64,000 nt of DNA from Podarcis cretensis (taxonomy: Eukaryota). Of the stretch, positions 1 through 64,000 are shown one piece after another. The translations under genes were made by a program, and so were the position numbers. Positions within the stretch are counted from its first letter, which is position 1, and each line of letters begins with the position of its first letter. The stretch is from positions 40,858,001 to 40,922,000 of the forward strand of contig OX638161.1 of NCBI GenBank assembly GCA_951804945.1, read 5' to 3'. The notes under the pieces were generated by a model. That model ran no database searches, was not told the DNA's origin, and saw nothing but the letters and a program-made list of their open reading frames with translations.

Positions 1-200
1 CAGAGCCACTGTAGAAAGGGCCCATTCTCATATTACTACCTTCTTCTGGAGGAGGCACACACAGAAGGGCCTTGGAGGATGATTGCAAGGTGCTGCTGGG
101 TGGTTCATATGGGGAGAGCCAGTCCTTGAGGTATTGTGGTCAGGAGCCATTTAAGGCTTTATAGGTCAAAACCAGTACTTTGAATGGGGCCTGGAAACTG
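1..200 (-). mobile_element. Decayed L2-type LINE fragment
   Basis: Contains AAGGGCCCATTCTC...CCATTTAAGGCTTTATAGGTCAAAACCAGTACTTTGAAT, resembling squamate L2 ORF2 3' sequence; similar text recurs at ~16150-16330, 22500-22800 and 32590-32710. Family call is from memory. Confidence 0.5.
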
Positions 201-609
201 CTTCTGTTGGAAGCAGTTTCTGTCTGTGCCGAAACCTGGCTGAAACCCAGGTTGAAATGGATCTAGAAAATCAGTTTCCTCCCCCTGAGTTTTCTAACCC
301 AAGCTAAGCTGGCAATCCCTACCATGTCTACTCAAAAATAGGTCTAGGTGAATTCCATCTGGTAAATGGGGGTAAGGAGTGCACCTTTACTCATCATTAC
401 TACTTTCAGAGAGAGATGAGGGGGAATATGCATAGATCCTGGTTGGTCTGATTCCTTGGCTAAGATCATTCTGTCTTGGAGGCCTCCTTTGATGCAGAAG
501 CCTGCTTCTGAGCAGACATGCCTAGGAGTGTGGAGGGAATGAACTGGCAAGATGGTGAGCACTTCATACCTCAACATTTTTTAAAAAATATGAACACAAA
601 TGTTTTTCC

Positions 610-805
610 TCCAGGCGGATACAGTATTCCTCTTCTCCTAGGCCTTTGGCTAATTAAACAATATATAGCCCTTTAAACTGTGTGTGTTGGAGGCAGTATT
701 ATTTTGTTTGTTACTATGTTATGTATTTTTGTGTTTTTATGTTGTAAACCACCATGTGATCCTCAGATGAAGGGTGGCATAGAACTTTAATAAATAATAA
801 AAATA
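610..805 (+). mobile_element. L2-type LINE 3' end with AAAT/AAT tail
   Basis: TTGTAAACCACC...GATGAAGGGTGGCATAGAACTTTAATAAATAATAAAAATAA resembles the terminus of squamate L2 elements. Confidence 0.5.
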
Positions 806-863
806 ACATATTAAACTAGTCTTTATGTGTGTGTGCTGTTTTGCACTGCCTTACAACGAACTT

Positions 864-934
864 ATTCCTGCATTGCAGGGGGTTGGACTAGATGACCCTT
901 GGGGGTCCCTTCCAGCTCTATAATTCTATAATTC
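864..934 (+). mobile_element. 3' part of a CR1-tailed SINE
   Basis: TTCCTGCATTGCAGGGGGTTGGACTAGATGACCCTTGGGGGTCCCTTCCAGCTCTATAATTCTATAATTCT matches the 3' halves of the SINE copies at 4546 and 56931. Confidence 0.65.
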
Positions 935-1089
935 TAACTTAATACAGATTAATCTCCCTCAAAAACCACGTGTATGACGAAACGACCTCCCTAAAGGAAG
1001 GAACCAAGGAAACTACTATTCTTTATTCCATCGCATCCAACTGGAAAATGGAAACACGGTTTCTTTAAAGCCTGAATTTCTGGTCTTCC

Positions 1090-2400
1090 CCTCAAATGGC
1101 GGCGTCTTAAACGGCGCCAATCAGACTCTGCCCTCACCCAAAATGGCTACCGCCCTGTACGTTTTCCTTCCTATTTTCTTCTCATTCCCTGCCCTTTCTT
1201 GAGATGGCGGGCCTGCTGACTTCAACGGCGCAGACGCCTTTTAGCGAAGAAGGCGGTCGCACCGCTTCCTTTTGCAACACAAACTCAAAAAAGTCTACGA
1301 CCAACTTTTTTTGTTGTTGCCCTGAACAGCGATGGCGGCGCTGCAGCTACCAGACGCCGGTAAAGAAACCGCGCGCCTATTGGTTGGGACCATTAACAAG
1401 ACGCATGGCCATTGGGTGGGCTGCATGTGGAGACGGCTCGGGCACTGTCCAGCGGCTGCTTGGAGAAGGGCGAGGGGAGGAGGAAGAGGGCGAGCTGGTG
1501 AGTTGGAGAGAGGAGGCGGTAAAGGCGGGGTCGAGCGTGCGGAGTAGTTTTATTTCTTTTATTTTTTTCAAATTGAGATGCGGGTGCTTATCAGTTTGTT
1601 TGCCTGAGGCGGGCGAGAAGCCCGAGGAAGGGAGGGAGGCGGCGGAGGTGAGACCTGGATGGGGCGGGCGAGGGGGGCGCCGCTCCCGGGTGGGGTGGCC
1701 GGCCGGGGTCGGGGCGGGCGCGCCTGGCGGATTGCGGGGCGAAGGAGGAGGCGGGGAGGGGGCAACTTGTGGGGAGGATCGAGAGGGGGTGGAAGGAGCA
1801 AAAGGCCGCCATGTGGGGACAGATATTTGGGGCGGGGGGACCCCCATGAAGTTGGATGTTTTTTGTGGGGTGGGGAGGAGAAGGGCGGAAGGATCTGGAG
1901 GAAGCGGCTGAGGAGTCGGAGGTGGGCACCGTCCAGCCCCACACCTCACCCGGCTGCCAGGGGTGTCCACCCGGCGTTTTCTCTGCCTGGTGCCGGCGCT
2001 CTCCCTCGGAGGAAAGAGGAGCAGCCTCCGCCTCTACTCGCCTTGCCTTGCCTTCCGCCAGGGAGCGGTGCTGATCCTGCCTAGGGCAGAGCACCGGGCA
2101 CCGGGCGCGGAGGGTGGGGGTGGATGAGGAGCCGACAGGTAATCGGAGGCAGGCTCTTCCTCCCCACACCGCCGCCTCCTCTGGAGCCGGCCCTTTTAGG
2201 TCAGTGAGGGAGGAATCGGCGGGAGAGCTAAAGGGGACGGATCTTGAAGCGCTGGGGATAGTTAGGAGGCGACCCCCAAGAGAAAGAGGGGCCTGACGGT
2301 GCCCGTGCTTACCTGTGTGTGGGGTGAGCCTAAGCTGCGAAGCAGGACTTGGGGGGGGAGAGAAAGGGATCCTGAATAGACGGCAGACCCCTTTCCTCCA
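1090..2400 (+). promoter_or_regulatory. PRR14: CpG island / promoter and 5' UTR region of PRR14
   Basis: Dense CpG; several YY1-type (A/G)ATGGCGG motifs (~1095, ~1202, ~1331); CCAAT boxes (~1117, reverse ~1379); candidate donors at 1519 and 1648. TSS not determined. Confidence 0.7.
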
Positions 2401-4545
2401 GCATCCTAGAGTTGCCACTGAAATCCAGTTCTGGGAGGGATCATTGGGTCAGGTGCAACCCTGGGTTATGGTTTCCCTTTTTCCACATGCCGCACATGCT
2501 CACCTTTTGTATGCACCAAGGGTCCATCGCCAGGGATGGTGAGAGGCAGGACCAGATGGGATGATGTCTCCACTTCCGTAGGTTTTTAATATGCGTTTGT
2601 GTGTGTGGTTATCAAAGGGTGTGGCATGAGGGGATGACAAGTGTGGCAGGAAGAGTCAAGGACAGTCAATATTGTATTTTGGCAATGATTCATATTCTTA
2701 TGTAGATGCATTGTTTTAGACTTTCTGGATGCCCCATGCTTGTATTATTTCATAATTCAAATAATACACAATACAAATATATATGTTTAATAATGCAAAC
2801 AAATAATCGATAATAATAAACCAAACAGGGTATACAGAAGCTCAAATAAAACTATTCTTTTGGTATATCCATTTTTGCTAGTTGTTTTGAGCATACAAAT
2901 TGCATTGTAGTTATTTTTCCAGTTTCTGACATTTCTACTTCTACTCTTCCCTGGTAAAATTTTACAAAATCTCTGGCAATTCTTCACATTTGTGTTCCTT
3001 TTCCATGTTTTAGATGGAACAGAATGATTTAGTTCAAAATTGTTTTAATACCTCTTGTTAGTTGTTTCAAGTTAATGTGTTTTGTAACAGAGTAGTGCTT
3101 AATTTCCATGAAAACATTTTTTTGGTGCAAAAACATTGCAATTAATTTATTTTAAATGAATTTGCTGTAATACAAAAAAGAGAGTCAGGATATTATGGTT
3201 TAATTCTGCAAATACCCTTCATTGGAGAGCCTAGACCCCTGTGATGTTAGTAATATAATTTTAATTACCATCTGCTATGATAAAAATTGTTTGAAAAATT
3301 ATGTTACAGTAGTATTTCAGCATTCCTCCCTCAGTTTTTACAGTTCCATGTATGCTTAGTAAATTTTCCCCATCAAACCCAAAACCCTTCTGAAGACTAT
3401 TGACTTTTAACCTTTCTACTTGTCTGAAACCCCAATAAAACCCCTTTTGAGGGGAAATGTTCAGTTCTCTTTGAAGTCAGTCCAGGTTGCTTTGATGTTC
3501 AATGCCCATATTCATGGCCTCACTTGCAGGTAACTGCCATTTAGGCTGTCAGATCAACAATGCTAGCCGCTAATGGTTTTATTTTTGCATCCCATTTTGA
3601 AGCAAATCCTCATGCATTTTAGCTATGCTTTGATTAATTTCAGTCAGGAGGTCTTGTCCTTCTCTGGATAGTTTTAAGGCTTTTGGAACCAAGCTGGGAC
3701 CTATAGTTTCTTTTGCAGTTAAGGTATCCTTTACCCTCATTCTCTGATAGTGAAGTAGCTTTCTTTCTTGTTCAGAGCCATGGCACTTTTTGTTATCATT
3801 GCTGATCAAGTTTTGAGGAGGATCGTTGATTACACTGTACCTCTATGTCCAAGGGACAGAACTCCCATCTTTGCCTGCCATCTTTGGCAGTGGCATCACC
3901 CCCACCAATCTTCTTCCATAGTTAAGGAGACCCAGGGAATAATTATGCTGCAAAACAGGAAATTGGATAAGTAGATTTTTAAAACCCCCATAAATGCTGC
4001 TAATACCTATTAAATATTAAAATACCAACTCCTGGGAGGAAAATATTTGGATGGCAGAGATCACATTGTCTTTGCTGAAGGGAGCAGCTGTTCCAGGCTG
4101 GTTAGTCCAGGACTCTACTGAGAAAATATGGTCTGAAACAGCCTAATATTGCCACTGGCAGTAGCCCCAGCAAAATCACCTACCCTCTGCTCACTTGGCT
4201 GCTTGCCTCTTATTTGTTTCATCTTGCCATGACTTGGGACGCTTTTGTTGGATTGAGTTTTATCACCCGGCATTACTCGTTATTTCCTACCCTTCCTCCC
4301 ACAGTCTTGCTGGACCTCTTCTTGCCAGGGGTAACTTTTGAGAATAATCCCTAATGAGATGTCAAATGTGAGGAAGGTCACAGACAAGACAAATGTCTGA
4401 GCAAGGCTCCTGTCATGTGCGGAAATGTAAATCCACTAAAACGTTGGTCTGCCTTTAGTGTGTATCTGTGTTGCAGAGATGGGCAACCCATGTCCCTGAA
4501 CATGATGTTGGACTCCCAACTGCCATTAGCTCTTGCCAGCAAGGG

Positions 4546-4675
4546 CAGTTGGTAGAGTAGGAGACTCTTAATCTCAGGGTTGTGGGTTTGAGCCCCACGT
4601 TGGGCAAAAAGATTCCTCCATCACAGGAGGTTAGACTAGATTATGCCTGTGGTCCCTTCCAGTTACAAGTCTATG
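4546..4675 (+). mobile_element. tRNA(Lys)-derived SINE with CR1-like tail, nested in a short palindromic MITE (~4475-4717)
   Basis: CAGTTGGTAGAGTAGGAGACTCTTAATCTCAGGGTTGTGGGTTTGAGCCCCACGTTGGGC is a degenerate tRNA-Lys(CTT) head, followed by a GACTAGA...GGTCCCTTCCAG CR1-like tail; the flanks resemble the 8123-8259 element. Confidence 0.75.
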
Positions 4676-5623
4676 TACTGTAGACCAACACCAGTGCAGG
4701 GCAACAGGTTCCCCCTTCCTGTTGAGCCCTTTTAAAAGCTGTGGAGTGTGTTTTCTAGCTTGGATTTCCTTCTGCCTTGCTTGCTGTAGTACATACCTTT
4801 GTGGTGCTTCTGTTTCTAGCCCCCACCTTTAATTTGCTGTCCCCCATTTGGCAAGTGCCTGCTTGGTTTTGCCCATTTCCCTGGGTGGAGGGATCTGCAG
4901 AAGCAACACATTGTCTCCCACTGAGAAGTTTTCCCTTCCTACCTGAGCTTCTAGTCTTGTAGCCCTGGAGAATCTCTGTGAAGGAAGGGCGTTTTTTTAG
5001 TTGTTGCTAAGGTGCTATTTGCATGGCTCCTAATGATTTATAATTACCTTCTCTGAGGGGAAACCTAATAAGCTCTCATGCTGGCCTCTGTGTCTTGTTC
5101 AGTATCATTGGAGGGATGCATGTTTGAGCCTGCTGGTCCTTCAGAAAGGAGGGGGTGGCATTGCTAAGAGGTTTTTAGTCAGGCTGTGTACTCCCCTGAC
5201 CCACATAGGGTTCAATGCTTACACACGCTTAGCTGGGAGGAAGTCCTATTGAACCCAGGGGAGAGAGGTCTACTTCTGAGTAGACAAGAACAGGAGTGCC
5301 CTCTTAACCATCCTTTGCTTAGTTCAGTAGTAAATGTGAAGTTTTCTCCAGCTAGTAAAGAGAATTGTGATTTGCCATCCGTGCAGAAGGTTTTGACAAT
5401 CTGGGTGTGGTGTTACACATTCCATGTTAATCCTGATTAAAGTAGCATTTGGCTTTAAAAGGCAGAACTATATCTGGGGACCATGGGAATGCAGTCATTT
5501 TAATTCTGGTTTTTTCCTTTTCTGAAGCAGAGAAGTGAGGAATGAAGACCCTGTGGGCTGTTCTGGGGCGGCCACCTTCCTGATGCCAGGAAGGGGTGGA
5601 GTGTCTCCCTTCTGAGACAGGCC

Positions 5624-12928
<7,305 letters not shown>

Positions 12929-13803
12929 GATCTGAGCAGAGGCTAGAGGGAAGGGCAGCACCCCGAGGAGCCCAAGACCACTTCCTCTGTTTAACTAGCA
13001 AAAGAGGTTGCTGGTGTTGTTGTTGTTTTTTTAAAAAAACTCTACCAAAGTCACCAATACCACTCCAAGTTTCTCCTGTGGTGCTGTTTATTCTCCAGTT
13101 TCCCATCAAACCAGCCTTCTGTGCCTGTTGCCTCCTCCTCCTCCTCCCTTGATCAGTCTCCAAGCTACAAGCTCTGCTGCTTTGAAAATAGTGCCTGGGT
13201 GCCTATCTGTGCCACCTGGCCCAGCCAACATGCTGCCTGCTCTGGCACTGCACGAGTCCCCATTTGCTTGGCTCTTTGGCTCGCAAGTGGAAGGGGAAGA
13301 ATGTTTGTGGTGCCCCAGAGTTGCCCGCCCTCTGCACTCTTCCTCCTGCGCCCAGTCAGACCATCAGTGCCGTGCATGGGAGGAGCACCCAGCGCTGTTG
13401 TGCCTTCTGTTAGAGACTTAGGCCAGCAAGGGATGGGCCTAGCCAAGTGAGGGCCTAGTTGCCTTTTCTGGAGCGGCCACCGCCATCAAACCAAATAGGA
13501 ATGCAGAACCGACATGCCTGTTGGATGGGAAGGAGAAAGAAAAAAGGGACTGTGTGAAATAATCAGCAGGAACAGGTTTTTGTTATGGCACAGGGATGTG
13601 GAGGAAGAGACGATGTAGCAATAGGCTGGGCAATGGGGACGTGTCCACCTGTTTAAGCACAGACAGTGGATGGGCGGCTGGGAATCCTGAGAGAATGCCT
13701 TTGCATCTCTGGATCAAGGCCTCTGGGTGTTCCTAGCTTGAATCAACTGTTTTGTTAGGAATTATGTGTTTTTGGTTTTCATTTTTTATTAATCTATATT
13801 TCT

Positions 13804-13809
13804 AATAAA
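13804..13809 (+). terminator. PRR14: Polyadenylation signal of PRR14
   Basis: AATAAA ~875 nt after the stop codon, preceded by a U-rich tract. Confidence 0.65.
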
Positions 13810-15699
13810 CTTTGTATCTTGGGGGGAGGAAAAAACCACATATTGCCAGTTGCTCCTTAACTGGCCTTGGTGGGACCCTGAATGCAGCTTTAAGGGAGAC
13901 CGCAATAGATAATTTTCCCTTGGAACAAGGGCATAGCGACCAGAAAATGAAAATCCATAGCAAGCGGCGGATCATATATCATTGCCACAATAAATTAATT
14001 TCCCCAGCCAATGTTGCCTCCTACCAGGAATGGTGGTAGGTGCATTGGCTATGGCAAAAAGCAAAATTGCTGTGATGCGGGATCAAATGGCAAGAAAGAA
14101 GTTGAGTGAACTGCACCCGGTTGTACTACAATTGTACATGTATAAGAAGCTACAGCAATTAACAAAATATGTGGATTTGTGAAGTTGGGGGTGCATTTTG
14201 TGCAAATTCAGTAGCTGTGCCCAGTTTAAAATCTGTTTTGAGGTGGTACGTTCACCTTCAAAACTACCATAGTCTAGAGTTGACATTGGTGAAATTCACT
14301 CCGTCATTCGTTACAGGAAAAGACAGTGTGTCTGATTGATTCCTCATGGTTAGTATTGCAACAGTAACATCTCATTTTATCAAATTAACAGGTTTTGCGT
14401 GGGAGTGGAGACATTTCCATCCTATTCACTCTCGCAGGCCTTTCTTTGGTCCGTTTGTCTACTGGAAAATGCCTTTTCTTGTTAGTTGACTACTTAGGAT
14501 TTATTGATCAGCTTTTATCCCAGTACACTAGGCTCTGGTCAAAGTTTGCAAGACTCTGAAGCCCTGACAAAAGTTATTCTGCTCCACATGTGCATCAGGA
14601 GAAAGGTCCCCCTGTCTATAGTTATGTAAACTGCTTAGAGGTTTTGATGCTATATAAAACTTGTTAAATAAACATGGTACACCCTCCCTCCATACTGCTG
14701 TGGGTGAAACAAACTCTTTCTTCAAGGCTTAAGTTTGGCTACGTTCATTCTGTACTTTTGCTTCTGTTCAGTATTTTTTTATTACCTTTGCTACAGGGTC
14801 ATCTGGCAGGCCTTGCCCTCAGGTGCTTTCCTGGGTGGGGATGGTTGCATTTTTTGCTAACCTTTGCTCCGCTGTGTATCTCAGACTTCTCTTCCTCTCA
14901 GTCCTGCCTGCTTTTATTAATTTACAGGTTTTAATATTGCACAGTATACAAAGGACCTGGGCTGTGAACATACCCATAAAAGAGCACACAAAACTTATGC
15001 CAACATCTGGATGGTGATACGCAATAAATTATTGGCTGAACAACGCATTGGAAAAGCAAGCAGAAGAGGCTTAAGTGGGCATCTGAAACAAAGTACTTGT
15101 GGTGTTTGTTTCATGGTAATAGGGAGTTACAGAACCTAGGTGCAGACACATTAAATGCCCTCTTGTAGAAGAAACAAGGCAAGCAGAATGTGGTACCCTT
15201 AGTAGTCCCAGCTGCTCGGCCAAACCCAATCAAAGCCTTGCCTAGGATGCATCACTGTATTGTATAATGTTGAGCTTACAAACATCTGACACACAGTGGC
15301 CAAGCTATCCCAATCCAGGAATTGTCCTCCCAGACAAAGGTTTATAGATGGAGCTCCTGGCCATTGAGACCACATGGATCCAGGAGCACCTTCAAGATGC
15401 AAACCACCCAAGGGAGAGTCTGGAACAGACAATTTGCCTCCTGGACTTGGGAACCACTCAACCACAGTCCTTGGTCTTACTGCGATTCATTCAGCCCACT
15501 GGTCCAGCGTGTGTACAGCCTAACCTGAATCAGATGTACAGTATTAAAGAAGTAGAGCGGAATGTTGGCATACTGATGACATCCCGTTCAAAATTCCTAG
15601 CAACTTTATACGTATGGTAAAAAGAAATTGGTGATAAAGTGGTGCTTTGTAAAACCACTGTGGCACCAATGAGTGTCTTTTCAACTGCTACTCTCTGGA

Positions 15700-16330
15700 T
15701 CTAAACTTGCAGATAGGATCAGAACCACTGCAGTGCAGTGCCTCCAATACCCAGCTCACAAGAGTTGGTCCAGGAGAATGCCATGGTCAATGATATAAAA
15801 AACCACCAAGAGCTTCAGAAGAAGGAGAATGGTTATACTCCCTGTGCCTTGCTCTCAGTAGAAGTCCTCCATCGGGGCCACCAAGGCTGATTCAGTCTCA
15901 TAATGGGAAACTGAATTCCTCTTATGGGAGCGAATTCCATAGTTTATGTGCTGTGTGAAGAAGTATTTCCATTTGTCATCATTGTTTGGTGACTTTGTTA
16001 ATTGCTTTATCTTGCCCAGGGCAACTCAAAGCAACTTACAACCAAACAAGAGAAGACCCCACATACATACATTAAAACCAAGAGGAAAAGGGAATACATT
16101 AAAAACATCCCATCCACTTCTAAAAGGCCACAAATAGTTAAAAGGCCAAAGGCCTGATTATAGAGGAAAGTTTTTTCCTGTTGCCTGAAGATATGTAATG
16201 AAGGTGCCAAGCAAGCCTCCCCGAGGAGAGCATTTCACAAATGGGAAACCACTGTAAAAAAGGCCCATTCTTGTGTTGCCACCCTCTGGACCTCTTGTGC
16301 AGAAGACATACAAATAAGGGCTTCAGTGAC
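15700..16330 (-). mobile_element. Decayed L2-type LINE ORF2 / 3' fragments
   Basis: GCCATGGTCAATGATATAAAAA read on the minus strand resembles the RT motif (A)FDTIDHG; 16150-16330 resembles the other L2 copies in the window. Confidence 0.45.
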
Positions 16331-17619
16331 TGCAGGGTCTGAGAATAAAGTTTTAATATTCAGCTTCTTTGGATATCCACAAGTTCTAGTGTTGGGGAGA
16401 GGAATGCCTGCAGTTGTTATGCTATAACCTTCTCTAGGCACCTTACTAATAATACACAACTGGTTGGTAGTTACTCTGCATCAGATGGTCCAGGGTGCCC
16501 TTGCCTTGTTGAGAACACTGGAGACCACCCTCTTAAACAGACATGCATTAACTACATTCTGAACCCGCCCACTCACATATTTTCTGCTAGTTTTTATTAG
16601 CAAATGAGGGCAAGGAGCAAGAGAGCACATACGGTAGTTAGACTCATTGCTGCAAGCACCCTGCCCACATCGTCAGGCCACATCAGCTGAAATTGATCCT
16701 ACAACACCAGTTTAGACATGCATGGCATTGGGCATCTCAACAGACTGCAACAACGAAGTCCTTCCAGAGTTCAGTGACTTTGTCTTCAAGGTATAAAGCA
16801 AAAGGACTACAAAGACCTAGGTTATCTAAACACAAGTATGCATCTAGAATAATAGAAGGGACCTCAAAACACATTTAGTCAGCTGATAGACAAAATCTGT
16901 GACTGCTCCATCCACTGTGGTTAAAACAGCTCATATCATCAGTAAGTTCTTTATAATGTTTAATTGAAATATCCTTTCTTGTAATTTGAAGCTGTTAGTT
17001 TGGATCTACCCTGAATGACAGGAAATGAATTTGCGCTATGTAATAGCAATTCAAAAATTCAAAAGTTGCTGCTCTATTTCTTCTTAAACTAACCCTCCTC
17101 TGCATACCTACCTATTTTTCTAATTGGACTTGATTTCCTTCCCCCTCACTGTACTGGAGGTCTTCCTTTGAGCAAGCTCCAGTTTTTAATTAAACTCTAA
17201 ATCAGGTTGTTGATAATGCGCCCCCCCCCATTTCTAATTCTTTACAGTCACAGTGCAATATAAACTTCTGTCAAAGTACTAATGTAGAATGTATTCCTTG
17301 ATCAAAGTCTTAACTATTATAAATAAATACGTTGAATTCTGAAAAAAGAACAATGCAGAAGGATTGATCATATCTGATTCATCATAGTTTCAGCTACTTT
17401 CATCAGACCAAAGTGGATAACAATTTTTTCTAACAAATGCTTTTTGAAATTCAGTGCAGGGCTATTGTTAGTGGAATAGTATCAAGGCTGAGAGATACCC
17501 CTGTAAAAAATCCCAGAGCAGTTCTGGCAGACAACGCAGACAATCCTCTACTGAATGAAGGGTTCAAAAGTACTACTTTATGCGGGAGCTTGGAAAGTAA
17601 CAGTTCCCTTACGGAAGGA

Positions 17620-19150
17620 TGGCATCACATGGTAGTGTTGTGACGTCATCAAGTTCGCCTTCGTCCTCAAGGGTCTGCTACAGCAGAGGCGTGTGGCGCC
17701 GAGCCCTATGACATCACGCGCTGGCGTTATAACATCACCGTGCGAGGTTGCTGCGAAGAAAGTATGACATCATTGCATCACGTTTGTCTCCGTGAAACCA
17801 TGACGTCACCCTGCGGAGGACGGAAGTGACTCTGAAGGCGGGGGTGTTGGTTTAAGGGAACACCCTCCACCTCGAACAGTCTCCAAGGGGCGGGTGGGCG
17901 GAAACAGAGGCTAACCGAAGGGACTATTTCCTTTTCTTTTTCCAGCGGAGGGATTTTTTAAATGGTTCCATCAACGCAGAGGGCGGAGGGATATGACGCT
18001 GTGGGAGGAGTTGCGTGCCGTGCGCAGAGACGAAGGGGATCCGGCAGAGGCTGCTAGAGGGAGAGGGAGAGTCGGGGGGCAGCCGCGGAGACGGAGCGGG
18101 GAGGGGGCAAAGGACGGCCAGCCGAAAGGGCCCCCCACCCAGGCGCGAGGGGGACGGGAGCGCCACGCCAGCCCGCCTGCCGGCCTCCCTCCCTGCAGCC
18201 GGACCCTGCCAGCCAGCCAGCCACCCCTCCCCCATCCTTACTCACCTCACCGCTTCGGCCAATCAGCTGTGGGGGGGCCGCGACGATAGCGGAGGGTACC
18301 AGCCTCGCAGCCAATCAGCGCCAGGGGCTCGCGGGGCCGCTTGCCGCGAGCCTGGACGGAGGCGAAAAGGTGGGGTGAGTTGAAAAGCCCCCTCAACGGC
18401 CGGCGCTCTTAAAGGGACAGCTTGGGGGGGCCGCGAGAAGAGGGGGCACTTTCAGCCGGAGGACAACAACCCCCCCCAACCGCCAGCGCCTGTCAATGGA
18501 TTTAAAGGGAGCCCGGCCCTCTTAAAGGGGAGTTCTTCTCGGGCCCTCATTGTGGCTGAGAGGGAGGGGTGGCCCTCAAAGGTGAAATTTGGGTTTCCCC
18601 GGAGGACCTTGAACGCTGGATCCTTAAAGGGCAGCGCAAGCTGACAAGGAGGAAAGAGAAATGCTTGGAGGGCTTTTCATTCCGGTCGTTGGGAGAGTCG
18701 GTGCCTGACAAGGGAGAACTTTAAATCCACATTCTTAAAGGGGAGGCCATGCTTTGGCAGGAAATGTGTGGCGGACTCAAAATCGAACACTCTTAAAGGG
18801 GAAATTGAGAGACAGAGATCCGGACCCTTAAAGGCAAGGTCACACCCTGTGGGAGGAATCCGGGAGGCCTCTTCTTCACGGACGGAGGTTCGCGAGGAGG
18901 AGGAGGAAGGTGTCGCTTCCCGGGAAAGCAGAAGAGGAAGAAGAGATGGCCCCGCGGAGCCGCTTCCCTCGCGGGGAGCCCTCGGCCGAGCGGAGGAAGT
19001 GAGAGTTGCCCTCTGGGCGGAAGCCGCTTGCCATTGTTGGCAGGAGCCACCTCCGCAGTCTTAAAGGGGAGGCTGCCCAGGCTGGCAGCTCCGTCGGGGG
19101 CGAACCCCCAATTCCCCTGAGGGAAAGTCGAAAGTGACAGTTTCGCGGTT
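17620..19150 (+). promoter_or_regulatory. FBRS: CpG island / promoter and probable non-coding first exon of FBRS
   Basis: CpG-rich; TGACGTCA at 17641 and 17801; ETS CGGAAGTG at 17821; GC boxes; CCAAT boxes ~18259 and ~18311; consensus donor GG|GTGAGT at 18374/18375; candidate acceptor TTTTCCAAG at 19780. Confidence 0.7.
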
Positions 19151-19933
19151 CATCTTCGGGGGGAAAAAAACCACACAGATAGGCACTTAAAGCAAAGGCT
19201 TCCTTCAACCTGCAAGAAAGTTGCCATGCGCTGGGGTTTGTTTTAAAATTGGGTTTTACAAACAAACAAATATATATATATATATTTAAAGGCACACTGT
19301 GTCACAGTTGGAGGGATGTAAAACCCTTGTCCAAGGCAAGGGTGTTTTGACAGATTTCCTTCCTCACCCAAACAAGAGGCTCCATGTTAGAGAGATCTCT
19401 GTGCGCTGGCAGGGGCTGATTTTATGTAAAGGAAGAAAAAGTTACTGGATTACCTTCCGCTTCTTAGAGTTCTATGTTGAAAGTATTTAATTCTTTTTAA
19501 TTTAATGGTCTTGCCTTTAAGACAAAGACCAAAAACAAGCAGAAAAAAACAGAAGTTGCCATCCCTGTCACTTGAGAGGGAATTAAACTTGAATGAAAGG
19601 AGAGTTGCTTTGACTTTCCCAGAGCAAAGAGGATCCTCTTGTGTGGGCTCTCTAAATGTAAATCAAGGAAAGGTTGCTGACAACTGTAAGGTGTAAAGGC
19701 CAAGGATTTTTTGTTTTGGCCACGAAATACAAAACCCCTTTTTTTACGGAAAAGAAGAGCCTCGTTCTTGCTTTTCCAAGTGGCATCTGTGGAAGAACAA
19801 GGGCTCAGTTGAGAGCAGCTGCAATGCAACTGGCTGGGGAAGGGTGAAGAGTGTCCCCCCCCCACCTCCTTGCATGTCTGCAGTATCCACAGGACACAAC
19901 ACGACACATTCTCTGTACCTCAAGGGGGGAACC

Positions 19934-22900
19934 ATGGAAGGAACAGCGGCAGCTCCTGCCCCATGCTGGAGTGGGGGAGGAGGCAGCAGTAGCCGAACAC
20001 GGAGGCAGCGGCGTTGCTCACGGCGGGACCGTGAGAGCCGCTGCACTCGCCGCCGGGGAGGCCGTCCTGGGGATGGGTCTCGTCGTGGCCTCTCGTCATC
20101 TTCATCTTCAGGATCGGACAGTGAAGGCCCCTCCCCACCTGCTCCTGTGGCACCTGGAAAAGGCCGCTCCCTGCAGCAGCAGCAGCGTCGAAGGCGGCGG
20201 CCCCTGCGGCGGCGGCGGAAGAGACCCTCTGGATCATCCTGCAGCCGCGATGAGGAGGAGGAAGAGGAGGAGGAGGATCTCATTGATGGCTTTGCCATTG
20301 CCAGCTTTGTCAGCCTTGAGGCACTTGAGGTGAGGAAGTGTCCCAATCTCTATCTGTGGGGTCTCACGGGCCTTTGTACAGTCTGGGTGCTGAGGTTGGC
20401 TGGGAGTGATTTTAGTTCTGCAGGCCCCTTAGAGCTGTGATACAGAAAAGAAGAAGAAAGAGGGAGAACCTTGGATTCTCTTGTCCCCATAATTCAGAAA
20501 AGACACTGGCTTCTGCTTCTGAGACTCCACGGGAAGAAGTCAGCTAGGACAGGGTGTGCTTGGAGAATAGGAGTAAAAACATATGTAAATACTAGTATAT
20601 TTTAAGTGCAGCAGGTTGTTGTTCCCCTCCGCCCTCTCCCCTCTCCCTTTTGTCAGCATGGGATTCCCAAGTCAAGTGACAGTGATGGATCTAGTGGACA
20701 ATCTGAGTTGCTTTCAGATAATAGCTGAAATTAAACAGATGTGGGTCCCTGATTGGTCTCTTGGATGGGAGATCCCTAGAAGTCCCTTATAAGAGCAGAA
20801 GAACTTAAAGCTATGATTGGTAGTGTTCAAGCCATCTAGCACAGGACAAAGGCAGACTGGTTGTTTGAACTTTAGTTTGTTCTACAAGCAGAAGCCAGTG
20901 GTGATATAAAAGGGAGCAAGACGGTCTCCTGTCTTGTCAATCATCTCAAATAGGGAACCATATGGATCCCTCAAATTAAACTGATTGGCATGTGGGAGAA
21001 AGGGGGGGAGCAGGTCTGTTTTCTGGTAAATTGTTGTGAGAAGAAATACCCTTTTGTGAGAGGCTGGAGGAGGAAGAAAGAGGGGGAGATGAGCTGCTGT
21101 CAGAGGAGTCTTCAGCACTTGAAATAAGATAAAATGGTTATTGACTAAAGGGAGCAACCATAGCTCTGAGCTGGTAATTTGTATATAAAAACTTGAGTTA
21201 GATCCCTAGTAGTACTGGCTAAATGAACCCATTGTCTGCCTTAGTATAAGTGCCCCTTACATATGCAAAGGTATAGTATGAGACATAAAGCAAAGGAGGC
21301 TTTAGTAAGCTCCAATCAGTGTGGTTTTGCTGTGAGTTTCTTAGTGTGTTGAAGTTATGGTCCCTTTTTCATGAATATTTCTAGGATTGGGATGTGGTCT
21401 AATAAACTCTGCATACCTTGGTGGGTGTGGGATTATGTGACTTCCGTAGGTGCCGATGTGTATCTCTCAGGTGACATGCAAAACATAGCTGCTTCACTTG
21501 CTGAAGCAGCAAAGGAGGATCTGCTAAACACAGGAATGCTCCAGGCTGGACTGGCTTCACCTGCCTTTCCAGCTTGACAGGACTGGGTGAGGAGCTGGGC
21601 GTGAACACAGGTGCCTTTGCCAAACTCCAAAGGAATCCAGTGCATTGCTAAGAACTATTCACTCCACAGCCACAGAAAACCGCAGGGGTGGAAGAGCATG
21701 CCTTGGTCTGACACTCTGCCACCCTGAGACTGGCTGTTTTCTCTGGATATAGTCCCAAACTTCTTATCTTCCTCTGAGGCCTTTCCTGTTTGTTGGCATC
21801 TCTCTTGAGCTAAGCCGATCTTCCCTAAGTTATCAGCTCTCCCCAATGCACTGAAGGTGACTTTCATTTCCCATAGTGGCCAGGTGAATGTCTGTTGACA
21901 AGACAGACTTCTTGGACTGTGCTGTGCAAATGCAGCATTCCAGATGCAACTGACCAGGCGAGGCAAATGTTGTGTGTTTGTTGAGCTTTTCAGAAAATTT
22001 TATCAATTGCTGCTGGTTACAGTGGCGTGTGGTATGGCTAGCTTCATTTTGTTTGGATTTAGAAGATTGACTAAATTACATTTTTATCTCACCATTTTTC
22101 CAAGGAACTCATGGTATACTTGGTTCTACCCCCCTACACTATTTTAAATGATGTTTCATTTTATAGTTTTATCTGATTTTTATGTTTTGTAGTGTATCTT
22201 TGTAACCTCCTTAGAGAGACTATTGTAGTTAAGCAGTGTATAAATTGTTTAAATCTATAGATAGATAGATAAGATTTGATTTGATTAGATTAGATAATCT
22301 TACCCTGCACATCTGGTCAGGCTAAGATCCTCAGGGACACCCTTGTTGTTGTGTGTTGCCAGGCATAGTTATTATTTTGATATATCCCCGACCTTCATCC
22401 TGAAGTCCCAGGATGGGTCACAGAAGTTTAAAATACAACATTTGAAACTATTAAATGTCAGGGTGAAGAGGTGCATCTTCAGCTTATGACAAAAACTATA
22501 TAATGAAGTTGCCAGATGCACCTTTGTGGGGAAGAAATTCCAGAGTTCAAAAGTTGCTCTCTCCTGGACCACCACCACCAGTTTCTGAGGGTAGTAGAAC
22601 TACCAAGATGGTCCCTCTCTTGACCTTAACATCTGAGAGATTCTGTAGAGAAGGAGGCAGTCTTTCCAATATTTGGGGCTTAAGTTAAGGGTTTTAAATA
22701 TTAACGTGAGCACCATGAATTGGTTCCGAAAATGAACTGGCAACCAGTGCAGCTGCTTTCAGACAGGGATTGTGCAAGATCTAAATGGAGCTCCAGCCAG
22801 TAATCTGCCCACTGTGTTTGAAGTTTCTGGGTTGCCTTTAAGGGCAGTCTTCTTATGAAGCAAGATGGAAGAAGACCTTCTCTGCAGTGACACTCCATTG

Positions 22901-23643
22901 GTGGAATACCCTTCCTTCTCATTGATGGGTGGCAGTGTCTCTTTTTAGGTTTCATCATCAGCTGCAGACACATTTATTCATGCAGTCATTTTTAGAGTAG
23001 CAGTGCTTGGAGTAGGTATTGAGATATTGTATCTCTGCATTGGCTGCTGTTTTGGTTGACTTTTGATTAAATGTGGACTGGAAATATTTTAAATTAAAAT
23101 TTAAATAAGAGAGATGGGCCCAAGGTCAACCAGTGAGGCTTTATAGCTGAGCAGAAATTTAAACTGAGACCCTCTGTGCTGGTTCAACACTCTGCCACTA
23201 CACCATGTTGGCTCTCAGTCTGGCTCTATTCTCATAATGCTTAGCATATGGTTATAATTTATCACATTTTTATCCCATCCTTCTTTCAAAGAACTCAGGG
23301 TGATGTACGTAGCTCCCCATTAACTCTTCTCATACAGTTACAAGAGTGAGAGGCAGTGACTTGACCCAAAGTTGAGCAGAAATGGGAGTTCAGCTCTTCT
23401 TGATCAAAGCCCAGTATACACCACACCAACTCTGGATATACTGGATATACACTTTGATCTCTTAATTTTCCATGGTTTGTGTTTGTGTAGAAGTATAAAT
23501 TTCTACTATATCCGCACACTAATGTAAGAAGGGGTGTATGTTTTTTCTGAGTCCAGTCAGCCTGGTACAAATGATCAAGTAATTAACACACATAATTATT
23601 CCCACCTTCCCATTTATTATTATTACTATCATTGCTATTACTA

Positions 23644-23686
<43 letters not shown>

Positions 23687-26600
23687 GTTATTATTATCAT
23701 CATCATCATTATTTTATGGTTGCCTCTAGGGAGCTGAAATACATCCCAACATCCATCTGGGGTTAGCTTAGGGATTCCTGAGCTTTTCTGTGCTCAATAT
23801 AGTTTTAATGCACACCTGCCTTGTCACCTTCCCACAGAAGGATGCTACCTTGAAGACCCCGGAGCGGCTGGAGCTTCGGATGAAGCATTCTGGAAAGAGA
23901 AAACGGGGAGAGGGGAACAACTCTGAGCCTGAGGATGAGGATGGGAGCTCAGAGAAGGGTCGCAGCCGGGACAGAGCAGTGAGGAAGCGTACTAAGAAGC
24001 GGCACAAAGAGGTGAGACCCGTGGCTAAGGGGTTGGAAACTGCTTTTTATTGTGTTGCCTGCTGTCAAGCCTGCTTTTATATGCTCCCCCCATTTTGCAG
24101 GCTTAAGTTTAAATCTCTTAGGCAGCTAATTGGGTGACTTGTTGGGTTGGGGGAGAATGGACGTCAATTAGTATCGGTTGTGGCTGGTCTAGGACATGTT
24201 ACCAACAGGATTCTGTTATCAAATAACTTTTTTTTATACACATGCTTGAAATTTGCTAGGTTTTGTTGTGCAAAAAGGCAAGCCTATAGCAGCAACTAAA
24301 CTCTATAGTGCTGAATAACTTGGTCTATAGTGCTGTATGTCTGGTGAATTTTTTTCTCTTTCTGAGTATGGCATTATGTTAAAAATATGGGTTGAGCAAG
24401 AGGCAAAATGAAAAGCTGCTAGAATTCAATGAGATTACATGAAAACGTTCTTCAGATCTTGAATACTAAGGCTAATTGCGAATTCAGGACATAAGGGAAA
24501 CAGAGAGCTTAATGTGAACCAGAACATAGCATCCTGCCTGGGCCAAGCCACTAAATCTGTAAAGCAGAGTTTATTTGAGCTTGTGCAGCATAGCTTTCCT
24601 TTGCTGTTAAATTACCATATTTTTCCTGTAGAAAAGGATTAAAAATAAAGGATTCAAAGTACTAGGGTATAGCCCTGAGACAGGTTGAAACTCAGCACGT
24701 CTGCTAGCTGACAGCAACAGAGCAGGAGCAAAGTTGCCCTCAGAAAGTGGGACTCCCTCCACAGGAGGGCTTGTGGTTTATTTATTAGAGGGCTTTCTGT
24801 TGTGTTGTTGAATCTCCAAATGGCAGATGAGTTTTGGTGACATCAGCAATGACGCTGCATCGACACGGTTGGAAATATTACTAATAATTTGATTTGAGGA
24901 GGGAGACAAATCCAAGCCCAGCAGAATTGCTTTTGGAATCCTCAAAATGCCTAATAAATTTAGAGCAAATAGTGGAGCGGTGGGCATGTTTGGACAATCA
25001 TATAAACTGATATATGAATGAGTCCTGTGCATCTGCATTCAGGTGCCTGGCTTCTTCCTTTCCTCAAGCTGGAAAACAAGCCAGGAAGTATTGGCTAACC
25101 ATAGTTTCACGTTGCATCTGAACTAGGAAATGCTGGTCAATGGCTTCTGAAAAATCTAGGCTATGAAACCAGGATTTAAAGTTGGTTTAATACTTGAGTT
25201 GTTTTGGAAGTTATTAACTATAATTTCCTGGTTTGGCCATCATGGGATATTATAGTTAACTGATCTTCCTGTCTTGTTCATTTGCACAAAGGGAGGAGTG
25301 AAGTGACTGCATGAGGAGGAAAGAGACTCGTTCATATCTCAGCTTTTTAAGCTGAGATGATCATCTGAATGCAGCCAAATTGTGTCTGTGTGTAGCATTC
25401 ATCTTTGTGGAATACTCAGCATGGGATTCTAAGGAGGACACATTTTTCTTTTATTTTCAGTATTGCTCTTAAAATCTTATTACTCTCCTGACAAAACAAG
25501 GATGCTTTCTCTTAATTTTTTATCTTTGGGATTTTTAAAAAAATCTTTGGGATTAACAGCCTCCTATCCTTCTGAGTCTAATCTATCTTTCTTTATTTTC
25601 CTCTCTCTGCCCCCACCCCCGGCCAACCTTTATTTTCTTTTTCCAGCCTTCTCTCCAATCCTACCTGGAAACTGGATATATAGTAAGTGGGCAATGTATA
25701 AGCATTCCTCTCCCACACCCCTGCTCTCTTGGTTTGGGCTTTAGTTTTCATTAGTGGTGAGCCCTGGCTGCACACAGCTTCACAGGGCACTGTTTTAGCT
25801 TCCCAAACATTATTTCCTTGGCATCCTTTCCCACCTGTGAACTGGAGCAAGGGGTGTGTGTGTGTGTGTGTGTGTGTTGTAAATGGCCTCCAGGAGATCT
25901 GTAACTAATCCTCTCCACTCGGTGCTAAACCATGAGAGATGCTGGTCCCTTGGAGAGTGAGAAGGCACCAAGGCTTCTTCCTTAATCTCTGATGGATTCA
26001 GTCGTGCTTCTTTGCAATGATGCCTGCCTGCATGAGTTATTTGCATTTGATTCTGTTCCCCTCTGAGGCCTTGGGTGGTCCATGGGTTTGGGGTATCAGA
26101 ATATCAGTCTTTCCATGTGCCATAAAATCCTACCATAAGTCTTCTGCAGAGCCTGCTGCTGACCAGCATTGTGGTGGGGTGTGTGTGTGCCACTGAGGAG
26201 CATTTCCAGTTTGCTGTACTGACGGACTTCCTTCTTTCTTTCATTCTCCTTTTGCAGTGTGATACAGAAAGTGACCCAGAGGAGCAGGTAGGCATTGACC
26301 CCACCCTGGTCCTGTAATTTGCCAGGCTTCACTTGTGACTGCCACATCACTTGACACTTGTATGGGAGTTTTGGAGCAGGGCAGATATTGCAAAATGGAC
26401 CCAGCAATTTGGAAAACGCCAAGGTCCAGTTTCTCTGCATGCTGAGCCACATGGGATCCAATTCTCCATATTTCTCATCCCACGCAAATGTTGGTGTTCT
26501 GAATACTTGAACCACATGTGGTGTTAAGGTGCTGTGGGAAATGTGCAGACATTGGGCCTTTATTTATCTTATTTTATTAATGATTTGTCTTCCACATGAG

Positions 26601-29600
26601 TCTCAAGACAATTTACATAAAAACAGCTAAAAATAGCTTTGAAACCTGTACACAAAACAACAAAAGGTATGTTTAAAACCAATATGGAATAAATACCTTT
26701 TCACCTGGCTGGAAAAGCTTGTCAAAACAAATGTCATAAATTGCTTTCCAGAAAGTACAAATAGTGAGCAGCTGCCATATCTCTCTCAGAGTTACCATGG
26801 AGCAAGCTTCTGATGTGTTAGGGACTTCAAGGGGACACTTTTGCAGAATACAGTGACCTATCTTGGTATATAAGGGCAGCAGGTCAAAATGAGCACCTTG
26901 AATTTACCTGGAAGGGTGTAGGAGGCCAGCATTTGTCAACACTAGCATAATAATTTCCTAGAGGCCTGTTCCTTTTGGAAGGAAAGCAACTGTGTTCTGC
27001 ACCAACTGTAGATGTAGTGACTAGAAGTAGCAAATCTGTCCTTATTTGCATGACAAGCTACTTCCATTGCTTGCTTCAGAAAGAAACATCATTTGTTTCC
27101 TTCAGAAGCTTCCTGACTGCTTTTCAAGTTGGCCTCAAAACAATTTGAGATGGTGCATATTTTGTGCTGAATTGTCTTGACTAAATAATGAGTGGCCTGT
27201 TTTTCTTGTCTCTGTAGGCCTCCGTTGATGACCTCGAACAGTCATTCACTGTCTCAACCAGCAAAGGTGGGTTTGAGTGCACAGGGTGGGGGCTGCTGGT
27301 CAGAGTAGAAAATACTGGCCTAGATGGACAAATAGTCTAGCTTCCTTTAATGTATATTCACAACCATATTCCTATTAGCATCACTGAGACTGCGCTCTTG
27401 TCCAAACACCAAGGTGCCAGAAAGACTCTTAATAAACAGCATGGTATTCTGGTAGGAGTCACTTGCACTGAGTTTCCTTTCCTCTGCCTCATCACATTTC
27501 CTGTGGTGTGCTGGGAGCAGATAAGCTGCACTGGATTGTTTCTGTTTTTGAAAGCTAATGTAAGCTTTTTGAGTAATAGCAACACCTAATATCTATTCAT
27601 GCTAAGTGCTTGAAGTACTGTGACCAGGTGGGCCTCCTCTCCAGGTGTGTTTTCTGCTCCCTTTGTGTTTGCTGTTTCCTAGAGTTTTTAGGGTCCAATT
27701 GCTTAAGAATAGTTCCTTCCTCCACCCCCAAAAGGATTCTTTGAAATAGATTGTGACACAGCCCCTCTCCTGCTCAACAGGACATAGGGCTGATTTGCCG
27801 AGCCAGGGAGTCTATGACTCAGCAAGGATTGAACCAACAGTTCAAAGTCTACTCACCTGGTACTCTCAACCTCTGTTTTTTTCTTTCTGTTTCTGCCCCC
27901 AGCAGCCTCGGGACCCATTGGTGCATTAAATGGGAGCTGTGAAGCCAAACTCTCTGTGATCCCTAAAGTCTCTGGCCTGGAGCGGAGCCAGGAGCGTAAT
28001 TATGAGGCCGATCGGGACCCCCTGCTAGTGCCTTTCCTGCCCAAGGAGCCCCCTTCTCAGGCAGCCGCAGCCCCCGCTCCAGCTCAGGCCTTGCCCCCCA
28101 GTCCTCCCGCCCCACCTCCCACCAGGACAAGGGCTCAGACGCCTAATGCTGTTCGCGGGACACCCCAACCCAAAGGACAGCTGCCTCCGATGCCTCAGGG
28201 GGGAGCCGTCCCCCACAACCTCACCCAGAGCCAGCTGCACATGAAGGTACCGCCCTTTGCCAGTCAGACGCAAGCGCCATACGCTGTAGGGCTGGATCTC
28301 AGCACCGGAGGGTGAGTCCCAGTGCACTTTCTCTCTCTGTTTCTCATTCTTGCTTTCCCTCTTCCCTCTATTTCAAGCTTTTTCATGTCCCTCTTACTCG
28401 TCTTCCTCTCCATTTTTTGTCCCCTCTCCCTTTGCTTCCCCCTGCCTTTGACCCGTCACTCGTCATCCTCCTCCTTGTCCCCTTCAAGCAGTTTCCCTTC
28501 TATCCTTTGTGTCTTATTAATAATAACACTTTGTAGAGCACTCATAAGGGTTTTTTATTTTCAAATCACTATTTACATCTCTATAAAGTAGGTCAGTATT
28601 GGCATCCTTATATTCATCCCTATATTGCATATTGCAACTGGGTTGACTGGAGCTGATGGGGGAGAGAGAGATGCTTGCCGAAGGCCACCTTTGGCAGAGG
28701 CAAGATTTGAACTGGGACTTCCTGGGCCCCATTTTGTGACTACTCAGTGCATGTTGGCTGCACTCACCCCCACATTTTCTCTCCTTCTCTTACTCATTTT
28801 TTTTCTCCTTGAGTGTTGCCATTTATCCTCATTTTTTATTACAGAAAACGTTTTATTCTTTCTTTGCAACTGACATTACTGCACTCACTTGGAAGATAAT
28901 CGATTTGGCAATATTAAAGTGCAGATGTGTCCCAGCTTGACTTGGCAGCCTAAACACCTATAATGAGTAATCCTTTATGTAGGATTACTTCGAATAGAAG
29001 ACCCTCTATCTCTGGCTTGTCTTCGCAACAGCCCAGTGAGGCCTGTTGTTGTTGTTTCCTTTTTGCTGACTAGGGACTTCTGGTTGGGCAAACCTTGTAT
29101 TCGAGCCCCCCTACTCCCCCCCCAATTGAATCCATTGCTGAGTTGAGATTTGAACCCAAGCCTCCTGGGTCCAAGTTCAGTGCTCTCTTTAGTGCTTCTG
29201 TGCTCTTCTGGCTTCCATCGTTACTCTGTCTCTTCCTGACTTCCCCACTCCAAATTTATTTTTCTCTCCCTTTTTCAGGTGCAGCCGCGGCGCAGCTCAC
29301 CCCAAGCCCATTCTCCCTCCATGCTCCCCCTCTTCCTCTCAGCTCCCTCACCGGCCCTCCACCCCCTCGCTGGCCCTGCCTCCCCACGCCTTTCCGCCCA
29401 CCCTTCGGCCCCCTTCCCACCACCACCCAGGCATGTTCACCCCCTCGCCTGGCCTCCCACCGCCACCCCCGCTGCTTCAAGTTGCCGGGCACCCAGCTGC
29501 AGCCGCTGCCATATCTGGTAAGAGGGACTTGGCGGGAGGGGTGTGGCTGAGTGTGGTCTGTGGTCTTGGGGAAGATGGTCAGGGGCTATGTAGAAATGAG

Positions 29601-32392
29601 AAGGGGTGAGAAAGTGGGGCATAGGCTAAGGAAATAGAAGGTTACTGTCATATTTTTCATGTTTTATGATAACTTTAGAATCCAGAGAACTCTGTGTAAA
29701 AAAAAAAAATTGTAGCCCTTGTGGTGGCGGCGGTTGGGGCTGGGGAGAAAGAAATGTGTAGATATACAAGGGCAACATGAAGCAGAAAGGAAAGGCTGGA
29801 AGTTGGGGCAGGGGAGGAGGAAAATAACTGCCAGGGCAGATATACGAAGGGTTTCACTTGAGTGTAGCAGTGCCAGCTTCGAAGGTGTAATGCTTATTGG
29901 CAGAAAGCCTTGGCAAGAAGAGGAAAAATCTGGGGTCTAGCCTAGAGAAGCACTTCCAGAAAAACTGGGAGTTTCTGTAGGGCAGGGCTCTGTGGCTCTA
30001 GTGAGTTGTACGGGTGAGGTGATTTGGGGTGGGTGAGTGTCAAATCTTTTCCATGCTCGCTTCCTTTCCTTGCTGGCTCCACACCCCAAGAAACTTGCTG
30101 TCGGGTGACTTGATCTTCTACCTCCCCAGAACAAGAACTAATCCGCCAAGACCTGAGTTCGCGCTTCCTCACGGCCCAAGGCGGCACCGACATGGGGGCT
30201 GCTGCCATCCGCCCGCTGGCCTTCCAGTTCCACCAACACAACCACCAGCACCAGCACACCCACCAGCACACCCACCAGCACTTCACCCCTTTCCCACCAG
30301 GCATGGTGCCCACAGCCAGTCCAGCCATGGTGAGTGTAGTCCTGGTAAGATTGCTGGGAGAAAGGGAGGGTGGGCATTGGGAACCATGGCCCCAGGTTGC
30401 TGCATCCCCTCCCTAGTGTAGGACTGAGCTTGTCGGTGAGAGCTGAGATGATGCGCAGGATGGGATTCTCCCCTCAGAGTTTTCTCACTTCTCGCTTGTG
30501 CCTCTCTCTTCCTCTCTCTTGCAGTATGAGAAATACCCAGGCAAGATGGATGGGCTCCTGCGGCACAATGTAAGTGCGGCTTTCTTGGAGTAGGGAGCGC
30601 CCAGGGGGTTGACCTGTTGGCAGGGGGACCCAAGGAAGCTCTGAGAGTTGTGTGTCCTGAGGAAGGAGCAAACACCCCCCTTCTTTCCCTTCCCGCCTTG
30701 GTTTTCTCTGGGTGGCGCTTCCATTGCTTTCTCTTCTTCTTCCAGTTTTATGCCGCCTTCCCCCCAACCGTGTCGGGGATCTCCCCGGTCCTGCCTCCCG
30801 CTGTGACTTTTGGCTCCCTGCAGGGGGCGTTCCAACCTAAGGTGAAGCCTCCAGACATAGTAGACAAATGGGCTTTTCTGTTCTTTTTATCTTGGAAGGG
30901 GGGAAGTTCTAGAATTCAGGGCTCCTGGGTTCCCCCTCCCCAACCTCCTGGTGGATTTTTAGCAGGGAGGGCGGAGGGCCAGGACTCCTGGGGAATCTAT
31001 GTGAAGAGTTGGGGGAGCAGAGTATGGGGATGCGGGGAGCCAGGGTTACTGGGGAGAAGTGGAGCCCCAAAGCTTTTGAGCATGAAGAGCAGGTGCTTGG
31101 ACTCTTGGGTTCATCTGCTGGCTCTGGGAAAGAAGTGGGGCCGAGGGGAGCATCCCTCGTGATTTGGAGAGCATGCCTGTGTGTGTGTGTGTCCTGCATG
31201 GCCTGCATGGAGTGGCATTCTCCCCTCGCCCTGAGGTGGACAGGGAGGCTGGGAGCCAGAGCTCCTCAACAGCTGGGTTGGAGAGCCAGGATTCTATGTG
31301 GAAAACAGAGAAGGCGGAGTGCAAGAATGGATTTCTGACCTCTGCCAAGAGGATTGCACGATTCTCTGTGTGCTTGGGAGAGGGATCTGAATGTGGAGAG
31401 AGGAGAGTTCTCCTCAGCAGCCTGTCTCCTCCTGACCCACTGTTTCTTCCCCAGAGCACTAACCCTGACCTGCCATCCCGGCTGGGGGCTGTCCCACCTA
31501 CCTTGTCCCAGAAAGGCACTCAGGTGAGTGTGCCATCTGTATAGGGGGCGGGGCAGTGTGGAAAGGATGACTAACCCCCCACTTGGCTTTTCTGTCTCCT
31601 TTCAGCTCACCGATCCCTTCAGGCCGACGCTAAGAGTGAGTAACCCTGGGACCCCTCCTGGACACGGTGCAGTGGGGTGGCTGCTCGGGGTAGCAAGGAC
31701 TAGCGATGGCTGACCCCACAGGGGGCGGCGGTGGGGAGAGGGACTCAAGTCAGGGTGTAGGGCAGCTTGTGCCTGGCCCAGCAGGGACATAACGTACAGA
31801 GCTGATGGTTCCCCCCTCTCTCGTAGAAGCCCGGGAAGTGGTGCGCCATGCACGTCCGTGTAGCATATATGATCCTGCGGCACCAGGAGAAGATGAAGGT
31901 AGGGTGGGCCTGCGCCACCTCCCCCCTCCGCCTGCGTACAGTGATGGGGTGTGGCGCAGCTCCTGCTGGTAGCCGCCAGAGGGTCGCTGCAAGCAACGGG
32001 AGAAACCTCTCCCATTCTGCTCTTCTGATGTCTGTGCTGGACCCTGGATGCAAGGCGGGGTCTGTGAGTCTGGGATAGGAGGCGGGTAAACGGGAACCGC
32101 AAGACCAGAGCCTGGGGCTGGGCAGGAGCAGGAGGTGTCCCTGCCAAAGAGTGGGCTGCGGAGGCTGCTGTGAATAGCGTGCCAGGCCTGGTTGCTCAAG
32201 GGGGGCCTCTGTATCCTTTATTTCCTCTCAGCTGGTGCAGGGTGACCCCCAGAAATTGGACTTCCGGAACGACCTTCTCACCGGTTTGCCTGGGACGGGA
32301 GCCTTTGGCAGCCTGCCTCACAGCCAGGAGCTGGCACGCCCAGCCACTCTCTTCACAGCCTCAGGTCAGTGCCTTACTCCCCATCCTGCAGT

Positions 32393-32432
<40 letters not shown>

Positions 32433-35400
32433 GTTATTATTTATACCCCGCCCATCTGGCTGGGTTCCCCCAGCCACTCTGGGCGGCTTCCAACAAAATA
32501 TTAAAATACAGTGGTCTGTTAAACATTAAAAGCTTCCCTGAACAGGGCTGCCTTCAGATGTCTTCTGAATGTCAGGTAGTTGTTTATTTCTTTGACATCT
32601 AATGGGAGGGCGTTCCACAGGGTGGGTGCCACTACCAAGAAGGCCCTCTGCCTGGTTCCCTGCAACTTGACTTCTCGTAGCAAGGGAACCGCCAGAAGGC
32701 CCTTGGCGCTTGATTCTTAAAAGGCTGAGGGCACTCTATAACCCAGCCTACCAGATTTCTGGGTCTCATGCAAACTCTGTGGACACTCTTTCCCTTCTAT
32801 GGTATTTGGAGGCTCCCCTAGAACTATGCCAGTAATGATAGTGAGCTTTTTGAGGGACCCAGTGTGCAGGATTTCAAGGGTGGTTTCCCCCCCCCCCCAG
32901 GTAGCCCTGCCTGTGAAATGTGAACAGGTGTGCCCTGCCATTTATATGATTGCGTCAAGGCAGCTAAAAAAGACAGTAAAAAAGATTACATGCTGCTTAG
33001 ATTATTGGTAGTGACAAGGGACTCTAACTCCAGCTTATGTTTTTGGGAGCCCAGCATCCTCTACCTGAAAGATTGTATCTCCTTGTATTAACCAACCCAG
33101 ATGTTGAGATCCTCAGGGGAGCACCTTCTCAGTCCCATCAACATCAGAAGCACAGTTGGTGGTGACGTGAGGGAGAGCCTTTTCTTTGGCTGCTCCTATA
33201 TTGTGGAATTCCCTCCCAAGAGAATTTAGCTTGGTTCCTTCTTTGTATCCTTCTGCCAGCAGGCGAAGATGTTCCCATTCAAACAGGCTAAGGTGCAGAC
33301 AATGCTGATCACTTTGCCACTGTCAGGGCAAACTACATTTTAACTGCTGGTTTGAAATGGGTTCTAATCGATTTTCACTATTGTTTTTAACTAGTTTGTT
33401 TTTACTACTTAGTATATTGTAATGATATTTTTTAATGTTCGAAGCTGCTTTGATCCCAACTTATGGAAAAGGCAGACTATAAATATGTTAAATCATGTCA
33501 GTAACCTTGAGGTGCACCCCCTTTTGTCAATCCCAGCATCTCGACCATTAACTTTTCTTCATGCTTCTGTCCTGCAGGTGCCATCCACCACCCAGGCAGT
33601 GGCACATCATTTGGTCCTGCCGGCACCCCTCATGGCTCCTTCCTCAGCCCCAGCCCCCACATTGGTAAGAGCTGGCGCACCAAAATGCCAGGGCTGGTGG
33701 GGCAGGACCCAGCATCTTCCATACGATTGTTCACTCCTCTGCTCGCCTCTTTTCCAGATCCCTTTGGCAGGCCCCCCAGTTTTGCCTCCCTCGGTGCGCT
33801 CTCCAATGGGGCTTTTGGGGGCCTGGGCAACCCATCTTTCAGTGAGTATTATTTGGGGGTTAGGGGGCATAAAATCTGTAATTAATGGGGCCAGAATGGT
33901 GTTCTCTAGGCTGACTTACAGACAGGGATTTGAACACAGGACTCTTTCCTTTCCTCTTACTCCACCCTCTACTCTTACAGCTGGAGAAGTAACCCAGGAA
34001 ACCCATCCCAGCCTTTGCAGCCCCATTATGAAGAACTGGAGACAGAAAATCCTGGGTTCTAAGTTTTGGGCTTTTTTTGCTCTCCCCTTGTTCACCCACA
34101 TTCCATTGTTTCCCTCTCAGAGCTGGAAGGAAAACCCAGGAGCTATGGATCCCACCCTCTTCCTTCTGCCAATTTCTGTGTCCCCTCTCAGAGGCTAAGT
34201 TTCAGGACTTTTTCCATTGAGCCAAAGCTTTTGAAGTTCCTCCCTTTGCCTCCATTTGTGGTGCTCCTACCACCTGGCTGTCATTTCAAGGCTAAGGCTT
34301 TACACTTCTTCCTTGCAAACTTGAAGCTGTTAGGACTGATCTAAACTTTCAGAAAAGCAAATGGGGCAATACCTGGGTTGGGGCAGGAGTGGAATAGGGA
34401 GACAAAGTCTGCCCTTAGGAAACTCAAACATTAGGAGAAGCCCAAGTTAGAACCTGTGTCCTTGGTATGCTGGCTTCCTTCATGCAGAAAGTTTTGGTTG
34501 TGAGAAATCATTCATATGTGTGATGCATTCCCCCCCCCCCCCCAATTCACTAGCAGCATTTGGGAGGGGGCTATTTCTGAATGATTGCATGCACGAGCTC
34601 TTATTTATGCTCTTTTCACCATGGTGCAGTGTTCATCAGTGCTCTAGACATGATGGCTAAGCTCTACCTCCATAGTCGGAGGCAGTAATGCTTCTAAATA
34701 CCAGTTGCTAGAAGCCACAGAAGGGAGAGTGGTCTTGTGCTCACTTCCTGCTTGCTGGTTTCCCACAGGTGTCTGGTTGGCCCGTGTGAGAACAGGATGC
34801 TGGACTAGGTTTGCCATTGGCTTGATCCAGCAGGCTCTTTTTATATTCTTATTCCAACTTGGGGACCTAGTTGCCCCACACTTCTTCCCTGGGTGAGCCC
34901 ATCTGCCTGGGGCTTTTGAGGACCCCGCTGCAAAGGTGCCACGGGGACAGCAGTGTTTTCTGATGTGCCAGGTCCAATCTTTCTTCTTTCCCCTCCCAGA
35001 CTCGAGTGCTGTCTTTGGGCAGAAGGACAGTCCCGGAGCTCCATCCTTCCCTAGCCCCCATGAGGCATGGAACCGCTTACACCGCACACCCCCTTCCTTT
35101 CCCACCGCCCCAGCCTGGCCCAAAGGTGGGGCTGGAGATGGGGCTGAGCGTGGAGGAACCCAGCACGAGAAGGAGAGCGAGAAGCCAGAAGGGCCAGTGA
35201 TCAAGGATGAAAAGGACAGGTAAGAGGCGGAACGCAGAGGTGATGACAAGGGGGTCAAGGCTGTTCCTGGATGAAGAGTGAATGGAGTTTGATACAGTGG
35301 AACCTCTGTTTTTGAACGTAATCCATTTCAGAAGACGGTTTGACTTCTGAAACGTTCGAAAACCGAGGATCAATGGGCAGTCTGCAAAACCCATTAAAAA

Positions 35401-36471
35401 CATGGAAAAACTTGCAGTGGAAGCCGTTCGACTAACCGATGCGCATTCAAAAACGGAAGCAATTACTTCCAGGTTTTCGGTGTTCAGGTTCTGAATTGTT
35501 CTGCTTCTGAGATGCTCGAAAACCAAGGTTCCACAGTATTCAGGAGAGGGAGGGCAGTTGCTGTTCTTTGGGACTCTATAGGTATGGGTGGAGTAAGAGG
35601 CAGTTGGGCCAGCCCAGTATGACAACTAAGGGGTCTGCATACGGCTGGCTGACAGTACCAGGTTGTGGAGAGTGACTTTTTCCTACCCCCAACACAAACT
35701 TTCTTTTGCCTGTGTATGTGTTTCAGAGATGCCCTCTTCTCGCGCCATCCACTGCGTGCCTCTCCAGCTACTCCCACCCCAAAGAACCTAGCATTGGCTC
35801 ACGAGGAGCCCCCAGGCCGGTCACACATCCCAGCAGAGCGTGAGCATCGCTACGGAAGTCCGGCAGGTTCAGGCCACGCCTCCCGCTCCCCTTACCCAGA
35901 GCTGCCTCTGAAGAAGGAAGTGAAGGTCAAGGAGGAGCCTGAGTTGACGGGCTTCGAGGGGGCGCTGCGCACGGGGCCTCCCTTCCACAGCACCCTGCAT
36001 GTTTCCCACCCCCTGGGGACGCTGGCTGTGTTTGAGAGACCCCAGACTGGAACTGGCGGAAGCGTCTCCCCATACCTGGTTGCTGCCCCGCCCTCAGCTG
36101 CCTCCTATGCTGCGCTCGAAGCCTGGCGCGAGCCCTATCACCGGGGGCTGGAGCTGCACCCGCTACAGCGCCTGCCCCGCTACCTGGAGACCCCGTCGCC
36201 TGCCGCCACTGCCGCCGAGGACTACGAACGGGCCCGGTTATATGGCCTGGCGCCCCCACCCCACCCCAGCCTCATGGCCTATCCCCGCCATCCAAACGGG
36301 CTACTGGCAAAAGCCACCCCTGCTGCGGCTGCCGCCGCGGCTGCTGCCGCTGTAGGACTGCTGAGCGCCCCCCCGCCTCTCATCCCTGCTTCGAATGCTC
36401 GGCCCTGCTCCCCCCGCCGTGCTCCTGACATCCGGGAACTGGCAGCCTACAAGGACCGGGACTCCAGATAA
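19934..36471 (+). CDS. FBRS: Fibrosin (AUTS2/FBRS/FBRSL1 family, PRC1.3/1.5-associated), long isoform ~1036 aa
   Basis: join(19934-20329,23838-24011,25647-25682,26258-26287,27218-27266,27906-28311,29279-29517,30130-30329,30525-30569,30746-30841,31455-31523,31606-31635,31827-31898,32232-32364,33578-33664,33758-33841,35000-35219,35727-36471); phases consistent; total 3111 nt. Hallmarks: [90 protein letters not shown]. Position between PRR14 and SRCAP favours FBRS over AUTS2/FBRSL1. Confidence 0.92.
23612..23713. repeat. (ATT)n/(ATC)n microsatellite
   Basis: Direct inspection; it explains the poly-Ile in ORF 23534. Confidence 0.95.
25854..25877. repeat. (GT)n microsatellite
   Basis: Direct inspection. 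Confidence 0.9.
32394..32713 (-). mobile_element. L2-type LINE 3' end with (AAT)n tract, in FBRS intron 14
   Basis: A run of ~12 AAT units followed by TTTATACCCCGCCCATCTGGCTGGG...CTGGGCGGCTTCCAAC...GGGAGGGCGTTCCACAGGGTGGGTGCCACTACCAAGAAGGCCCTCTGCC, typical of lizard L2 elements in antisense orientation. Confidence 0.7.
33090..33490 (+). mobile_element. Older L2-type LINE 3' fragment
   Basis: GAGAGCCTTTTCTTTGGCTGCTCCTATATTGTGGAATTCCCTCCC...GGAAAAGGCAGACTATAAAT resembles an L2 ORF2 end (RAFS.AAP.LWNSLP) plus 3' UTR. Confidence 0.55.
34646..34852 (+). mobile_element. CR1 LINE 3' end
   Basis: ...GAGAACAGGATGCTGGACTAGGTTTGCCATTGGCTTGATCCAGCAGGCTCTTTTTATATTCTTAT, resembling a squamate CR1 terminus. 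Confidence 0.65.
35295..35536. mobile_element. Tc1/mariner (Tigger-like) MITE
   Basis: TA|CAGTGGAACCTCTGTTTTTGAAC ... CTCGAAAACCAAGGTTCCACAG|TA: imperfect TIRs with a TA target duplication; related to 54322-55048. Confidence 0.75.
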
Positions 36472-37260
36472 TGGTGCTCTGGGACATGTGTGCACCTGTA
36501 TCAAGCAGCTTCCCTTGTCTCCAGTGGACTGGTGGGGTCAGCGTGAGCCCTGGGCAGAGAAACCGAGCCCCCCATCCCCTTCCTGTCAGGCAGGGATAAG
36601 AGTGCAGCTTCCTGCTGCCTTAACCTGAGGAGCACCCAGCCACCCCTCCCAGAAGGACTTTCGCCTCCTTCAGCTATGAATAGTTGGAACCTCTTCCAAG
36701 CTCAGGTTGGGGCTTAAGAGATATGGGGTGTGATGTCTCTGTTTTAGAGGTGTTTGTGGCGGAGGGAGGGCAGGAGTCGAGGGGCTGGTGTGCCCCCGGT
36801 TTCGGGTCCCGGTTTCTTCCCAGATCCCTCTTCCTAACAGGTTTTGTGTCTGCTTCCAGTATTCCTGCTGGGCTGAAATGGCTCTGGGGTGTGTTCTTCT
36901 CCCTCAATGGACTGATGGGAAAGCTGCTTTCAGGGGAAGGGGGAGGGCTGTATCTTGGGGCACCTCCCCCTGCCAGGCAGTGTAAATATTTATATATTCT
37001 GCCCCAAGCAGGTGGGGGAAAAGGTTTTTTTGTACATTTATAAAAGGTTTGAGATTGTGATTTTAAAAGTGACTTCTCCCTCTTCTCCTGTCCTCCCCCC
37101 ACGCCTCCCCTAGTTTTTACTATACTGCTCTTTTCTATACCTGTATCCGCACCCTCTCCACCTCCCGGTCCCTTTCCTCCTTCTGTAACTGATCGGAAAG
37201 GTGCAGTGAGGAGGGTGCAATGCACTTGTCCAGTGCCCCTTTTCTTCCCCAGGTTGGTTA

Positions 37261-37266
37261 ATTAAA
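37261..37266 (+). terminator. FBRS: Probable polyadenylation signal of FBRS (ATTAAA)
   Basis: ATTAAA ~790 nt after the stop, followed by GT-rich sequence; the 3' UTR also has TGTAAATA (Pumilio-type element) at 36981. Confidence 0.5.
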
Positions 37267-38538
37267 CCCCAAACTGGTGCTTCTGGATTCCTCGGTGTGT
37301 GCGTGTGTGTCTTTGGATGGCTGGTGGGGAGGAGGGCAGGAGGAAGAGGAGGGAAGCACAATACCTCTACAATCTTTCTCACTCGAATCCTGGGTGTTTA
37401 GCCCCATCTGTTGCAAGCAGGACACTATTAGATTAAAACTGGAGCTCCGGGAAAGGGAGGCTGGCACCCTGGACGAGTATAATTTTTGTAGCCCTTTAAA
37501 AGATGAAAGGGAACAAGACTTGGAGCCAAACTGTACACTGTTTGATCAAGATTCCCCCAAAAGCATCACATCTCCAGAGCAATTGTGACGGTATGGAAGT
37601 AGGACACTGGTTTTACAGGAGGTGAAACACTTTGGCGTCAACTGTGTTTTTGCTTTGGAAGAGAAATGAAAGCCTCATTTTCATCTCCCTCTTCCCTCAC
37701 CCTTTTGCTTTAGGGACAGAGTGATAAACCAGTGCGAGTGGCTGCCTGAAATTGAAAGTGGGTTTTCCATTTTCCTGCCTCCACCGTTAATCCTTCCTGC
37801 ACAAGTCCTAGACTTATAGCCCAGCAGACAAAGCCCTTTCTCCAAAGCATGATCCCACACCCCAGAGAGCAACTTAAGAAATGCCCATTTAAAAGCTAAC
37901 ACCTGCCAGGGAGTTGGGCAAAATCAAATGGTCCAAGATACCTGCATGACAGACTTCGGAACTCCTTTGAAGTTGGGACAAAGTATGTTTTGGTGCCTCT
38001 CACTTTGCATTGCTATAAGCCATGCCAAGACACTAAGGTCTACAGGTAGCCCCTACCAGTCATACCCAGAGGTTTCCCCACCCAAGCGTGGTATCTCACT
38101 TTGCTAGCAACTATTGAACACTGAGCTAGATTTGATTGTTGCTCTAAGCAGCACTAAAAGCCCTAAGGATTTCTCTTTTTACCCCAAAGGCTGGATTCTC
38201 ATTATTATGAGTTGCCCTAAATCATGCCAAATGAGAGTGGAGGAGGAAGTAGGCCATTGATGCTGCTCGTAGCCTGGTTGTTTATGGCAAGTGACCCGTC
38301 CATAATCCGCTTTCAAACCAGTAGTTGTCAGTCTTCGACACCTCTGCCACAAACACTTCCTAATGTTGAGAAAGTACACAGAAAGGGCAGACATTTCCAA
38401 ATCCTGTACCGTCCTGGTATATTATAAAACTAGATTGGCAGTGTGGAATTGTTGTCATTGGGGAAATCCCCTGGCTATCACCAGCCTGAGATCTCTGATT
38501 CTGGAGTTTTCTTTCACATCCCTTCCAACTCCTTAACG

Positions 38539-38661
38539 TAAGGTTACCAGATTTTTTTCAATGAACCTGGAGACACTTTTCATCTTCAATGGATTTTGTA
38601 TGGGGGCTGATTTGTAAATCCAGGGACTGTCCCCGGGAAATGGGGACATCTGGTAACCATA
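38539..38661. mobile_element. Short hAT-like MITE
   Basis: Inverted termini TAAGGTTACCAGA ... TCTGGTAACCATA; no clear TSD. Confidence 0.55.
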
Positions 38662-40550
38662 GGCTGTTTGGGCTTTGGTAGAATCTGGGGGAAAGTGATA
38701 AAATATGTGGCATTACAGCCAGAAACGAGCCAGGCCCAGAACTACTACCAGGTTGCACACTAATTTTTCTCCATTCTCAATTCAAAAGCCACATCTTGTT
38801 CATTGCAATCCCTTGGAAATCTCACTAAATACTGAATGGCCATGATTACATAAGTGACATATATATTATTTGGTTTATACTTCTTGTATTTTCACAAAAG
38901 TTCTCCATTGCAGCAATTTTTTAATCTCTCTGATAAGAATAGGACTGAAGAGGTAGGTAAAATTGAAAGTTTCTTGTCTGTGAAGTTTGCTTTGTACTTT
39001 TCTGCTTTCTAGTAGTCTAAATGTTTGTCACTGTCTCCAACCAGGAGGGAGCAAAGAATCTGGAGCGACAATGACTGGAATCCAAAATCTCTTTTAAAAC
39101 CACTTTAATAAGAATGAACTTTTCTTTCCACTGCCAAGCTACAAATTTAGAGATTTTATCATGCTCTACGAGGTGATGCAGGGAACAGTTTTGCAGAAAT
39201 GAGTGCAACTAGCCAAATGCTATATCCTAGGTTACTTTTACTTTTTATACATAAAAACAAACAAACAAAAAACCACCTACATGCCTGGTTCAGTTTGGAC
39301 TGAGGCTCGGGTCTGAAACATGAAGTATTGGAAAAGTGTAGTAGTCCTTACTCTTGCCTTTTATACTCCACTGTCTACAAATTCACAAATTGAATTGGGT
39401 GGCAAAAGCTTTTAGGAAATCAGGAATCCTGCAGTTTTCAATCTAATTTGGGATTGTGTCTCCCAGCTTTTTAAAATGGGTTTATTTTTATATTTTTAAC
39501 ACACAAAGATACATGATCTCTTTGGGGTGGTACAGAATTATCCAGAAGACTGAGATGGATCTCTAATGTCCAATCTTCTTGATGAGCTGTTTTGTATGAT
39601 TTTTTTTTTAAAAAAACTGGTAGATCAAAAAAGGTTCCCAATTGTCCAAAAAAACAGAATCCCTGTAGTAGTTTATAGCAAGTGATTGTTACTGTTAACT
39701 GACCTTTGTCAAATGGGAGCCAGTCCTTCAGAGTAGGCAAACTGACTCTTCCCATATTTTGTAATCAGAATATGCACTGTAACACGTAGATTATTTAGTA
39801 AATATTGATGCTTTTATAGTATGTTGCCAAAATATTCCCAGTGACATAATTTCTGGTCTCAAAAGTAATACTTGTGAAAAAAGTTAAAGCAAGAGGTTTC
39901 CAAATGATAGCTGTCATTGGAAAGTAGTTATCACATATAGGAATGCTACGGGTTTTTTTAATTGCCATGCGAACATCCCGAAGCTGCTAATACTACAGTC
40001 CTAATTCAATGGGACTTACTCCCAAGTAAGTATTGCATCTTAAACTGTACATCCTCTTTAAACTCAGTGGTGTTGATAAAAAAAGATAAAAATTATTTCC
40101 GGGTTGAATATCCACTGAGATTTCTAGACCGCCAACACAGATTTCAACCTAGTCCCAAGTTAGGTCTATTGATTTAACTGACCTTGTTCTATGTGTGACT
40201 AAAATTGGATACCATCCTATGACAATTTATTGTATAGTGAAAATGAATTTATAAACCCCTGGTAAAAACCTTCTGAGGTGTTGTCCTCAGGAGTTCTTCT
40301 ACATATGTTTCCATTTGTTCCTTCAGAACTGGATGTCATTCATGGAATGTGTGGCTTTTTCCCTTTTATGATGAAAATAAAAGTTATCTGAAAGAAACAT
40401 GTCACAGATGAAGGCATTTTAATGAATTGTTTTAAGAACAGAAGAATCTAGTTCCAGAACACAATCAGCAAAGCTTGCATTTGTGTCTGCAACAAGCGGA
40501 GCTACGTACAGCAGTGATAGAAAACTAATGCTTTAGGTCATGCTAGACCT

Positions 40551-40903
40551 GTAAAGGTAAAGGGACCCCTGACCATTAGGTCCAGTTGTGGCCGACTCTG
40601 GGGTTGCGGCGCTCATCTCGCTTTATTGGCCGAGGGAGCCGGCGTACAGCTTCTGGGTCATGTGGCCAGCCTGACTAAGCCGCTTCTGGCAAACCAGAGC
40701 AGCGCACGGAAACGCCGTTTACCTTCCCGCTGGAGTAGTACCTATTTATCTACTTGCACTTTGACGTGCTTTCGAACTGCTAGGTGGGCAGGAGCGGGAA
40801 CCGAGCAACAGGAGCTCACCCCGTCACGGGGATTCGAACCACCGACCTTCTGATCAGCAAGTCCTAGGCTCTGTGATTTAACCCACAGCGCCACCCACGT
40901 CCC
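40551..40903 (-). mobile_element. Full-length Sauria SINE
   Basis: Minus strand begins GGGACGTGGGTGGCGCTGTGGGTTAAA (A box), has GGTTCGAATCC (B box) and ends in (ACCTTT)n; flanked by a perfect 13-bp TSD TCATGCTAGACCT (40538-40550 / 40904-40916). Confidence 0.9.
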
Positions 40904-42109
40904 TCATGCTAGACCTATAGTTTGACTTAAATGTAAGGCAACATTATATGGCTATCAGTTTAGATTTAACTGGTTTTTTTAAACAGCACACACACAAACT
41001 TACCAAGCAGCACTCCAATCCAGAAGTCCAAAACTTCCATGGGTTCATGCATCCTTTTTAATATCTTGTGGGAAAGGGGGCGACGACGGACAGACACTCA
41101 CTCTCTCTTGTCATCACTTATGACAGTGGGACCTACGGAAGGAGTTAATAAAAATGTTTTTTTTACAATTAAAAAATGGCAAATAAGGAGGAATCTTGGG
41201 GAGGGGGCTGGATACATCCTGTGGGCTGCAGGTTAGCTATTCCTGCTACACAGAATAGTGGTTTAAATAAATTAAAAGTTGCCATATGTTCACAATTACA
41301 AACTGGCTTGATCAAAGATGTTAGTACTCGATATAGCTACAATTTTGCTAAAAATCCCTATGTGTTTAGGACTGCAGCATTAACTTGATTTATCCTCAGA
41401 ATAATTGGGAGGGTGTCCTAGCTAGCCGTTAGTATTTGTTTTTTCCACTGCAGCCAATTAGTCAATGGCAGAGGTAGGACTGGAATATAGGCCTCTCGCA
41501 TATTAAGTCAAGTAGACATTGCATTATATAGTCTGTCTCTGTCCCCATTGTTTTATGTTTGTTGGACAGGCCGAATCCTGAACCATCTATCTAGAATAGA
41601 AGTGAAGAAGAGCAAATATTTGTTAAGCGTCATCCTCTTATTTTATTTAGAAATTAACTGTGACTTATAGTTATCAAAGCAATAAATACAGTAATAAAAA
41701 CATAATTAAGAGCAGGTAAAAATGAGTTTATAAGCAGGTAGCTTAAGGCTTTAACATGAACCTAAAATGTTTATTCAAAAGTAACATCTATTAAGTTCAA
41801 TAGGGTTTACTGCCAACTGTGTGTATAGGATTAGGGCCTCGACCACATGAACATGAAAAGGTCTATGCTACATCTAAAATGAAAATACTGGTTTTGAAAT
41901 AACTTTCATATTTGCTTTAAGTGCCAATGAGTTCTTTCCCCTTCCCTTGCCAAGTTAGCCAGGCTCACTTTTGCATCTAACGTCAAAATTTGGAATTGGT
42001 TCCCTTTGGAGAAATCAGGATTTCAAACTCAGAACTCATTGAAGCTCTGGAGTTCCCAATGCAGATTTATGACCTGTAAAGTCAGTGCACTGGAAGTTTT
42101 GAAATGAGC

Positions 42110-43600
42110 TCGAAATGTTGTCAACAACGTCTTGTCAACCTCGTTTTGCGCGACGGTGCGAGCACCCTCCCATGTAAACAATATTCATTGAAACTTTCCT
42201 GACTTCCAAAGTCGCATCCGAAGTATCTGCGAGTCCTAGGGGAACTGCATGTTTTCACGAGCCAAAGCTGCCTCTTCCCATTCATAAGCACGGTGTGCAT
42301 CTTGTTTTGAGCACCTTCGAATAGTCGCGCCAGCCCGCCCAGCGAACAATTGGAAGAATTTTTGAGGAAAGACAAATCGAGTCCTCCCTCCCTCCCTCCG
42401 TCCGAAAGAGAGAGGGAGACTCCAATCCCCAGCATCCCCCAGGACTCCATTTCCCAGCATGCTCTTCACTCGCGATGGCCTTTCCCTCGCCCCGCGGGCT
42501 CGCAGTCCCGCATCCCGCTCTATCTGATTGTGAGGGAGAAGAGCGCCGTCTTCCGCAATTCTTCTGGCCCGTGGCCTCTCGCCGGGACGCCGCCCTCCCG
42601 CGCGACGCGCCTGTGAGACACTTTGGGTTTGAGTTTCTTTTCTCTTTCTCCACGCACGCACACCCTCCTTCGCGTTACCCGAGCTCTCGCGAGACTTGAG
42701 CGCCGAGGCCGGCGGGTGGAGGGAGCGGTGGGAGGAGGGAGGGGCTGGCCCTGGCGCTTGGTGGTGGCGGCCGCCATTTTGCCGCGGCGGGTCGGGTCTG
42801 GCTCGGCGGGGCCTGGTTAGGGATCAGCATCCGGGTGGGAGGGGTGGGCGACGTGCCGAGGAGCACCGGCGAAGGCCGCGCAAAGGGAGAAGTCGCGCGG
42901 GAGAGGCCTGGGGGCCGCGGATGGCGGCGGATTCTCTCCGGCCGAGGCGGCGGCGCTGGGGCTGAGGCGGCGGCAGGAGGAGGCGGGGCAGGAGGCGCCT
43001 CCCCTCCCTCCTCCCTCCTCCCCCCTCCCACCCAGGTAAGATGGCGGACCGGCCGGGGCTCTACTCCTCTCGCTCACACCCACCTCCCTGGAAGGGTGCA
43101 AGTCTCTGCTTCGAGTCGGGAGGGAAAAGTGAGGAAACAGATAAGAGCGCGCGCGTGTGCCTGGTTGCCGGTGGTCGCGCGCGCGCGCGCGCGGCCTTTT
43201 ACCTCCCCCGTCCCTTCCTCTCTCCCGTCGGTTATTTCCCTCCCCTGCCTATAGAGGGCGCACTAATGGAGTGTGGCGGGGCGGGAAATAAGAGAAAGGA
43301 GCCAATGTGGGAGCCGCACGCGCTTACCCAGCCAACGGCCGCTCTCAATGCTGGCCTATTATTACTTCACCTATCGCCCTCCTCCCACCCCCCCCTCACC
43401 TCGTTTCCTCGCGCGCCGCGAAACCGACCAACCAACGGCCGCCTGGGTGGGGGAGGGGCGAGCGGGGATTCTCAGGGGACTAGGGAGGGAGGGCGAGGGA
43501 GGGAGGGTTTTGGGGGAAACCGGGGCGGGGTCAAGGGGTCAAAGGGGAAAGGTGGGAGGGAAAGGGTGACAAAGGGGTTAAAGGGTGGGGGGAAATCAAA
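42110..43600 (+). promoter_or_regulatory. SRCAP: CpG island / SRCAP promoter and first exon (ends 43035)
   Basis: Very CpG-rich; palindromic TCTCGCGAGA (BANP/ZBTB33-type) at 42685-42694; YY1 CCGCCATTTT at 42771-42780; consensus donor CAG|GTAAGA at 43035/43036. Confidence 0.8.
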
Positions 43601-43916
43601 GGGCATCTAACTTGTGCTGAAAAAGAAAGAAACTAGGCGTCAGAGGGGGAATCACTTTCGATTAGGATGCAATGAATGAATAAATGCAGGATTGCGGGTA
43701 CAAGGATTGATTTTTAGCGGGGCGCAAAGGTTCTGCGAAAGGGTGGCAAATTCAAAGGGTATTAGGGTATCATCTGGAACTTGAGCCATTGCACTGCTCT
43801 AGGGTTTGGGTGGCTAGTGATAATACTTGAAAAGTTGGGAGGGGGTTGCAGTTACTTAGCACCATCAAAGTTTTGCAAGAAACCAGACCAGAAATAAGTG
43901 AAAGGTTAATGTGGTC

Positions 43917-46900
43917 ATGGAGCCTGAGGAGGGGCAGGCTGAAGCTCAGGATGATAGGAAGGGAAAGGAGGCTGTAGTGAATGAAGAGACCACAGTGGAA
44001 GGACCTCCCAATGAGGCAGAGAGAAAGATAACTGGATTGCTTCCAGAGACAGGTGTGGGACAGGGAGAGGCTAAAGACTCAGAGGCAGAAGAGGAGGCTG
44101 AAAAAGAACATGAAGCACCAACTACTAGAGAGTTGATGGAACCAGACCAGGATACATTTGGACCCTTAGCAGAACTGGATAGGGGGGTGGCTGAGGATGC
44201 ACTGAAAAGAGAAGTGGCATTAGGAATGTCTGGGGAAGAGGCTGAGGAAATTATTGAACCAGATCTGAGAAAAGCAGAAGAGTTGGAGACAGTGATTCTT
44301 GAGGAACTTCAGCTTAAGAGTAATAGAGAGAAAGAAGAAGTTGAAGAGTCAAGAGAACCAAATCAGGAGGAAACCAGTGTTTTTGGGAGCCCAGACGAGA
44401 GGGAAGCTGAGGGGAAGACTGGAAAAGGAATGGATCAGCAGGAGACTCAGGAATTTATTCATGAGGAAGAAACACTGCTTGGAGAGGGTGAAATGGTTCT
44501 AGAAATGGGGGGAAATTGGACTGAGGAGTTGGCAGGGCCGGACCACGGGAAAGAAGAGGATTTGGTAGAAGAGGACCATGTAGATTCTGGAGAGAGGGTT
44601 GAAAAGGGAGATGAACAGGAAAAGTTGATGGAACTGGAAGAGAGGGAAGCTGAGGCAACTGTCAGGGAAGATGAGGCAGTGGGGGAGGCTGAAAAGATGC
44701 CAGAGTCGATGGAGGTGGGAGAGAGTGACAAAGAAGGCGAATCAACAGATAATCATGGAGAAATGGAGGAGTTGTCAGGACTGGGTCAAGGGGAGATCCT
44801 AGAGGTCACTGGAAAGGAAGAGGATGTGGCACCTGCAATTGACTATGAGGAAACTGAGAAGGTGCCAGATGTAAATGAGAGAGAGCTAGAGGAAGTGACT
44901 GCAGAGGAAGATGCAATATTAGCAAGGGGTGGGGAGGAGTTGGTAGGACTAGGTCAGGGGGAAATTGAGGTGTTGACTGGAGAGGAGGAACCAGTTTTGG
45001 GTAAGAGGGAGGCGGAGATGACAGTTGGACCAAGTGAGGAGGGACTTGGTGAGGAAATTGAAAGGGAAAACAGGGTATCTGGAGTAGATCAGAGAGAGGC
45101 TGAAAGCATGATTGTGGAAGGAGATTTGGCATCATCAGAGGGTTGGGGGGAAGTTGAAGACTTGGAGAAGTCAAGCAGGGGAGAAGCAGAGGAGGTGGCA
45201 CCATTAATGGATCAAGTTAAAGCTGAAGTCCTACAAGAAGATCTGAGGGGGTCAGAGTTGGTGATTGCTGAGAGAGAGGCAGGTGCAGCTGAGGAGAAGG
45301 CTGAGCATTTGGTGGTGGCAAGTCAGGGAGAAGTTGAGGGTAAGACTGAAAAAGAAAGTATGGCATCAACACTGGATCAGGGATCACCAAGAATAGATGA
45401 AAAGCAGGCAGAAGAGGTGGCTGCAGAGAAAGATGTGGAATCAGTAGAAGATCAAAAGCAAGTTGAGGATTTGGCTGGGATAAGTCAGGGTGAGATTGGC
45501 AGTATGGTAGCCACAGTGGAGGAAGGGGAAGATAAGAGGGAGGCAGAGGTGGCAACTTCAAAGAGAGATGTAGCATTTATTGAGGGGGAGGGTTTGGTAG
45601 TGACAAGTCAGGTAGAGACTGAGGAGGTGACTGTCAAGGAGGATATGATACACGTGGCTCTTGATGTGGCTGAGCAAGTGATAGGAGCAGCTCAGAGGGA
45701 AACAGAAAAGATGAGTGCAGTGGGTCAGGAAGAAGGAAGGGAGGAGGCAGTGGGAGCACCAGTGAGAGTAGCTGGAGCACAAGAAGAAACTGGAGGCCTG
45801 GAGGAAGAACTTGTGCAAAGTCAGGAGATGGGGCCTGGAGAAGAGGTGAAACTAGGAACTAGTCAGGAGAAAGTTGAGCTAGCAGAACCAGAACAAAGGG
45901 AGACAAAAGAGCAAGTAGGACTTGATCAGGGAGAAGCCAAGCAGTTGGGTTCAACTGAGAGGGTTACTAGGGAGGAATCTCGAGAAATAAGAGAGGCATT
46001 ATTCAGGGATCAGAGTGATACTAAGGTGCTGGTGGAACCATTTCAGGGACCAGTAGTGGAGGTTACAAGTGTAGGTGAGATTGTGTTGACTGAGCAGCAT
46101 CAAGGTACTGTGGGAAGAAAGGTACCCTCTCAGGAGAAGACATTAGTTTGGAGCCCAGAATTAGAAGAACAGTTGGGAGGACCAACTCAGGAGATGGCAG
46201 GCGTGCCTTCCAGGGAGGGGATATTGAGTCAAAGGGCAAAACCAAGTGAAGAAGATACCAGAGTCACTTGGTTGGCATCTGATACGAACCTGGCTCAAGG
46301 TCAAGTGGAACCAAGCCTGAAGGTGGCTGAATTGAATAAATCAGGTTCCTCAGTGCTGTCATCACATTTGTCACAGCGCACTGCCATAGGAAGTCAAGAG
46401 GAACGTCGCAAGTTGAAGGGGAAAATAATTTCAGGGTTGGCAGGATTACGGCAAGGGCCAATACTGGTACCACATCAAGGGGCAACACGCTTATCTGGAT
46501 TCCGTCGTGGAGTGCTGGAGCACAGGGCTCCAGGGTTGATTGTGACCAGTTTAACAGCAATGGCTAAGCAAAAGGGAATGATTAAGGAGGCTCGTACGCA
46601 ACTGGGAAAGGGTGAATTAGATCAGAGGGAGACACGATCAGCTGAATTGAGGTCTCGTGCAATTAGGGTTAAAGTAGGTGAGCCGGTGGTTATGATGGGG
46701 TACAGAATTGGACGGGAAGGGATGTCATGTTTCTCTGAGGCAGATAACAGGATAGAGAGCTTTCAGCAGGTTCCTGTGATGGAGGAGGCAGGAAAGGGAT
46801 CTGATCAGACCCCAGCAGAACCCCCGAGGCAGGAACAGATAGTTAAGGAGTTGGAGATACTGGCCAAGGATGTTGATGACAGAGCAAGGCAACATCCAGA

Positions 46901-47615
46901 AGGAATGTACTTGCCATGGCTTGGTAGGCCACTGACACAAGATTATTCGACAATACGACCAGGTTCTGGTTGGACTGCAGGCCTTGGGTCCGGGCATGGA
47001 CTTGCTTTAGGGCCATTGCGGGCTGGAATAAAAGAACGAATAAACACGATGGTGACAGGTCAGGGAGCAGTAAAGTCAGCAGGACCAAGTCCTGAGCCAC
47101 CTGTGTCTGGGATGGGAAGAAGGGTGTATGGGCTTACAAGCCAATCAGCCAATGTACACTGGCTGAAGGACGTGTTGGGATCTAAGCATACAGTGTCTCG
47201 ACTCTCTGTAACAGTTCGTGGCTCAAAAGCAAACAGTCCTGACTCTATGGCAGAGAGACGAAGTCCAGGCCTGTTAACAGGAAAGCAAGAGTTGAAAGAT
47301 TGGCGGGATGGGGTAATGGGAATTGCAATTAAAAGGTACAATGCCATGAGGCGGGCAATGTGGGGCGAAGGCCCAGCTGGTTTGCATGTGAAGGGAGTGA
47401 AGGTGGCTGAAAGTCCCATTGATACTATTCCATTGAGTTCTGTTAAGACTAGTTCCATTCTGGGGCAGGTTGAACAGAGGGCACTGAGGCTGGCACAGCA
47501 TGTGGAGGGTGAGGCTGTGTCAGGATTGGAAGTAGAAGGGCAGGGGCTGGCTGAGAGGCTGAAGCAGGATATGGAGCCAGCAGGGTCAGGCCAGGGAGGT
47601 AGAATTACAAGGTAA
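43917..47615 (+). CDS. Uncharacterised 1232-aa Glu/Gly-rich ORF in SRCAP intron 1; candidate giant alternative first coding exon of SRCAP (exon end 47611)
   Basis: 3.7 kb without a stop codon; gtcATGg strong Kozak context with an in-frame TGA just upstream; strong purine bias; no recognisable RT, transposase or gag motifs; stop overlaps a donor (ACAAG|GTAACT) whose phase matches the next SRCAP exon. Confidence 0.75.
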   Translation: MEPEEGQAEAQDDRKGKEAVVNEETTVEGPPNEAERKITGLLPETGVGQGEAKDSEAEEEAEKEHEAPTTRELMEPDQDTFGPLAELDRGVAEDALKREVALGMSGEEAEEIIEPDLRKAEELETVILEELQLKSNREKEEVEESREPNQEETSVFGSPDEREAEGKTGKGMDQQETQEFIHEEETLLGEGEMVLEMGGNWTEELAGPDHGKEEDLVEEDHVDSGERVEKGDEQEKLMELEEREAEATVREDEAVGEAEKMPESMEVGESDKEGESTDNHGEMEELSGLGQGEILEVTGKEEDVAPAIDYEETEKVPDVNERELEEVTAEEDAILARGGEELVGLGQGEIEVLTGEEEPVLGKREAEMTVGPSEEGLGEEIERENRVSGVDQREAESMIVEGDLASSEGWGEVEDLEKSSRGEAEEVAPLMDQVKAEVLQEDLRGSELVIAEREAGAAEEKAEHLVVASQGEVEGKTEKESMASTLDQGSPRIDEKQAEEVAAEKDVESVEDQKQVEDLAGISQGEIGSMVATVEEGEDKREAEVATSKRDVAFIEGEGLVVTSQVETEEVTVKEDMIHVALDVAEQVIGAAQRETEKMSAVGQEEGREEAVGAPVRVAGAQEETGGLEEELVQSQEMGPGEEVKLGTSQEKVELAEPEQRETKEQVGLDQGEAKQLGSTERVTREESREIREALFRDQSDTKVLVEPFQGPVVEVTSVGEIVLTEQHQGTVGRKVPSQEKTLVWSPELEEQLGGPTQEMAGVPSREGILSQRAKPSEEDTRVTWLASDTNLAQGQVEPSLKVAELNKSGSSVLSSHLSQRTAIGSQEERRKLKGKIISGLAGLRQGPILVPHQGATRLSGFRRGVLEHRAPGLIVTSLTAMAKQKGMIKEARTQLGKGELDQRETRSAELRSRAIRVKVGEPVVMMGYRIGREGMSCFSEADNRIESFQQVPVMEEAGKGSDQTPAEPPRQEQIVKELEILAKDVDDRARQHPEGMYLPWLGRPLTQDYSTIRPGSGWTAGLGSGHGLALGPLRAGIKERINTMVTGQGAVKSAGPSPEPPVSGMGRRVYGLTSQSANVHWLKDVLGSKHTVSRLSVTVRGSKANSPDSMAERRSPGLLTGKQELKDWRDGVMGIAIKRYNAMRRAMWGEGPAGLHVKGVKVAESPIDTIPLSSVKTSSILGQVEQRALRLAQHVEGEAVSGLEVEGQGLAERLKQDMEPAGSGQGGRITR

Positions 47616-48069
47616 CTGGGTTAAGTGTGGAGTGAGAGGGAAGGAACAAAAGGTTTGGGAGATAGTGGGTTATTTATGAGCTAGGGACAAAATTGAGCTA
47701 TAGAAGCAGAGAGTTAATAGGATGCTATAGCAATAGAGTTGAGTTGCAAAATCTCAGCTTGCAGGATGAATGGGTTGTAGATCTCTCTCAAAAGAATGAA
47801 GCCAAGAAGGGAAGTAAACTTCCCTGGGATAATGATATGAGGATGACGGGCAGAATATTGACGCTTCTGAAGCAAAGGTGGGTACATAGGAAGCAAAATA
47901 AAAATAATTTATTATTTATACTCCACTCATCTAGCCGGGTCACCCCAGATACTGAGAAGATTTTGGGCTCTGGATACCTAGGCATGGGAGTGAGTGAAAA
48001 GGACACTGCTAGACAACTCAGAATCCGTAAAGTGGATGGGAAAGTGAGATAATTCTAGTGGTTCACTAA

Positions 48070-48205
48070 ACCGCACCCCAAACAGGTTCCTGCCTCTTTT
48101 CATAGGCTTGAATTTGGTAGCTGGTGCGTACAGTAAAACTCTCCACCGCAACCCGTGGGCCGGCTATTCCCATGCTGTCTGCGTAACAATAAAAGAGAGA
48201 CAGGG
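48070..48205 (+). ncRNA. SNORA30: H/ACA box snoRNA, SNORA30/SNORA37-like
   Basis: Hairpin 1 closed by CGCACC/GGTGCG; H box ACAGTA (48130-48135); hairpin 2 closed by CTCT/AGAG; ACA at 48200-48202 plus 3 nt; ~135 nt. ATTTGGTAGCTGGTGC matches human SNORA30 as I recall it, and human SNORA30 is hosted in an SRCAP intron. Confidence 0.7.
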
Positions 48206-48349
48206 TTTGATCTACCCTTTGGCAGAGTCGTTCAGGGTCCCAAGAGCAAGTTTGAATGATCCTTACCTAAAGGAATAGGTTGCTGTGCATCTACCACATG
48301 CGCGCACACACAAAATGTTCTCTGGACTAACGGTTCCATCTTTTTTCAG

Positions 48350-48423
48350 GTGTAGTATTCCCCAGGAAAGCGAAACCCTGGAAGTTCAGCCTGACAAGCA
48401 AGAGGAGTTCGCAGCTCACGCAG
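48350..48423 (+). other. SRCAP: SRCAP leader exon 2 (5' UTR, or coding in the extended isoform)
   Basis: Branch point CTAAC at 48327-48331, polypyrimidine TTTTTTCAG|G, donor CAG|GTACAG (alternative in-phase donor 6 nt further on); open in the SRCAP frame: (R)CSIPQESETLEVQPDKQEEFAAHA. Confidence 0.7.
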
Positions 48424-49684
48424 GTACAGGTGAAACTGAATACCATTGGGGAATTGGCAACAGGGGTTTAAGCAGGAACATCAAGCAAATATAAATCTTT
48501 GGCTGTTTTTCTGAGCTCAGTGTTGGATTTATTTTCTTTTCAAAATGCTTTTTCTGTCACCAACATCTATATTGATGGGCCAGAATTTATTATGTACTGG
48601 AATCTGGCTTGGCCACAACTAAACTTAATTTGCTTGTTGAGATATGATGGAGGGATATAAAAAGCAGCTCAAAGGAATGAAATAAAATTTACAGTATCTT
48701 TTCATAACTCCCCTGGAAATTTTTGGAAAGTCTAGGCATTTAGTACTAAACAGTAGAATATGTATCCAGTGGAGGAAGATAGGGGAATCCTCTACTTGTG
48801 GGCAGGGTTTACATCTTTTGTGTCTAAATATTAAAGTTTTAAATGCAAACTTTGAGAGAAAACATATTTTCACATTACCCAAACATTTATTCTGTAACAG
48901 AAAATGTTTGCTTGTGTGTACAAACTTAGCAACGGAGATTTTCTAATGTTGTTGTGTTTTTGATAGCTACTGTGTTGGATATATTAATTTTCTACTGGGT
49001 TCTGCCACCAGATCTCTTGTATATTGTAAATTGGGAGAGGCTAACCCCCAGTTTGGGGGGCCCTGATCCGGCTCCCAAGCAAATTTTTCTGGGGCTCCCC
49101 TGATTTTGGCAACAGCAACAAAAAAGGAAAAAAAGAACCCCTCCTCCCTTCACTGTAATTATTAATCAAATCATATTTATACTCACAGCTTCTTTTTTGA
49201 AAAAAACCTAGTGAGAAATGAGATTTGATCAGCTGGGAACTGTTTAGTTTACATTTATGCTCTTTAGTTAATAGCTGCTTTTAAGGTGCATTACTTTCCT
49301 TCTTTAATTTTTAGTGCTTTACTTTGTGTTAAAGGAAAGTAAAATTGTATGCAGAGGGCATGCTAATGTCATTTTGACGTTTAATTTCACTTCCTCTGAA
49401 AATCTTCCTTTAGCTTGTTCTTGAGTGGGTGTCTTTCAGTTCTTTTCAGTCTGGCTCTGATCACAATGCGACTGATTTATCTTCATGAATCTCTAGATAA
49501 TTCTGAGACAGGCAGTCCCGAGCGCAGGCTGGGCTGCCAAGGAACCCAGGAGCTGGACGGCTCGTCCCAGTGGCTGGCTGACCAGAATGAGGCCGGTTCC
49601 GAGCATGCACTGGAGCAGGAAGCCAGCACTACAACCGCAAACGAAGCTGTTGGGACGAGAGGCAAAGAGCAAGAGAGAACTAAA

Positions 49685-51293
49685 ATGCAGAGCAGTCCTC
49701 CCCAACAGCAACATGCGCTGCAACCACAGGTAGAGTTGGAGGTGAGGGGAATCCCAGTGTAAGGCCCTGTGTTTTGAGGCCGCTTACTGGATTACAGTTT
49801 TTCAAAACACTGTAGTTCATTAGGGGTCTTCGGAATGAATTTTGACTGCTTTAATGAAGTATGTGGATGAGCATTGTACTACAAAGAGCATCTGTGAGAG
49901 TCAGAACAAGGGATGCTCTTCTCTGATGCTCTACCTAGACAAGCTCCCCAGAGCCGTTAGGTTCCTTTCTAGCATTAAGGCCACTATAATAATGTTCTAC
50001 CCTCGTTTGTCTCCTCTTGTTCATCTCAGACTGCATCGGACAGAATGACAGGCAGTAACCCAGTGTCACCAGCCTCCTCAGGCTCACCTGCCTCAACTGG
50101 CAGCATCTCACCACCACATCTCACCCACGACTCCTCGCTGGACAGTCACCCAGGTTTTGATGTTCCCAAGACACAGAACAGAGCCCTTGTGTCGCCCGGG
50201 ATGTACACCTCCCCGGACCCTGCAAGCATGTGGGACAAGACACACGCGGAGATTGCTGAGCAGGCTAAGCATGTAAGCCACGCAGGGTCCAGGGATCATT
50301 TGGCCCCCTCTGCTCTCTTGAGTTGGGCATGAACATACACAATCTAAGTTAACATTCTGTTTAGCTTGTCGTTGCAAGCTGCAGTTCACATGGATACAGT
50401 GTTTTGGGCTAACTGACTTGGGGGATGTATTCCAGGAGGCAGAGATTGAAAACCGCATTGCAGAAATGAAGAAGGAAGGGTTCTGGTCCATGAAACGGCT
50501 GTCGAAGGTGCCTGAGCCAGTCCGGCCCAAAGTGCACTGGGATTATCTTTGCGAGGAGATGCAGTGGCTCTCTGCTGACTTTGCCCAAGAGCGCCGATGG
50601 AAGAGGGGTGTTGCGAGGAAGGTGAGTTTGATGGAAACAGCTGCCAATCTACAAACATTTAACCCATCTCTTTCAGTCAGTTTTCACTCATGCATTCCAA
50701 TCTCTGGGTTTAAGGGCATTTCATAATCGTGCAATTTTGTAACACCTCAGGCTTGTAGCTTGTGCTGTTGCAGAAAAGCAATATAATATGTGTGTCCCTA
50801 GGATTTCCATCCACTTTAGTGAAGTGGAGCTAGCTCTTCCCTACGACCCAGATTTAGGAAGGACTGTTTAGAGCCGTGGAAATCTGTGAAGACTTGTGAT
50901 TATTAACATGATCCTTCTCTCCTTTGTTTCTTGCAGGTGGTGCGCATGGTGATCAGACACCACGAAGAGCAGAAGCAAAAAGAAGAACGAGCCAAACGGG
51001 AGGAGCAGGCCAAGCTGCGCCGTATTGCCTCGTCCATCGCCAAAGAGGTCAAGCAATTCTGGAGCAACGTAGAGAAGGTACGTGAGGAACCTGTCTCGCA
51101 TCATAAAAGCAGCATGCAGGCCTTGCTCCTGAATACAGGAGCCACACCTTGAGCCAGGTGTCTGGAGCTGGTTGCCTCTACTCTGCCTAATCAAAAATAC
51201 TGTGGATTCACCCATAGAAGGGTTGAGTGTGAGTGAATCTCTTGACTTTATAGTTTGTTGTGGAATTTCTCTAATTAATATATGCGTATAGGT

Positions 51294-51336
<43 letters not shown>

Positions 51337-54300
51337 CATACACACACACACACATATATACATACATACATACATGCATACACTCACATATGAATGACTT
51401 CATTTAGACAAAATACATAAAGTATAACAAACCAGAATTTCAAACACATAAAGCATGCAGTTAGTTGGAGGTTTATGTCCAGTCTCATTCATTCTTCACT
51501 TCTGCATTCATATTAAAAAGGCGAGGCAAATTATACTCTTGTTTATTCTCCCACAGCAGTGAAATGAATTGTTCTGCTCTGTCTCAAAACATCAGTTGCT
51601 TTTATTACTTGTAATTGGAGTTACTGTTCCAAATAACTAAATTGGGGTTTCCTGCTTTTACGTGAGTAACAAAGTGCTTTTTAATAGCTTTGAAAAATTT
51701 GCAAGGTTAAGGTTGCAGAGAAAAGAGTGGCACTGTGTGCACAGGGCTACTGAAGACTTAGAGAACATAGTAGCTCTTTGCCCATGTTGCCTTTAACTCA
51801 AGAGCAAGTTCTATCACAGCACATTCTGCAGGAATGAACTTGGAGACTTCCCCCCTAAACTCTTTTTTCCTCAGGTTGTGCAATTCAAGCAGCAATCACG
51901 TCTGGAGGAAAAACGGAAAAAAGCCTTGGACCTGCAGCTGGACTTTATAGTGGGCCAGACAGAGAAATACTCGGACCTACTGACCCAGAGCCTCAATGAG
52001 ACCTTTCCAGTTCTCAGCAAGACCGGTGGCTCCCATGCGGGCTCTACTGCCTCTAGCCCACCACACCCCAGTCACCTCACTGAGGATGAAGGTCAGAAAC
52101 TTAAAAGTCTCAACCCTTTTCTCTGAAACTGCCCAGCCCCAGCCCATCCAGGGCTAGCTCAACACGGATACCCCTATATGGCTTACATCCTATGAATGTA
52201 ATTGCAGGGGGGAACTTCCATACCCATTCCCTCCTCCTGCCCAACCAAACATGGTAGAATTGTAATGTGTGCTTCTTTTGAGGAGAGACTGTGTAAGCCC
52301 CAAGGAATTGCGTCTGACCACTCCCCTTTTCCTTCCCTGGCAGATGGGGATTTTCAACCCCATGACGAGTCGGATGATGAGGAGACTATCGAGGTAGAAG
52401 AGCAGCAGGAAGGGAATGATTCAGAGACTCAGCAACGGGAGATTGAGTTGCTTAAGCAGGAGAGTGAACTGCCCCTGGAAGAGCTGCTGCAGTCACTGCC
52501 ACCCCAAATTTTGGAGAACTCCTTCAGCGTGCCCCCTTGTGCCTCTAGTTCTGAAAATGATGAAGAGGAGGAGGGTGACAGTGAAGAGGAAGAGGAGCAG
52601 GACGAAAAACAGACTTCCAAGAAGTTAAAGGTGTGCTGCTGGTTTATGGGCAAGTCTTGGGTTCAGATTCGTAGGGAACCCTACTTAGAATATGCAGCTA
52701 CAGAATTCTGACCATCATGCAGTCACGCTTTGATGGGCATCACCAGCAGGTAGGAAAGGGACACAGAGTCAGGCAAGGGGTCAAGGCTGGGCCTGGACAG
52801 GTAAGGGCCTAGCTGCAGATAGCAGAAAAGCTAGTTGAGGATACTTGTTGCCAAATTTCTGTCCTGCTTTCCGTAACATGCACATGCACTGCTAAAGGCC
52901 TTCCATCTTGGTCTGAAAGCCCCTTCTCATATTTGGCAGGAGAAGCCAAAGCCTGTTACTCAGAGGAATAAAAAACCCTGGAAGCCCGATGAAGAGGATG
53001 AGGAGTTCACTGCCAATGAGGAAGAAGGTGAGCCTGTTATTTTGGGTCTGCGGTTGACTGTTGGAAACTTGCGGCAGGGACCAGCGCTGGAATCCTTTCA
53101 TGCAGTAACACAGGGCATCCTTCCTCTTGTAGCTGAAGATGAAGAGGAAACAATAGATGCAGAAGAAAAGCTGGAAGGAGATGTGGATCACAGCCAGGAG
53201 CTGGATGAGCTGGCCAAGGAAGGTTCGGAAGCAGATGGTGGCTGGGGTGGCAAATGGGGGTCAGGACTTTCATTCCCTGGGCCCTGAACACTATTTGCTT
53301 TATTACTAAATTGTGTTTCCGAATGTCTGCTAGGTCTGTGAACCATCGTTCCCAGAATTTCTGCTCTTAAAGGGACGTAGGGCCAGGGTAAGCACCTGCC
53401 CCAACTCAGTATTGTATTTCTTGCCCTACCCCCAAGTGTTTCCAGTTGCCCTGGAACCTGTAATCTAACTTAGTAGACCAACCTTACTTGTTGACAAACT
53501 GAGTTGGGCCTATATTGGTTGCACTATGTCTATTTCCATTTCTTTCCACAACCATGGGAAAATAAAGCAGTATTGCCAACATAAGTCTAAAAGGGGACTG
53601 GTTTGAACTGATGGACAAGTTTGGTGAGCTCAGAATTGATAACAAGTCATTGAACCCAAAACCTAGGCTGGGGTTTCCAAGATGGAACCCTCTGTTTTAA
53701 TTTGTAGCTAGTTACAGAACCAGAGGGCCACTTCAACAGGATATGATCAGGGATCAGAGAAGAGAACTATCTGTCTTAGTGTTTGGGCATAATCTTGTGC
53801 TTTCTTTTGCTTTGGCAGGTGAGTTGCCCATGGATGAGTTGCTGCAGAAATACGCTGGTGCCTATACCTCAGACTTTGAAATGGAGGAGTCGGACACGTC
53901 ATCCGAGGCCTCAGAGCCCAGCACTTCTGAGTATGAGGAAGAGTCAGAGGAAGAAGACAGCAGTAGCCAGTCAGGTATAAAGGAAGGGAATGGGTCGTAA
54001 AGGAAAAAGAGAAATTATACGAACAAGATATGATGTGGCAACACCAAGATAAGACTGGATAGAATTATGAACTTTGTTTGGACTGATTGGGACTGATTTG
54101 GACATTAACGCAGTAATAAGAAGATGATCTGAATTCCCCTTTGGATCTTGAAGTATGGGTTCCCCCAACAAAATTTAAAAATTTGGCTTTGTAATTCGGA
54201 ATTTATATGATGTGATTTAATTTGATGTAATTGGCCAGTTAATAAAAATTATTTTAAAAAAAAAAAAGGAAGGGAATGGGTCTTGTAACTTTGGAAAGCA

Positions 54301-57300
54301 ATTGAATCTTGTATGTAATTACAGTGGTACCTTGATTCTCAAACTTAATCCGTTCCGGAAGTCTGTTCCAAAACCAAAGCTTTCAAAACCAAGGCGCGTT
54401 TTCCCATAGAAAGTAACGTAAAACAGATTAATCCGTTCCAGGCTTTTAAAAACAACCCCTAAAACAGCAATTTAGCATCAATTTTACTATCTTATGAGGC
54501 CATTGATCCATAAAATGAAAGCAATAAACAATGCACTGTACTATAAAATAAATAAAATTAAAATTTTAAAAAAATTATTACCTGCACTGATGATAGTCAT
54601 TGTTTGGATGGGTTTTTTTATCCATTTCTGCAGTCACACAATCATTCAGTAGCTGAACTGGGATCCACACAGTCATAAAAACAAATTAACTGAAAAAGCC
54701 TCAAAACAAAAAACACAAAATAAATAGCAAAAACAAAAGCTCCAAATATCACCTGAGAATACTGCAGTCGGAAACGGAAGGCTTTAATTACAATGGGGGG
54801 GACGCAAAGTAGCAGCGCAACAGGAAACACGGAAACGGAAGGCTTGAATTACAATGGGGGGACTCAAATTAGCGCAACAGGAAACATGGAGATGCAAATC
54901 AGCAGCACAACAGGAAACGGGGCTCAAAACGGAGCATGTTCGACTTCCAAAAAAAAGTTTGAAAACTGGAACACCTACTTCCAGTTTTGCAGCACTCGGG
55001 TTCCAAGTTGTTCGTGAACTAAGCTGTTCGAAAACCAAGGTACCACTGTATTATCTCCTCTTTATAGCCGAAGGTATTCTTAGCAGGTGTCCTCAAGTAT
55101 TTGCCTTAGTCTTGGGATCAGACTTTGTTTTTGAAGAAATGTTTGTCCCAAAAACAACTTAACATGCTGCATTTGTCTTGATGGAATTTGTGGCACGTAA
55201 CAAATGATTTCTTGTATAGAGCAGTGTAGTTTGTAAGGCACTGATTTAAAGATGATAGCAATAAGTTGCCCAGCTGCTTTTTGTCCTGACATTGCTAGTT
55301 CTTTCAGATTCCACAGAAGAAGTGGAGAGTGAGCAGGATGAAAGTGAAGAGGAGGATGCCATGGAAGGCGGGGAGGAAGAAGCCTCTGTGAGCCAGGAGG
55401 AGGACTTTGGTGTTGAGTATCTTCTGAAGCAGGATGAGGATCGTGGTGGCGAGGGAGACAATGACTCGACTCCAGCCCCAGGGCCCAAGAAGGAGATCAC
55501 AGACATAGCAGCCGCAGCGGAGAGCCTGCAACCCAAAGGTTATACCTTGGATACTACGCAGGTGAGTCAGAGGGAATCTGCAGGGGATTGCACTGGAATA
55601 AAGCAGGCAAATTATATTGCCCTTCTCCCATGTAGGTTAAGACGCCTATTCCCTATCTGTTGCGTGGGACACTGCGAGAATACCAACACATTGGTCTGGA
55701 CTGGTTGGTCACCATGTATGAGAAGAAACTCAATGGTATTCTGGCGGATGAGATGGGGCTTGGCAAAACAATCCAGACGATCTCGCTGCTGGCGCATCTG
55801 GCCTGCGAAAAGGGTGGGTCAGGAACTTTGAGAAGAGAACGGAGGGTGAGGATGGGCTCCTTGCTAGAAGCAGTAGATGGCATCTTAAACCTCCTAAGAT
55901 GTGGAGTAACAAAATTCATGCTCTCAGTGCTTTTAGTGGTCACTGTTGCCTTTGGCAGCTTGGCTTTAACAGCTCCATTCTGGGGACAAATGGGCTATGG
56001 AGAGCAAGCTCTGGAGGGGAGAGAGCTGGATTTGCTCAGGGGAGGGCATGTGGCTGAGGAGTGAGGCACAGAGGCAGCCTTGGTCTCCAGAGTCATGGAA
56101 GCTTCTCTGCTGTGCTTGTGTGCTCCTGTAGGCAGCTGGGGCCCCCACCTGATCATCGTTCCCACCAGCGTGATACTGAACTGGGAGATGGAGATCAAGC
56201 GCTGGTGCCCCAGTTTCAAGATCCTCACCTACTACGGGGCACAGAAGGAGCGTAAGCTAAAACGGCAGGTGAGAGAACTCAGGCTTTGCAGCTGGGACCA
56301 GAGATGGGTTTTGTGTCTCACAATGTAAATGGTTTTATACCTCCAGATAAGCATAAAAATGTGTCTTTGTGGTTGAAAAAATGTAATGTTGGGTATTGTT
56401 TTTCTCCAGGAAACATTCTGATTTCTATGGTCCTTTGATAAAGTATTTAAAAGATTTCCCTCCCCCGCCATCTGTTTCTAAGTAAATCAAAAAGGGTGGC
56501 TAGTCTACAAAGTGAGAAACTAGACTATTAGCATTATTTTGGGTAGCATGTACTGTATGGTGCTAAATTAGGTTTGGTGGTCATGCTGTGCTAATAAGAG
56601 ATCTGTTTTAAGGAAACTGAGATGATGCTTGTGGGTAATTGTAATGCAGTCTCTGATCCATATGTGGCTCACAATAGAAGACATATAGCTAGCATAATTT
56701 CCCAAAAGCACATAAAAAAGAATTGAATTAGTATGTGTCATATGAGTCCAGGGGATAGAGATTACCTCATATTGTAAAAAGAGGCACAAGTTTTACTCCA
56801 GAATTGATTTGTATTTGTATGTAGCTATATTTGTGTGTCTATTCATTTGGGGGGGAGGGGACCAGTTGGTGAAACATGGGCAAATCATGCTATAGTATTT
56901 CTTTGCTGGTGCACGACAAAGGAATATGAAGCCCACCTCTATAGCTCAGTTGGTAGAACAGGGGACTCCTAACCTTAGGGTCATGGGTTCGAGCCCCATG
57001 TTGGGGAAAAGGTTCCCTCACTGCAAGGAGTTGGCCTAGATGATCCTTGTGGTCCCTTCCAGCTCTACTTTTCTATGATTCTCTGAATAAGACATGGTGG
57101 TGGCTCAATTCTTTGGTACTCCAGGAAACATAAGGTAGGGAAATCCTAAGTAGAGATATTAAAGAATTTTAGTTATTTTTAGTCTTTAAATTACTTGATA
57201 ATAGTCTGGAATGCATTTAGGGCTGAAATAAGGGGTTCTTAGATCAGTATTGTTCTTAAATAAGTAGTGCAGGACCCTCCTCTATACATTCTTTGGCACC

Positions 57301-60300
57301 TGCTTAAATCATTTTTGTTTACCCAAGCCAATTCAGACATGTAGAATGTTTCATGTGTTATCTCTTTTGAATGTTTTTAAACATCTGTTTCTAATTGCTT
57401 TCTATCAATATTTTTAATGTGTTTTTTATCTTTGTGAAATGTTTAGAATTTTTTTTAAAAGAAACAATCAAGTGGTATATAAATTTTGTTAAATAACTAT
57501 CAAAATAAGAAACTCAGAGAGGGCTGGAAGTTCCCTGCTGCAGGTCTACAGCTATTGAGCTTGGTGCCTCTTGCGTTATTGGTCACAATTGTAAGCCTTC
57601 ACTGTCTGTACTCAGGGTTGGACCAAGCCCAATGCCTTTCATATCTGCATCACCTCATACAAGCTGGTACTGCAGGACCACCAGGCCTTTCGACGCAAGA
57701 ATTGGAAGTATCTTATCTTGGACGAGGCTCAGAACATTAAGAACTTCAAGTCTCAGCGTTGGCAGTCTCTGCTAAACTTCAACAGGTGAGGGTGTGTGTG
57801 GTGGTGGGCTTGAGATTGGGGCGCAGGGTGGGGGAACGCCTCCCTCTCAGAGGTTCTCACTGTCCTGTCATATTCCTGTTCCAGTCAGAGGCGGCTTCTT
57901 CTGACCGGAACTCCTCTCCAGAACAGCCTGATGGAGTTGTGGTCCCTCATGCACTTCCTGATGCCCCATGTCTTCCAGTCCCACCGCGAGTTTAAGGAGT
58001 GGTTTTCCAACCCACTGACGGGCATGATTGAGGGCAGCCAGGAGTACAATGAGAACCTGGTGAAAAGGCTACACAAGGTGAGCGGGGTGGGGGTAAGGGT
58101 ACAGAGAGCAGCTGGCATGGTTGGAAGGCGAATGGGAATTGATTCTCTCCACCTCCCCAGGTGCTGCGGCCCTTCCTGCTGCGGAGGGTGAAAGTGGATG
58201 TAGAGAAGCAAATGCCAAAGAAATACGAACATGTCATCAAGTGTCGGCTTTCCAAGCGCCAGCGTTATCTCTACGATGACTTCATGGCCCAGGCTACGTA
58301 AGTACAGAAAGCTAGTTGGGGGGAGGGAGGGATGGGGTGCTGCACTAGGGGTTGCTTGGCTCTCAGTGGCCTGGATCTTAGAGGGCTGGTGGGCAGGAGC
58401 TCTGGAGGATGAGCCCAGTGTTTTATTCTCTGGCTTTGGTTATTCAGCACTGGACAAGCCATCCTTTATGCCATTCCTCTTTAACATCAGCAGCTGTTAC
58501 TCTGATGCTTGGCACCTCTGAGTCTGGCTCACCCTGTGGCTGGTTTCTCTTTTAGCACCAAGGAGACATTGGCAACGGGGCACTTCATGAGTGTCATCAA
58601 CATCCTGATGCAGCTCCGCAAGGTCTGCAACCACCCCAACCTCTTTGACCCACGGCCTATCCACTCGCCATTTATCACAGAAGGCATCTGCTTCAACACA
58701 GCTTCCCTCATCCTCCATGCCCTTGATAACGACCCTTTCAAGGCAAGTTTGTTCTCTCTCTGGTCTAGTAGGAGAGGGAGATGCTCCATTTAGATGCTCC
58801 AGGTTGGGCGAGAGATCATTTGTCTTTGGGGCAAGAAGGGGTATGTGTAAGTACCCAGGGTAACCAGACCCTATAATTGGGACTGTGCTTATTTCCTGCA
58901 TATGGGCCTTGCTCCTTACAGCATGCGGACTTGGGCATTTTCGATCTGATCAACTTGGAGGGCCGTGTGTCTCGTTATGAGACAGACACATTCCTGCCCA
59001 AGTGGAAGGTGACAAGGAAACTGATTGAAGAGATTGCTGAGTCCCCAGACCCTCCTCCCAGACCCAAGCCGGTCAAGATGAAAGTTAACAGGTACCTGTG
59101 ATCCTTCTCATTCTCAATAGTGGGCAGCTTCCAGCAGTGTTTAATGTTGCTCCAGCCACTCTGTGCTGCTTCCAATAAATTATAAAACTACAGCAAAACA
59201 TCAAACATTAAAACAGTCTTTGTTCTTTGCTGCCCAAAGTCTGCACACCCTATAATGTTGCTGCTAGTATTAGAAAAGCAGCATTAAGCGTTTTATCTTG
59301 TCCTTGGATTTGTCGTTGCTGGAGAATGCAGGAAGCCTTCTAGCACAGAGAAGAGGCTGACATCAGGTTTTGCCTCTTCCCAGCTGCATGGCAGAATACA
59401 AACTAATCACAAAGCCCTCACCTTAGTGACTTCCCAGGATCCTGACTCAGAAAATTCCTTTGGCTAAGGCAGAGAAAGTAAAGTAGTTGTGCTTGAGATT
59501 TGCCTAATAGGAGTTTCACTGAAGAGAACACAGATTCTGTGTTCTGTGAGAAGAGGATTTCCATTGTGTTAGTTCTAAATCGGTCTCTCTACCCACAGGA
59601 TGCTGCAGCCAGTGCCCAAGCCGGAGAACCGAACTGTGGTGCTGGTGAACAGCCCTCGTCCCACAACCCCTCTGCAAAAGCCCATTGCCCCTGTCCTTCC
59701 AGAGACACTGACGCCTGCTCTGGCCCCCATCCAACACCCGGGCCCAGTCTTGCCAGGACCAGTGCAGCCCCCCACACTCCCTGTTGCGGTCTCTCTCCCC
59801 ATGCCCATCCCTTTGCCCTCCTCACCAGTGACCATGTCAATACCAGTGCCTCCTTCCGTCAGACCACAGACCCAGACTCTAGTGCCTACGCTGAGCCAGA
59901 ACAACACAGCTGCTGCTCTGCTGCAAGGCCAGGCCTCTACTCCGCAGGGTAAGATTCAGAGATCCCAAAGCAGTGGTAATGGGGAGGGAAGAAAGGGGGC
60001 TGGGAGCTAATTCACTTTCTCAATTTAGCCCTGGCACCTCAAGTTCTTCTCTACAGTGATGTACTAAGAATTTTTACTTCCTGAAACCTATCTACCTTTC
60101 TGGCATACAAGTATTCTGTATTGGGGTGTCAAATCTCTCACTATCAAAAAAGGGGTTTTTTTAAGCTAGTAGCCCTTTCAAATTGCAGGGGGGAAATGTG
60201 TCCATTTTGTGTGTTGGAACAATTTCAATCCTGCATCTGAATGAGAGAGAATAGGGTATTGCTTGGAAGGGTTAGTAAAGGCAGAGATAGAGTGAGAAAA

Positions 60301-63300
60301 GTTTTCTTTTACGCCACTGGGAACAAAACAATGGTTTCTTCCTTTCTTTTCTTTTTTTTAAATGAGACCAGGGCTAGACCAGGAGACACTACAAATCTGT
60401 AATCTTTTCCCCTTTCTCCACAGTCCTGCCTGTGGCGATGACTGCAGCTCAGCTGGTCCCAAATGCTCCCCGACCCCTCCTCCAGCCATCTCCTATTCCT
60501 CCCACCACCGCAGCATCTTCCTCGCTGAAACCTGGTGCACTGCCAGCCCCTGTGGGGCAGCAGCAGCAGCAGCCCATCAACACCTTAGCCATCACGTCCT
60601 TGGGGCAGCAGCAGCCCATCAACACCCAGCCCATTAGCCCCTTGGGTGTCCCTCCCATGGGGCAGCCACCTCTGCCCATCAGCACCTTGGGTGTGTCCTC
60701 TGTGGGGCAGCCGCCACCGCCCATCAGCACCGTGGGTGTTTCCCCCATTGGACAGCAGCTGCCACCCACCAACACTTTGGGTCCAGCTGCTACAGCCCAG
60801 CAGTCAACCAGCACCATGGGCACAGGTGCCATAGGAGGCATGATGAAGCCCGTGAACATCCATTCCGCTGTGCCCGCCTTGCCAGGCTACAACTTTGCAA
60901 CTGCTGGAGCCCTTCAGCAAAGGCTTCTGCTCTCCCCGGATATGCAGGCACGGTTGCCCTGTAAGTATGGAGAGACCGCTGGGAAGGAGGCAGCACAGTT
61001 TGATCATCTCCCAAGCCTAACCAGTATCTTCTTTCACTGCAGCGGGCGAAGTGGTAAGCATTGGGCAGCTTGCCTCACTGGCCACCCGGCCCCTGCAGAG
61101 TGCTCCAGGGAGCAAACCCCTCACCTTCCAAATCCAAGGCAACAAGCTTACCTTGACGGGTACACAGGTCCGGCAGGTCACTATGCCTCAGCCAGCCCGA
61201 CAGCTGCCAAGTAGGTACCCCCCAGCATCCCACTATCCCAAACTCACTTTTCTCCTCTGTGTCCTGTCAGAACCTGATGGGCAGCTCTGCACAGTGTGTC
61301 GGTTGCTAGACAACTGTGCTACTGGAAATAGTTGGTAGGGTGCGTGGGCCCCAGTACGACTTCATTGAGCCTTCCATAATGATTGTCTTTTGGGGGAGGG
61401 TTCTGCTCTCTTGACTGGCTTGTTTTCCATGTGCCGGGGTCTCCATGGGAGAGCTTTCCACTTGCCCTCTGGCACAGCTTGCTCCTGCAGCAGATAATCT
61501 GTTCCACTCCCATTGCCTGAGTCCTCCTTTGAAATGGCGCTGAAAAATGTTCCTCGTAGATCTGGATGCAAAATAAAAACCTTGCAATGTGAATATGCAG
61601 AGAAGTAGTAATACCAGAATTGGTAGGAAATGGGTACAGTGGAAGAAATACTTTTATCAGAGCGGTCCCTCTAAGCTCCTGATGCCTCTTTGTGGGGCAT
61701 CTGGTGACCCGAGGGATACAGGAAACTCCAGAGCCTTTCCTGACATAGAGGCCCACTGTTTCTATGGTGGGATCTCTGCAGGAGGGCTTACACATGCACT
61801 GGGAAGTTTGGCCACCATCTACAGGCAAGGCAGGTAGCTGAGTAGTTAATGGTCTCTCCCTCCTGTCCCATCTAGGGAATGTAGTTCACCTGGTGTCGGC
61901 CGGGGGGCAGCACCACATCATCAGCCAGCCAGCACAGGTTGCTTTGATCCAGGCCATGTCTCAGCAGACTGGGCAGGCCCCAGTTGGGGTGCAGGCTGTG
62001 CCAGGCCACCAGCCTCCCACCATCCTGCCTGTCCCAGCTACCAGCACAGCTGCTGCAGCTGTGGCTTCCACAGCAACTATCAGCCTCCCCATTGCTGCCA
62101 CCCAAGGTTAGTCAGTATCTGGATTCCTGGGGATTGCCCTCCCGCTCTTGGAAGGCAATGTGGTTTTGTGGGTTGAGGGCCTGGGTGACTTTGCCTTTGG
62201 GTCAGTAAACCTTCCTTCTGTGTCCCCAACAGCATATTGTTCTCATCCTCCCTCGTATGGCATCTGTTGCTCCACCCTGGCCGCCTTCCACTTCCCTTTC
62301 CTTCTGCCCTGCTCCCTACATTGGCCCAACCCTCCACCACCTAAGCCTTCTCTGAATTGCCATGGCCTGGTCCTATATTGAGGCTTCTCCTTCAGCACCG
62401 GCATAAAATAAATGTCTGGTAGGAATAATAAGAAATGACACCACTCTGTTGGAGAGCCGCAGTTCAGCCTCTCTCTTTGCTGTTGCCCCCACAGTGCCCT
62501 CATCAGCAGTGAACAGCTCCGGTGTGGTGAAGATTGTTGTGCGTCAGGCTCCTCGAGATGGCCTGCTGACCCCGTCCCCTGGCCCGCAGCAGCCATCTCT
62601 GCGCCCTGCTACAGCAACAACTGCTGCCACACTGCCTGGTCTCCCAGCGGCCCTCATGGCCCAACGAGCCCCGCTCCCCATGACTCCTGTGCCGCCTGTC
62701 AGGTTGCCCGCTCAGCCACTGGTGCCAGTTAGGGCGCCCACACCAGCTCCCCTGCAGGGCCTTGTGAGACCCATGCTGCGAATGGTACAGGCGCCAAGCC
62801 CCAGCCTGGAGCAACAGCTGGGTAAGCATGTTGCCCAGCACCTTGCGTAGCGATTCGTGCATCTTAGGCGGCTGTGGGGTTGGGAAGAGTTCCTCACCAT
62901 CTTGGGAGTCAGCATCAGCTCTGGATATTGGTGGAAACGATAACGTGAAATGCCAAAGCACCATCTTCTAGTAGAGTTTAGTTTCTTCTCTTTTCCCCAG
63001 CAGCCCTTCTGATTCCCTTTCTGTCCCCTCTTTTTTCAGTTGCAGCTGCCACACCCCCGATAGCGGCTCCATTTGCGGTCACTCCAGCGGCCACCGTCAC
63101 TGTTGCCGCCAACACCTCCCCAGCTATGACTTCCCAGACAGCCTCAAGCGCAGTGCCCAAGGAGGAGCCAGAGATGTTAACGCTGCGCTCCACCACCCCA
63201 ACGCCGCCACCGCCCCCTTCCGTCCTGGCCCCACGGCCAAGGCGGCAGCCGCCTCCCCCACCTCGCTCACCCTTCTATCTGGTGAGTTCCTGCTGGAGGC

Positions 63301-63782
63301 CTTGGGCTCTGGGGGGGGGATCGAGGAGCAGGGTGGCCTAGAGGCTGTTATTGCCGCTTGGGGGAAGGGCCCTGGCCTCTGTTCTCCCTGACTGGCTTCA
63401 CTCTCTCTGGCCTGCAGGAATCACTTGAAGAGAAGCGGAAGAAGCAGAAGGAAGAGCGCCTCGACCGGCTCTTCCGCCTCAATGAGCAACACTGCAACCT
63501 TGTGCCAATTTATGGCACTGAGGTGCTACACTTTTGTACTCTTTTCCCCCCTGCTCCCCCTCACTGGAGGGAGGAGGAGGAGGAAGAGGAGCCAGCAGCA
63601 GCCCCAGCCCAGGAAGTAGAGCCCAAGGGCTACAGAGGGGCTAGCTATGCACACTGTTATGCAGCACAAGTGCAAAAGGACCCCCATCGCCTCGAGGCTC
63701 ACTGGCAGCGGGCAGACACCTTGGCCCAGGCTATCTTGAAGCCACAGCAGCGAATTGAGGAACTGACAGACATTATTGAGAG
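49685..63782 (+). CDS. SRCAP: Snf2-related CREBBP activator protein (SWR1-type H2A.Z-depositing ATPase), 3'-partial
   Basis: join(49685-49729[or 49741],50030-50272,50436-50621,50937-51077,51875-52091,52344-52630,52940-53027,53133-53222,53819-53974,55308-55561,55636-55813,56132-56268,57616-57785,57885-58077,58161-58297,58556-58742,58922-59091,59599-59948,60424-60960,61043-61210,61876-62106,62495-62821,63040-63281,63418-63782...). MQSSP start and [12 protein letters not shown] as in human SRCAP; HSA region ([23 protein letters not shown]); SNF2 motifs [34 protein letters not shown]; [14 protein letters not shown]. The gene continues beyond 64000. Confidence 0.96.
51297..51382. repeat. Compound (GT)n(AT)n(AC)n(ATAC)n microsatellite
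   Basis: Direct inspection; GT and AC arms flank an AT core, making it quasi-palindromic. Confidence 0.9.
53997..54264 (+). mobile_element. 5'-truncated poly(A) retroposon (L1/Tx1-like 3' end) with 18-bp TSD
   Basis: Ends AATAAAAATTATTTT plus an A run; flanked by identical AAAGGAAGGGAATGGGTC at 53979-53996 and 54265-54282. Confidence 0.85.
54322..55048. mobile_element. Tc1/mariner (Tigger-like) non-autonomous DNA transposon
   Basis: TA|CAGTGGTACCTTGATTCTCAAAC ... GTTCGAAAACCAAGGTACCACTG|TA: ~23-bp TIRs with TA TSD; internal ~60-bp tandem duplication around 54765-54920. Confidence 0.85.
56931..57085 (+). mobile_element. tRNA(Lys)-derived SINE with CR1-like tail
   Basis: TAGCTCAGTTGGTAGAACA (A box) ... 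GGGTTCGAGCCCCATGTTGGG (B box), then CTAGATGATCCTTGTGGTCCCTTCCAGCTCTAC...TTCTATGATTCT; same family as 4546-4675. Confidence 0.8.
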
Positions 63783-64000
63783 GTAGCATCTTTTTGTGGG
63801 GAGGTAAATCTTTGGGGGGGGTGGCAGCAAAAAAAAAAATAGAGGGTGCGAAAACGTAAAAAATGTAAAAGAAATTTTCCTGTACGCAACTGCTGCTGCA
63901 GGAATGTTGATTGCAATGAACTGGAAGGGGGAGAAGGTTCCAACAAAACTAGATTGGCAGAATAAATTACTAGAATCTGCTGAAATGGCACAAATGACAA

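Follow-up and report, generated by a model that had tools for sequence, protein, structure and literature searches.

A 1232-codon open reading frame (ORF) lying directly upstream of SRCAP in the lizard Podarcis cretensis is best explained as a stand-alone orphan gene of lizards and snakes, whose RNA keeps its own stop codon and either joins or overlaps the leader of SRCAP. We put the probability of this reading at roughly two in three. The window analysed was the 64,000-nucleotide stretch at positions 40,858,001 to 40,922,000 (forward strand) of contig OX638161.1 in assembly GCA_951804945.1, and the features discussed below are collected in Table 1. A preliminary description of the same DNA had interpreted the ORF as a hidden SRCAP exon, termed XL-SRCAP, and this overall interpretation was partly supported, with the transcription and coding nature of the ORF upheld and the fusion protein not.

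Table 1. Features of the orphan ORF and the SRCAP leader, in window positions; slashes within splice-site motifs mark the cut.
Feature	Position	Strand	Basis and details
CpG island, likely promoter of ORF-bearing transcripts	42400..43600	.	CpG observed/expected and GC
Long exon, ~4.29 kb	43590..47877	+	Holds the whole ORF, TAA and 262 bases more; donor AAG/GTGGGT; X1 contigs
ORF, 1232 codons + TAA	43917..47615	+	Codons 43917-47612, TAA 47613-47615; orthologue of Podarcis muralis LOC114583697
Acidic N-terminal arm, residues 1-799	43917..46313	+	~24% Glu, pI 4.1, degenerate repeats around (G/S/D)QGE
Conserved basic C-terminal region, residues 800-1232 (about 430)	46314..47612	+	pI 10.1, invariant motifs
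Candidate donor AAG/GTAACT, TAA inside	47609..47617	+	No use observed in 4 runs
First SRCAP leader exon, short form	47751..47877	+	47751 is the 5' end of an abundant X5 SRCAP contig
SRCAP leader exon 2, 74 nt, non-coding in observed RNA	48350..48423	+	Joints 47877>48350 and 48423>49497 in X1 and X5
SRCAP exon 3	49497..49729	+	188-nt leader, start codon 49685 (MQSSPPQQQ); 5' joint in X1 and X5; 3' boundary putative, from sequence reading (GT follows)

Both elements on which the earlier interpretation was built, a giant open frame from ATG 43917 and a TAA within a 5' splice-site-like AG/GTAACT, are present in the sequence, where the start codon reads GTC-ATG-G and the 3' end of the ORF reads ...ATT ACA AG/GTAACT. 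The frame contains no stop, whereas 2000 composition-preserving block shuffles gave a mean of 73.7 and a minimum of 45, and the remaining two forward frames across the ORF carry 87 and 96 stops. Since shuffles with the same composition carry about 74 stops, low T content fails as the cause of the open frame, and a chance ORF in T-poor DNA was thus rejected. The indels between Podarcis species are all multiples of 3 (12, 15, +3, 21 and 5+1), and 45 additional letters in contig 4 of the X1 RNA set at 44082-44084 also keep the frame. With homologues known from lizards and snakes alone, these sequence comparisons support the claim that the ORF is genuinely coding and confined to one lineage, and production of a protein from it is predicted.

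The opposite reading, in which the frame is non-functional, either open by chance in purine-rich DNA or left by a decaying transposable-element or viral gene, is highly improbable and already contradicted. It would draw on the purine-rich sequence (GC skew 0.52, AT skew 0.34), the absence of a known domain, the low-confidence fold and an arm that evolves as if neutral; however, the probability of zero stops by chance is negligible, the frame is open and its motifs are kept in lacertids, iguanians and snakes, and every indel is in frame. In addition, the ORF matched no transposable-element or viral protein domain (Pfam, E up to 1) and showed no notable flanking direct or inverted repeats, and such an origin was rejected.

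The orthologue in Podarcis muralis (XP_028560880) is annotated in RefSeq as an 'uncharacterized protein'. Over 100% of the length, identity is 98% with Podarcis lilfordi, 94-96% with P. muralis and 85-89% with Zootoca (lower figures from BLASTP, higher figures from the alignment), with start and stop shared. Further relatives were found in Anolis, an agamid, a boid, a colubrid and elapids, and in ten or more squamates the family members are annotated as proteins on their own, 882-1363 aa long; none of the family proteins in the database contains SRCAP sequence or exceeds 1363 aa. The RefSeq relatives, which include LOC132593046 (Zootoca vivipara), LOC134495752 (Candoia aspera), LOC113421704 (Notechis scutatus), LOC113443587 (Pseudonaja textilis), a 'titin homolog' (Thamnophis elegans) and an 'A-kinase anchor protein 12-like' protein (Anolis sagrei), are orthologues or homologues over the full length and do not differ in kind from the ORF, having the same start (MEPEEG...), acidic arm and C-terminal motifs, and mostly the same stop. 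The stop is common to lacertids, Thamnophis, Micrurus, Notechis, Pseudonaja and one fragment, and the models of Anolis, Phrynocephalus and Candoia terminate elsewhere. Lacertids share the C-terminal end ...GRITR; in lacertids, the colubrid, elapids and one fragment the stop follows ..(I/F)(S/T)R at one position.

A full HMMER scan of the C-terminal part against 1.84 billion representatives returned 6 clusters only, of which the five nameable ones are squamate, leaving one unnamed fragment of 84 aa. A profile search with the full-length alignment recovered three lacertids only, but Glu-rich words dominated this search and make it uninformative on distribution. Names such as titin, AKAP12, RP1L1 and enolase-phosphatase were assigned automatically in response to Glu-rich low complexity, and no such domain is present (Pfam). 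The 'titin', 'AKAP12-like' and 'RP1L1' labels carried by these squamate proteins are thus low-complexity artefacts. A literature search on these LOC numbers, on an SRCAP upstream cistron or on an SRCAP uORF found no reports. The family represents a large protein of lizards and snakes only, whose conserved tail is without known domain or literature.

The two parts of the predicted protein differ in conservation. The acidic arm is 32-37% identical to its counterparts in Anolis, the agamid and snakes, and it shows 10 synonymous and 30 nonsynonymous changes between close species, where 29% synonymous would be expected under neutrality; purifying selection on residue identity is not visible in the arm at this distance. 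The basic tail is 50-60% identical among iguanians and snakes and contains the invariant motifs KGKIIxGLAGLRQG, APGLIVT, MGYRIGRExMSC, WLGRP and ELKDWRDGVMG(I/V)AI(K/R)RYNAMR, with the columns GLAGLRQG, MGYRIGRE, WLGRP and DWRDGVMG..RYNAMR unvarying across lacertids, Anolis, the agamid and snakes. The tail is predicted to be disordered, its AlphaFold2 model having a mean pLDDT of 35.7 and four helices only. A fold assignment was tried and rejected, as this model was too poor and the ESM Atlas gave no usable match. No Pfam family matched the protein at E up to 1, and in a PDB profile search no solved chain, that of SRCAP among them, resembled it. The protein would be disordered for the most part, its acidic repeat arm being followed by the conserved basic tail. 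Its charge pattern and a single conserved basic patch (RRKLKGK) lead us to a weak guess, less certain than the core claim, that it may serve as a nuclear or chromatin-associated disordered scaffold.

As for the downstream gene, its sequence identifies it as SRCAP, an SWR1-type ATPase. It encodes an HSA domain (PF07529, E 2.5e-14) followed by SNF2-rel_dom (E 4.3e-15), and two of its exons, located at 50.5 kb and 55.7 kb, align with residues 102-168 and 614-668 of human SRCAP. The human protein (PDB 6igm chain H) is the best match for both exons, ahead of EP400 and SWR1, and shares the MQSSP start with the lizard gene. SRCAP is an essential chromatin remodeller that deposits H2A.Z. The upstream ORFs in the window gave no Pfam match.

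We then compared the locus with four RNA runs, namely the contig sets X1 and X5 from two related Podarcis species and two raw RNA-seq runs. The proposed transcription of the ORF was supported, with RNA coverage from about 43590, adjacent to the CpG island. Contigs of X1 tile 43590-44357, and a single 3590-nt contig continues unbroken from 44359 to 47877, with a depth of 12.7 on the exon versus 0-0.19 in intron bins. All 4 samples of the X1 study contain about 0.56 of the sampled words, which fits complete coverage at the 1.8% divergence seen. The two raw runs, from one organism, cover the ORF sporadically at a depth of about 1.

The contigs of both species read straight through the TAA and splice to 48350 from 47877/GTGGGT, 266 nt beyond the candidate donor at 47611. 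In X1 and X5, 48350 was joined from this donor only; among the 237 GT sites of the long exon, an approximate 5' splice-site matrix ranks it 1st. The X1 contig path runs from 44359-47877 to 48350-48423 and then from 49497 onward, placing the ORF exon and SRCAP leader exons 2 and 3 on one contig, although this is a short-read contig, which may chain overlapping transcripts and drop minor variants. Exon 48350-48423 and the acceptor at 49497, both predicted earlier, are confirmed in two species, where the RNA-derived contigs contain the corresponding GT..AG joints; the junction 48423>49497 also appears in 3 raw RNA-seq reads (X23). The RNA does not show the ORF in SRCAP intron 1 but within a long exon whose donor is at 47877.

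These joints bear directly on the proposed in-frame protein, in which a minor or tissue-specific isoform would use donor 47611 to extend SRCAP by about 1319 residues. No joint from 47611, including the anticipated 47611>48350 junction, was found in the four runs (two contig sets and raw reads at a depth of about 1), whereas 47877>48350 is present in both contig runs. As the sole joint into 48350, the latter leaves in the RNA the TAA and 10 further in-frame stops in the retained 262 nt (47616-47877). The AAG/GTAACT motif scores respectably (8.6, against 9.7 for 47877) and ranks about 6th-7th of the 237 GT sites by the same matrix, but five ORF-internal GT sites of equal score are likewise without joints in the RNA compared. 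Read one exon at a time, exon 2 at offset 1 offers 24 open codons and exon 3 at offset 2 offers 62 open codons to MQSSPPQQQ. The proposed frames are therefore compatible and open to MQSSP, as had been stated, but this fit is weak evidence: each leader exon is open in two of its three frames, and a stop-free in-frame path would arise about once in 4-5 by chance. The constant position of the stop in lacertids, the colubrid, elapids and one fragment could speak for the fusion, but it is equally explained by the conserved C-terminal tail. Rare variants would be invisible in the contigs and at the raw-read depth, but the isoforms in the family database also lack SRCAP sequence and are all within the length limit given above. 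We thus consider the fusion isoform very improbable. Because the transcripts retain the stop codon, the ORF product would be a separate protein and not an arm of SRCAP. A lineage-restricted arm of 1,300 residues on a remodeller that deposits H2A.Z would be striking if true, but the RNA evidence is unsupportive.

The comparison with GNAS clarifies this difference. The XL exon of GNAS (XLalpha-s) is a large alternative first coding exon that splices in frame to shared exons. The lizard locus resembles it in having a big alternative first exon upstream of the usual start, with its own promoter region and joined in RNA to shared exons. However, the GNAS donor precedes any stop and yields a fusion, whereas the lizard donor in use lies downstream of the stop and would yield a separate protein; a used donor upstream of any stop, which defines the XL type, was not found at this locus. 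Conjoined or read-through transcripts are also known, and SNURF-SNRPN is a bicistronic vertebrate mRNA. The lizard RNA may be similar to these, since on a spliced RNA contig the ORF and its stop codon precede exons belonging to another gene, but differs in the very large size of its upstream cistron (1232 codons). A single RNA is unlikely to be translated into both proteins because 524 nt and at least 10 AUGs separate the TAA from the start codon of SRCAP, and RNAs with the long leader would on the same grounds yield the orphan protein and not SRCAP.

How the ORF-bearing and SRCAP transcripts are related depends on their start sites. An abundant X5 SRCAP contig begins at 47751 with a depth of 78.7, preceded by adapter letters and containing both downstream joints, and the depth on the ORF in the same run is 2-7.5. 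We take this end, a single one and flanked by adapter letters, as a putative proximal SRCAP start site at 47751, a position where a CpG island is absent. These depths, more than tenfold apart, could also be explained by a fully separate gene, the transcripts of which would use a poly(A) site shortly beyond 47877 and do no more than overlap the first SRCAP exon, the X1 contig being a chain of two transcripts. Consistent with this, an AATAAA lies at 47897, 20 nt past the donor, the overlap 47751-47877 exceeds the assembly word length, and a contig spanning two genes does not demonstrate one transcript. Against it, X1 assembled no other path into exon 2, and the depth of exon 2 equals that of the ORF contig; loose ends with poly(A) are not listed, although the sequence after 47897 is a high-copy repeat and unclear to read. 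Such complete separation is a serious but distinctly less likely possibility than the orphan gene joined to or overlapping the SRCAP leader.

For the latter, we propose a model of two starts and one donor, again less certain than the core claim. Transcription from a distal start at about 43590, at the 3' edge of the CpG island, would give the 4.3-kb ORF exon, and ribosomes would load at the strong-context ATG 43917, make the 1232-residue protein and end at TAA 47613; the proximal start at about 47751 would give the ordinary short SRCAP leader. Orphan transcripts would have their donor and leader exons in common with those of an essential chromatin remodeller, a clean case of a taxonomically restricted gene coexisting with, and maybe interfering with, the promoter of a conserved neighbour. 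A more elaborate arrangement is very improbable: a tandem unit, conserved across lizards and snakes, in which the choice of promoter (43590/47751) and donor (47611/47877) would select among SRCAP, the stand-alone acidic protein at SRCAP's expense, and a rare XL-SRCAP with a histone-binding-like acidic arm.

The preliminary description had also suggested looking for transcript starts around 43600-43900; X1 contig coverage opens at 43590, beside the CpG island. CpG observed/expected is 0.93 at 42400-43000 and 0.74 at 43000-43600, with GC contents of 0.70 and 0.64, and beyond 43600 the two measures drop to 0.46 and 0.44, limiting the island to 42400-43600. None of the contigs had an exon from elsewhere spliced to 48350. 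A candidate donor, CAG/GTAAGA at 43035, outside the stretch compared with RNA, may mark a possible SRCAP exon 1 within the CpG island.

The open reading frame (ORF) upstream of SRCAP is a genuine gene that is transcribed and has been seen in lizards and snakes only, and its reading as a giant in-frame extension of SRCAP is not supported. The ORF starts from an ATG at 43917 (forward strand; G at -3 and G at +4) and extends to 47612 before the TAA at 47613-47615, to give 1232 codons; it closes with ...ATT ACA AG/GTAACT, exactly as described previously. Since this stretch is rich in purines (A 0.32, G 0.35, T 0.185), we first tested whether it is a chance ORF. The frame contains no stops, as compared with 87 and 96 in the other two forward frames, and with a mean of 73.7 and a minimum of 45 in block shuffles preserving the local composition. 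The open frame is thus real and far beyond chance, and a chance ORF in purine-rich DNA was ruled out. The window contains no N, and no transposable-element features were found flanking the ORF. In the transcript leader (43667-43909), five short upstream ATGs, opening ORFs of 2-22 codons, precede the ATG at 43917. Ten long ORFs in window 1-42000 (e.g. 33422-34198 and 35665-36471, forward strand) yielded no Pfam match.

The encoded protein is already annotated in other squamates as a stand-alone, uncharacterised predicted protein. The full-length family alignment comprises nine complete proteins, each with an initial Met that aligns to residue 1 of the protein encoded here; the longest listed relative has 1363 aa, and none of the listed family proteins contains SRCAP sequence. 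Furthermore, a full HMMER scan of the last 432 residues against 1.84 billion cluster representatives retrieved only six clusters, of which five, the nameable ones, are all squamate and one is an unnamed fragment of 84 aa, suggesting that the family is, on present annotation, confined to lacertids, iguanians, and snakes, in agreement with the lineage specificity proposed earlier. Our literature search found no paper mentioning these loci or a cistron upstream of SRCAP.

Annotated relatives of the ORF protein and, for the six species covered by the BLASTP search and the alignment, their identities to the window ORF
Species	Annotation	Length (aa)	BLASTP identity	Alignment identity
Podarcis lilfordi	hypothetical predicted protein	1233	98%	98%
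Podarcis muralis	LOC114583697 (XP_028560880)	1233	94%	96%
Zootoca vivipara	LOC132593046	1276	85%	89%
Anolis sagrei	'A-kinase anchor protein 12-like'	1363	39%	45%
Phrynocephalus forsythii	hypothetical protein	1028	40%	44%
Candoia aspera	LOC134495752	1180		
Thamnophis elegans	'titin homolog'	1000	43%	38%
Micrurus lemniscatus	uncharacterized protein	1062		
Notechis scutatus, Pseudonaja textilis	several isoforms	882-1093		

The names 'RP1L1' and 'enolase-phosphatase E1-like' on snake proteins are low-complexity labels. For Notechis and Pseudonaja (P0013-P0018), RefSeq gives three to five isoforms per snake, which differ by in-frame internal deletions in the acidic arm, one of them stopping early at ...LRADV; these differences reflect either intron-like splicing within the repeat arm or model artefacts.

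We examined RNA over 43551-49550 in two contig runs, which hold cDNA as judged from their intron-less joints, and two raw RNA-seq runs. In the contig run X1, from a related Podarcis species (organism A; 1.8% diverged from the window), coverage starts at 43590, and one contig (3590 nt, depth 12.7) spans 44359-47877 uninterrupted, through the TAA, and joins onward from 47877 to 48350-48423 and then to 49497, with intron bins at depth 0-0.19. In X5, from a second Podarcis species (organism B), the same two joints occur in a contig (depth 78.7) that begins at 47751 and has adapter letters before it, and the ORF is covered at depth 2-7.5. The transcription that the preliminary description had considered possible is thus observed, as is its joint 48423 to 49497, which was also present in three raw reads of the run X23. 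Transcripts cover the ORF, its stop, and the following 262 bases continuously, and the SRCAP leader exons are spliced onto the donor at 47877. The ORF appears to match the leader exons in abundance in four samples of organism A, and to amount to ~5% of SRCAP in the organism B sample. Just beyond the donor lies a short high-copy AT-rich repeat (47897-47940, starting with AATAAA), on which both RNA contigs and raw reads accumulate (X5 bin depth 1406), continuing on either side into unrelated sequence; this repeat is probably an interspersed-repeat fragment expressed at many loci.

As to the neighbouring gene, an exon at ~50.5 kb encodes an HSA domain with its best match to human SRCAP residues 102-168 (6igm_H, E 3e-33), and the SNF2 domain begins in an exon at ~55.7 kb that best matches SRCAP residues 614-668; judged by these matches, the gene is SRCAP, as previously assigned. 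The proposed extension would splice from 47611 to 48350, and its frames do hold when read exon by exon: 24 open codons in 48351-48422 (CSIPQE...AAHA) and 62 from 49499 into MQSSPPQQQ. However, two of three frames are open in both leader exons, so an in-frame path would arise by chance in about 1 in 4-5 cases, and the fit is weak evidence. No joint from 47611 was seen in any of the four runs; exon 48350-48423 is entered from 47877, and the RNA retains the TAA and, in the following 262 bases, 10 in-frame stops. By an approximate matrix for 5' splice sites, and thus only as a guide, the donor in use (AAG/GTGGGT, 47877) ranks first of 237 GT sites in the long exon and AAG/GTAACT (47611) about sixth or seventh; five ORF-internal GT sites score as well as the latter, and no joints at these were seen in the RNA.

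A rare functional ORF-SRCAP fusion through 47611 could have escaped, since rare variants are dropped from contigs and raw-read depth is ~1, and the shared position of the stop, which follows ..(I/F)(S/T)R in lacertids, a colubrid, elapids, and one unplaced fragment, would be compatible with conservation of the donor. Nevertheless, a conserved C-terminal tail explains this common stop position equally well, and such a fusion, unannotated in any species, seems highly improbable. Since short-read contigs can chain overlapping transcripts, the X1 contig is also compatible with ORF transcripts that simply end past 47877, overlapping the first SRCAP exon, and the AATAAA 20 nt beyond this donor fits such an end; we consider this alternative conceivable, though rather unlikely. 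The transcriptional entanglement of the ORF with SRCAP belongs to kinds already known, either an alternative first exon of great length or a conjoined transcript.

For the ORF as a separate gene, the only CpG island in the region (42400-43600) may drive a distal start at about 43590, the ordinary short SRCAP leader would come from a proximal start at about 47751, and both forms would use the common donor 47877. Because 524 nt (262+74+188) and at least 10 AUGs separate the TAA from the SRCAP AUG on the long-leader RNA, such RNAs would make the orphan protein, not SRCAP. Even the short leader holds eight upstream ATGs: six lie in 47751-47877, and the other two, at 49587 and 49605, open a frame that continues beyond the start codon of SRCAP as far as the exon 3 end (49729), forming an overlapping upstream ORF that could damp SRCAP translation.

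The acidic arm of the protein (residues 1-799; ~24% Glu, pI 4.1) contains degenerate repeats built around a (G/S/D)QGE motif and is poorly conserved (32-37% identity to Anolis, agamid, and snakes). The 40 differences listed relative to organism A, a close relative, comprise 10 synonymous and 30 nonsynonymous changes, against a neutral expectation of 29% synonymous, suggesting that residue identity in the arm is essentially unconstrained. The between-species indels seen are all multiples of three (12, 15, +3, 21, 5+1, and a 45-letter insertion), and the frame is kept. The basic tail (residues 800-1232; pI 10.1) shows 50-60% identity to the same groups, with the invariant motifs KGKIIxGLAGLRQG, APGLIVT, MGYRIGRExMSC, WLGRP, SGxTAG, and ELKDWRDGVMG(I/V)AI(K/R)RYNAMR. 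Pfam, a PDB profile search, and the ESM Atlas gave no match for the tail, and AlphaFold2 with a 10-row alignment predicted only four helices (mean pLDDT 35.7); the tail appears to be disordered, with linear motifs and helices that are conserved. We can only guess, from the pattern of charges and a single conserved basic patch (RRKLKGK), that the protein may be a scaffold in the nucleus or associated with chromatin.

Within the CpG island (42700-43040), a GCCGCCATTTTG motif at ~42765 resembles a YY1 site, and CAG/GTAAGA at 43035 is a very good candidate donor; together, they could mark an additional non-coding first exon that belongs to SRCAP or to a divergent neighbour.
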